Below, piece by piece: positions 1-64,000 of a DNA stretch of 64,000 nucleotides. The stretch spans positions 6,076,001-6,140,000 of the forward strand of contig NC_087446.1 in NCBI RefSeq assembly GCF_036321535.1. Reading direction: 5' to 3'. Every line of letters starts with the position of its first letter. Within the stretch, counting starts at the first letter, position 1. The translations under genes and the position numbers were made by a program. The notes beneath the pieces were generated by a model that was not told the DNA's origin, did no database searches, and saw only the letters and a list, made by a program, of their open reading frames with translations. The DNA comes from Camelus dromedarius (lineage: Eukaryota).

Positions 1-75
1 CCGGTGGCAGCAGCGGGAGGCGGTTCGCGCGCGTGTCATGCGTTGGTTGGTATGTTGGGCTGGTTCGGTGCGGTT
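1..75. promoter_or_regulatory. Edge of CpG-rich region, probably the promoter island of the short SEPTIN3 isoform
   Basis: Dense CpG (gcggttcgcgcgcg) at the window start; promoter role inferred from position downstream of the long exon. Confidence 0.4.
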
Positions 76-1961
76 CTGCCCAGATGCGGGTGCCTGCAGA
101 ACCCTGATTCAAGAGCCTGGGTTCCAGGCCTGGCTCTGGAATGATGAGCCCTATGACCTTGAGCTGGTCAGGAACTTTCCTGAGCCTCAGTTTACCCATC
201 AGAAAAACATTAATAGATAGCATATTGACAGGCCTTGCGGGGACAAGAATGAGGGTCATCGTCCCTGTTCTCAAAGAGCTCTGAGTCTGGTGGGGTAAGA
301 CAGAAATCTGGACTGTCCTGATGCCGGGGATGGGGTATGCACAGGATACTGTGGGTGCGGGGAGGTGGGCACCCTGGGGATGAGGGATTTTGGAGGATTT
401 CTTGGAGAGGATGAGGGCCAAGATGGAAAGGCAAATGGAGGTGGGAGGGAGGAAGGAAAGGCATTCTATGGTGAGGAGGCAGTGGAGCTGAGGAGACCCA
501 GAGGTAAGAGCTGCATACTTGCTGGGGACAAGCTCCTGGGTGCAACAAAGCAGGGAAAATTCCAGACAGGGATATAGAGCTAAGAGGCTGGAAAAGCCCA
601 AAGCTTTGGAAGCCAGGCTAAGGATCTGACTTTAAAGGAAGATAACGGTGAGTCACCAACAGCTGTTAAACAGAAAGTGCTGCGGTGGACTACGTGAGTC
701 TCTGTGGCAGCTGTGGGGACAAGAGGGGGGCCTCCCAGGTCAGAGTAATGGAGAAGAGGGGACAGGCAGCCAAGTTTTGAGGAGGTTGGTCAACAGAGTT
801 GGAATCAGACTGAATGGGGTGAAGGAGAGAGGCAGATGAGGAAGAGGAAGATAGCCAGGTTTCTAGTATGGCAGTGACTGCAGCTGAGGAAGTGAGATCA
901 GGAAGGGCAGGAGTCAGGAAGAAAAGGGCTGCCTCTGGACATGCCCGGGAGCTGTGTGGTAGAGGGGTGCAGCAGGCCACTGGCTGCCCACATCTGCATT
1001 TCAGGAGAGAGGGCTGGGCTGACGATGCAAAGAGAGCTGAGGTTCCAGAGTGAGGAGCGAAGACCAGAGCCTGGGTGAGCTCCTCCAGACTGAGTGTGCA
1101 GAGTGCAGTGAGAAGGAGTCTTACAACCCCGAACCCCAATTAAGCCACTGGACTGGATGCTTTCCAAGCATCTGCCAGGCCTGGAATCTCTGAGCCTTTG
1201 AAATCTTGGGAATGAGACTGCCCAAAGGAAAATTCCATGATCTGGGTTCCCATTAGTTTCCTGTCACCAACCAGCTGTGTGACTTTAGGCACGTCACAGC
1301 CCCTCTAAGACCAAATGAACTTCTAGCTCTCGTGTTGACCTATTCATAGTTCCATGTAGGATAACTTCCATACATACAAGTCTCCAACTCACCTTCCAGG
1401 ACTTAAGGGCTGGGGGTAGGGGACCAAGAAAGAATTCCAGGTGAGGTACCTTTTAAGCAACAAGTATCTTCCTGAAAGGCTGAATGTGAATGATTTAGAA
1501 GGTCTCAGGTGAGATCACTCTTCACATCTAGAGGACCCAGGCAGTGTTGACTGGTAGATAAACCACCACTTATCGAAGTGCTTGTCTGTATTTTCATATA
1601 GGTGGTTTGCTTTTAAAGCTGGGTTCACCTATAGATCACCCGATTATTTCAGCTCTTGGAATCATGGAAGATGCTAATGGACTGACTCAGCATAATTGCT
1701 CTCCCACAAGTGACCTCCCTAAACTTTCCTTCTGATGGCTTCCCTCAACCTGATCTCTGACTAGTACATTGGGACCCAGCTCTGTGCATCCTCTGTGTTC
1801 TGCCCCTCAACCCTGCTCCCTTTTCCCCCAGCTCATTCAACTCTGACCTAAAGTCCCCCTTCCCTTTCTGGATCTACTCAAGCATAATCCAACTCCAGGC
1901 CCACACACCCCTGCCCTCCTCAGCAGTGCGGTGTATCCCCAGCCCAGCTCTTTGCACTTAC

Positions 1962-3258
1962 CTTTGGTTTCTCTGGCCAGGTCCAGAGTGGTGGGCTCTG
2001 TGCCCCCATCTGTGGCAGCATCAGCTGCAGCACGGTCCAGAGCTGGGTCTGCGCTTCTGTTTGGCCCTGATGGGTAGTTGGCAATGTCTGATGTAGTCAT
2101 GTTAATGACACTGTCCAGTGTAGTCTCCCCAGGGGCTGGGTCTGGGGTGACTGGCACAACTGAACCCATGGCTGTGCCCAGCCTGCTTGTGTCCAAAGCA
2201 AGAGAATCCGTAGTTATGTCCAGCTTGACTGCATTTTCTCTAGCCAGTGCCATGGCTGTGTCCGGCCTCGCTGTGCCCAGCTTGACTGGGTCTGGTGCTA
2301 CCCATTCCATGGCTGTGCACTCTGCAGTTGAATCTGGCTTGGCTGTGCCTGCTGTAGCCAAGTCCATGGCCGTGCCCAGTTTGGTATCCAGATCAGGGAG
2401 CTCGGTGCCTGTGTCCAGTTCGGATGTATTTGGTGTAGCCAAGTTGACAGCCAAGCCAGGTCTATTGGTGGCCATTGTGGCTGAATGTCTGACTGTGCCT
2501 GGCCTCATTGTGCCCAGAGTAGTCAAATCTATGGCCATTGCAGGCCCCACAATAGGGGTAGCCCTTTGGAGATGCAGCCGGGGTCTCGGAATACCCCTGG
2601 ATCGGGGCTTGCCTCTTCCTGGAGAAGCTCTGGTGGGCACATGGGCAGACATTGGGACAGGTTGCCTCTGACCCACTGAGCCTGGCCCTGCAGGACCTGG
2701 TGGATTATGAGCTAACCGGGATTGGAAAGGTAGGGTCAGGTATGAACCCACCAGGGGCTTCTCCACTATGGGCATCCTGCTAGGTTTGGCCAGACCTGGG
2801 TTACCTGGGCCTTCAGAGTGGACCCTGCCCCCTGGCGCTAGGGTCACAGATGGTAAGCCTGGAGCAGGCAGCCTCCCTCCTCCATGGGTGCCAGCCTCCC
2901 TGCCTGGGGTGGACAGTTCTTTCCAGCAAGAAGGTAGGGGGCCCAGGGGCCATGCCTGGCTGTGCTGGTGGAGTGTTAAGGAGATGGAGCTGAGCTTTCT
3001 GGGCACAGGGCTCTTGCCTGTCTCCTGTGGGGGCACACTCCGGGCCCTGACTCCAAGAACCGGTCGGCTGGAAGCCTGTGGGATGTGGCTTTGGGGAAAG
3101 GCATCCAAATGGATGGTCTTCCTGAGAACAGGGATGAGAGGCGATACCCCTCCAGGGAGCTTTGAGGGGCGGGCAGGGCGCCCCAGGAGGTGGCTGTGGG
3201 AGGAGGAGGTTCCGGGGCCTGGGGCTCCATGAGGCTGCATCTCAAAGTCGTTGTCCAT
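1962..3258 (-). CDS. SEPTIN3: Septin-3 long isoform, first coding exon (432 codons + 1 nt; disordered N-terminal extension). Remaining exons lie left of the window
   Basis: Open frame MDNDFEMQ...DLARETK from ATG 3258. Pyrimidine-rich acceptor ...tctgttgatCAG gives an exon start at 3277 (19 nt UTR). Donor AAAG|GTAAGT at 1962/1961 is phase 1, matching the K-G junction of SEPT3 (MSK|GLPETRTD as recalled). Synteny with SMIM45/CENPM agrees. Confidence 0.85.
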
Positions 3259-6190
3259 CCAGGTCTTCTGTTTTCCCCTGATCAACAGAGAAAAGGGGCC
3301 AAGCAAGGGTGAGGTGCTGGGTCCTGGAGGTGGCAGCCTTCCCCTCCTGACTAGCAGTTAGCCCCGCCTCTGAAGGGGCCTGGTTTGGGGGACTGCCACG
3401 TCCTCAGTGGAGGACACGTCCCTTCCTACAGCCCTCCTACGGCTCCTGCCTGCTCTGTGCTACACACCTCACACGCGTGGGCCTTCTCACACACACCCCT
3501 ACCTAGACACCAGGTGAATGCAGGAGAATGTTCCCAAATTGGGTGGCATCCAATGAGCAGGCTGCCCCCAGCAAGAGGAAACTCGGGGGTGGGGTTTACC
3601 TCTCCCTTTGCCTGGGCCTGAGTGTGGCCCCTCTCTCCATGGACAGCTCCATGGGGGTCATCTATACATGTTCAGGGACCCCAGTGGAGGGCAGTGGTTA
3701 TTGGAAGCCTGTCTGCCTCTTCCAGAAGGGGTCAGAGGTTCCCACCCACAGCAGCCAAAATAGGAGTTCAGGCATCCAGGTAGGAGGCCGGGAGACGACC
3801 AGTTTGGCTTCAGAAGGGGTCTGCACCTGGGCCTCCTGCAGGGAACCAAGAAAAAGCCCTGGGCTGGCCTGTTGTTGGAGCCAAAATCAGCACCGAAGTT
3901 AGAAGTGAAGAGAGCCCTAGACAAGGGGAGGTTTGGGAACTGGAGAAGGAACGAGCACTTGCAGGAGGAGATTTGTCTAGTGAGTGAGCCACAATCCCTG
4001 CCCTGGAGGAACCTGCCACCCCAGGGTGCCAGGCAGTGAGCAGGCAGAGCTACAAGGGAGGTGAGTCTTGTGAGGGAAGCATTAGCTCAGTCTTGGGGTT
4101 AAAGTAGGGAGGCTAGGCCTGGGGCTGGGGAAATTCACACAGAAGGCCCGAAGGTGAGGAAGTGGGGCATCTTTCTGAAAATCCACTGTGGGGCTCCCAG
4201 GCTATATCTGGGGGGAGAGGGGACACAAGGCTACAGGTGCGCTGGGGCCCAGGCCAGGCCACAGCAATGCTCAGGCCCTGGAAGATGACCTGGTCAGATC
4301 TGCAGGTGGCCACTCAGGGCAGTGTGACAGAGAGATCAGAGGGGAACAGAAGTGGAGGCAAGGGGGGCTACTAGGACGCTGTTGAAACACTCTGTGGGCT
4401 GGGGGTGAGGCTGGAGAAGGACACATAGACAGCAGAGGGAGCAGTAGGACAGCCTGGACATGGGGATTCAGTGTTGGGGGCAGGGGTGTCAAGGACTCTG
4501 GCTGGTGGTCTGTAGAGATGAGGCTTTCCCCGAGGGGGGCTCCAGAGCTCCCAGATGCCCAGGTGCACACTCTGGGCTCCGTATAATTCACCCTCTGGAA
4601 CAAAGTTGTTTCTGCTGCTTTCAACACAGCAAGCCGGGACATGATGCTTGGGGAGGCCAGGCCAGGGCTGGCAGCAGGGGCTCATTCTAGGTCCCTAAAG
4701 TCTGGAGCAAGGATAGGGAAGGTGGGACACTGGAGGGGTCTTCATCATCCCTCCCAGTGCCCCAGCCCCTCATCCCTCTCCAGTCATGCATTTGTACGCA
4801 AGGCTGCCCTGGCCTCCATCATGTCCCCGTTTGGCATATCCCTGCAACCCTGCTTTCAGGCTCTTACTCACAACCACACATACCTGGGCACTCGTGTGTT
4901 TACCCTGCACTCAACCACTAACATCCACCCTCAGTGTACGCACACACAGAGCAGGCCAGAGACAGAATTTCTGAGATCTGTCTGTTCTAACACCACCAGA
5001 TCCCCATCCCCTCACTGAGCCTCCAGCCCTATCAATCACTTGGTCCTGTCCTCCCCTCACCCACAAATACCCACCTACCTTTATCAGAGAACAAGAAACG
5101 TCTGCTGGTCCTCAGTCTGGGAAGCTGACTCTAGTGCAGGGCCCTCACCTCCTCTGCATCCAGATTCTGGCCATAGTGACCAGCTCAGGAGCTTCACCCC
5201 TCTGGTCCCCTCAGGGGCTTTCACTCAGTCTCCAGGCTACAGTCCCAGGCCAAGGGCCCAGCAGTCTCCTGACTTGTCGCACCAGCTACATCCACAGCTG
5301 TGCTGGGCTGTAGGGCAGGGAGGGGCTGGTTTCTCAGCAGTGGGCGTCAGTGAATGGCTGCTGTGAGCCTCTGGAATCCCAAAGGGCCATGGGAGGCTCA
5401 TGATGGCCAGGCTCAAGGCCACCTGGGAGGTGGTGCCCTGCTGCCTGCCCTCCTCACATCAGCTCTGTGTCCCACAGAGAGATGTCTGCAGTAAGAATAG
5501 GGATACTGCAAATATGGCCACACTGCAACGGTCCCAGAGCCAGCCTCACTTCTGCTCTTCCTCTGCATTGCCCCACACCCTGTTTTGTTCTGTGACCCTC
5601 AGACTGTTTTGCCCACCCGTGTAAGGTCTTTCCTCGAGCAAGCTGGGGTTCCTGCAGGCCAAGGCAGGGCTCTCCTGAGCCTGTGCTCACTCCACCTGGA
5701 CCCAGTACCAAGGCCCTGAGCATGCAAAGATGACCCTCCCCTGGGCTTGAGGGCACCCACAAGACCACCCAGCCTGGCTCTGGCATTGCGGGCCATCAGC
5801 AGACCCTAGCCCTTGGGCTGGGCTGGGCACCCTCCTCTGCCTCTATCATAGCAATAGTAATAATGAAGATGGTATTAATAATAGCTACCATTTAGTGAGC
5901 ACTTACTATGTGCCAGGCACTAGTTAGGGCTGGGAAGGAGCTCACAGTCTGCTCAGGAAGATGGGTATGTAAACAGATCCTTACAGTAACTATAACACAG
6001 CAGTGGTGGTAGACATCCTCCAGCCACTCACCCTGAGCCAGGAACTAGGCTAAGCATTCTCCTGGCATCTCCTGTAATCTTCACCTTGTCACTTGCTTTT
6101 TGCTGCTGAGGACATCACAGCCTACACAATGCTGTGTGGTCTGGTCTGTTTTTCTCTGTGTTGCTCTCCTGAGCGAGTAAGCTTCTGGAG

Positions 6191-6367
6191 CTGCACTGGC
6201 CAATAGAACCTTCTGTGATAATGGAAATGTTCTGTATCTGTGCTGTCCAATGTCATAGCCACTAGCCACTGGTGGCTACTAAGCACTGACATGTGGCTAC
6301 ATTGACCAAGGAACTGAATTTTAAATTTTATTTAATTTTAATTTGTGGCTATCTTATTGGACAGCAC
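6191..6367 (+). mobile_element. MER3-like hAT-Charlie DNA transposon relic
   Basis: ccaatagaaccttctgtgataatggaaatgttctgtatctgtgctgtccaat...gccactagccac...ttggacagcac matches the recalled MER3 consensus. Confidence 0.8.
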
Positions 6368-6565
6368 CGTTCTGAAGGGCCTGGATTTTCTTCTTCTCTG
6401 GGTCCCAGGGCCTGGCAAGAATTAGCCTCATGTGTTTCTGTAGAATGAATGAATGAAAGAAAAAAAAGCCTGAATGAATGGTAAATATGTGGGTCTAGGA
6501 CCTTCCCCTCTTCTTATGCATTCTCTCCCCTTCAGACTACAGATTTTCAAACTCGCAGTGCTCTG

Positions 6566-6579
6566 GTTACCAGGGCAAC
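6566..6579. promoter_or_regulatory. RFX X-box
   Basis: GTTACCAGGGCAAC versus consensus GTTNCCATGGNAAC (13/14). Confidence 0.55.
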
Positions 6580-7058
6580 CTGCTGGAAGTCCCTGTGGGT
6601 GGGGGAGGGGAGCTGCCTGGAGTTCTTGACTCCTTGCTTTGAGGCCTGAAGGAGGACCAGTCTGACTGGGGGAAGCACAGAGGTGGCTGAGGGTGGGATG
6701 GCACTGTTCTCCCTGGACAGATTGGGCGGGGGAGCCTTTACTGCCCACCCCTACTCCTTCATCTGTGAGATGCAGAAACTCTGAGCTGAAGTCAGAGGTC
6801 CTGGCTTCTCTCCTTACTTTGGCCAGTGATTCATTGTGCAACTTCTGTCAGGTCTCTTGCCCATTTGGGCCTCAGTTACCTTTTCAAATAGGGACTAGAT
6901 ACCTTCATGTGGTCCCTCGAAGGTCTAGAATTCCTCCATCCCACTCCCTGCCAAGCTGTTAGAGCCTTGAGAGGAAGGAATGAGAGGAGTCTCATTCATC
7001 TCCAGGTACCTGCTCCCGTTGTTGAGAGGCCTACCCAGTAATTACAGGCCTGGGTTCT

Positions 7059-7075
7059 GCTGCCCTCTAGTGGCC
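7059..7075 (-). promoter_or_regulatory. CTCF motif
   Basis: Minus strand GGCCACTAGAGGGCAGC is a close match to the CTCF core CCAC(C/T)AG(G/A)(G/T)GGC(A/G). Confidence 0.6.
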
Positions 7076-7313
7076 CAAAGTGGCAATGACCTCCTTGTGT
7101 CTGTACACATGGTTCTTTCCCACCAAAGACTGACAAGCCTGAGAGTGGCCTCAGAGGACAGACGGCCACCCAAGCAGAAAATCATTGTGGTGCCCCCTAG
7201 ACAGGTGGCACAGGCTCTAGAGTCTCAAACCTGGGTTTGTTACAGTTATGTGCTTTTGAACAAGTCACTTAATCTCTGTGAGCTCCAGTTTTTTCATCTG
7301 TGAAGTGGAAATA

Positions 7314-7690
7314 GTATCAGTCAGGATGGGTTAAATTATGTTGCAGTAACAATTCCAAAATCCCAGTGGTTTATCATAACAAAGGTTTATTTCTGATTCA
7401 TGCCTCATATCCACTGTGGTCTGGGTCCACTGAGGCTGTGTTCCATGTTATCTTCACTCTGGGGCCCAGGCTGATGGAGCAGCCACCTTCCGAGCCCTGT
7501 TGGTCACTGTGGCAGAAGGAGGGGGACAGTGGTGAATTGTACACTAGCTATTAAATGCTTTGGCCTGGACTCACTTCTGATCACAACTCATTAGCAAGAA
7601 CTGGTCACATGGCTCCAGCCACCACGAGGAAGCAGGGAGGTTAACCCCACCACGTGCAAGAACTGAAGAGCCAGAGATATCTGGTGAGCA
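7314..7690. mobile_element. MLT1-type (MaLR) LTR relic, abutting a MIR fragment at about 7205-7312
   Basis: gtatcagtcaggatgggttaaattatgttgcagtaacaa...aacaaaggtttatttctg is typical of MLT1; boundaries approximate. Confidence 0.6.
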
Positions 7691-9144
7691 GCACTGCTGG
7701 CCCACTTGCCTGGCTACAAGGATGCAGTGAGAAGTGCCGAGCACTGTCCATCATGCAGTGAACTCCATCCACGTTAGCCATTGAAATTACCATCTGGTAA
7801 TTCTGATTTCCTCCTTCCTTTGCCCTTGTGATGTCCTGTGACTTCCACATCATTTCCAGCTGTTTACAGCTGCAGATACAGAGAGGGAAATGGACTTGCC
7901 AAGATTCTCACAATGAACCAGTATCTGGACACCCACGTCTCCAGGCTCCAAATTCTGAGCTCCCCCGCCCCCTGCACCTGATGGGGTGGAGAAAGGGCTT
8001 TACTCTCCCAGGGTTCTCTGTAAGGGTGTTGACTGACAATGTGACAGTCTTCTGAGGGAGCCTATAGCATCTGCCCTCCTCCCAAAGCTGGTCTCTCAGA
8101 CTTCCCAAGCCATTTCGGCTCAGTCAGAGTGGAGAGCCGAGGGGGTGGAACAATGAGAAGGCTGTGCCACCCTCTGGGGCCAGAGTCCGAACATTGCAGC
8201 CGTTCCTACGCAGGGACCCTGCACATTCCTGCCCCCTGCCCTCCTGTTCTGGGCCCAGCCCAGACACACCCACCGTATGCTCACAGATCCCAGATGGTGG
8301 GAGAGGAAAGCCCCCAGGGCTCTTCAAAACCTCCCAAAGCATTTAAAAACCTGCCGAACAGTCTGAACCCCAGGAAGCCTCTGAGCCTCTCTAAAATCTT
8401 TATCTCTAAGCAGATGGGTAGCCCCTGGCAAGACTTCCAAAGAGACAGGCCCCATTCGTCCAACAAGCATGCTTTCATGGAGGCCCTGCATAGCGCCAGG
8501 CAGGCCATGGACTGAGATAAGAAGATGCCATTGCTGCTCTCCACAGACACATGAAAAAAATCACAACACAAGACTAGGGCTGTAATGGGAAAAGCTGCTG
8601 GTGAGGTCAGGGAAGGCTTCCTGGAGGAGATGGCAACTAGAATGTCATCAGATTCTCTCCCTGGATGTAAGCCTTACTTGAAACACAACTTCCTGGTTGT
8701 TCAGTCTCCTCTTCCACCACTTACTCACTATGGTTTTTGCTGCAACCACACGATACCACTAACAAGTCTCAGAAAGGACTGGATTCTCCCCAGCCTCCAT
8801 GGCTTTACACTGGCTGGCTCCTTCTTCTGTTTTACAGAGAAAACTCTTATTCAGACTTCAAAGCCCAGATCAGTAGTCATATCCTCCAGGAAGCCTTCCT
8901 TGATAAGCCCCTTCCCTGGGACCTCTTCAGTTCTATTTTCAGTTTCTCATACATGCTTCTCTTGCTACAATTACAATGTTGTAATTTGTCTGTTTACATA
9001 TCCATCTGCTCCTCCAGTTTGTGAGTTTTTTTCAACTCAGGGACTGTATCTTCTTTGTCGTTGCATTCTTGGTGCGAGACCTAGTGTGTGACATAGCTCC
9101 GTAGGGTTCAGAACAGCTGTAGGATGTGTAGAATTTATACAATA

Positions 9145-9650
9145 CTTTTTTTAAAATAGACTTTATTCTTTTAGAGCAGTTTCAGGTTCACAACAGAATT
9201 GAGCAGAAAATACAGAGTTTGCACATAGCCCTCCCCACCCACACATATATACTCCCCCACCCTCAACATCCCTCATCAGTGTGGCAATATCTGGTACAAT
9301 CAATGAACCAACGTGGGCACATTATTATCAACCAAAGTCCATAGTTTATATTAGGGTTCACTCCTGACGTTGTACATTCTATGGGTTTTGACAAATGCGT
9401 AATGACATGTAGCCACCACTATAGTGTCACACAGAATAAAAATCCCTTGTGCTCCATCTGTTCATTTCTCCCTCCCTCCCTTTCCCCAAACCCCTAGAAA
9501 CCACGATCTTTTTATTGTTTCTGTAGCTGTGCCTTTTCCAAAATGTCATTTGGTTGGAATCGTACAGTTTGTAGCCTTTTCAGACTGGCTTCTTTCAATT
9601 AGTAATATGTCTTTTAAGTTTCTTCCATGTCTTTCATGGCTTGAGTTTTT
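9145..9650 (-). mobile_element. Old L1M 3' end fragment
   Basis: tttttaaaatagactttatt...gagcagtttcaggttcaca...ccaaagtccatagtttatattagggttcactc is a typical L1MB/MC 3' UTR read antisense. Confidence 0.7.
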
Positions 9651-12600
9651 TTTTTTTTAACAGCACATACATTTTTAAATTTACATTTATGTACTTTATA
9701 CAGTACTTTCTTGCCAACTATCTCCTCTGACATTTGCCACAACCCAGCCAGACAGGTAGGGCAGGACAGTATAAAAACAACCAGCTCGCTACAAGTACCT
9801 GACATGAGCTGAACACCATGCCAGGTGCTGGCAGGGGACATTTATCTGGGCTTTAATCATCTGTGATTCTCAGTGCCTGGAACACAGAAATGCTTGGTGA
9901 ATTCACCTGGGTGTCAGAGCAGAAAACGTGCCCGAAGAAATGCAATTTAAATGAACAATTTCATAAGATTTATTATTGTCAAGCCCTGACCTGAAGTTGC
10001 TCCCAGTACAGTCCTCTGGTGTGCCCTGGCAGATGGAAAAATCTGCCTCCATTGGTCTGTTTCTCTAGGCTCTGCTATCTGGGTCAACCCTCCCCCTTGT
10101 AAAACATCCTGAGGTCACAGTCTATTGTGTTACTCTTAACATCCCATTTGAGACATTTCTTTTTAGTATTTAGAATCAGAAAATATCTTTCGTGAAGAGT
10201 TGATCTCTCCCTTCTATCACCTAACAGGGATAAAATGATCTCTTTGTATTTCCCCTTTCCCTCTGGCTGCCAGGAAGCTCAGAGACAAGTAATAGTATTA
10301 TAGCAGGAGTCAGAGTGGAATATTTCCTTTCCACCCCCCATGTATGTGGCTCCTTCAGCTGAAACTTTCTTGGGTCCTTTGTGGGAAGAGCAGGTATAAG
10401 TAAACATATATGTAATAAGCCCTGGGGAGATGACTGGGAAAGGATCCAGGTTTAAGGGCAAAAGGCTTGGGTAAATCCTTTACCCTCTCTGAGCCTCAGG
10501 TTCCTCCTTGGCGGCCTGGGCTGAGAGGCCGTGCTGCAGCTCTTGGACAGAGGCAGCTCTCTGTGAGGAAGGCTGGCCGCTGCCCAGGCCTCGGGGAGGG
10601 TCACAGCCAACATCCTCCCTGCCAAGGCTGTGACACTCATAACCTTGAATGCATTCACACTTGAGACCCAGAATAGCCAAAATTTTTAAAGAGGAGTCAG
10701 AAAAAGAGATTTCCATGTGAAATCTCCTGACTTGTAAATATTGCCAATTAATTTGCGCTTTTTTGAAACACTAGGTTGGACAAACGAAACTTGGCTGCAG
10801 GCCAGCTCTAGTCTGAAGCCTTCCCTGGCTCAGCCAGTTAAGCCTAATACATCTCCAGTAGAGACTGTCTGGTATGTTCAGGCTAGGGGTAGGGGAGAAG
10901 TTTACATCATCTCTTCTGAACCCTACCTTCCTTCCACAACATCCCAAGAGAACTGACAGAGGGAATCAGAGTCAGCTTCCGAGATGACCTGAGCCCAGGT
11001 CATGTTGACTGGTCCAGATGGACCCTGACCCAAGCTGGACTGTATATAGGACTCTGCCCTAGCTGTGGGTGAAGGATTTTAAATGGGCACCTGACCTAGG
11101 CTGAGCAATGAATCCCTTCCCGGAGATATTTGTGCTTGCAGCCAGAGAGAGCAACAGGTACCTCTCTCTCCAGTGGCTGGAGTGGTAAGACGTAAGACCT
11201 AAAACTCGCCAGCAGTTGGCGTTACATTTTCCATGATGGGAAAGGGGATGGCCAAAGAAGCAGGTGCACAGAAGCAGGAATAAAAAATGGTTTGAGAAAG
11301 AATCCTGGTTCTAGTTGTCCTGGGTCCCTGCTACTTTCCTGTCCTCCAGGGCCAAAACACCCAATGTCTTCATGGCAACTACCCCTTCTTACCCAGCTAA
11401 TCGAGTCAGGGTTTCTGTCCCTTGCAATCATGTGTCCTAACTCACATATGTGGCTTCTGCTTGGGCCCTTTCCAATTTTCTGATAAACGGGCAGCACTGA
11501 GCTCCTGGTCCTGGCCTCCCAGCTCTCTCCCTCTCACCTCACACCTCTACTTACTTAGGTTAGCACTGAAATCCAGAGCCTCAGAATGTAAGTTTATCCC
11601 CTCAGGGAAGGGAGCTCAGACTCTATGGGGGCTGGCACTGCCAGAGAGACTGAGGCAGTGAAGGACTGGCTACTCAGTGAGGTGCTGCTTCCCCCCGTTC
11701 TCGTGCAGGGTGCTCTGAAAGGCACTGAAATTGTCCCACCCTCCAATAGATCCTTAGAGACCCCCACTCATCTGCCCCCCTACCTCTCCCTCACCCTGCC
11801 TGCCCAGGCAGCCTGTACTCAGAGCCCCAGCTCACTCCTCTCCACACTGGTTTCCTCCTCTGTAAAACAGTGACCTCCATCGCTCTTGTTTTCAGCCCAG
11901 CATCCCTTCTCCGCCTTTAGGTAACAGCTGCTAACCACCCCCACCCCCTCAGACCACGTGATCAGTAGACCAGACTCCACCCCTGGACCCCTGGCTCCCA
12001 CAGCGGGTGCCAGAGCCGCCAGGCAGTCAGGGCACCCCATCCGCTGAGCTCATGAGCCCTGGGGGCCGGCGGGAGTCCACCCCCTGAGGTTTTGCTGGAA
12101 GAGAATGCAGGCTCTCTCCCGAAATCACGGCACTAGGGCTCTGTGAGCCTTTACACCGCGGGGAGAAAATCCACCTGAATGAAGCCCACAGGGCTGGGCA
12201 AGATAGAAGGAAAGATGGAGAGATGGTGTGTCCTGGTGACAGCCTTGAGTCCTCAGGTCCAGCCGAGCCTGAGTCCAGAACTGGACCCTTTTATTGCAGT
12301 TGTTTCCAGTTTGGACTCTCGTGCCTGCAGGAGTCCTGGGTGGTTGTGAGGGAAGCCACCTCGTGTGGGAGGGGTGTGGGGAAATCTCTGAGAGTTGCAA
12401 AATGGTCTGTTGGGTGAGAGGTCGGGGCTGTGAGACTCAGAAACAGGGTGGGGCCTAGTGTGAGGCAAAAGAGGTGCAGAGAATTGAAGGAGGGGCCCCG
12501 GTGTGACCCTGAGGGGCTCCTCCTGCCTCATCCTAACTGGGCTCTGCAACACAGCCCCATGCAACTCCCGGATGGGCCCCAGTGGGGAAGAGCAGCCCCA

Positions 12601-12779
12601 GCCCTCGAGGTGAGAGAAGGCAGCGTTTGCCCTGGCTAACTCCTCAGATGGGGCATGGAGATTGGGTCCTGCGGCCTCGGCAAATCCCTATGAAAATGGA
12701 AGGGCAGCTGCCTCCATGTTTCCACTTCAAGGAGGGGGACTTTTTAAATGGACACACAGCCTCCCAGCTCCTCCCTGCC

Positions 12780-13105
12780 TCCCTTGCAGCTAGGACTAGC
12801 CATGTGACTAAGTATTGACCAGTGAGATGTAAGGAGTAAGGGGTACAGCCAGCAGGAGTGTCCCTCAAGGAGGCTGGCAGACCCTCCCTCCCTTCCCCCA
12901 CCCTGCTGCTCAGGATGCAGAAGAGCCCCCCTTGGACGGCACCAACCAGGACAACATCCTGGGCACAGCGAGTCAGCCGAGCCAGCCACCAGACCAGCTC
13001 TGGACAACCTCCCTACAAACTGTACCATGAGAAAGAAAGAACATTCTCTTTGGTTTAAGGCCCTATTGTTTTTGCTTCTCTGTGCCTGAATTTATATCCT
13101 GACTG
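12780..13105. mobile_element. MLT1-type LTR relic
   Basis: cccttgcagctagg...ccatgtgactaag...gaccagtgagatgtaag and tggtttaaggcc resemble MLT1J/I; approximate. Confidence 0.5.
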
Positions 13106-13107
13106 GT

Positions 13108-13260
13108 TCTCAACTCCAAGGATTCCAGTTAGCATTTTGGGGGAAAGGGGATGCATGCTACTGGTTTCCAGTGGGTAGAGCCCAGAGATGCTCAGCATTC
13201 AGCAATGCAAAAGACAGCCTCCCACAGTGAAGGATGAGCAACAGTGCCACTGCTGAGGAT
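13108..13260. mobile_element. MER20-like DNA transposon relic
   Basis: ttctcaac...gctactgg...ccagtgggtagagcccagagatgct...aacagtgccactgctgag. Confidence 0.55.
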
Positions 13261-13407
13261 CCACTCTACCCACCTGGAGATTCTGTGTTCCCATCCCTAA
13301 AATGGGGAATATTGAGCTATCACGTTTTTTATGAGGACCCAGTGAGGTGACAGACACAATCTTAATTTTAGGAAAGGAGGTAGTCCTGCAAAGGTACTCA
13401 TGAAGTC

Positions 13408-13413
13408 TTTATT
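13408..13413 (-). terminator. Polyadenylation signal AATAAA for SMIM45
   Basis: TTTATT on +, about 1.0 kb downstream of the SMIM45 stop. Confidence 0.55.
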
Positions 13414-14417
13414 ACTGCAGTAAATTAAGATGGAAGCCCCAGAGGAGAGTGAGGCAGGTTGCCAAGCTATGCCCAAAAGGAGGTGGTGGTGCTCGACTGA
13501 GGAGGAGGGCTCCAGGGTGGGGTTGGGGGCCCAGGGGGCCTGGCTCGGTGGGAAACTGAGATTGTCCCTGGAGGTGCAGTAGGGACCAGGAGGGGAGGGC
13601 AGGGGCTCCTGCCAACTGCAACAGCCTTGGGAAAGGGGAGGGATAGGGAAGTCCAGCAGAGGGAGGGGGGGTGGGAATTGCTGCTGGTGGCCCCCACACA
13701 GCCCAGAACACGCACCCCGTCTCCACCACCTCCCATCCGACCCGGAGCCCCCACTCTTCCTCTCAGACATATATGCATCTCCTCCCCTCTCCCTGTCTGC
13801 CAATGTCCCCAAAGTCTATCACACACACACTTCTTCCTCTATTGCCTTGCCCCTTGCAAACTCCTCGCACACACTCACCAATGCCACACCTGGGTCCAGA
13901 GTGGTAGGGCTGGGCTGGACTAAGCTGACATTCCTCCAAAGAGGGCCCTTTCCTTGGGTCAGCGTTGAAGCCCACCACATGAAGCTGCAGGGTCGGTGTC
14001 ATTGGCTGGAGTGGGGAGCCGAGTGTAACTGAGGATCCGACAGGGAAGTGGGAGATCTGGAGACTCAGGACAGGCCGGGGCAGCTGCCCGTGACTCCAGG
14101 GGGAGAGGCAGGTGTGCTAGGAGGACAAAGGCACTGGGGCCATTGGGGGTGTCTCCAGAGCTGGGGAGGACAGGTGTGGGGTGAACTGGCTTGACAGGGA
14201 TAGCAAGCCCTGGGCCATCAGCAGCCACACCTCAAGGCACCCGGGTGCCCCATCTCTCCGCAGCCAGGGTCCTCCCGGATCACCTCTTCCTGGGAGGACT
14301 CAGGCTGCAGACGGATGGAGTGGAGGACGAGGGGTCGTCCTCCCTCTGCCCCTGGACCTCCTGGCTGGGCGGGGATGGAGAGGGAGCCCGGTGCCTGCCC
14401 CCTCAACCACTGTCAAT

Positions 14418-14624
14418 TCAGACCTCGGGGCTCCCAAAGGCCAGGTTGTCGCGGACCATCAGCGTCTTGCGGAGGTCACGGTCCACCAGGGGGCGCTGCA
14501 TGCGCCACTTGTGTGCCTCCTGCAAGCCGGGCTCGAAGTAGTAGATGCAGGCACCGAAGCCCACCAGGATGAGGACAGAGATGACCAGGTAAACAGGCAC
14601 GAACCAGTCCAGGAAGTGTGGCAT
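14418..14624 (-). CDS. SMIM45: Small integral membrane protein 45 (68 aa; CDS within one exon)
   Basis: MPHFLDWFVPVYLVISVLILVGFGACIYYFEPGLQEAHKWRMQRPLVDRDLRKTLMVRDNLAFGSPEV. Kozak gccaccgcgATG; one TM helix; near-identical to the recalled human 68-aa SMIM45. Acceptor ctCAGCAG with exon start at 14641 or 14638. Confidence 0.93.
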   Translation of the reverse strand: MPHFLDWFVPVYLVISVLILVGFGACIYYFEPGLQEAHKWRMQRPLVDRDLRKTLMVRDNLAFGSPEV

Positions 14625-17437
14625 CGCGGTGGCCTTGGCTGCTGAGACACGGTTGATGAGAGCCAGCAGAGGTGCCACTTGTCCCACCCACCCTCCCAGA
14701 AGCCTGCATGCTGGCTTCACAGAGGCAGAGGGTCAGAGCATCACTTTACAGATGGGAGAACTGAGACCCAGGAGAGTGGAGAGCTGTGACTCAGCAGCTT
14801 GGGCCCCCTGACCAAGCACAGAGCTGCCCCGACCACAGGGGCCCACCTAGCTCCTACTCACCCTTCTGGAAGGAAGCTAGGGCAGCCCTGGCTCAATCCC
14901 TTTCTAGTACGTGAGCCCTCAGGCAAGGTGCCTAACCCCTCTGGGCCTCAGCATTGCCCCTGCAGAAGGGGAAACAAACAGAGCCTTGGGGGATTCAGTG
15001 AGGTGACTGATCCCTCAGTAAAGGACAGCTTGGGCGGCACCTCGTGCCACTTGCCAGGTGCCTCACAGATGAGTGGCTCTCCGGCTACCCACACATCCTG
15101 GCCAGGTGTGGCTTGGTGAAAGCCTGGTGAACAAACATCTATCCCCAGGGGACCTGATTGAAATCAGTAGTGTCTGCACCAGCTCCCAAATTCAGGCTCA
15201 TGCCCAATTTGTAACCATAAGAGTATGGACACAGGTTCCAGCCCAGAAAGACCTGGATCTTGATTTCCACATCTGTAGAATGGGAGTGAAAGTCGTACCT
15301 AGGTCAGAGGGCTATTGTGACCATCAAAAGAGTTAATTTACACAAAATGCTTAGAACCCGTGCCTTGTGCTTATTAAGTGCTACATAGTAGTTTGTTCTT
15401 ATTCTCTGAGCTTCAGTTTCCTTATCTGTGAAATAGGCATAGAAGCAGGACCCACTTCTTAAGGTCTCTGTGGATGTTTAACAAGACAATGCTCAAACAG
15501 CATTTAGCATCATGCTGCCTGCTGCAGAATCAGCACTCAGTGAATAGTATCAGCTATTGCTATTCCCAGTGAACCAGGAATGGGGAAAAACGGGAAGGTG
15601 GAAGCTAGCAGGATGAAGGTGCTTCACAAACAGCCAGACTCCCTAGAATGGCCCAAAGATGCCCACATCTGATCTCTGCCAACCTTCCCAGCCTCCTCTC
15701 CCACACTACGTGCCATCGTATGGAATTGCTTGTCAGTCACTTAGGTGCACCTGCATGTTACACAGACTCCATCTTTGAAAATGCTTTTATTTTCCTTGGA
15801 ATGTCCTTTGCATTTGTGTTCATGTGGCAAACTCCTAATCATACTTCAAAAGCCACATCACAGATTATCTCCTCCAGAAATGGGAGGAAGCAGGACCCAT
15901 TTAACCCACCCTCAAACCCTTCCTGTGGGTGAGGAGCCCCACCTCTGCTTGCCAGGCAGCGAGAGCACTGTCAGAATGCAGTCACTAACCTTACAACAGG
16001 CCTATGGCATAGGTGTTACTGTCCACATTTTACAGATAAAGAAACTGAGGCCCAGATAGGTTCACTAATTTGCCCTGAGTTACCAACTGGGAAGTGACAA
16101 AGCTGGACCCCAACCCCTGAGTGATGTCCTGAGATTTAATGGGGAAAGATTCCTGAACAGAATGAAAAAAGCAGAGGTTCACTATGGCTTCCAGGGAGGG
16201 AAGAAAGGGGATGAATGAAATGACCTCTGGCGTAGACTGAAGAGAGACCCCAGCTTCTTAGACCTCTGTCTCCAAACTCCAACCCTCTCTACTTCCAGGT
16301 GGTCTGCGAGGTTGGCTATGACCCCAGGGGAGGGAGAGATGCTGCTCTCCCGTCCTGCATCCACCGGGAGCTCCTCCCCCACTCGCCACTTCTGAAGCAC
16401 AGACAATGTCTCAAGGTGCCCTATTCTATTCATGGAAGAAAAAATTTAAGAGTGTGTCAATGGCCCAAAGTTAGGGTTAGAGTGGTGCCCTCTTAACCAT
16501 CTGCCTTTCTGGAGAGCCAAAGAGAGGATTCAGAATGGCTTGGTGCTGCCTGGTTTAGAGGAAGGTGGGGAAGGGGGCCTACAAGCAGAAGGCTGCTCCA
16601 AACTAGCCTGAGTGAGGCCATGTGATTCATACCCTCTCCTCTGGCCCCACCCAGGACCCCAGCTTCCTTTTAACTTAAATGTGAGAATGGGGGACTTGGG
16701 CAGAGCAGAAGCCATTTCAACTGCAATGCTCTGGGTCTGTGGAGCAGAGTTCAGGGTGTCCCAACCCTTCCAGCCCTATGAAAAAAAATCCTAGGCATTC
16801 AGTCTGGGCAACTGAGAACCCCAGACTTTCTCCTGGCTTCTCAGAGGACTGGCCTAGCTGAAGCGTAGCACTCACTGGCCTTCTGTGTGACCTTGGACCA
16901 CTCTCACCCTCTCTGAACTTCAAAAGTTCCTTGCACAGTGATGGGGTGGGAGTGGGGTTACCAGATCATCTATAAGGAATTTGCTAGCCCTCATTCCAGA
17001 TAATGTCCCATCTAGGGCAGTGTGAAGGTTGCAGAGCCCCTTTCCCTGCCTCCCAAGCCGTTGGCACCACTCGATCCCCCACCCAACCCCATGTGCCAGC
17101 AGACCCACCTCAAGCCCTGCAGATGCCTGTTCCGGGAGCTCTGGACTGACCGCACCGCCTCGGCCTAAGCAGCTCAGCGTCAGCCCGTGGACTCAGTCGC
17201 AGCTGCTGTCCCCACAGATTCTGCCATCTGCAGCCTCCCTGGGTGCTGGAAGCCAAGAAAGAGTGAGGCCAATGCCCCTCCACGAAAGACAGTGTTTCTC
17301 AAGCCCAAGGGCTCTGACTGGGCCAGGAAGGGGCAGCCCTGGGTTGGCTCCGGCAGCCTGGTTCCTCTCACTGCCCATCAAAGACCCTTCCCTCTGCCCC
17401 TCACCCTCAGGATGGCAGGAGGTGGGACCTGCCTCAG

Positions 17438-17489
17438 CCAATCAGCAGCCTGGCAGAGCCAGGGCTTTATCCTCCGTTGCCCTGGCAAC
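17438..17489 (-). promoter_or_regulatory. Candidate SMIM45 promoter module: X-box followed by Y-box (CTGATTGG)
   Basis: GTTGCCCTGGCAAC at 17476-17489 and CCAATCAG at 17438-17445; local CpG enrichment at 17130-17200; candidate donor GCG|GTCAGT at 17151/17150. Confidence 0.45.
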
Positions 17490-18566
17490 CAGCCTTCTCT
17501 TCTGAATCCCTCGCACTGTGCACGTGGTACAGAGATGATGAGATGACGGGCAGGGCAGGGTTGGGGAAATTCAGGGAGGGATGGGAACCTTGCAGCAGGC
17601 TGCTGGGCCCCATGGCTAGTGGGCCTAGAGAGGAAGTGGCCTTGACCAAGATAACTGTGAGGGTTTGGAGCTGCGTCATTTGAGGGTAGAGAGAGTGGGG
17701 TCCCTGTCATGCGGGTAGGGACACAGAAGCAGTGACCAGTAGAGCCAGTGAGGGTCATATGTTATAGAGGGAAGAGCCTAGACTGATACTGAGTCTGGAT
17801 GCATTGGTCCAATGTGGCATTTGTCACAGGCCAGACACTGCTCTCAGTGCTTTATTTATATTAACCCATTGATTGGTCATCCAAGGTCACACAGCAAGAA
17901 AGTGGCAACGCCAGGCTCCATGCAGGGGCTGCCCCTCCTGGTTCTCCCTCACCAGCCCCAGAGTCCCCCTGGCTGGAATATGGACTGAGATAGTCATGGC
18001 TTCTAGGCACTGAGCCCCCCATATGCCAGGCATGGCCCCCACATCACTTCATCTGGTCCTCCAGCTGGGTAGGTGCTAAAGCCCATGATGCATTGAGGCA
18101 GCTGCAGCTCAGAGAGGTGAAGCTGCTTACCCTCTTCTCCTTCAAGGTCACTCAGCTTCTCAGTGACAAAGCCAGGGGATTGGAGCAGGGGTGAGGGGTT
18201 CACCTCCCAAGCCCACATCCTCCCTCCTGTGCTATAGACAGGGCCTGCAAAGTGTCAGGTGCCCAGTGACCATTCCATAAACAGCAAGAGTTATTGTCTC
18301 AGGAGGAGAGAGCATCCCTGGAGGCCCATGGGGTGGGGAAAAGACTTCAAGGAACCACCTCTCCAAGGAGTCCATTCCCAGAAACCAAGCATGTGCAGGT
18401 GGGAAAGGCAGTGGGCGAAATGGCTTCAGGGCCTGGGTCCCCCCCACCCGACCCCACAGATACCCTGCCAGGTTTAGGACCATCTGGGAGTGCTACAAGA
18501 GTGGTGGGGTCCTGTCCAGCATATATGGGGAAAGGAGAGTGAGTTCAAGTTCACAAAGGGGTTTTG

Positions 18567-19185
18567 TTAAGATATAAGGTACGTACAATAAAATACAAAT
18601 CTTAAGTGATGAGTTTTTACCTGTGCATACACCTGTGCAAACAACACCCAGATCATGTCTAGAATATTTCCAGCACCCCAGACAATTCCCTCCTGCCTCT
18701 TGCCAGTCAATACCCCCTTCCCAAAGGCACCCACTGATCTGATCTGTGTCACCATAGATCAGTCTTGCCTGTATTTGTATTTCACATGCATGGAGTCGTA
18801 AAGCACGTGCTCTTTTGTGTCTGGCTTCCTTCGCTCAGCACAATGCTTTTGCTCTCCATTGATGATGCTGCTCGTATCAGTGCACCACAGCTTGTTTATC
18901 TGTTCACCACTGAAGGACATTTGGGTTGTTTCCAGTGTTGGACTATTACGTGCACAGCCGCCCAAGTGCTGTTCAACAGCTTGGAGTCGGAGGGCAGAGG
19001 GGAGTTGGGGGAGGGAAGAGAAAGGGGCACAGAGAAACTTTTGGAAGTAACGGACATGTTCATTATCTTGACTGTGGTGATGGCTTCCTGGCTGTACATG
19101 AATGTCAAAACTTACCAAAGTGTACACTTTAAATATGTGTAGCTTATTACATGTCAATTATACCTTAATAAATCTGTTTTTTAAA
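18567..19185. mobile_element. Two old L1M 3'-end fragments in opposite orientations
   Basis: 18567-18960 reads as an L1 3' end on -; 18990-19185 reads as an L1 3' end on +, ending ccttaataaa. Confidence 0.65.
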
Positions 19186-20557
19186 GTGTTCAGTGACCCT
19201 TAGATATTGTTTTAGTCTCTTGAGGCTTTATTCACATGAAAGTTTACGGGAAATTCAATATGTATAGAGATAAAGTCAGAGTTGATTCTGTTAAATGGTG
19301 ATTAAATGGTGAGTTTCTGGGCCCCACCCACTCAGCTTCCTCCTGCCCCGCACAGTGCCCCTGAGCCATCTTCCCAAGGTTCCACAGAAGCCAATTTGAA
19401 AAACACTGGCCCGGAGGGTCTCTGATGGCCCTGCAAGCTCTGTGTGTTGATGGAAGAAGAAACTCCAGGCCTGGGTCTGGCCTTCCTGCCAGTTTCTAAC
19501 CTTCCTCACAGCATGGATCTTACACACAACTATTTTCTATTGCACGACCATCGGACAAGCACCAACTCACCTTGACACCTCAGCCAGCAGTCACCTCCCC
19601 AGTAAAGTGTGGCAGGAGCTCCACAGAGAGTCTTAATGCATCTTCCTCGGGCTCCAGCTGCTTCCGAGGGTGGCTCTCACCCACTGTGCTGCCTTTGGTC
19701 GTTGTTATCTGCCCGTCCACCACTGATAACTTGCTGAAGCATGGATGACATTTCCGTGCCTGGGTCACAGTGCCCAGCACCCAGCCCGGCCCAAGGTAGG
19801 CCATCAGCTCAGGTTGATCGAACGCATCTCAGCTCAGCCCTCCTGGAAAGTGCTGACCAGAGCCCAAAATCTTTCCTTGACTCTCTAAGGGCCTCAGTCA
19901 CCAGGCCCTCGATTGCCTCTCTAGCTTCATCCCCTCCACCCCTCACCCCACCTGCTTCAGCCACTGGCCTCCTTGCTGTCCCTCAGAAGTGTCAGGAATG
20001 CCCCCTACTTGGGGTCTTAGCGCTTGCCCAAATCCCAAAAGGGTTCTGTCCAAATCCTCTTCTTCACTATATTTAATTGGCTCCTCTCTCACTGCATTCA
20101 GACATCTGCTCAAACATCACCTTCTTAGAGAGGCTTCCTCCAATCTGAAGTAGCTCTTCCGACACATCACCATTTGTCCCCTACCCACCTTACTTTATTT
20201 TCCTAGGACTTACACTACCTGACTGTCAAGGAGTCCCCTCCACACCCCATGACATAGGGAATCAAAGCGCCGTTGTGCTGCGGCAGGGGCTCCATAAAGC
20301 CATGTACTTCCTGCTCTTTCTAAGCAAGATATAGTTTGGTCTGCAATGAGAAGGATTTAGGTCAGACAGGGAGTAGGCCTCTGTTGTCCCAGATGTCATA
20401 CCAGCGAGCACACTGTGTGATCGTGGTCTGACACCCCCACCACACTGAGATGATCAGTGATGTCTGGTTCATCTGGTTCTCAGGGTGGGGCACTGGATCT
20501 GCCCTAGGAAATGAGGAATGAATCACTGCTGAGAACAAATGGATGGATGTAACCAAT

Positions 20558-21900
20558 TCATTCATTCACTCAACAAATATGTATTGAGCAACTACTATGT
20601 ACTACGCACTTTTTAAAGTGCTGGACATACAAACTGAGAAAATCTTTTCCCTTGTGTATTTTATGATCTAGTTGGAGAGACAGACAATAAGCAGGTAATT
20701 ACATAACTGTTGGGGAAGCAAACTGCCATGGGCCCTGAGTCCCTGCAAGTTCTTGCTGGGTATGCCAAGAAAGCAAGGCCCTGAAAGCTCTTTACCCAAG
20801 ACATTTCTTAGGGTTGTGTTTACAGCAAGCAACCCTGAGGGATGAGGCAACATCTCCCCCCAGACAAAGAATAGGCATGCCTACCACTCACCATAAAAGC
20901 AGTGAATCTCTCATTTCTGTGTTCCTCTCCTATAATGCCATCCATGAGGTATACAGGCAAATGTGATGGGTTCTTTGCAGGGCTTGGGGGACACGGGAAA
21001 CTGACAAAAACAAATGTAAAGCCCCAGCTACTGCTTTTACCATGAATAATAATGTCCTTTGTCCCTTTCCCAGGAGTTTCAAGACTTCTGCAGCATCCCT
21101 GAAAAGGTAACAAACTATTGTTAAACAGAAATAAATAGTAACAGTTGATACTGAACAGTTGATTAGTTTGTAAAATCTCAGATGCTGCAAAGCTCTAGAC
21201 AAGATGTGAAGATTAGTGCTGTTGAGAAAAATGAGCCGAAAAGGGGAGAATGAGATGATGGGAAGGCTTGCTATTTTAGATAGAGTCGTTAAGAAAGGCC
21301 CCTCTGAAAAGGCGATATTGCAGAAGACACATGAATTAAATAAGGGGAAAAGCCAGGTGACTATTCGGGAGAACAGCATTTCAGCCAGAGGCAACCAGAG
21401 GGGCAGAGGTCCTAGAGTGGGTGACAGAGGCAGAAGAGCAGAAGATGAGGTCGGAGGGGTGGTCAGAACACACAGAGCTTCAAAGGCCATGTAAGGCTTT
21501 TGCAATGTACTCTGAGTGAGAAGGGAACTCTTGGTGGGTTTTGACTAGAGAAGTGTCCTGCTCTGATTTCTGTTTTAAAAGGCTGACTCTGATTGCTGTG
21601 TGGAGAATAGCTGGTAGCCCTGGAGACCAAGGTGGAAGCAGGGAGCTAGTGAGAAAGCTGTTACAACAGACCTGACTGAGAGATGACAGCGGCTTATCCT
21701 GGTGGTGGAGTGGAGGTACTGAGAAATGGTCAGCCTCTAGATGCATTTTAAGAATAGAACCTGCAGGCCTGCTCACGCTTTGGTTGTGAGGTGCGGAGAA
21801 GAGGAGACAAGAATGACCCAAGCTTTTGTTCAGCAGCTGCAAGGACTGAGTCAACTGAGATGGAGAAGATGTGGAGGGACAAGAAAGGAGTCAAGAACAT
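20558..21900 (-). mobile_element. L2 LINE relic (interrupted)
   Basis: ttcattcattcactcaacaaatatgtattgagc is the L2 3' end antisense, followed by typical L2 3' region sequence. Confidence 0.6.
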
Positions 21901-22049
21901 TGTGAATGGGCATGAATGAAAGAAAATGACTGAATGAGTCACTGATCATCTTCTTTGTTCCGGGAATGAAATAAAAGTCCTGCCCCGAAGGCACCACCTT
22001 ATGTGCCTAGGATCAGCGCTGGAACCTCTCCTCAGAAAAGGAGGCAGCG

Positions 22050-23000
22050 GTCCCTTTAAGAGAACGTCGCCCCGCCTCCACCAAGCCCCGCCCAGGCAGT
22101 GTCACGTGCCCCGCGATCACGCAAAGGGGGCGGGCCACAGGGTAGTTTGAAAGCCCCGCGCGCGTCGCAGGAGCGGTGGTTTGGCCTCTCGCTGGGATGT
22201 CGGTGTTGCGGCCGCTGGACAAGCTGCCTGGCCTGAACACGGCCACCATCTTGGTAGGTGTCAACAGCCCCGCTTCCCCCGGCCGCATCTCCTCCTTGAC
22301 TGCGCCCCGGCCTCCGGGTAACCAGGTCTCTCTCAGATGCTGGCGCGGGCTATCTGAAGAGTGTGGTGGGCGGAGGAGCCATACTCCGAACCAATCGGAG
22401 TAGCCGCCCTCTTTAGGCTGAAGGACGTCTCCACCAATACGTGCGCGGCGGGCTCTTTCCCAGTTTCTGATTGGTGGGGCGGCTGGGCGGGGAGACCGTG
22501 AGCCGACTGGGTGCCGGGTTTCCGAGATTCGGTTTTGCCGCTTCTTAGGGTCCGACCTACCGGAGAGACAAGGCTGTCCCAGGGGAAGTCCGGGGAGATA
22601 ATGAGTGCTGTCCGAACAGGACCGGAGCGGGTGCAAATCTCAGGCTCTCACCTGTGCCTGGCGGAGCCCTCTTGGTAAAGGGCGACTCGCGTGCTGGAGC
22701 CGAAATCTGGAGTCGCAGCCGCCTTGGGTCTGTGGCCTGATCCCCAGGCCTTCCAGCGGTTCTACTGTGCCGAGGTGTCAGTCGGCTGCTTTCTCTCTCT
22801 GGGCAGCTGGTGGGCACGGACGATGTTCTTCTGCAGCAGCTGGCCGGTTCGATGCTCAAGGAGGACTGCGCCTCGGAGCTCAAGGTGTAAGTAGTCTCAT
22901 GCCCAGGGTTGGGGGGTGGGATGGGGACTGTAGCCTGGGCGGGGCGGGGCGGGGCGGGGTGCGGGGGGAAGCGGGCCGCTAGAGAGGCAGGCATAGGTGT
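22050..23000. promoter_or_regulatory. CENPM CpG-island promoter with E-box, GC box, CHR and intronic CCAAT boxes
   Basis: GTCACGTG 22101-22108; GGGGCGGGC about 22126; CHR TTTGAA 22146-22151; CCAAT at 22391 and 22434; ATTGG at 22470. Confidence 0.75.
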
Positions 23001-26000
23001 AACTGGCAGGGTGGCCAACCCCTCGGAGTCTCTGTCCTAACGCTTGATCTGTCCCTCTAAGATATCCTCCATCACTCTGCAACATGCTTGTTCTATTTTC
23101 CTCTAGGACTTGTCACCATAAGAAATTTCCTTGTTCACATGTTTGTTTACTTGTTTCCATTCTGACACCTGAGGGACCCAAGGCCAGCCCCTTGAGGGCA
23201 AGGACTTTGACTTTTGCTCAATGGTGTATCCCCAGTACCTTGAGCAGTACTTGGCACAGAGTAGATGCTCAGATACTCCCAGATTTGGAGAAAAGGTGAC
23301 TAAAAAAGTCTGTTTTCCTTTCTTTTTTCTAACTAGTGGGGAGTAGAAGCTGCTGGCGGGAGTCAAGTGACTGAATATATGTGGGTATCATTCACCATAA
23401 TAGATAACTCCAGGGGTCCGTGTTGAAGGAGAATGATCCAAATCTGAGGATATTTACCCCATGGGAATTGGAAATGCCCCTTAGTAGGTAGAATAAACCC
23501 TGGTTGAGCACTTTAACGAATCTCTGATAAGGGAACATAATCTTTCCCTCGAAATAAAGCTTGTTCATAGGTCCATCTTTGCTCTTCCTATCTTGCCAGG
23601 CTCTTAGGCTATAGAACGTCAAACATAATAACCAATAATTTAAAACCCATAGCTCAAAAGTAGGAAAGGGTAAAAAAATGATTCATTTAATTAACATCAG
23701 AGTAAATGGAAAATGTGGACAAAATTGCCTACATTGAGCCAGACGGAAAGAAGTGTCATGGAAACCACTGCCAAAAAAGAGCAAGTCACATGACATGCAA
23801 AAATCTGATGAAGAACCCACTCTGGAAAAAGGAGAAGAAATCTCTTTGTTGAGTGCTTTGTGCCATTGAGAAATTTAATAATAACATGGATTTTTAAAAA
23901 ATGCATTCAGAGACCAAATGATAAAACAACAGAATGAGAGGAAAGGGAGGTTGCAGAGCTAAGGCAAAAAAAGGTCAAAAATTAATACCATATGAGATCT
24001 GTCTAGTAAATACAGAGGAACAGCAAGATCAGAGTAGATGTGCTTAAAATTTTAATTCTTTACAAAGAAGAAAGATTTGAAAAAAGTCACAGCAGAAGTG
24101 TTCAAAATGTAATAGAAGAAAACTTCCCTGGAGTGAGTGAAGAGTTGAATTTGTTCATTAAAAAGGGTACATATATCTTGCTCCAGGAAAAATGGGCACA
24201 GAACACTTTATGTCAAGTTATATCCTAGTTAAGTTATTGAACGTTAAGAGTAAATAATTCTTCAGACTTTTTGGCAGGAAAAATAAATCACCCATATGGT
24301 CACCTGTTTATTCTATTGCCAAATATTTCCAGCTCTCTGAATTTGGAGCATTTAGCAGGAACCAGGATTGCTGGTTTTGACCTTTTGTGGTTGTATTGGG
24401 TTGTATGACCTGTTGTGGTTGTGTGGTTGTGTGTGACTAGTTCTGGCCAATGAGCTGGAAGCAAAAATGATTGTCTCTGTATTGCTGAAGTATTTAATTG
24501 CCAGTGGGAGACCTTCCTCAATACCCTCTTCCTCTCCCGTGGCAACCAGCAGTGTTCTAGAGCGACAGCTTCATCAGCTGAGGTCCAAAGTTATGGTTAG
24601 AGCAGAATACAAATCTGTATCATAATAACAATAATAATAATACAAATGTATGTTTGTAAGTCTTGTTCAAATGGAAGGATAAATTTATAAGAATGTTAAA
24701 TTTCTCACTTTCCTTAATAGAGAATCAATCCAGTATAGATAAAATTAAAACATATAGTTAAAAATAATACCAACGTACTAATTTTTTCATAATCTTTTTA
24801 AATTGGATTCTTTCAGGAAGTAATTCCTTATGAATAAAAAATAATTTATCTAAAGTTCATCTTTTTTTTCAGTTCTACTTTAGTTATTTTGCTTCTACTA
24901 AATTCAAATAAAATTAATACTATTATCCTTTTTAAAATTACGTCTACTGTATTCTGGTATCTGAATGTGTATATGTTATGTACATGGAGAGATGTTTAGA
25001 AAAATGTTCTAATGTTAACAGTAGTAGTATCTAGGTAACTGGACTTTTAGGAGTATACTTTTTTTAAACTTTCATGGTTTTTATACTTTTTGGTATTCTT
25101 GAATTATAAGCTGAGGGGTGGGGGCAGATGGGTAATAGGAATATGTGGAAATGGGGAGAAGTAGAGGGTTAAAAAAAAGGACTTTCAGGTGGTATTCAAC
25201 AATCTGAAACCAAGTCAGACAAGAAGGATGAGGGTAACTTGTCTGAGGTCACACAGCTGATCATTGTCAGATCTGGGATTTGACTTCTATCTGACTACAG
25301 AGGGCTTCAGTCTTAACCCCTAAGTTTCACAGTCCAGCATCCCCTCTTCCAAGCCTGGTCTCCCTTGCAGCATGCAGTGTAGATGGCTAGCCTCCTGCCA
25401 TCTTCTATCCCAAACTCCCTCTTGCCAAGGCAGTTAACTAAACGTCCTGGCAGGGGAGTAAAGCAGGAGCAATCTGGATGGGACCAGCTCTGCTCTGCCC
25501 CTGTGCTCACCTGAGGAGTGTTGACCATAAGAGCTTCAGCTGAATAGGTGAGGAGCGCTTGGCAGCCTCTTCCCCAGTGAAGGGTAGCATGTGAATGAAT
25601 GCTGCTTATGATGTGGGCACATATATCTTTAGTCCTGCAATTTCTTGTTTTCCAGCCACTTGGCAAAGTCCCTCCCGCTGCCCTCCGATGTGAATCGGCC
25701 CCGAATTGACTTGATTGTGTTCGTGGTCAACCTTCACAGCCAACACAGGTGAGAGCCAGAGGATGTCAGGGCTCAGGCAGACCTGGCTTAGGGATGTGCT
25801 GGGATGGTGACCTCACTTGTGATGGGAAGGAGAGAAGACGAAGAGGTTGCCTGGAGTTAACCTAGAGAGTGAGGAGGGGGGAGCCAGTGGCCAATGCAAG
25901 ATGTTTAAAAGACATTGATAAATCCCCGCAGTGTCATCTGTCACTTAGCTAAAGCTCTCTGAGGTCACTCTGTGTCCCTGATAGCAGGCACAGATATAAG

Positions 26001-29000
26001 TGAAACATAAGGTGCTCCTAGTCCCTTAGGGGAAGAAGCTAGACTTTTGAGCAGACAGTTACAGTCCCTGGGATATGTACTGCAAAAGAAGGAAGCATTG
26101 GGCTGTGTGAGCCCAAACAAGACTCTCAGGATTTAGGTCAGGGTAGACTTTCTAGTGGAGGTGACATCTAAATAGACACCTGAAAGATGAGATGGCTCTT
26201 TGGCCAGGAGACAACAGATTCCTTCATCACTCCCTAGACACCGTTGAATGAAATCCTTGACCCAGAAGGTCAGAGTACCCTTGCTGAGGGGAGAATAGTG
26301 TTTTCATACAATTGATATGACCGAATCACTGTAACCTTATTGGAAAGCAATTTGGCGATACTTAATCTACACTGAAAGAAGTGTAGACATACTATGACCC
26401 AGCCATTCCACTGCTAGCATCTGTTCTGCAGAAACATTTGCTTGAATGTGTAAGGATATGTGTAAAAGAATGTTCATGCACACAAATGAGCTTGTTTACA
26501 AAACAGAAAGACTCACAGACATAGGAAACAAACTTATGGTTACCAAAAGGAAAAGGGGGGGATAAATTAGGAGTTTGGGATTAGCAGGTACAAAGTACTA
26601 TAGACAAATAGATAAACAACAGGGTCCTACTATAGAGCACAGGGAGCTATATTCAATAGCCTGTAATAACCTATAATGAAAAACAATATATGTATGTATA
26701 ACTGAATCAGTATGCGGTACACCGGAAACTAACACAACGTTGTAAATCAACTCCACTTCAATTTTTCTTTTTCTTTTTTTTTTTTCTTTTAAGTTTTCTT
26801 TTTTTGGGGGGTGGGTAATCAGATTTATTTATTTTTTTTTTTTTTGGAGGCAGTACTGGGGATTGAACCCAGGTCCTTGGGTATGCTAAGCATGCACTGT
26901 ACCGCTTGAGCTATACCCTCCCCGCTGCACTTCCATTTTTCAAAAAAGAAAGGGCAAAAGAATGTTCATGCAGCATTCTTTGTAATGGTGAAAAACCATT
27001 TAAGGGTCCAACACAGGGAAAATAGTCAGTTTGTGGTTCTGTGTGGTCATTCCAGAGAATGTAACAGGACGTCAAACCCAACTAGACCCAACTAGATGCT
27101 TATACATATCACTGTCTGTATTTTCATATGAAAAAAATTCCAGAAGAATTACACAATTAAACAAACTGTTGGTGGCAGTTATCTCTGGGGAGTTGAGACT
27201 GGAGGGTGGTGCTGGAGGCCAGGGACTTTTACTTTCTACTTACACACCCATATTTACTATTTGATTATTTTACAAACGAGTCACCTTGTAATTAAAAGTA
27301 GTTTTAAGAAATGAAAGGACAGTTGTGTGTGGGGAGGTGGTGTAGTAGATCAAAGGTGGAGTATGTGCTTAGCATGCAGAAGGTCCTGGCTTCAACCCCC
27401 AGCACCTCCACTAAAAAAATAAGTAAGTAAAAATGAGTAAGTAAGTAGATAAATAAATAAATAAATAACTCCTCCCCCCAAAAAAGTTATTTAAAAAAAA
27501 TGGAAGGACAGAGTATGCCTCTAGGGCTATTTCCCATCACCCTCATCTCATCCTCTGGCCTCTGTGGGATCAGAGTGGGGGCCTCTGCTTTCCCTGTTGG
27601 AAGGTTTGTCCTCCGGTTTGTTTTCTTGCCCTGGCCTGGCCTCCCAGCCTCCGGAACGTAGAGGAGTCCCTGCACCACGTGGACTCCACCTTCTTCCTGG
27701 GGAAGGTGAGCTTCCTCGCCACAGGTGGTAAGTCCATCCCTCTTCTCCGGCGCTGCCCACCTTGACCCAGGGTGAGCCGTGGCTGGACCTGTGGGAGGCC
27801 CCTCGCTAAGGCAGCCTGGGTGATGGAAAGAACATGGGCTTTGGGATCTGACCTGTTGTTGGTCTTTATAAAGCGAGTCTGAGCTGATCATTCTCCCAGG
27901 TTAATTCTGCTGAGATAATTGCTCAGAGGTGCCTAATGGCTCTCTCTGGCTTTCAGAGTAAAATCCAAACTCCTGTAAAGGCACAGAGTATTTCGCAGTT
28001 TGGCCTCTGCCTTCCTGTCCTGTCTCATCTATTACTCCTCCGTTCTTTGGTTCAGCTTATAGTTCTCTGAACAAGTCCTGCTGTCCCTGAGACTGTAATG
28101 TTAACAAGGGAAATGATACTAGCTCACCTGTATTGAGCACTCCGTGCACCCCAGACACTGCTTTGTTTCTGTATCACTTAACCTTCACAACAAACAACCC
28201 TGGGAGGTGGGTACCATTTTCTCTATTCTACAGCTGAGGAAACTGTGGCCACGAGGTTAGGTAACTTGCCCAAGGCCCACAGCTAAACGGGTAAGAGCAG
28301 AGATTCACACCTAGAAGTCATATTCCAGAGCCTGTGCCTTTAATGGTTATATGGTGTGGCTTCTCTCAAATACTTTTCCTCTTTGTCTGCCTAACCACTA
28401 TCTTCTGTCTCCTGGGGGATGCCTTCCTGACCAGCCCTACAGTCTGGGCCACTGGGGCTTCCATCCTCCACATGTCTCTGCCAGAGACTCCCCACCCTTC
28501 TGCCTCCACTGACGGCGTGTCTGCCCCCCAGCTGCACTGTGACTCCTTGGTAAATGAATGAACGCCAGGTCATTCCTATATATTAATTCATTGAATCTCT
28601 ATAGTAACTCAGTGGGGAAGAGGCTGTTACTAACCTCATCTGAGAGGTGAGGAAACTCGTATTTTCATAGAGGACTCTATCAAAGCCCCTTCAGCCTTAT
28701 TTTCTGATTTGATGATCTTGACTGCCCTGAAAAGGTAGAACAGGATTGCCCCCCCACTGACTGGTAAGAAACTGAGGCCCAGAGGGGGGAGGTGAATTTC
28801 TTCACCCAGTGCTCCCTAGATTACAGCCATGCGGGTGGAGATTATGGGCTGTGTCTTCTCTGCAGCTGGGCAGGAGAGCCACTGCAGCGTTCACCGGAAC
28901 ACCGTCGTGAAGCTGGCCCACACCTACCGCAGCCCCCTGCTGTTCTGTGACCTGGAGGTGAGGACGCTGCTCACATGGCAGGGCCGGGGCAGTCAGCACA

Positions 29001-32000
29001 CAGTAGACATGTCAGGAATGATGCTTCTTGGAGGGTCGCCGAGTACCTGAGTGAAAGGGCACTAGATGTGGAGACAAGACCCCTGTTTGAATCCTGGCTT
29101 TTGCGCTCACTGTCCTTGGGTGGGTCACCGTGAGTAAGCCTTGGGGTGCACACACGTAAAGCAGGGTGACGCTGGTTGGATACATAGGTGTTGGTTCTGC
29201 CCTGCCTCGCTTCGGCTGGTGTTTCGCACAAGGTGAATCCTAATTGCGCAGGTAGCAAAGCAGATTTCTATTTTGCTGATGAATTTTGCTCCTCAGCCTC
29301 TTTCTGCAGCATGGATCCTGGTGACTTTCTGCTAAAGGGTGCTCAGCAGGAGTTGACGCTGCTCCCTCTGGGAGGCCAGCTAAGGGTTCCCAGGGTCTGG
29401 GCTGCCCCATCTGTGCACCAGGCATTGTCATTGGTTTTGGGGTCTGTCTGTTGGTTTTGAGGTTCATTTTAAAGATTTGTGTTTCTGTTCTGTTCTGGAT
29501 CTTGCACCTGTTCCCAAAGGCAAAGTGATAACCTTTGAGAGAACTGAGTCAGCATGTGGTCCCTCAGCACCATCTAACCAGGAGTTCTTACTCTGGGGTC
29601 TGTGGCCTCCTCTGGTCTGAAGGGAGAAGAATTCAGGGTATTTGTGAACTTGGACGAGAAAAAAATTACTTCTTATTTTCACTAACCTCTAAGTGATATT
29701 TAGCATTATGAATGTAGGCAAGAGATGTCAGTAGTATTAGCAGAACCTGTGACTCTTAGCAATAGAAACACAGGCATTGCCACAGCTCACAGGGATGGGG
29801 GCAGCTCTCATTGCTATTCAGCAGTGCAGAAGTCATTAGACTGAGCTAGATGCCTTCATTCAGTGCATCGGTAAAGATGCACATACCGCTCCATCACGAG
29901 TTGGTGTTTCATATTTGATGACTGTTTTAAGAACCCCGACCAGACCAATGCTCTGATCTCACAGATAGGACCTGAGGTCCCTGGCATGCCTGAATTACCT
30001 GCCCCTGCCAGACTTTTCTCGTATCAGAAGAAGCGGAGGAGAGGGCATAACTTAAGTGGTAGAGTGCATACTTAGCATGCACCAGGTCCTGGACTCAATC
30101 CCCAGTACCTCCTCAAAAAATAAAAATAAATAAGTAACCCTAATTACTTGCCCCACCTCATCCCCGCAAAAAAAAGAAGAGGTGACACTTGCTCACAGTC
30201 ACACAGCTCGTAAGTCAGCAGAGTCAGGTTGGTTGGCAGCTGTCTCTTTCCGTCTTAGCGAGCTGACTGTGTGTCTTTGAATAAGTCACTACCACCCACC
30301 GAACCCCTCCTTCCTTTTCTTATCTCTAAAAGGAAATCCCACTCTACTCCAGCTGAGGTGCCACTTACCTTTGTGATGGGTGGCGCAGTTCTGCACTTAG
30401 CCACGAGGTGGCAGTCTGTACCTCGTCGTGGGTTGTCCTCTAGCCCAAGAACTTCTCTCAAAAAAGGTCTGTGGCGGACTTCCTATTTCCAGCCAGCAGC
30501 AGGCCTGCTGAGAACGTAGACCCAGCATTCTCTCATAAGAGGCACCCAGTGTTTGGACAGTGAACATTCCTCGTATCTGTTTTGTCCTTTTTGGGGTGCA
30601 CTCCTCTGTAGAATCAAATTTGAGCCTGGCCATATTTTGAGGCCTTTGCATGGCAGAAATAATTGGCTCCTTTTTAACAGATGAGGAAACACACCCAAGG
30701 AGGTGTGGGATTCGCCCAGTGAAATTATTCCCCAACGCCATTGATAGGGCCCTGTGCTGGTCGCTGAGAACACAGATGCCTCAGACATTGGCCCTGCCTC
30801 TCAGCATGGAGTGTGATAGCTGATAGCCTGGCGTGTGATAAATGCAGCAGCAGAAGGGTCTACAGAGCTTTGGAAGCCTGGCAGTGGAGTTCAGTCTTTT
30901 CTTCCTGGAGGTGATGGGGCAGTTGTGATGTGGTCAGATGTGGGTTTTGGGGCCACGTCTCTTGGAGTATGATGTGTGGATTGGAAGAGGCCTGGCCAGA
31001 GGCAGCAGCAGCTTGTAGATATGTTTTGGAGGCTATTGCCAAATCCGGGCCTCTGTGCCCCAGTACTGAATTGAAATCTGGAGACAGAGTCTTGGGTGAA
31101 GTAGAAAAGAATAGCTTTATATCTTGGCCAGGGAAACGGGATCACAGGAGGCTAATGCCTCAAGACTGTGAACCCATCTTGGAGAGGGGTAGTAGGGAGT
31201 TTCAGAGTAAGAGTCCAAGGAACAGAGCTTCTGATAAACATCTGTGCTGGGCAGGGGCTGCATTCCTTCCTTCCAGATGCCTTTGGTAATCGCTGTGCTG
31301 GCGTCACCGTCACTGGGGTCTGGAGACAGAGCCTCCTGCCCTGGGGGTTAATCAAACAGTGATTTCTCTATCTTGGTGTCTGGAACAAAGGGTACTCAAG
31401 GGGGAGGGAGAATGCTCTAGGCAAAGGGAAATATGTACAGTTTAGAAGCAGGCTAGAGTGTGCTTTAGCATGAGGGAAGCCATTTTAGGTTACTACTATG
31501 CAGTTACAAATATTGTATGGTTGTAAATGCCCCACTGTTAATCTGCTCCTTCCATCTGATGGTGGTGTTTTGGCATCTGTAAAACTCAGGAAGTATGTAT
31601 GAGATACTGTTATGTAGGTACTTCTGAGAGAAGCTACAGCGGAGCCTACGGGGGAGGGATCCGTCCCGGCAAGGCCTTATAGGGTCCTGCGTGGTCACAA
31701 GGCAAAGGCCACAGAACTTAGAGTAAGAAGATTTATTCAGCAAGTATTTCTTATATAATCTAAAGATTTATTCAACAAGTATTTCTTAAGTGCCAAGCAT
31801 TATTCTAGACACTGGAGATGTAAGAGAGAGCAAAACAGGTTTAAAGCTCTTACCTGTGTTCTAGTGGAGGAAACAGTAGAGGTAGAATGTGTGCTGGTTA
31901 GAGAATGGAGACTGATGTGTCAGGTGGTGGTGAAGCACTAAGATTTAGATGGGAGTGGAGGAGGGGGCGCACTAAAAACAGTGATCCTTATGTAGACGTG

Positions 32001-33788
32001 AAGGAAGGTGCCATGGAGCCTCCTGGTGGAAGAGCCCACTAGGCTGGAGAAACAGCAAATGCAAAGGCCCTGAGTTTGGAATCTGCCTGTTGTGTACAAG
32101 GTCCACAGGGAGGCACGGCACCTGGAACAGAGCTGGGGGAGATGAGTCAGCGTGACAGTGGGGCCAGATCAGTAGGGCTTTGTGGGTTTTAGTAAGAATA
32201 GTGGCTTTCGCTGAGTAAAACTGGAACAGTGGAGGGTGTGGGGCCAGGAAAGGATGCAGCCTGACTTGGGTTTTTATGGGTCCCTCCACCTGTTGGGAGG
32301 AGAGTACGCTGATAGGGAGGCAAGGGCAGAAATAGGAAGATAGGCCTGGGGACTGTATCTGGAAGAGTTCTGAGTGGCCTGGACTCAGTGGTGTCCAGGG
32401 AAGAGGAAGATGGGATGGTCTGTGATGCTGGGTGTTTCTAGATGGGCCCAACAGATGTGCTGGTGGCCTGGATGCGAGATGTGGGAGGAAGAAGGGTCAG
32501 GGTCGTCTCTTGAGTTTTCAGCCTGAGCAACTGGAAGGACAGAGGTGCCTGTGGCTGAGACGGGGACGACTGCAGGTTTGGGGACTCCCAGGAACTCCGA
32601 CTTGGACATACAAAGACGGAGGTGTCTGTTAGACATCTACACAGAAACAGAGCAGGCAGCGGCATACGTGTGTCTGACATTCAGAGTGTCTGGAGATGCA
32701 GTTTGAGCATCATCCTGGAGGTAGATGAGGTCACCCGGGGACTGAGTGTGCAGAGAAGAGCTGCAAAGGCCAAGCCCTGGGGCCCCAGCACTTAGATGCT
32801 GGACAAATGAGCAAGCGGCCTGTGAGATAGGAGGAAAAGCCGGGTGAGGGTGGGGTCCTGGGAGCCAGGCAGAAAAAGCCTTTCAAGGAGGGAGGAAGCA
32901 GCTGCATCAGATTCTGCTGAGAGGAGAATCTCAGGGAGAATGAGGCCAGTGTGCTGAGGACAAGGTGTTACCTCTGGATTTAGAACTGAGGACGTCATGG
33001 GTGACAAATGGTGGAGTAAGAGCAGGAGGACTTGAGGTGCCTGGTCTCTGGCTTGGGTGACTGGTGTTGGTGATACCCCCTCCCCAGTTAGAGAGCGAAC
33101 AGGAGGAGGAGGGGATGCTTCTGAGGCCACCCGTTCGTCAGGGGAGGACATCTGAACGTCATTGTTTGTTCTTCAACAAACATTCATGGAGCATCTCATT
33201 TGCCCGCAGTAGCTGGTACCGAGCCCTAGGGTGGTCTTGCCCTGCCCAATCCCACAGCTCCTCTGGGCCCACCAGCCCTTCAAAGGCCCTGACATGGGAA
33301 CTGTTTGTTGATAGTGCCTCCCTGTCCCCAGTGAGGCCACCCTCTGTCCATCCCTCCTTTCCATCCCTGTGAGTGTCCTTCTCAGGTTGCTGGTAAGGGA
33401 GTCTTTGGAGTCTCTGGAGCCTTTGGAGCCTGTGCTCCCAGGCGTTGGTTGAGACTAGCCCCTGCTCACTGTGTGCCTCTGGACAGTTCACCTAACCTCG
33501 CCAGCCCTTCATTTCTTAAGGAGCCAGGGCATGGCCACAATGGCAGTTCCCCCATCCAGCCCCCAGCCCCGCTCTGGAAGCCCTCGGAACTGCCCCGAGT
33601 AAGGGGAGCAGGCCGCCTCACCGCTTTTCTCTGCTCTTCCCCTGCAGGTAGAAGGCTTTCGAACCACCATGGCGCAGCGCCTGGTCCGCATGCTGCAGAT
33701 CTGCGCAGGCCACGTGCCCGGCGTCTCCGCCCTGAACCTGCTGTCCCTGCTGAGGAGCACTGAGAACCCCTCCCTGGAGGACCTGTGA
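22197..33788 (+). CDS. CENPM: Centromere protein M (pseudo-GTPase), 180 aa; join(22197..22253,22807..22886,25656..25748,27648..27727,28866..28957,33648..33788)
   Basis: Exons of 57+80+93+80+92+141=543 nt, all GT-AG. Translation [55 protein letters not shown]...[20 protein letters not shown] matches recalled CENP-M. AGTAAA at 33839 is a possible polyA signal. Confidence 0.97.
24295..24600. mobile_element. MLT1-type LTR relic
   Basis: tgtgactagttctggccaatgagctggaagc...gtatttaattgccagtgggagacc. Confidence 0.5.
26481..26955 (+). mobile_element. 5'-truncated cetartiodactyl L1 3' end with a 17-bp TSD, inserted in an older L1M relic
   Basis: acaaaacagaaagactcacagacatag...aaacaaacttatggttaccaaa...ctatattcaatagcctgtaataacctataatg...ttgtaaatcaact. 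TSD AAAAGAATGTTCATGCA at 26464-26480 and 26956-26972. Confidence 0.85.
26767..26927 (-). mobile_element. tRNA-Ala-derived camelid SINE (Vic-1 type)
   Basis: Minus strand ggggagggtatagctcaagcggtacagtgcatgcttagcat...gggttcaatccccagtactgcctcc plus A-rich tail. TSD cacttc(a/c)attttt at 26754-26766 and 26928-26940. Confidence 0.85.
27331..27495 (+). mobile_element. tRNA-Ala-derived camelid SINE (Vic-1 type)
   Basis: tRNA-like head (gtgcttagcatgcagaaggtcctggcttcaacccccagcacctcca), A-rich tail, flanking aaatg(a/g)aaggacag direct repeat. Confidence 0.8.
28095..28335 (-). mobile_element. MIR SINE relic (one of many MIR fragments in the window)
   Basis: cttcacaacaa...ccctgggaggtgggtacc...acagctgaggaaactgtggccacgaggttaggtaacttgcccaaggcccacagct. 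Confidence 0.7.
30035..30178 (+). mobile_element. tRNA-Ala-derived camelid SINE (Vic-1 type)
   Basis: gagggcataacttaagtggtagagtgcatacttagcatgcaccaggtcctggactcaatccccagtacctcc followed by aaataaataagtaaccctaattac tail. Confidence 0.8.
31034..31699 (-). mobile_element. Solo ERV1-class LTR (666 bp) in CENPM intron 5
   Basis: Termini TATTGCC...GGTCACA on + (TG...CA-like); 4-bp TSD AGGC at 31030-31033 and 31700-31703. Internal ggagacagagtcttgggtgaagtagaaaagaatagctttat resembles the recalled cetartiodactyl ERV1 LTR. Confidence 0.75.
31760..32860 (-). mobile_element. L2 LINE relic
   Basis: atttattcaacaagtatttcttaagtgcc followed by typical L2 3' region (ttgagttttcagcctgagcaactggaaggac...ttggacat). 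Confidence 0.65.
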
Positions 33789-36700
33789 GGGCCACGAGCC
33801 CCCGGGGCTGCCTGTCCCCACAGCTTGGTGCCTGACTCAGTAAACATTCGCTCGCTGTGGCTGGAGAGCATGCCAGGGTTTGACAGGCAGCTCCCTGGGG
33901 ACAAATTCCTCCCTCCCCGGCTGGGCGTGCAGAGCGGGTGGGGGGCCCGGCTGGTGGGACTCCAGCCTCCCTCCCACTCCTGCCCCCACCCCCACAGAGC
34001 CCAGTGTCTCCATCCATCTGACATGTGAATCTCCTCTTAAGACTGCATGTGAACAAAGGGTCTGTAGCTAAAAAAAGTGAAAATCCCTGGCCTCGTCTAC
34101 CACTTTGATTTCGTAGATGAGGAGACTGACTCGGAACAATTAAGAACCGGGCCGGGGGAGTAGGACTCCCGATCTGACCCCACATCCTGGCCTCGCTGTT
34201 CTTACAGGACCTGGTTGTGGCCTGCTAGAGCCTCGGTTTCCCCAGGTTTAAGTGGAGGTTGTTCTCCTCACCTTGCTGCGTTGTGAGGACTGAGTGCAAT
34301 GGCAAAGGTGGAAGCCCGAGGCTGTGCCACGCCTGTGCTCGTTGTGTGCTTGAGTGTATTTCATAATAAGTGTGTTAATGCTTGGACAGTGCCAGGTTGC
34401 TACTCAATAAGCAGTGATAAGAACTATTTGAAATCACACAGAACTAAGTTCAAAAGCTGGTGTAAATCCAGGAATTACACTGTGAATCCTCAAATTTGTG
34501 AGAATCGAGAGAATCTGGCTGGAGGCCTGGTTTCTGGGTTGGCAGCTGGAGATTGTGCAATGACTTTTGCTTTCCTTCTCTTTTGGGTCTAATTAGAATT
34601 TATGGAAGTGCCGGGGTTAGCATCCAGAAATCCCATCGACCAGGTCTGGGCTCAGGCTGCTCCCCTGTAGCTGGGCAGTCACAAGAGCTGGGGGGAGCGG
34701 AGGCCTGGTGGGAGAGGCCTCAGGATCTTAGAGAGCCAGGGCCTGGCTCCTTCCACCCCACCCTGCTTGTGCCCTGGCCTCCATCCTCAGGCCTCAGGGC
34801 CATCCCTGCTTGATGCCCTGGACAGTGGCAGCACCGCAGGGCCCCTGCTTTGACGTCATCATGGCAACCGCAGCTCACGGCCTTCACTGAGGATGGGCCA
34901 ACCTGGAAACTCGGTGCAGGTGTCATGAGGGTAGGGCCTGCCTTTCTCTCCTTGGGGTCCTTCCAGTCCTGGCCCAGCGCCCCGCTACCAGCGCTCAATA
35001 AGGGTTGCAGACGCCTGGCTGGCTTCCAGGCAATCCCCAGGCCCTGCCGAGAACCTCAGCTTTGGGGATTCCAGTTCAGTCCGGACATCACCTGATGTTC
35101 TCAGAGCTTCATGCCTCACTCCTGCCGCCCTCCTGGCAGACCTGTGAGGATGACAGTGTTTCCTCATTTCAGTTGGCATCAGAGGTGTGCCCACACTCAC
35201 GTAGCTAATCGGAGGCAGAGCCAACCTCTGGCCCCAGTCCTCTGCTTTATCTCTCTGGTCTTTTCATGCGTCTGATCATTGAACCAAGGTTTGGGCATCT
35301 CTACTGGGCAGACCCTGAGCTGGGAACACAGAAATGGTGGACACGTGCCAGAGAAAGCAGCCATTTGGAAGGGCAGTCCCTTAAAGTGCCATTCCCACCA
35401 GTTGGGGTCCCCTTAGCACAGGAGACTCCATGGAGGGGAGGGCGGTGAGCAGGGTAAGAGCACTGGGAGGAGGATGGTGTGGGCCTGGGGCTGGAGCAGG
35501 CCTGGGGCCAGCACAGGGGCTGCCCAAGAACTCCCTTGGTATTTGGGAAGAGAGGCCAGCTTCTATGCTGAGGTTGGGGGTGGGTCCGGGTTGAAGGAAG
35601 AGGCTGGTGGTGAGCATCAAGGTGTGCATTGGTCTCAGGGGATGGGCAGGATCGGCAGAGGTCCAGAAGGCCCGCCTTCTCCAAGGACCTGCGGCTCCTA
35701 GAAACCAGCATTGTTTTCAGCCCTTCAGGAGCCTGGGCCATAAAAGGTGGGGCTTTGCAGGGCCATGTGGAGGGCAAGTGGAGGGTAGGGTAGGTCTTTG
35801 GAGCCTGGTGTCCAAGAGTCGTGTGGGCACAGCCTGCCTGCCTGTTCTGGGCTTGTTACTTTTGGCTGGAGACAAGGGGGGGGTCCTTCCCATACCCCTC
35901 CTCTCTCTGCCAGCCAGCATGGGGCACTCTCTCTCTCCGGTCCTTGTGCCATGTTTTCTTCACCACCTGGTGCCATTTAACAAGAGAAATGGCATCACAT
36001 TCTCCAGCCAAGGACCTGGGAGCCTTCCAAGAGCTGGGGGAGCACGATGCTGTCACTGCTGCCAGCTCCAGCGAGCTTGGCAGGGGCCCGGCAACTGAGA
36101 GGCCGCCTCTGCCTCACAGCAGAGCTGAGCAGCCCCTGAAGGGCTGCTGGCCATCCTCAGGCCTGCTGCCCCAGCCCGGGAGTGGAGGCCAGTGACACCA
36201 TCTAGGAGACAGTTTGACTGAGGGGAGTAATGGAAGACCAATCTTTATGCCCCGTGGAGCTCAGAATTGGTGCTGGGTGCTGTGGTGGGTGGAGGGAGAC
36301 GGGAGAGGCTGTGGTGGGCTGCTTACTGATCCCACGACCTCAGGCGGGTCACTTATCCTTGATGTTCCTCAGTTTCCTTGTCTGTAGAATGGGATCAGGC
36401 TAACTGATACCCTTTTTCCCAGCTGGTTGTGAGGACTGAGAATGAGAAGCTGTTATTTTAAACTTAAAGCAAATGTAAGACTTCTTAGGCTGGCCATGGT
36501 TACAGGGTGGGCACTTTGAAGGCAATTACTGAGGGTAGGCACCATCCCCTAGGCTGCAGATCCGAGTGGATGGGCAGCCTGAGGCTCCTGGGGGAGGTGC
36601 CCTTCAGCTGGGCCTGGGAGCTGCCGCATCCATGCTCTCCAAGAGCACAGAGAAGAGTGGGATATTTGGGCCCCCACCGCGTGGATAAGACATCGAGGCT

Positions 36701-38606
36701 GTCAGAGGGGCAGGGCTAGTTCAAAGTTACAGGTTCTTTTGTGCCCTCAGGCCACCTGGTTGTGGGCAGCCATTGAGCCCAGGCCCAAGGAACTCACATC
36801 TCACATTCAGACACAAGCGTCCTGGCCCCAGTTTGACGTGTCCCAACCCTGCCCAGGAGGCAGGGCCTCCCTGCGAGGAGAGGGCTCCGCAGCATGGCAC
36901 CTGTGTCTCCACCCCTCAGTGAGCAGAAGCAGGGGCAGCCTGGGGCCGTGGCTAAGGCAGGGCAGCCTGGCCACAGAGGGGAAGTGATGCAGTGGGAAAG
37001 GACCCGGCCTTTGAGTCCCACTGACTTGGAGTCTGCGGCCAACATGCAGTGTGACCTGGGGCGGCTCACTTCCCGTCCCTGAGCCCCACAGCCTGCTCCT
37101 CTTGAGATTCTTGTGGGGCTCAGAAAAACCAAAGTGCCCGCCACCGCACCTGTCCCGTGTAGGCCCTCCACAGACGGTGGCCCCGAGGGTGAGCTGGCTG
37201 TGCCCAGGGGTGTGGTGGGTGAGGGGAGCGTGGGATGGTCTTGAGATAAAGCCCTGCCACAGCTGCCCCTCCCCCCTGCTGGGTCTGGCCTACCTGGCAG
37301 GACTCCAGCACCAAGGGACCCTTTCCAGAAGAAACCTGCTGCCTTAGCCCCTCTCCCCTCAGTCTCCCCTGGAGCCACAAGGGCACAGGCAGAGAATCAT
37401 TGTGAAAGAACCTCTCACAGACACTGGGAGAGGCTGAGGGAGACAGTGTGGTGGGCTGCTCAGCCCTCTCACCCCAAATCTGTGAGTCCTGCCTGAATGT
37501 GACCCTATGGAATGAGGACCAGCTCTGGGAGGGAGAGTGGGTGGGCAGTCCCCAGTGCCCCTGACCTGGACAGAAGATAGCCTTCTTTGGGGCCCTCCGT
37601 TACATCTGGGGAGCCCTGGGAGCTAGCTAGCATTCGATGGATGCCTGGTCTGAGTGAGTCACAGCCCTGTAAGGCCGGGCTCAGAGCGGGGGCCCCAGCA
37701 CTTGGTCCTCTTCTTGCTGGATCTGACACCCACCCCTCCTCCAGTGTCATCAGCCCACAGATGTTGTATTGTAGGAATAGGAGCGCTCAGGGGCCGAGGG
37801 GCTGCCTGGCTTGTCCCTTTTCCTTCTGACCTTGCTTTGTTCTTTGTAAGGTAAGAATCACGATGCCACCTCCCCCACAGGGTTGAGGCAAGGGATGCGG
37901 GTGACAGGCAGGGCCCAGGGCCAGGCAGGCGCTGAGCATCTTCTGCCATCTTCCCAGTTGCTGCACTGGTCCCTGGGCCTTGCCTGCTCCTCCCCAGACA
38001 TCTTCAGGGATCACTTGCACCTCTGTCCCTCGGTTCCAAGACCTCACCGGGCCTTTCCCAAGTCCATGGCCCTCCCTGCCACCCTTCCCTCCTGAATTTT
38101 TTCCCCAGCACGTCTCACCTCCTCACCTACTATATGGTTTTACTCTTTGGGTTTTTTCTCTGTGGTTCCCTGCTGTCTCCCCAGATCCTAGAACAGTGCC
38201 TGATGCATGGCAGGTCTCAGTGTCTGGAGAATGAATGGAGGTGTCTGCACATGGAGTCAGCCTGTGCACTCACACAGGGCCCAAAGCCTGCAGGAGCCCA
38301 GAGCCAGCAGCAGCCTTGTCCCTCCTGTGTGGTGCCCTGAATGATGCCTGAGGTAGGGGTGGCCCTGGGGAGGTTCCCTGCTCCTCCCCCTCTTCCCCAC
38401 CCTGGCCTTATAGCCTCCATCCACCTTGCACACCAGCAGGCCTGGCCCCCAAGGAAGTGGGGACTCCATTCCCTCTGGCTGTGGGGCTAAGGAGCTGAGT
38501 CTCCTTTCTGACCTCGCAGAGAGGGCGCACGTCCCCTAGCCGAGGGTCAGGCCAAGAGAACTGCTGGGGCTGCTCTGGCCAGCATCCTCTCGGAGTGCTG
38601 GACTAC

Positions 38607-38608
<2 letters not shown>

Positions 38609-38650
<42 letters not shown>
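38609..38650. repeat. (GT)21 microsatellite
   Basis: Perfect dinucleotide run counted directly. Confidence 0.95.
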
Positions 38651-38652
<2 letters not shown>

Positions 38653-39949
38653 GGAGAATGGGGACCAGAGGAGAGGCAAATGGGGCTTGGGTAAGCCTGG
38701 GCAAGGATTTTATAACTGCTGCATGGAAGGGCATGACCTGCCCTTGTATAGCCTGGGTTCAGAGGGAGAGGGGCCACTGGGCTCTCTGGCCTGACCAGGA
38801 TTTTGTGCTGATCTTCCTGCCTCTCCCACTCCGTCCCAGTGTCCCGAGGCCCAACATCAAATCCTTCCCACTCTCCCCGGTGAGGGGGACTTTTGGCAGT
38901 GTCCTGTATGTCAGAGCTAAATACACAAGAAAGGCAAAGGGAATCATTACTTTGGGGGCTCCAGGCTGCTATGACAAAACAAGATGAAGTGACAGAGGCA
39001 ACAGAAGCACTCAGGACAGGCCAGGGTTGGGGGGTTAGGGACAGGCCACCAGGACAATTCACACCATGGGGCCCCCTCTACTAAACGCAAACCCTGCCTT
39101 TCTGTATGCACGTACACGAGAATGTAAAAGCGAAATAATAAGACTGGGATGAAAGACTGAAGCAAAAAGAGACTCCCTCTGGGGATGGGAGGGAAAGGCC
39201 ACTGCTTACTCACAGATTTCTGTATTGTTGGAGGGTTTTTTCACAAGACTATGTTCAGGTATTACTCACAAAATTACAAATAAAACAAATTTCTAAGTAC
39301 AGAACGCATGCATCCCGGGTCTCAGAGCACTTTCACATCCAGATCTGGGGGGCTGGGTGTCTATGCCCCGGGGACTAACCCCCCGCCTCAGCCCTCCATT
39401 TGACATCAAGCTTGTCCAACAGGGTTTCCTCACTTCCCCAACCTTGTCCCTGAGGCATGAAGGGCACAGGCCACACTTCATAGCTGGCTGGACACAGGCC
39501 CCGTCCAGGCCCCCTCGTACGTGCTGGGTCATCCCTTTGCCCCTCCGAGCCCCTTCTTCCCATCTGAAAAAGTGACATCATTACAGCACCTGTGTCAGAG
39601 TCATTGGGAGGGTGTTTTAAGGGGTATTTTGGGGACAAAGATCAAGGAAGGCTCCCTTTCCCTGACAGACTCAAATTAATCACCTTTCTAAAAAAACTCA
39701 TCAATGAATAAAAACTTGAGAATACTGAGAGAGAGATTCAATTGGAAGGGTTTTTCAGCACAAAGTCCCTTATTTTCTGCTTGAAAATACATTGAGGCGA
39801 TGATAGCAAATTATTTAAAGTAAAAACTATTGAAAGAACAAGGACAATTGTCAAGAACCATAATGATTTTAGAAACTTAAACTCCTCTCTCGGTCATATC
39901 TCAGTTAAGGTGATGTAGAAGACTTGAATTTAAAAAATCAATAAACTTG

Positions 39950-40052
39950 GGGGTGGGTATAGCTCAGTGGTAGAGCACATACTTATCATGCACAACGTCC
40001 TGGGTTTAATCCCCAGCACCTCCACTAAAAAAAATAAATTAAAAAATAAATT
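39950..40052 (+). mobile_element. tRNA-Ala-derived camelid SINE (Vic-1 type) with a perfect 10-bp TSD
   Basis: ggggtgggtatagctcagtggtagagcacatacttatcatgcacaacgtcctgggtttaatccccagcacctcca plus A tail. TSD AATAAACTTG at 39940-39949 and 40053-40062. Confidence 0.88.
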
Positions 40053-42616
40053 AATAAACTTGACTTAAGAGCTATGTTTGAATGAAAAAAAAAAGAAAGG
40101 AAGACTACATTGAGGAATAACCTAACATTTACCACACTGGTCTGATGGTGAAATTTCGCTTCTTAACAGCTAAGTCCAAGCAGAGATCCGAGGCCTACTC
40201 CTTCTCTGTTCAGGAGGCACAAGTGGGAAGGTTTGTCTGGAGTCAAGCACCTGCACATGTCGTCCACGGTGCCTGCTGAGTCCTCAGGACCTGCCTGGTG
40301 CAGGCACGTCGGAGGCACCCAGTCAATGTGTCAAGTGAGTAGCTCCGCTTCTCCTTCAAGGTGGCCAAGGTACATGACTGGCTCTCTCCAGCTGGCTGGA
40401 GGCCTTGAGGGCCACCTCCTCTGCTCTCCACCAGAGTCAGAGCGGCCACCAGGAGACAGGCCCGGGGCAGCCCGTGCAGAGGTGGCTCGTGTAAATGAGC
40501 CCAGACCTGGCCCCACCCTCTCCCAGGGAGAGGTTCCCCCTGCAGTCTCCCAAAACCCAGCCAGCATGGCCTGAATGTCTGGCACACAGGTTAAGAGATG
40601 CCTGGTCCGTACTAAGGGTACTGCAGGGCTGAGGTTACAGGTCACAGCACCGCTGGTGATGGGCTGAAGACTGCGGCCCAGTCTTCTGGCCTTGCCCCCA
40701 CCCCTCTGCCCCATAGGAGGGCTTTCCCTGCCCCGGCTCCTCTCCAGGCTCCTGGCTCCCCCACCCCCTCACCATACACCCACACCTACACCCACACCCA
40801 CCACCCCAGACCCACTTCTCCTTTGCAGATGCCCCACCGCCTACACCTTCCTGCCACAGAGTTGCTGGCCCGTGAGCAGGGGGACAGAGAGGCAGTGGGC
40901 CACGGCTCCTCAAGACCAGCCGACTCAGGGTTCTGTGTGAGTTCTCGGGTCCCTGGAACCAGAAACCTGGGGGCCAGTCTTGCTCCCCTTACTCCGTAGC
41001 ATCACCCTCTCCACCTAAACACCTACTAGCTTGTTCCCTCACCCTGGACCATGGCGCCAGCCTCCTTGCTGCTCTGGTGGCCCTGTCCAGTCTCCAACCC
41101 CACAGCAGCCTGGGAGAGGGTCCCTTCTAAAGCATAGCTCAGAGAATGTCTCCCCCACTCAGAACCCTCCTTGCCCCAGGCCTGTGGTTGAGGCCTGACC
41201 CGGCCCATCTGCAGCCTCAGTCTCCCTCCCTCTGCAGCATCCCCTGAAGCAGTGGCCATGTCTGTCCCCAGAGCAAGCTTCCCCTTTCCCCTCTCCATGC
41301 ATTTGCCCTTGCCTGTCCTGTCACTCTGCCTGGAAGTTTTCCATCCCCCTTAAGCTGCTAAAGATCTACTCCTGCCCCTAAGCCCCTCTCTGTCCTTCCT
41401 CTGTGCACCCCCAACCCTGAGTGCTTATGGGTCTGGCATTGCCCACCCTGAGGCACTAAGCCTGAGCTCCATGCTGAAGCTCTCTGCCAGCTCCCGCCCG
41501 CAGGGAGGGGACAGCAGATGCCAAGGAAGATTGAGGGGGCTTGTGTGTCTGTCTGAGAGACCTGGGTGAGAAACAGGTGGGGCTTCCCCAAACATTGAGG
41601 AGTAGGGACAGTGCCTCAGTGAGACACAGAGAGGAGCAGGCCAGGACACACACAGCCTTTGGAAAAAGGAATTGGGGTGGGTGGGCTTCCTACTACCTGT
41701 TGGGCCTTGGTCTGTCTGTCAGTCTGTCTCTTCGTCTGCTGATCTGAGTCTCCCTCCTGCTTACCCTCTGGAGACCACCCCATCCCCAGCCCTACACCAC
41801 CTGTGCCCTCCACTCCAGCCAGTGGTTCCTCGCTAACAGGCAGATCTGACTTTGACACTCCCAGTTTAAAGCCCTGCATGGCTCCCCAGTGCCCTTCCGG
41901 CCAGTGTCTGGGGTTCTCTCACTCAAGGCCCCAGCCCAGCCCTCTGGTCCCAGCACTCTCTGGCCTTCGTATTTGGCCTCAAGGCCTTTGGTCACACTGG
42001 GCACTCCTTTGGCCCTCTCTCCATCTAGTAAACACCTTCTCACCATCTCCTCCAGGAAGCCTTCCTGTCCCCTCCATGGTGATGGCCTGGCCTGATACTG
42101 CTGCTGTATGGGAGTCCCCTGGGGCCTGGTACAATATCGGCACTCAGGACTGTGTTTGATGAACTGACCAGCTCTGCCTGAGAAGGGCAGGAGGGCTCCC
42201 CAGAAGAGGCAGGTGGGGGGAGATGGCGGGTGGGGATCACCTGGGACAATGGGCTGGCCTTTGGGAGCAGGACAGAGGAGGCCACCCAGAGGTCTGTGTC
42301 CTGATTAAGAGGCCCGTCCTTTGCTGCCTGGAGCAGGCCCTGGTCTGAGCTTCAGCCTTGTCCCTGTGCCCAGCAGACGGCCCGCCCAGTGGTTGTCTGG
42401 GGGTGATGGTTGACCGGTTGAATGGAGGAACCACAGATAGAAGGTCTGGGGGGCTGAGGCCCTGGCTAAGAGTGGTCCCACCCGGTCACACCCCAATAGT
42501 CAGGAGGGCGGGGCCATGGAGTGGGTGGTGGCCCCTCCCTGTTTCCTCCTGGTGGGACAGCAGAGGTCAGACTCAGTCTCAGCCGGGTGTGCAGTGGGAG
42601 CATGGGCTTCGGCAGC

Positions 42617-44118
42617 ATGAGGCGAGGGGCGAGGGGTCTGAGGGGCAGGGACGGGCCGGCACCCACGCAGTGCCTGCAGACTCAGTGCTTCGACGTGCTG
42701 GTCCGCAACTGCGTGGCCTGCAGTCTCCTCCGGACGCCGGAGCCTAGACCGGGTAAGAGTCGACCGCTGGGACGACTGAGCACAGGGCGGCCCTGGAGAG
42801 GGAAGAGGGTCCTGTCACAGAGGCCTCCACCCTGCCAGAGTCTCAGGCATGGCCTCCACCTGCCCCAGGACCTGGGAGGTCACCTGATTAACGGGAGTGT
42901 GTGGCCTGGGGATTGGATGGGGACCAGCCAACGCTGCGTGGCCCTCACCGTCCCTTCTCTTCACTCCCCTCCCTCCCCTGTCCTCCCCCCCCCCCCCCCC
43001 CCGCCACCGTCGGGCTGTCCCTCCCCTCCCCGGCCCAGCCTCGCCTCCCTCCGACCCTTCCCCTCCCCGTTCGTCCCTCTCTTCTGCCCCCTGCCCTCCC
43101 TGTCCGTCGCCTCCAGCAGCCGGCCTGAGCAGCCTGGCGCCCGGGACGGCGCTGCAGCCGCAGGAGTCGGTGGGCCCCGGGGCGGCGACCGAGGTCGAGG
43201 CGGAGGCCGCGCTGCCGCTTCCCGCGCTGCTCTTCGGCGCCCCCGCGCTGCTGGGCCTGGCGCTGGCCCTGGTCCTGGTGGGCCTGGTGAGCTGGAGGCA
43301 CCGAAGGCGGCGGCTCCGCGCCGCGGCTGCTCCGGAGACCCCAGAAGCCCCGGGCGGCGACGGTAAGTTCGGCGTCTAGGGGGACCGAGAGGCACTGCAA
43401 CGGAGGGGGTCAGGGCGTGTGAGGCTGGGAGCCGTCGGAGGGGAGACGTGGCCCTTGAGGCACACTGCCCTTAGGGGCGTGGGGACCTCTGAAGGGGAGG
43501 CAGGGCTCGGGGAGTGACGCAGGCAGAGGGGGCAAAGAGCGCGCTCCTAGGCGCTGAGGCTGAGCCGGGAGGTCGTCCCGCCCGAGACACCGGTCCAGGT
43601 GAGGGACACAGCTCTGGCCTCCCAGACCCGTGTGAGGAAGAGATCGGAGGCTGGGGAGCCTGGTGGAGGGAGGGGGTCTGTCCTACCCTCTCTCTGGGAC
43701 GGCCAGACTGGCTCCCACAGCTCCTCTCCCTTCTGTCAGCACTGCCATTTTACCGGACCTCTCAGAGCTTCCTGTTCTGAGGGCCCATCACGTGCCTCCC
43801 AACCCCCCATCCTTGCAGTGGGGCTTCAACTGACTTCTCTCTCATAAGTCAGAAGGTTGTCCCTCCAGGGGGGCTTCCAGAACCGAGATGCGGGAAGTCT
43901 GTGACCCAGTCCTGACCCTGCATTCCCCCTAACCAGAGCCCCTGGACAATGTCACCATCCTCTCCCCTGGAACCCTGGATGTCACAGCTCCTATCTGGCT
44001 TCCACCCAGTGAAGACCCAGCCACTACCCCACCTTCCCACAGCATCCCTGTGCCAGCCACAGAGCTGGGTTCTACTGAGCTGGTGACCACCAAGACGGCC
44101 GGCCCTGAGCAACAGTAG
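42617..44118 (+). CDS. TNFRSF13C: BAFF receptor (TNF receptor superfamily 13C), 186/187 aa; join(42617..42752,43120(or 43117)..43362,43937..44118)
   Basis: Partial Cys-rich domain CLQTQCFDVLVRNCVAC with the DxL motif; TM LLFGAPALLGLALALVLVGLV; TRAF3-binding PVPATELGSTELVTTKTAGPEQQ tail. All introns GT-AG, phase 1. Confidence 0.97.
42985..43002. repeat. C18 homopolymer in the pyrimidine-rich TNFRSF13C intron 1
   Basis: Counted directly; lies in a C-rich tract from 42950 to 43116. Confidence 0.9.
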
Positions 44119-45236
44119 CAGCGGAGGTGGGAAGAACATGGCCCCTGCCTTCCCTGTGGGCCGTCAGCCAGGAGCTTGGAGGTTGGATTCGGTTCTTCAC
44201 CCCAGCACCCACCTGCCCCTTTTCTGGGAGCCAGGCTGCTCCCGGGCTAACCCTACAGAACCACAGGCACCACAGACCACCGAGTTCAGCCTTCCTGGCA
44301 TCGTGTGGAATGTTACCATTTGGCTTCAAATCATGCCATCTTTGGCAGCCCTCAAAGGTTGTGGCTGAGCTCTGTGCTTTTGAGTGGCTGGGACACTGAG
44401 TAGGAGTTTTTCTTTAAGCATGGGGAAGCCACCATAAGTCAGAATGAATCTAGGAGAAGGATCAAGTGGGAGGATGCTTAATTTGTAACTGGGTGTTGCC
44501 TTTCTTTAATACTTGCTCTCAGAGCCATCCCGCTTTGAAACTGATGTAAATTGCAGCAATGAGTAAACAACTGACTGGTTTGCTTTGGGACTTATTACAA
44601 GATGATTTTAAGAAATAGCCTGGATTATGCTGATTCTCAGATATCTGTACCCTAAGGTCAACCCTGAGCTTGGCCCAATCTGCTAGGACCTGTGATGCCA
44701 TTTTCAGCCTGTTGGCAGCTTTCAGAGCTCCAGTGTCACACTTGGGAGGAAGTCTACAGCCTCTGGGGCTGGACTGCAAATTCACACTGAAGGCACAGTG
44801 GCAGGCATCTCTGTTGGAGGCCACGTGGAGTCCCAGCTGTCTCCAGGGCACACTATACAAGGGTAGGGCCCAGGATCTCCAGGAGGCTCCTTTGTTCAGA
44901 GGCCAGGGCAGGCCTGCGGCCTTGAACCAGCTGGACCTGATGTCCCTTCAGCCCCCTTCTCTCTGGGGCCTGTCATCTTCAAGTGCTTGGATCACTTGGC
45001 CATTCTGTGCTGGCCCCTGCAGTCACCTATCATCTCAGTAGAACTGTTCCTCTGACGGTGGTTCCCTTTGCTCTGGGGCCTGGAGCTGAGACCATCTCTT
45101 CCACTTCTGGACCACACTGTGCACTCAGTCACCCACCGACTCTCCTGCCAACCCTCCTACTCAGGGTTAGAACCTCCCGACCTGGACTCCACCCCAGTCA
45201 GTGTCCTTGGAACTTGTCACAGCTTAGCACCTTTGG

Positions 45237-45314
45237 AAGGGGCACTGGATTGGGAGTCAGAAGATGGAGTTCTGGTACCATTTGTCCTACTTATAAGTCC
45301 TTGACCATGTTCTG
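45237..45314 (+). other. MIR-derived segment orthologous to the human MIR378I locus (not shown to be a miRNA here)
   Basis: gcACTGGATTGGGAGTCAGAAGAtggagttctgg...catgttctg resembles the recalled hsa-mir-378i precursor and lies in the same place, downstream of the TNFRSF13C stop; the seed differs. Confidence 0.45.
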
Positions 45315-46529
45315 TTCCATGCATCAGATGCTTTCTGCCCACCTCTCCTTGACCTACTCATCAGAGCTGCCCAGCAGACACCACCCTTCCTGCCCACCCC
45401 TTTCCCAGCTCAAAGACAGTCAGTGGTGAGCAGCATTTGGAGCCCCCAGGACCTGGACACCCACATCTACGTCTCTTCCTCTCCCTCCTGAACCCATCTC
45501 AGATACCCCTGCCCAGGCTGCCAGGTGGCTGGGGTGAGGTCAGGGGGCGGCCAGTAGGCAGGAAGATGGGAGGCAGACCCAGAATGGACCCAGCTCTCCA
45601 CTTCCTTCCATCTCAGGGTGGAGGGAATCTGAGCTGTTCCCGACCACTCCTATCTCCCACCCAACCTTTTGCACTACAGCCAGGGGGTGAGCCCTGGAGG
45701 TGAAACAAACCCCCTGGGGCCCAGACATGCAAATCTCTGGCACCACTGTGTCCCCACTCAATCCCTGGTCCAGTCTGTTTCCTTTTCTGAAAAGTGGAGG
45801 GTTGGATACAAAGTTCCCCTCCTGGCCTATGGCCCTCAGAGGAGAAAGACTGGAAGGAAACTTAGAGAATCCTCACTCCCCCGCCTCCACTTTACAGATG
45901 AGGAAACTGAGGCCCAGAGAGGGCGAAGACTTGGCCTTGTTGTCATCCAGCAAATAGCAGAAGGGAGGTTCCCTGGGGAGGAACCAGGAGCAGAGGCCAG
46001 GAGAGAGGTGGACAAGGAGGGGTCAGCCTCCCCTGAAAGAGGTCCCCCCTCCCAGGGGCCTCCAGTCTCCAGCCCTCTGTCCTAATGCTGCTTTCTGAGG
46101 AGACTTCAGGAGGTTAGAGCATTTGATGTTCACAACAGGAGGAGGGGCGTGGGTGTCTGTGTTTGCTTTAAAAAATGTTTTTTATTAAAAAAAAATCAAG
46201 ACATGTGTTTTGTAGACACTTTGCAAAGTTCTGGACAGTAATTCAGGGTGGAGTCTATGGAGAAATGACCCCAAACCCAGCAACACCAGGCCCCTGAGTA
46301 GTGGGTTCTCCTACGTTCTATACATGTAAATCCACACCTTGACTGTCATATTTGGTGTTTTCTTTTGTCTTTAAACACTTCACAAAGTTTTCAACATTTG
46401 CAAAGATTCCCACTTGAGTGTGTGGTTGTTCTCAGTTTTCACTATTATTGTAACTGAGGCAGTAATGTCTCCTGCTTAAATCTCTGCCTGAGTCTGTTTT
46501 CCAGGAAACATTGCAAGCAAAGGCCCTGA

Positions 46530-49171
46530 CCTTTTTTTTTTCAATTGAAATATAGTTGATTTACAATTTTGTGTTAGTTTCTGGTGTACAATATAGTGAT
46601 TCTGTTATACATAAATACATACATACCTATTCTTTTTAAGATCCTTTTCATTATAGGTTATTACAAGATATTGAATACAGTTCCCTATGCTATATGGTAG
46701 GACCTTGTTTATATTACATACAGTAGTTTGTACCTGCTAGTCCCAAACTCCTAATTTATCTCTTACTCCCTTCCCCTTCGGTAACCATAAGTTTGTTTTC
46801 TACGTCTGTGAATCTGTTTCTGTTTTGTAAGTAAGTCTGTTTGTATCATTTTTTTAGATTCCACATATAAGTGACATCATATGATGTTTGTCTTTAACTG
46901 ACTTACTTCACTTAGTATGATAATCTCTAGGTCCATCCATGTTGCTACAAATGGCATCATTTCATTTTTTATGGCTGAGTAGTATTCCTATATATACATA
47001 TACCAAACTTTTTTATCCAATCATTTAGTTTGCTCCCATGTCTTGGCTATTGTGAACAGTGTTGTTATGAACATTGGGGTGCATGTATCTTTTCAAATTA
47101 GAGTTTNNNNNNNNNNNNNNNNNNNNNNNNNNNNNNNNNNNNNNNNNNNNNNNNNNNNNNNNNNNNNNNNNNNNNNNNNNNNNNNNNNNNNNNNNNNNNN
47201 NNNNNNNNNNNNNNNNNNNNNNNNNNNNNNNNNNNNNNNNNNNNNNNNNNNACAGCCTCTCTAGCATNNNNNNNNNNNNNNNNNNNNNNNNNNNNNNNNN
47301 NNNNNNNNNNNNNNNNNNNNNNNNNNNNNNNNNNNNNNNNNNNNNNNNNNNNNNNNNNNNNNNNNNNNNNNNNNNNNNNNNNNNNNNNNNNNNNNNNNNN
47401 NNNNNNNNNNNNNNNNNNNNNNNNNNNNNNNNNNNNNNNNNNNNNNNNNNNNNNNNNNNNNNNNNNNNNNNNNNNNNNNNNATGAGCTATTTGTATATTC
47501 TGAAAATTAAGCCCTTATCAGTTGCATTATTTGCAAGTATTTTCTCCCAGTCTATAGGCTATCTTTTTGCTGTACAAAAGCTTATAAATTTGATTAGGTC
47601 CCATTTGTTTATTTTTGCTTTTATTTCTATTGCCGTGGGAGACTGACATAGGAAAACTGCTACAAATTATGTCAGAGAATGTTTTGCCTATGTTCTCTTC
47701 TAGGAGATTTATGGTGTCCTGTCTTATGTTTAAGTCTTTAAGCCATTTTGAGTTTATTTCTGTGTATGGTGTGAGGGAGTATTCTAACTTCATTGATTTA
47801 CATGTGGCTGTCCAGCTTTCCCAACACCATGTGCCTAAGAGATTGCCTTTTCTCCATTGTATATTCTTGCCTCCTTTGTNNNNNNNNNNNNNNNNNNNNN
47901 NNNNNNNNNNNNNNNNNNNNNNNNNNNNNNNNNNNNNNNNNNNNNNNNNNNNNNNNNNNNNNNNNNNNNNNNNNNNNNNNNNNNNNNNNNNNNNNNNNNN
48001 NNNNNNNNNNNNNNNGAGGGTTATGCCTCCAGCTTTGTTCTTTTTCCTCAGGATTGTTTTGGCAATTCTGGGCCTTTTGTGATTCCATATAAATTTTAGG
48101 GTTATTTGTTCTATTCTGTGAAAAATGTCCTGGGTAATTTGATAGGTATTGCATAAAATCTGTAGTTTGCTTTGGGTAGTATGGTCACTTTAATAGTATT
48201 AATTTTTCCAATCCAAGAGCATGCAATATCTTTCCATTTCTTTAAATCATCTTCAATTTCTGTTATCAATGCTTTATATTTCTCAGTGTATAAGTTTTTC
48301 ACCTCCTTGGTCAGGTTTATTACTAAGTTGTTTGTTTGTTTGTTTGTTGATGCGATTTTATTTTATTTTACTTATTTATTTTTTGAGAGTTATGTTTTAC
48401 CCGGCAGACATTTCTGAGGGCTCAAACCCCTTTGAGCCTGGGATGACAGCCTCTCAGATTGCTCTCTGATGTGATTTTAAAGGGATTTTTTTTTTTACTT
48501 TCCTTTTCTGATATTTCATTGTTAGTGTAAAGAAATGCAACAGATTTCTGTATGTTAATCTTGTATCTTGCTACCTTGCTGAATGCATTTATCAGTTCTC
48601 ATAGTTTTTGTGTGGAGTCTTTAGGATTTTCTATACATAGTATCATGTCATCTGCATACAGTGACAATTTTACCTTTACCTTTCCAATTTGGATCTATTT
48701 CACTTCTTTTTCTTGTCTGATTGCTGCGACTAGGACCTCCAATACTATGCTGAACAGAAGTGGTAAGAGTGGGCATCCTTCTCTTGTTCCCGATTTTAGT
48801 AGGAAGGCTTTCAACTCTTCACCGTTGAGAATTATGTTGGATGTGAGTTTGTCATAAATAGCTTTTATGATGTTGAGATATGTTCCCTCTATACGCACTT
48901 TGGTAAGAGTGTTTATGATGAATGGATGTTGAATTTTATCAAATGCTTTTTCTGCATCTATTGAGATGATGCATCATTGAGTTGAAGGTTTCTGTCCTTC
49001 ATTTGGTGATGTGGAGTATCATATTGATTGATTTGCATATGTTGAACCATCCTTGAGACCCTGGGATGAGTTCAACTTGATTGTAGTGTGTGATCTTTTT
49101 AAGTGTTGTTGGATTCAGTTTGCTAACATTTTGTTGAGAATGTTTGCATCTATATTCATCAAAGATATTGG
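46530..49171 (-). mobile_element. 5'-truncated L1 (about 2.6 kb: degenerate ORF2 RT/C-terminal region plus 3' UTR), with three N-runs
   Basis: Minus-strand ORF2 fragments [22 protein letters not shown]...[46 protein letters not shown]; poly-T at 46532. TSD AAAGGCCCTGA at 46519-46529 and 49172-49182. Confidence 0.92.
48361..48467 (-). mobile_element. Short polyadenylated insertion inside the L1, resembling an ERV LTR R region
   Basis: TSD GATG(C/T)GATTTTA at 48349-48360 and 48468-48479. Minus strand ends ...ccctcagaaatgtctgccgggtaaaacataactctc followed by an A-rich tail. Confidence 0.6.
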
Positions 49172-49539
49172 AAAGGCCCTGATTTTTTTTAAGGCTCCTA
49201 TTGGTAAAATTGCTTTCCTGAAAATCTGGACCGGTTCATGTCCATAATCAGGGATTATTATATGGCCCATTCTGCAGATAGGAAAGAAGAGGCCCAGAGA
49301 GGTAAAGGGATCTGGCCCAAGATACAATAAGCAGTGATGCTCCCTCAAGAGTGGCCAACTCCAGACATTGATCCAGGCTTTACTCCTTGTTTTTTTCACT
49401 ACTCAAAGATTTTCCTCCCGACTGGTCTCTTTTTGGAGTGAGAGGTATCCAAGATATACTGGAAGAACTACTTGTTGGGATGGGAAGCAAGGGAAGAAGC
49501 CCCCCTCCCCATAGCCTGTTTTTGGCTCATTTTTCCTAA

Positions 49540-49990
49540 TAGGGGGTCAGGTTTCCCCCAGATCCCCAGGGCCCTGGCAAGTGGGGGCGGGGCCAGCTGA
49601 AGTCTCAGTTCCTCCTGGGCTTCCTGCAGGCACCTTTCACTTCCTGCCTGGTAGCCCCAGCTTCAGGCTCAAGGTGGGGGTGGGGAAGCCCAGCTGGTGA
49701 GACCAGGCAGGAAGGACCTGACTCCTAACCTCCCTGTGTCTCAGTGAGGATGGCCGCACACAGCTCTTACCTTTAAAAGCTGCTGGCATCTCTTCAGGCC
49801 TGTCTCCCATATTCAAAATGTAGCCTGAGGGCCAACCAGCTGTCCAAGATTAAAGAGATCGTGCAGCAAGTACAGTATCCCCCTCAGGAGTATCTCGACC
49901 TCCTCCCTTTCCTGGGATGCAGACACTTTCTGCCCAAAGCCCCCAGCCCTCAGAAATTCCCCCTAGGAAGTGAGTTTCCCAGAGCAGACC
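49540..49990. promoter_or_regulatory. Candidate B-cell enhancer (EICE/PU.1, E-box, EBF-like and kB-like motifs)
   Basis: GGAAGTGAAA (- strand, 49635-49644); GAGGAACT (- strand, 49607-49614); CAGCTG twice; TCCCCAGGGC 49563; GAAATTCCCC 49953. Confidence 0.4.
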
Positions 49991-52900
49991 TGAGACGTCT
50001 CAAGAGTCACCACCCGCATCGATCATTTATTTACTGCCCCATCATCACACCAGATCTTGGTAGGCCTGCTTTGCCTCAGGGCCATTTTGGTCCGTGCCAG
50101 GAGGTCAGCCTCAGGCCCTGCCATTAGTTCCTAGTCCAGTGGGAGAGACAGAGTGGGACACAAATGAGGGTGACCAGGGAATGCCCCAAGCAGGAGGGTG
50201 ACTAATTTAGCTTCCAGGGAGTGCTTTGAAGAGTAGGAGGTTTGCCCTGAGGTCTTCGGAGTTTTCCTTTTGGAATGGAGCAGAGAAAGGGCATTCCTGG
50301 CCCTGGGAACTGTGTGCACAGGTGCAGAGAAGAGGGGGCAGGACGTGGGTGCCTGGAAGATTGGGCAACATGCCCCCTGTGTGCCAGGTGAGGCTGTGTC
50401 AGAACCCTCCCTGTGGCCATTCCTGCCCCATGGCACACAGGAGCACCCACCTCAGGGAACCTGGTGATCCTCCAGCTCCACTATTTGGTCCCACCCTTCC
50501 CTGTCACCTCTGAGAAGCCACCAGACCCCTCTGACCTTCCTCTGGGCACAAGGAGGGTGGGAGCCCACTCCCATGTGCTCTGTTATAGGTGGCTTAGGCC
50601 AAATTTTCCCTCACTCAGAACCTAAATCTGACCTCTCTCCAATCTGTGCCTGGGGGTCCTGATCTGGGGGTGGGGAAGGGGGCGGGGCTGCGGAGGTACG
50701 GACAACTGCCCAAGGTCACACGGAGAGTCAAGGAGCCAGGAGGACGCAGACGACCATGAGCCGGTCTAATGCTCTTTGCAGGGACTCTGTGGGGCGGGGA
50801 AGCTGCCCTGGTGTGAGGCGGGAGGTGTACTCAGGAGTCCAGGGACCGAACGGGCCTCTGAGCATCTCCTCACTCCCCTCAGCTGCAGAGAATCTGAGGA
50901 CCAGCCCCGGGCGTCCTGCCCGGATCCAGGACGCTGACAGCTACTCAGGGCAGGTGAAAGTCTATCTCGGCAGCTCCTGCGGTCAGGGGGAACTGTGGCA
51001 CCTCCACTGCCAGCCTACAGGCGCCGGAAGGCGGGTCTCCGGGACGGAGGGGGTGGGGCCAGGGCGAGGGGCGCGGCAAAGGGCGGGGTGAAGGAGAGAG
51101 GTGGGGCTCAGGAACCTGAGGCTACAAGGCAGCAGGAAAGGGGCGGGGCCAGGAGCAAGTAGAGGGATGGGTTCAAGGCCCACCCACAACGAAAAAGGGA
51201 CGCAACAGACGAGCGGCGGCACTAAGAACAACTGTAGACCCTCCAAACTCTGGACCTCACACGGGGTCCCCGTCCTCACGCGCGGCCCGAACCAGGAGGG
51301 TTCAAGTGCCAGGCATGGCCCGGACTTTGGGGAGATCTGGCCTTCCCCCCACCGCCCCCACTCTCCGGCTCCGGACTCGGAGCTGACCTCGGAGTTGTGT
51401 CGCAAGAACCGGCAGGCTGGCGGGACAGGGCGCGCCTGCCCTGGACGGACCCGCTGTGTGGCCTCCGCCGAGTACTGTCCTCTCTGGGTCTGTTCCCGCG
51501 CTACAGTCCTGGTGGGCAGCTCCGGATTTGTACCTTCACTGGGTGCATGAGGAACTGGGAAGGGAAGCTGAGTCCCAGCTCGCAGCCCTACCACTCCTAA
51601 CCGCCTCTTCCTCACGACCTCAGGAGTCCTAGCGCCCCCTCCCTCCCACAGGCAGCTGGAGCCTGAGTCACGAGCTGCCTCTTAGGGAGACAAAGGAGCT
51701 GCGGGCCCTTCCCTCCAGACCCCCCTCCCGGTACTTAGATGGCATCTGCACTAGCAGGGAGCCTATAGTCCCCTAGAATCTCTGCTACTTGGGTAACCCT
51801 CCACCATGGAGGAAATGGAAGCGAAATGGGCTTGGAAATGAGGACTTTGAGGCTTGTGGATGGCACCCACGGTGGCAATCACCATCTTAGCACCGCTGTG
51901 GTAGGGACTCCCACGAGGCTGCATGTTCCTGGATGTTTCTCAGTCAGAGCTGTGCTGGCTTCTCCCTGCAGCCCTACTAAAAAGGAGCTAGCAGCCCATC
52001 TTATGGATGAGAAAACTAAGGCCTAGAAAGGTTGATTGGCCTTTTTAGAGCAGGAATTCCAACCCACATTAGTCTGGCTTCAACATGAAGAATGAGTAGG
52101 AGCTCACACTGGGAGGGGCTGGAAAGGCTTTCCTGAAAGAGAGCCCAGCCTGTGGGAAGACCTGGGGGCTCATGGAGGAGTTGGCATGTCAGGCATTAGT
52201 CAGGCACTGGGTGTGCTGTCAGTGGGTAGGAACACTTCCCTGGCCTCTAGGCTGGGGTCCTCCAGGTGCTCTCTCTGTACTGAACTGGCCAGAAAGTAGG
52301 TTCACAGTGTAGGTTCCTGGCCAGACTCTGGCCCTTCCAGGCTGTGTGCCAATCACAGCAAATCACTTCCCCTCTCTGGGTCTTGGGTTTCTCTCTAGGA
52401 GGGCTGGGCAGACTGGTGAGTTACCACCTAAAACACAGACACTGAGGCCCAGGTCAGGCTTCTTAAATGTCCACGACCTCCCAGGACCCTGAGTCTTATC
52501 CAGGCACCAGGTGAGGACTCAACAGTGAGGGAAGAACACGTTTGCGTGGGTGCATCCACACCGACACACACATACACACATGCTCACGTGCGGGAAAGGC
52601 CCTCACAGTCGCACCAGCCCAGACATGCACACTCACTCACACCGTGAGCACACTCAGACACCGGCACACTCCAGCTGCCGGCTTTTGGAGCTGGGGGTGG
52701 GGCAGGTGCCCTTCAGGAGCAGAGACACAGCTCCTCTGCCCGCCCCGTGGGGCTCGCTGCAGATGCCAGGGGTTATTTTAAGCCTGGATCAATAGATGAT
52801 TTTTGGTGACACAGGCTTGGTGGCGGAGGGCAGTGGAGATGAGGGGCAGGTGCTCTGGTGCCTTGCTATGGAGAGAGACCCCAGAGTCCAGGGAGGGCAG

Positions 52901-53875
52901 CCTGGGCAAAGGGGTCCCTCCTCAGCTGCACTGCTCCATCTCTAGATCCCCTTACCCAGCACATAGCTTGGCACCTGGGGGGCAATGTCAGCTGAATGGC
53001 TGTGGTCTGTCTTTACATTTGCCTTTTCCTGCACCCCTTCCCTCCAAGGCTGTGTGCTCACATGGAGAGGGCACTGAGTGCCTGGCGTGGACCTGCTAGA
53101 TGTGGGCATCTATGGTTCCTTGCTGACCATTGAACCAGACTGAGATGGGGAGGAAGCCATGGGTGTGGGGAGGAGCTGGAGGTTGGACAATAGGTCAATT
53201 CTCCCCAGGTGCAGGATGGACTGGAATATAGCTCCTTTATTGGGTAAATGGAGATATAGATATATATCCTGATTGCAGTCAACTTGGGGTGTAAGTTGAG
53301 CAGAACACTCAATGATGCCAGGACAGTGGGAGCAAGAGAAGGGCCCAGGAAGGGGTTGTAACCAAGAGGAGAGCATTGGAAGACTTGTTCTGGGCCCAGT
53401 AGGGTCATTCTACCTGGAAAGTGTCCACAGTCCTGGGGGGGTGGCGGGGCTCAGAAACAAGTCTTTTTAAACCTAGTGCCCAGCAATAGGATGAGAAAGA
53501 GGGGAGAAGTAGCCACCATTGGAGCCCCAGTAACCTAGAGGGCTGCTTGGCAGAGTATTGTGTGGGCATTGATACAAAGTGGACAGTTTGTGCCATGGAT
53601 TCCATTTCTAGGGATACCAGCTAAGGAAGCAGAAAAGCATGCACAGAAAATATAGTTACAAAGTTCTAAAGCAGAATAACAAGCTGAAAGTTTGACAGCA
53701 AAAAGTAAACTAAAACCCAGTTATAAAACAGTATGAAAATCATCAGTTGTCCTTACTGATGAGATTAAGGCAATTTCATTTTATCCCTTTGCTCATCTAT
53801 TTTCTTCTCTAAAATTGTAATGAAGTCTTTTAATGGGGTGGGGTCTTCTGGGCTGCATCAGAAGCATGTTTGTGA

Positions 53876-54038
53876 GGGGGGAGGGTATAGCTCATGTGGT
53901 AAAGCACATGCCTAGCATGCCTGAGGTCCTGGGTTCAATCGTCCACTGATAAATAAATAAATAAACCTAACTACTAACTACCTCTTCCCTGAAAAAAAAA
54001 AAAGTTTTTTTTTTTAAATTAAAGAAAAAATAATAAGA
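53876..54038 (+). mobile_element. tRNA-Ala-derived camelid SINE (Vic-1 type)
   Basis: gggggagggtatagctcatgtggtaaagcacatgcctagcatgcctgaggtcctgggttcaat plus aaataaataaataaacctaa tail; imperfect flanking repeat agaag(ca/tg)t(g/a)tttgtg. Confidence 0.82.
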
Positions 54039-54919
54039 AGAAGTGTATTTGTGGGTGGAGGAGGGAGGAGCAGATTGTCTTTGGCCAGGGCATGAGGAAT
54101 CACCTGATGAGGGAGGGTGTTGGGGGGAGGTCACACCCTTCCTGTCAACCCACTAATACCTGAAATTAGTCTGTCAGCCCCTCATCTCATCAACAGAACT
54201 TGATCCTCCTTTAAATGTAAATCCTTCTCCCTCTTCCTCCCTCCACCTCCTCCATTTTTATAAGCTGATCCCAGTTGCTGAATGAAGAGAGGATGCAAAA
54301 GAGAGCAGGAAGGACCCAAGGAGCCTAAATTCTTCAACTAAAACTGGAGACTAGAGTCACTTCACCTGATTCATTCAGCAGATATGGCCGAGGCCTGTGC
54401 TATATGGAAACTCGTGAAATGGCCCCAGGAGCCCTTGCCCCCCCTGGTGCTCCCATCTAGACAGTGGGAGCTTCTATATTGATCTCAGCCTCCTAGAAGG
54501 GAAGGATCATGAATCTGCCCTCCAGGAACAGTTTTTGATGTTAAAATGAGAAACTAAGGCAGAGAAAAAGCAAGGCACCCCAGCTCAGTCACATTTCCCA
54601 GTTAAATCCAACTTCAAAAACGCAGCTGAATAGTGTTCAGAGTAGGTTCCGTACTTGCCCACCCCTCTTACCCTCCTCCCCTGGGCTTGAGAAAGGAGAC
54701 AAGGGTCCTGTGGGGGCCCGGGTGAAGGGTACGCCAATGGCTCTGCCCCCAGGTAGGGCTCCCACTGTCCTCATCCAAGGCAGGGGCTAATCCAATCTTC
54801 TCCCCTTCACACCTAGGGAGGCAGAGAGATCCCTAGGTGGACAGCACTGACCAGGCCATACCCATAGTCCATAGTTGGGGACTTCCTAGGACCCCCGAGG
54901 GGCCTGCAAGAAGTTCTAG

Positions 54920-60843
<5,924 letters not shown>

Positions 60844-61075
60844 GGACAGGGCCGCTGGTTCTCCAGAGACAATGCATTGCGGGGAGCCCTGTTTCCCCCT
60901 GGGGTTTGTCAGCGATTGGTGTGGGGGCCCAGGCCACAGAAAGGAGGGGTGCTGTGGGAGGCCAGCCCTTCTGCCTGCCCAAACTGGACTGGGAGCCTGC
61001 AGGGCTAAGAAGAGGCCTCCCGGGTAAGGCCTGTGGTTCTGTCCTGGGGGCTCTAGGGCCCGGTTTCCTTGTGTA

Positions 61076-61114
61076 AATAAACCCTTATCCGTGGCTCCCA
61101 TCCCTGAGAATAAA
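61076..61114 (+). terminator. Tandem AATAAA polyadenylation signals for SHISA8
   Basis: AATAAA at 61076-61081 and 61109-61114, about 230-270 nt after the stop. Confidence 0.7.
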
Positions 61115-63609
61115 GGAGTCCCAGCATGGCTCTGAAAGGCGCTGATGGAAAGAGGCTTTGGTCATTGACTAGACAGACGGCAGTACCAGCAGAGGGCACA
61201 GCGTGTGCAAGAGCAGAGGGCTGCTCCCAAAAGCTGGCGGGCAAGTGTTCTGGGAGCCAGGGAGAAGTGGCTGGAGAGGGTGGTCAGGGCTGAATGCCAG
61301 GCTTAATGTCCACACCAGTAGGAGCCATGGGAGAGAGGGCAGTTAGGCCCCAGCCATCTTGAGGCTAATTAAGTACAGGAGAGAGGGCTGCTGGGTCCCT
61401 GAGGGTCCATGTCCCTTACCAGTGCTGAGCCCCTCTAGCCGGTCACCCACTCTCCAGCTTGAGGTGGTTGAGCCTGGCTGATCCTGACACTGTCTGGCCC
61501 TGGGCCGGCCCCTGGCCTGCAGGCCACTTGGCTAGCTTGGCCCAGGGCCACCCTCCTGATGGATGTGGGCAGTGGGCCGGATGGACAGCTGGTGCTCGGG
61601 ATGGGGGAGCCTCCTCCCAGTAGCTACTCTAGGGGAAATGAGTATAGGGATGCTGGACCCAGAGCCTTGGCAGTGCCCCCACTGGGGTGCTCACCCCACA
61701 AATGCTTGGCATTGCCAGCTCTCCTTTCTGCCAGGCAGGCTCCTAGCACCTGGCAGTGGCCCAGGGCATTGGCAACAGCCTACGTGCCTCAAGTTTCTGT
61801 GCACCAGACACTGCTGGGGAGGTCGAGGGCTGGGTTATGCCCTCATTGTGTGACCTCAACAAAGCCACCCAGTTGGGCCTATCTCCCTCCTGTGAAACCT
61901 AGGCACGGTATGTATACTGGTTCAATACCAGTGGCCACCATTTGCTGCTGTTTCTTCCACTTAATCCTCACTGAAGTCCCATGGGTGTGTGGCTTTACAG
62001 ATGAGGAAACTGAGGTCTTGAGACCTAAGTATCTTGCCAAGGTCACCCAGCTGACTCCAATTTAGGACTCTTCCATATTCCACTGCCATAGTGAATCTGG
62101 TGGTGAAATGGCAGCCGCGGGCAGTCTCGGGGAGGAGGGAAGGTTATGAACATGTCTGTTGACAGGGAGGAGCCCCTGCTTCCCAGGGCACAGGCAGTCT
62201 GACTGCCCTCCTGCTGGCTGGGCTGCCCTGAGGGTCCCCAAACCCACCAGCTCTTCACTGGTATGAGGGTCCACCTTGCTGTTTCTTATGGCTATTGAGA
62301 AAACCAAGGCCCAGAAACCCCAGGACAGAACAGAGCCCAGAGCTCACGGCCATGCCTGCAGTGAGGACCCCCATGGCTTCCAGGGGAGAAGGCCCTCACA
62401 CCTTCAACCCAGGATGGGGGTGGGTGCCCCTGGGACTATTCTGCAGCTGTACAGAGCTGGGGGAGGAGGGTGGGTGCTGAGTCATGGATCCTGCAGAGAC
62501 TCACAAAAGGATTGGGTTCCTGGGCACACATCAGCTACCCACAGCCACCCACCCTGGTGACACAGGCCCTGGCTGGGCTGTGCTGGGAGGTAGATGTGAC
62601 CTCTTTGCTCATTCTGAGTCCCAGGGGCCCTGGATCTCCATCCCAGGGGGCCAGGCTGAGGCCACAGGTATGGCCTCCACTGGGAATGCTGCCATAATAA
62701 GTGGACAGGCACCAGCTACAGCTGCAACCCGCACTTCCCCCCGGGCTGCTCCGGCCTTGGGACAGCGTAGCCTGCTGTGAATGCCCTTCAGAGAAGGGAG
62801 TGGTGGCTCAGAGAGCTGAAGGTCCTTGGCCCATTTCTCAGCCGGGCCAGATCACGGACCACATGCACTTCAGCCCCCAAGCTCATCCCCACGTGGTACT
62901 CCTGACCCCACCTCCCCACAGGGTCCAGCACTCTCCCATCCCAGCACTCCTGGTGGTCTGGTTCCTCACTAGCCTCACAAGGCCCTCACCATAAACTGGC
63001 ATTTTATGCATGTTGTATCATTCAAACTGGCCAACAGGCCTACAGGGACTTGGTCAAAGGCAGGGGCTGTCAGCCCCATTCTGCACACAAGGAAGTGGAG
63101 GCTGAGGGGCTGCCCTCTCCCTATCCCCTACGGGGCCCAGCTGGGAAGTACAGGAGCTGGACTTGGATGTGACTTGCAGGCCACATCCTCAGTTTCAATG
63201 CCTCCAGGGAGATGGGGAAACGAAGGTGTGGCCCTCCCAGTAGGGGAGAGGTCTCTCTCTAAAGGGTGAACACAGAAGGGCTTAGCACCCCAAATCTCAA
63301 AGAACTGCTGCTGTCTGCTCAACAGTCAGCTCTATGTCCTGCATACAGTGACCTCTGACCCCAGCAACACCACCAACACCCCCTTTATCCTAGGCCCATC
63401 CCAGCCCTGGAGTGTTAGCCAAACAGCTGGCATTGGAAGGAAGGAACCAGGTGCGTGGGCAGGCAAGGAGGGTCCAGCGGAGTGAAGCCTCCCAGGGGCC
63501 TCTCAGCAGAGGGAGGAGCTGTCCTCAGTCCCTGACCCACTGGAGGCCAAGGCATGCAGCCACCTGGCTAGTCACCACAGCGGTCACGCCACAGACCCGC
63601 ACACACCTC

Positions 63610-64000
63610 ACGCTGGGTGGTACCAATCTGTGTTTATTGAATAACCTACATCCAGGACACAGTGAATGATTCCACATCAAGGAAGCCATAGGTGTATCCC
63701 CCTTTTTAGTGAAAAAAACAAAACAAAACCCTCCCACCCCTAAACAATAAGGAGAAAAGGCACAGTATGTACACGTGACACAAAGGCTGGCTCGCCCAGC
63801 GGGCAAGGGCCATAAATGACAGTTGTGGGGGGGAGGGCCAAGCCAACTGTTCCAGCTTACACTCAGCATCAGGGGAGCCCCTGTTGTGTGGACCCCCAGT
63901 CTGGGCTGGGGCCCTGGCCCACTTCCTATCCCAAGCAGCCTGAGGGGCTGAGAAGCACAGGGAGGGAGGGAAGACAGCCCCTCTTAGCCTCTCAGCAGGC
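63610..64000 (-). other. SREBF2: Probable distal 3' UTR and polyA signal of SREBF2 (convergent with SHISA8)
   Basis: AATAAA on - at 63633-63638 with U-rich UTR-like sequence upstream. Identity from synteny only; no coding sequence is in the window. Confidence 0.5.

Follow-up and report, generated by a model that had tools for sequence, protein, structure and literature searches.

Background

To our knowledge, the literature describes septin-3 as a short septin, specific to neurons, that has no N-terminal extension, and within the SEPT3 subgroup microtubule binding has been credited to SEPT9. According to a passage of PMC6822581 that cites Bai 2013, the N-terminal region of SEPT9 mediates its direct binding to microtubules. 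SEPT5, another septin, carries an SxIP motif and was associated with EB1 in GST pull-downs (PMC6822581). SxIP motifs bind the EBH domain of EB proteins (PMC6822581, PMC12695022); arginine or lysine at x and isoleucine or leucine at position 3 are experimentally preferred, as are arginine or valine at position +1 and leucine or tryptophan at position +2 after the motif (PMC3967968). The four-residue core alone binds very weakly, much of the affinity being given by the residues that follow, and the SRLP motif of CDK5RAP2 binds EBH at 21 nM (PMC12695022). The original prediction for this locus invoked both precedents, SxIP binding to EBH and microtubule binding through the N-terminal region of SEPT9, and on both points it agrees with these articles; it proposed that a long N-terminal extension of septin-3 could couple septins to growing microtubule ends through several motifs of the same kind.

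A long alternative 5' coding exon of SEPTIN3

On the minus strand of the window (the whole 64-kb stretch of dromedary DNA that was analysed), the list of open reading frames contains a frame of 489 codons from 3306 to 1837. The long exon that was originally recognized in this frame is real, but its extent had to be corrected to 432 amino acids: it is bounded by an acceptor (ttgatcAG at 3279-3278) with a polypyrimidine tract before it and by a phase-1 donor (AAG/GTAAGT, with GT at 1961-1960), and within the exon (3277-1962) the ATG at 3258-3256 opens 432 residues up to K432, the codon of which ends at 1963, followed by the first base of the next codon. The exons assigned to the locus are as follows.

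1962..3277, minus strand: long alternative 5' coding exon of SEPTIN3 (from splice sites, orthology and RNA)
4592..4642, minus strand: upstream exon with ATG at 4642 (MSRLAVLKAAETTLFQR in alpaca X2; tblastn, 17/17 identical)
210..286, minus strand: short alternative terminal coding exon, …ETK/DSELFENRDDDPHSCPRKACQYAIY and stop (25 aa; acceptor AG at 288-287, stop at 212-210)

The protein encoded by the long exon is 100% identical to the RefSeq entry 'uncharacterized protein LOC135322504 [Camelus dromedarius]', a model that splices position 1962 to the terminal exon at 286-210 and contains no septin domain. The dromedary annotation files the long exon as a separate uncharacterised gene. The exon is identified as SEPTIN3 because orthologues of septin-3 carry a matching extension: alpaca septin-3 X2 (810 aa, with PF00735 and PF01926) is 94% identical to the camel extension, and approximately 100 placental proteins with 42-73% identity (73% in whales, 57% in the human isoforms, 42-46% in muroids) are named neuronal-specific septin-3 isoform X1-X5, the human curated isoforms among them. 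The initial protein search used a length window that excluded full-length forms with both the extension and the G domain. That the exon encodes an N-terminal extension of SEPTIN3, as originally claimed, is supported by alpaca X2, in which it is joined in frame to GLPETRTD... (...ARETK/GLPETRTDAAMSELVPE...), leading into a complete G domain. The phase-1 donor of the camel exon fits septin-3 exon 2 (GLPETRTD...) in frame, its G plus two further bases specifying the Gly of ETK/GLPE in the alpaca, cattle and whale X1 models; the acceptor exon lies outside the window, no septin GTPase exon having been found within the 64 kb, and the gene runs past the left edge (coordinate 1). Upstream, synteny is preserved in the form of a BAFF-R (TNFRSF13C) exon at about 42.7 kb, an arrangement of SEPTIN3 and TNFRSF13C that matches the gene order of human 22q13.2.

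Gene models join the long exon in frame to exon 2 (GLPE...FNIMVV) and through it to the full G domain, or else to exon 3 (GQSGLGKS...), to exon 4 (VIEEGG...), or to exon 2 and then exon 4. Many species have predicted full-length forms of approximately 800-860 amino acids that contain PF00735 and PF01926. In all five human curated isoforms (E to I), exon 2 and/or exon 3 is skipped, and therefore beta1 and/or the P-loop is missing. Since these human forms do not have the whole GTP-binding core, caution is due concerning a filament role. Alpaca uses the upstream exon (donor AGG/GTGAAT, at 4591) as coding sequence; in dromedary its frame differs from that of the main open reading frame, and when joined to the long exon it gives an upstream open reading frame of 28 amino acids.

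Composition, selection and expression

The extension divides into two halves of opposite character.

2569..3258, minus strand: basic half of the extension, aa 1-230, Pro/Ser/Gly-rich (pI 11.8, net charge +18.5)
1963..2568, minus strand: acidic half of the extension, aa 231-432, Thr/Ala-rich by composition (pI 4.3 in camel)

The first ~230 residues had been described as basic, rich in Pro, Ser and Gly, and poor in acidic residues, and their composition (40 P, 28 G, 26 S, 19 R and 8 K, for a total of 27 Lys and Arg against 9 D/E) agrees with that description; acidic residues are absent across aa 7-51, a stretch of 45 amino acids that includes the motif SKLP discussed below. The acidic half carries degenerate LGTAM.../GTAKPD repeats and differs in length between species. 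No DNA tandem repeats were found in the long exon, and Pfam assigned it to no family, the only match being a sub-threshold one to DUF7285 (E = 0.46). An internal duplication of the basic half (SKLP...PLIPVL versus SRMP...PLVGSYL) was considered and rejected, the local alignment score of 39 being close to the shuffle mean of 38.6 (P = 0.45). AlphaFold2 with a 54-sequence alignment gave the extension a mean pLDDT of 42.5, with no residue at or above 70 and with secondary structure absent; all 432 residues are predicted to be disordered.

The extension is under weak purifying selection. In pairwise comparisons of camel with a whale, a ruminant, a carnivore and mouse, dN/dS was 0.44-0.56 for the whole extension, 0.30-0.49 for the basic half and 0.62-0.77 for the acidic half; for aa 20-100 within Laurasiatheria it was 0.20-0.34. 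The open reading frame stays open in every orthologue found. The exon is also transcribed: three camel RNA-seq runs contained 0.85, 0.85 and 0.67 of its sampled words, compared to 0.25, 0.16 and 0.10, respectively, for the upstream intron in those runs, and therefore it is enriched in RNA. The best camel RNA runs containing the exon are labelled 'reproductive system metagenome', not brain; because of this label, the biology may be neither neuronal nor filament-based. Logan and ENA contigs containing the open reading frame were rejected as evidence of splicing, all of them being collinear with genomic DNA. The mouse contigs stop in poly-C and (CTG)n repeats, which are assembly breaks and not transcript ends.

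It is possible, though on balance unlikely, that the exon mainly yields a disordered protein of its own, or a transcript under weak constraint, in either case unconnected to the G domain, and that any function would be independent of septin filaments. The dromedary model LOC135322504, which finishes in the 25-aa exon, is consistent with such a product, as are the 'uncharacterized LOC' or read-through models in mouse, Dama, Hipposideros, Heterocephalus, Callospermophilus, Ctenodactylus, Condylura, Nomascus and Pan, and as is a dN/dS of approximately 0.5 overall that rises to 0.62-0.77 in the C-terminal half. However, in all species the donor and its phase fit exons 2, 3 and 4; models that are full-length and have an intact G domain are found in many mammals and account for every named sauropsid model; and the persistence of an open frame of 430-500 codons across placentals, together with the homologous N-terminus of sauropsids (see below), argues for a translated product. 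In the preferred reading, phase-compatible splicing to exon 2 (GLPETRTD...) would place the 432-residue disordered extension before the septin G domain, an arrangement like that of the long SEPT9 isoforms.

Candidate SxIP motifs

Five strings in the basic half had been listed as SxIP/SxLP-like, and all five are present at the residues and nucleotides assigned to them: SKLP and SHIP (below), SPVP (aa 83-86), SRMP (aa 160-163) and SRGIPRPR (aa 220-227). The term 'several' proves too generous, as SKLP and SHIP match [ST]x[IL]P but SPVP, SRMP and SRGIP do not.

3154..3165, minus strand: SKLP, aa 32-35, the best SxIP-type candidate, in the context GRPARPSKLPGG
3079..3090, minus strand: SHIP, aa 57-60, the second match to the [ST]x[IL]P consensus

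The number of motifs is at the level of chance: two matches to [ST]x[IL]P occur in 230 amino acids versus 0.76 expected from composition shuffles (probability of two or more, 0.17), and the four matches to the looser pattern [ST]x[ILVM]P versus 1.2 expected (P = 0.03) were obtained with a pattern picked post hoc. SKLP has a basic residue at x and a basic context free of acidic residues; it is followed by GGVSPLIPVLRK, in which positions +1 and +2 are Gly and hydrophobic and basic residues first appear at +3 to +11. SHIP has D52 five residues upstream, and would be a weaker second EB candidate than the S[KR][IL]P site.

The fullest form of the original prediction, in which long SEPT3 would be a multi-SxIP plus-end tracker that couples neuronal septin octamers to microtubule ends via EB1/EB3, is improbable. 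It draws on the proximity of SKLP and SHIP, which are separated by 25 residues within disordered, basic sequence that is largely free of acidic residues, on their presence in most placentals and the invariance of SRIP in sauropsids, and on the precedents of SEPT5, which has an SxIP motif and associated with EB1 in pull-downs, and of microtubule binding by SEPT9 (PMC6822581). It has to be set against the failure of three of the five listed motifs to qualify as SxIP, the chance-level count and background-level conservation of the other two, their many independent losses (mouse and rat relatives included), the sauropsid counterpart of SHIP, which is not SxIP, and the labelling of camel RNA runs with the exon as reproductive-system rather than brain. 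Incorporation into octamers, moreover, would be doubtful for the human curated long isoforms, from which beta1 and/or the P-loop is missing.

Conservation among placental mammals

Among 61 placentals, S[KR]LP is intact in 47, with at least seven independent losses, and SHIP is intact in 41, with at least 12. The primate form of the SKLP site is SRLP. Losses of SKLP are seen in some caniform carnivores (SKLS), Sorex (deleted), Echinops, Cynocephalus, Fukomys, Ochotona and all five muroids (QKLT and similar); SKLP and SHIP are both gone in muroids, Ursus, Sorex and Fukomys, in which the remaining exon persists. When each four-residue window was scored for retention of positions 1, 3 and 4 as a background, SKLP ranked at the 84th percentile, SHIP at the 73rd, SRMP at the 49th and SPVP at the 29th. 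Thus, the expectation that SKLP and SHIP would be conserved across mammals held in that most placentals keep them, but not in the sense of conservation above the local background: both motifs are retained more often than lost, yet they are unremarkable against their surroundings.

The strongest conservation lies in four islands (PRKLSSISLT, SPLIPVLRKT, KPLVxSYLTLPFQSRL and GRGKPRxRGIPRPR), three of which are located as follows.

2974..3003, minus strand: PRKLSSISLT, aa 86-95, the top conserved island (window conservation 0.95)
3115..3144, minus strand: SPLIPVLRKT, aa 39-48, among the best conserved islands (window conservation 0.915)
2578..2617, minus strand: GRGKPRSRGIPRPR, aa 214-227, conserved basic island that includes SRGIPRPR (from the placental alignment)

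The columns that are invariant in placentals are L41, P43, L51, S90, S93, S172, L174, L176, P177, F178 and R221, and each of S32, P35, I59 and P60 is less than 90% conserved. PRKLSSISLT contains the invariant S90 and S93, reads PRKLS[SA][IL]S[FL]T in sauropsids, and resembles a basophilic kinase site in form (R-K-x-S). SPLIPVLRKT contains the invariant L41 and P43, is kept in muroids, and is recognisable in sauropsids as SPILKK. In the basic island GRGKPRSRGIPRPR, conservation is complete at R221 and at least 90% at G222 and R225, but only 41% at S220.

There is nearly an even chance that the matches to [ST]x[IL]P are by-products of a Pro/Ser-rich sequence, and that the conserved islands serve other partners without any EB binding. 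The highest conservation is outside the motifs (L41, P43, S90, S93, S172, L174, L176, P177, F178 and R221 are invariant), the motif positions S32, P35, I59 and P60 vary, and muroids retain the islands but lose SKLP and SHIP. The sequence RKLSS resembles RKASS of septin-3 exon 3, and septin-3 is already known as a substrate of cGMP-dependent protein kinase, according to a passage of PMC12079886 that cites Xue 2000. Partners of this kind could be exemplified by a basophilic kinase at PRKLSSIS or by docking at SPLIPVLRK and SYLTLPF. The comparison with sauropsids that follows bears on the same reading from both sides.

Sauropsid relatives and the age of the extension

A profile of the placental exon was compared to 1.84 billion representative proteins, and the 14 that were found were septin-3 extensions alone; two of the 14 matched weakly and at the N-terminus, and these two included septin-3 X2 from the worm lizard Rhineura. 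The N-terminus of sauropsid septin-3 is homologous to that of placentals (profile E = 1.4e-4 and 1.6e-6; local hmmsearch, 1e-7 to 1e-16), and long forms of approximately 650 amino acids with full G domains are found in Lacerta, Pogona, Lerista, two Anolis, the sea turtle Eretmochelys and Alligator. Therefore, the extension is older than the split of mammals and reptiles. No marsupial, monotreme, bird or amphibian orthologue was returned by these searches, which were word-seeded and directed at a fast-evolving exon, so that this result is not evidence of absence.

In nine sauropsid extensions there are 26 invariant columns, and the longest invariant run is SRIP (9/9), a canonical SxIP motif whose x residue is basic and whose context is Ser-rich and free of acidic residues. 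Its place in the camel extension is not that of SKLP.

3181..3195, minus strand: SHLLG, aa 22-26, positional counterpart of sauropsid SRIPG (from HMMER and MAFFT alignments)

The MAFFT and HMMER alignments agree in setting SRIPG against placental S22-H-L-L-G26 (high posterior support), approximately ten residues upstream of SKLP, and placental SKLPGG against S-L/H-G-x-GG of sauropsids. In SHLLG of placentals, H23, L25 and G26 are each at least 90% conserved, and there is no proline, which EB binding requires; Sorex and Hipposideros read SHLPG at this place. At the place of SHIP, sauropsids have [KR]QIP or a diverged sequence, not SxIP.

The offset between SRIPG and SKLP may be read in two ways. 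In one, the site would have moved by approximately ten residues, which would favour an EB function; in the other, an old island may tolerate Leu in place of Pro, which would argue against it. The second accords with the incidental origin of the motifs described above, mammals having SHLLG without proline where reptiles have SRIPG. However, the longest invariant run of nine sauropsids is hard to ascribe to chance, and the location of placental S[KR]LP approximately ten residues from the place of SRIP fits relocation of a motif. Overall, the comparison of species gives moderate support to the possibility of docking at microtubule tips.

Proposed role of the extension

The stretch is probably best explained as the basic half of a genuine, amniote-wide alternative 5' exon of SEPTIN3, in which short motifs are likely to be functional and an EB docking site is credible. 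Function would most likely reside in a few short linear motifs within fast-evolving filler, the candidates being MD[HK][DN]F, SHLLG/SRIPG, S[KR]LPGG, SPLIPVLRK, PRKLSSISLT, SYLTLPF and RGIPRPR. Of these, the candidate for docking to the EBH domain of EB1/EB3 would be S[KR][IL]P, which reads SKLP in camel and SRLP in primates and, approximately ten residues upstream, SRIP in reptiles. EB binding by the extension is a plausible but doubtful proposition on the strength of these alignments. It is distinctly unlikely that long septin-3 tracks microtubule plus ends through EB proteins across amniotes, by means of a single S-[K/R]-[I/L]-P site close to the N-terminus that has persisted since before mammals and reptiles diverged and was relocated from SRIPG to SKLPGG in placentals. 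If this were so, the septin and any filaments that it joined would be recruited to growing microtubule ends, and the muroid rodents would be natural loss-of-motif variants.

A conserved septin-3 extension of 300-500 residues, from reptiles to humans, would make septin-3 the second septin of the SEPT3 subgroup to carry a regulatory tail, and EB binding by the S[KR][IL]P site would constitute a direct septin link to microtubule plus ends. Natural controls for such a link are available in mouse, rat relatives, bear and shrew, which are without both placental motifs, and in reptiles, which have the canonical SRIP.

Comparison with known systems

Among the closest entities already described are the annotated long isoforms of SEPTIN3 (E-I in human, predicted X1-X5 elsewhere), which contain the same exon. 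Its existence is already in public annotation, and its function is apparently unstudied: the literature search returned no paper on a long septin-3 isoform, nor on septin-3 with EB proteins.

SEPT9_i1 to i3 are similar in that they belong to the SEPT3 subgroup and acquire from alternative 5' exons a long disordered extension in which a basic segment precedes a more acidic one. They differ in that the K/R-R/x-x-D/E repeats of SEPT9 bind beta-tubulin tails along the lattice, whereas in a scan of the camel exon the SEPT9-type pattern [KR]xx[DE] occurred just twice, at aa 401 and 432, and was absent from the basic half; SEPT9 is a lattice binder, in contrast to the EB-dependent tip tracking that is proposed for long septin-3.

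The plus-end-tracking signals of MACF, APC, CLASP, CDK5RAP2 and STIM1 resemble the septin-3 candidate in having an S-[K/R]-[I/L]-P core within basic, Ser/Pro-rich, acid-free disorder. Unlike them, the septin-3 candidate has Gly-Gly after the proline instead of the favoured hydrophobic or basic residues, its motif is dispensable in many mammalian lineages, and its reptilian and mammalian sites are not positionally equivalent.

SEPT5 differs from long septin-3 in belonging to the SEPT2 group, in having no long extension, and in that PMC6822581 reports for it an association with EB1 but does not show plus-end tracking; it is alike in being a septin with an SxIP motif, and hence an EB-binding septin has a precedent.

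Transcript models of the long septin-3 exon

The long SEPTIN3 exon, whose 432-aa coding part forms the N-terminal extension, is joined to different partners in different annotations, of which two lie in the window:

4592-4642, minus strand, upstream exon with an ATG, joined to 3277
210-286, minus strand, short terminal exon preceded by a good acceptor, part of the dromedary RefSeq model LOC135322504

In the alpaca model the upstream exon forms part of the coding sequence (MSRLAVLKAAETTLFQR...); in the dromedary its ATG is out of frame and opens an upstream ORF of 28 residues before the main start at 3258. Because LOC135322504 uses the terminal exon, its product is a protein of 457 aa that consists of the extension only, without a septin domain, and at least nine further mammals have comparable "uncharacterized LOC" or read-through models. 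All five of the curated human long isoforms examined (E-I) skip exon 2 (beta1 strand), exon 3 (P-loop, GQSGLGKS) or both, and going by this annotation their GTP-binding core would not be intact. A full-length long form of 856 aa is predicted in bonobo. An exon on the plus strand encodes the TALL-1-binding module of BAFF-R, and therefore TNFRSF13C lies upstream of SEPTIN3:

approximately 42660-42750, plus strand, BAFF-R TALL-1-binding module (PF09256, E=2.7e-17), inside ORF 42521-43366

Four N runs that add up to 667 bases are located at 47107-48015 and 56031-56202.

Conserved and variable parts of the extension

1963-2568, minus strand, acidic Thr/Ala-rich half (aa 231-432), degenerate LGTAM-DLA / GTAKPD repeats
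3181-3195, minus strand, SHLLG (aa 22-26)
2974-3003, minus strand, PRKLSSISLT (aa 86-95)

The acidic half has a dN/dS of 0.62-0.77, its repeat number varies by species, and its acidic charge is not kept (pI 4.3 in camel, 8.7 in human and 7.0 in elephant); the long exon encodes 432 aa in camel versus approximately 500 aa in human and elephant. Placental SHLLG aligns with the invariant SRIPG of sauropsids, and in Sorex and Hipposideros this position reads SHLPG, once more an SxLP motif; Sorex lacks SKLP (aa 32-35). No other island of the extension is as conserved as PRKLSSISLT: its S90 and S93 do not vary across 54 placentals, and the island is also present in the septin-3 extensions of lizards, turtle and alligator. 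The R-K-x-S within PRKLSSISLT resembles a basophilic kinase site in form and is similar to RKASS of septin-3 exon 3; septin-3 is among the known substrates of cGMP-dependent protein kinase, as cited in PMC12079886.
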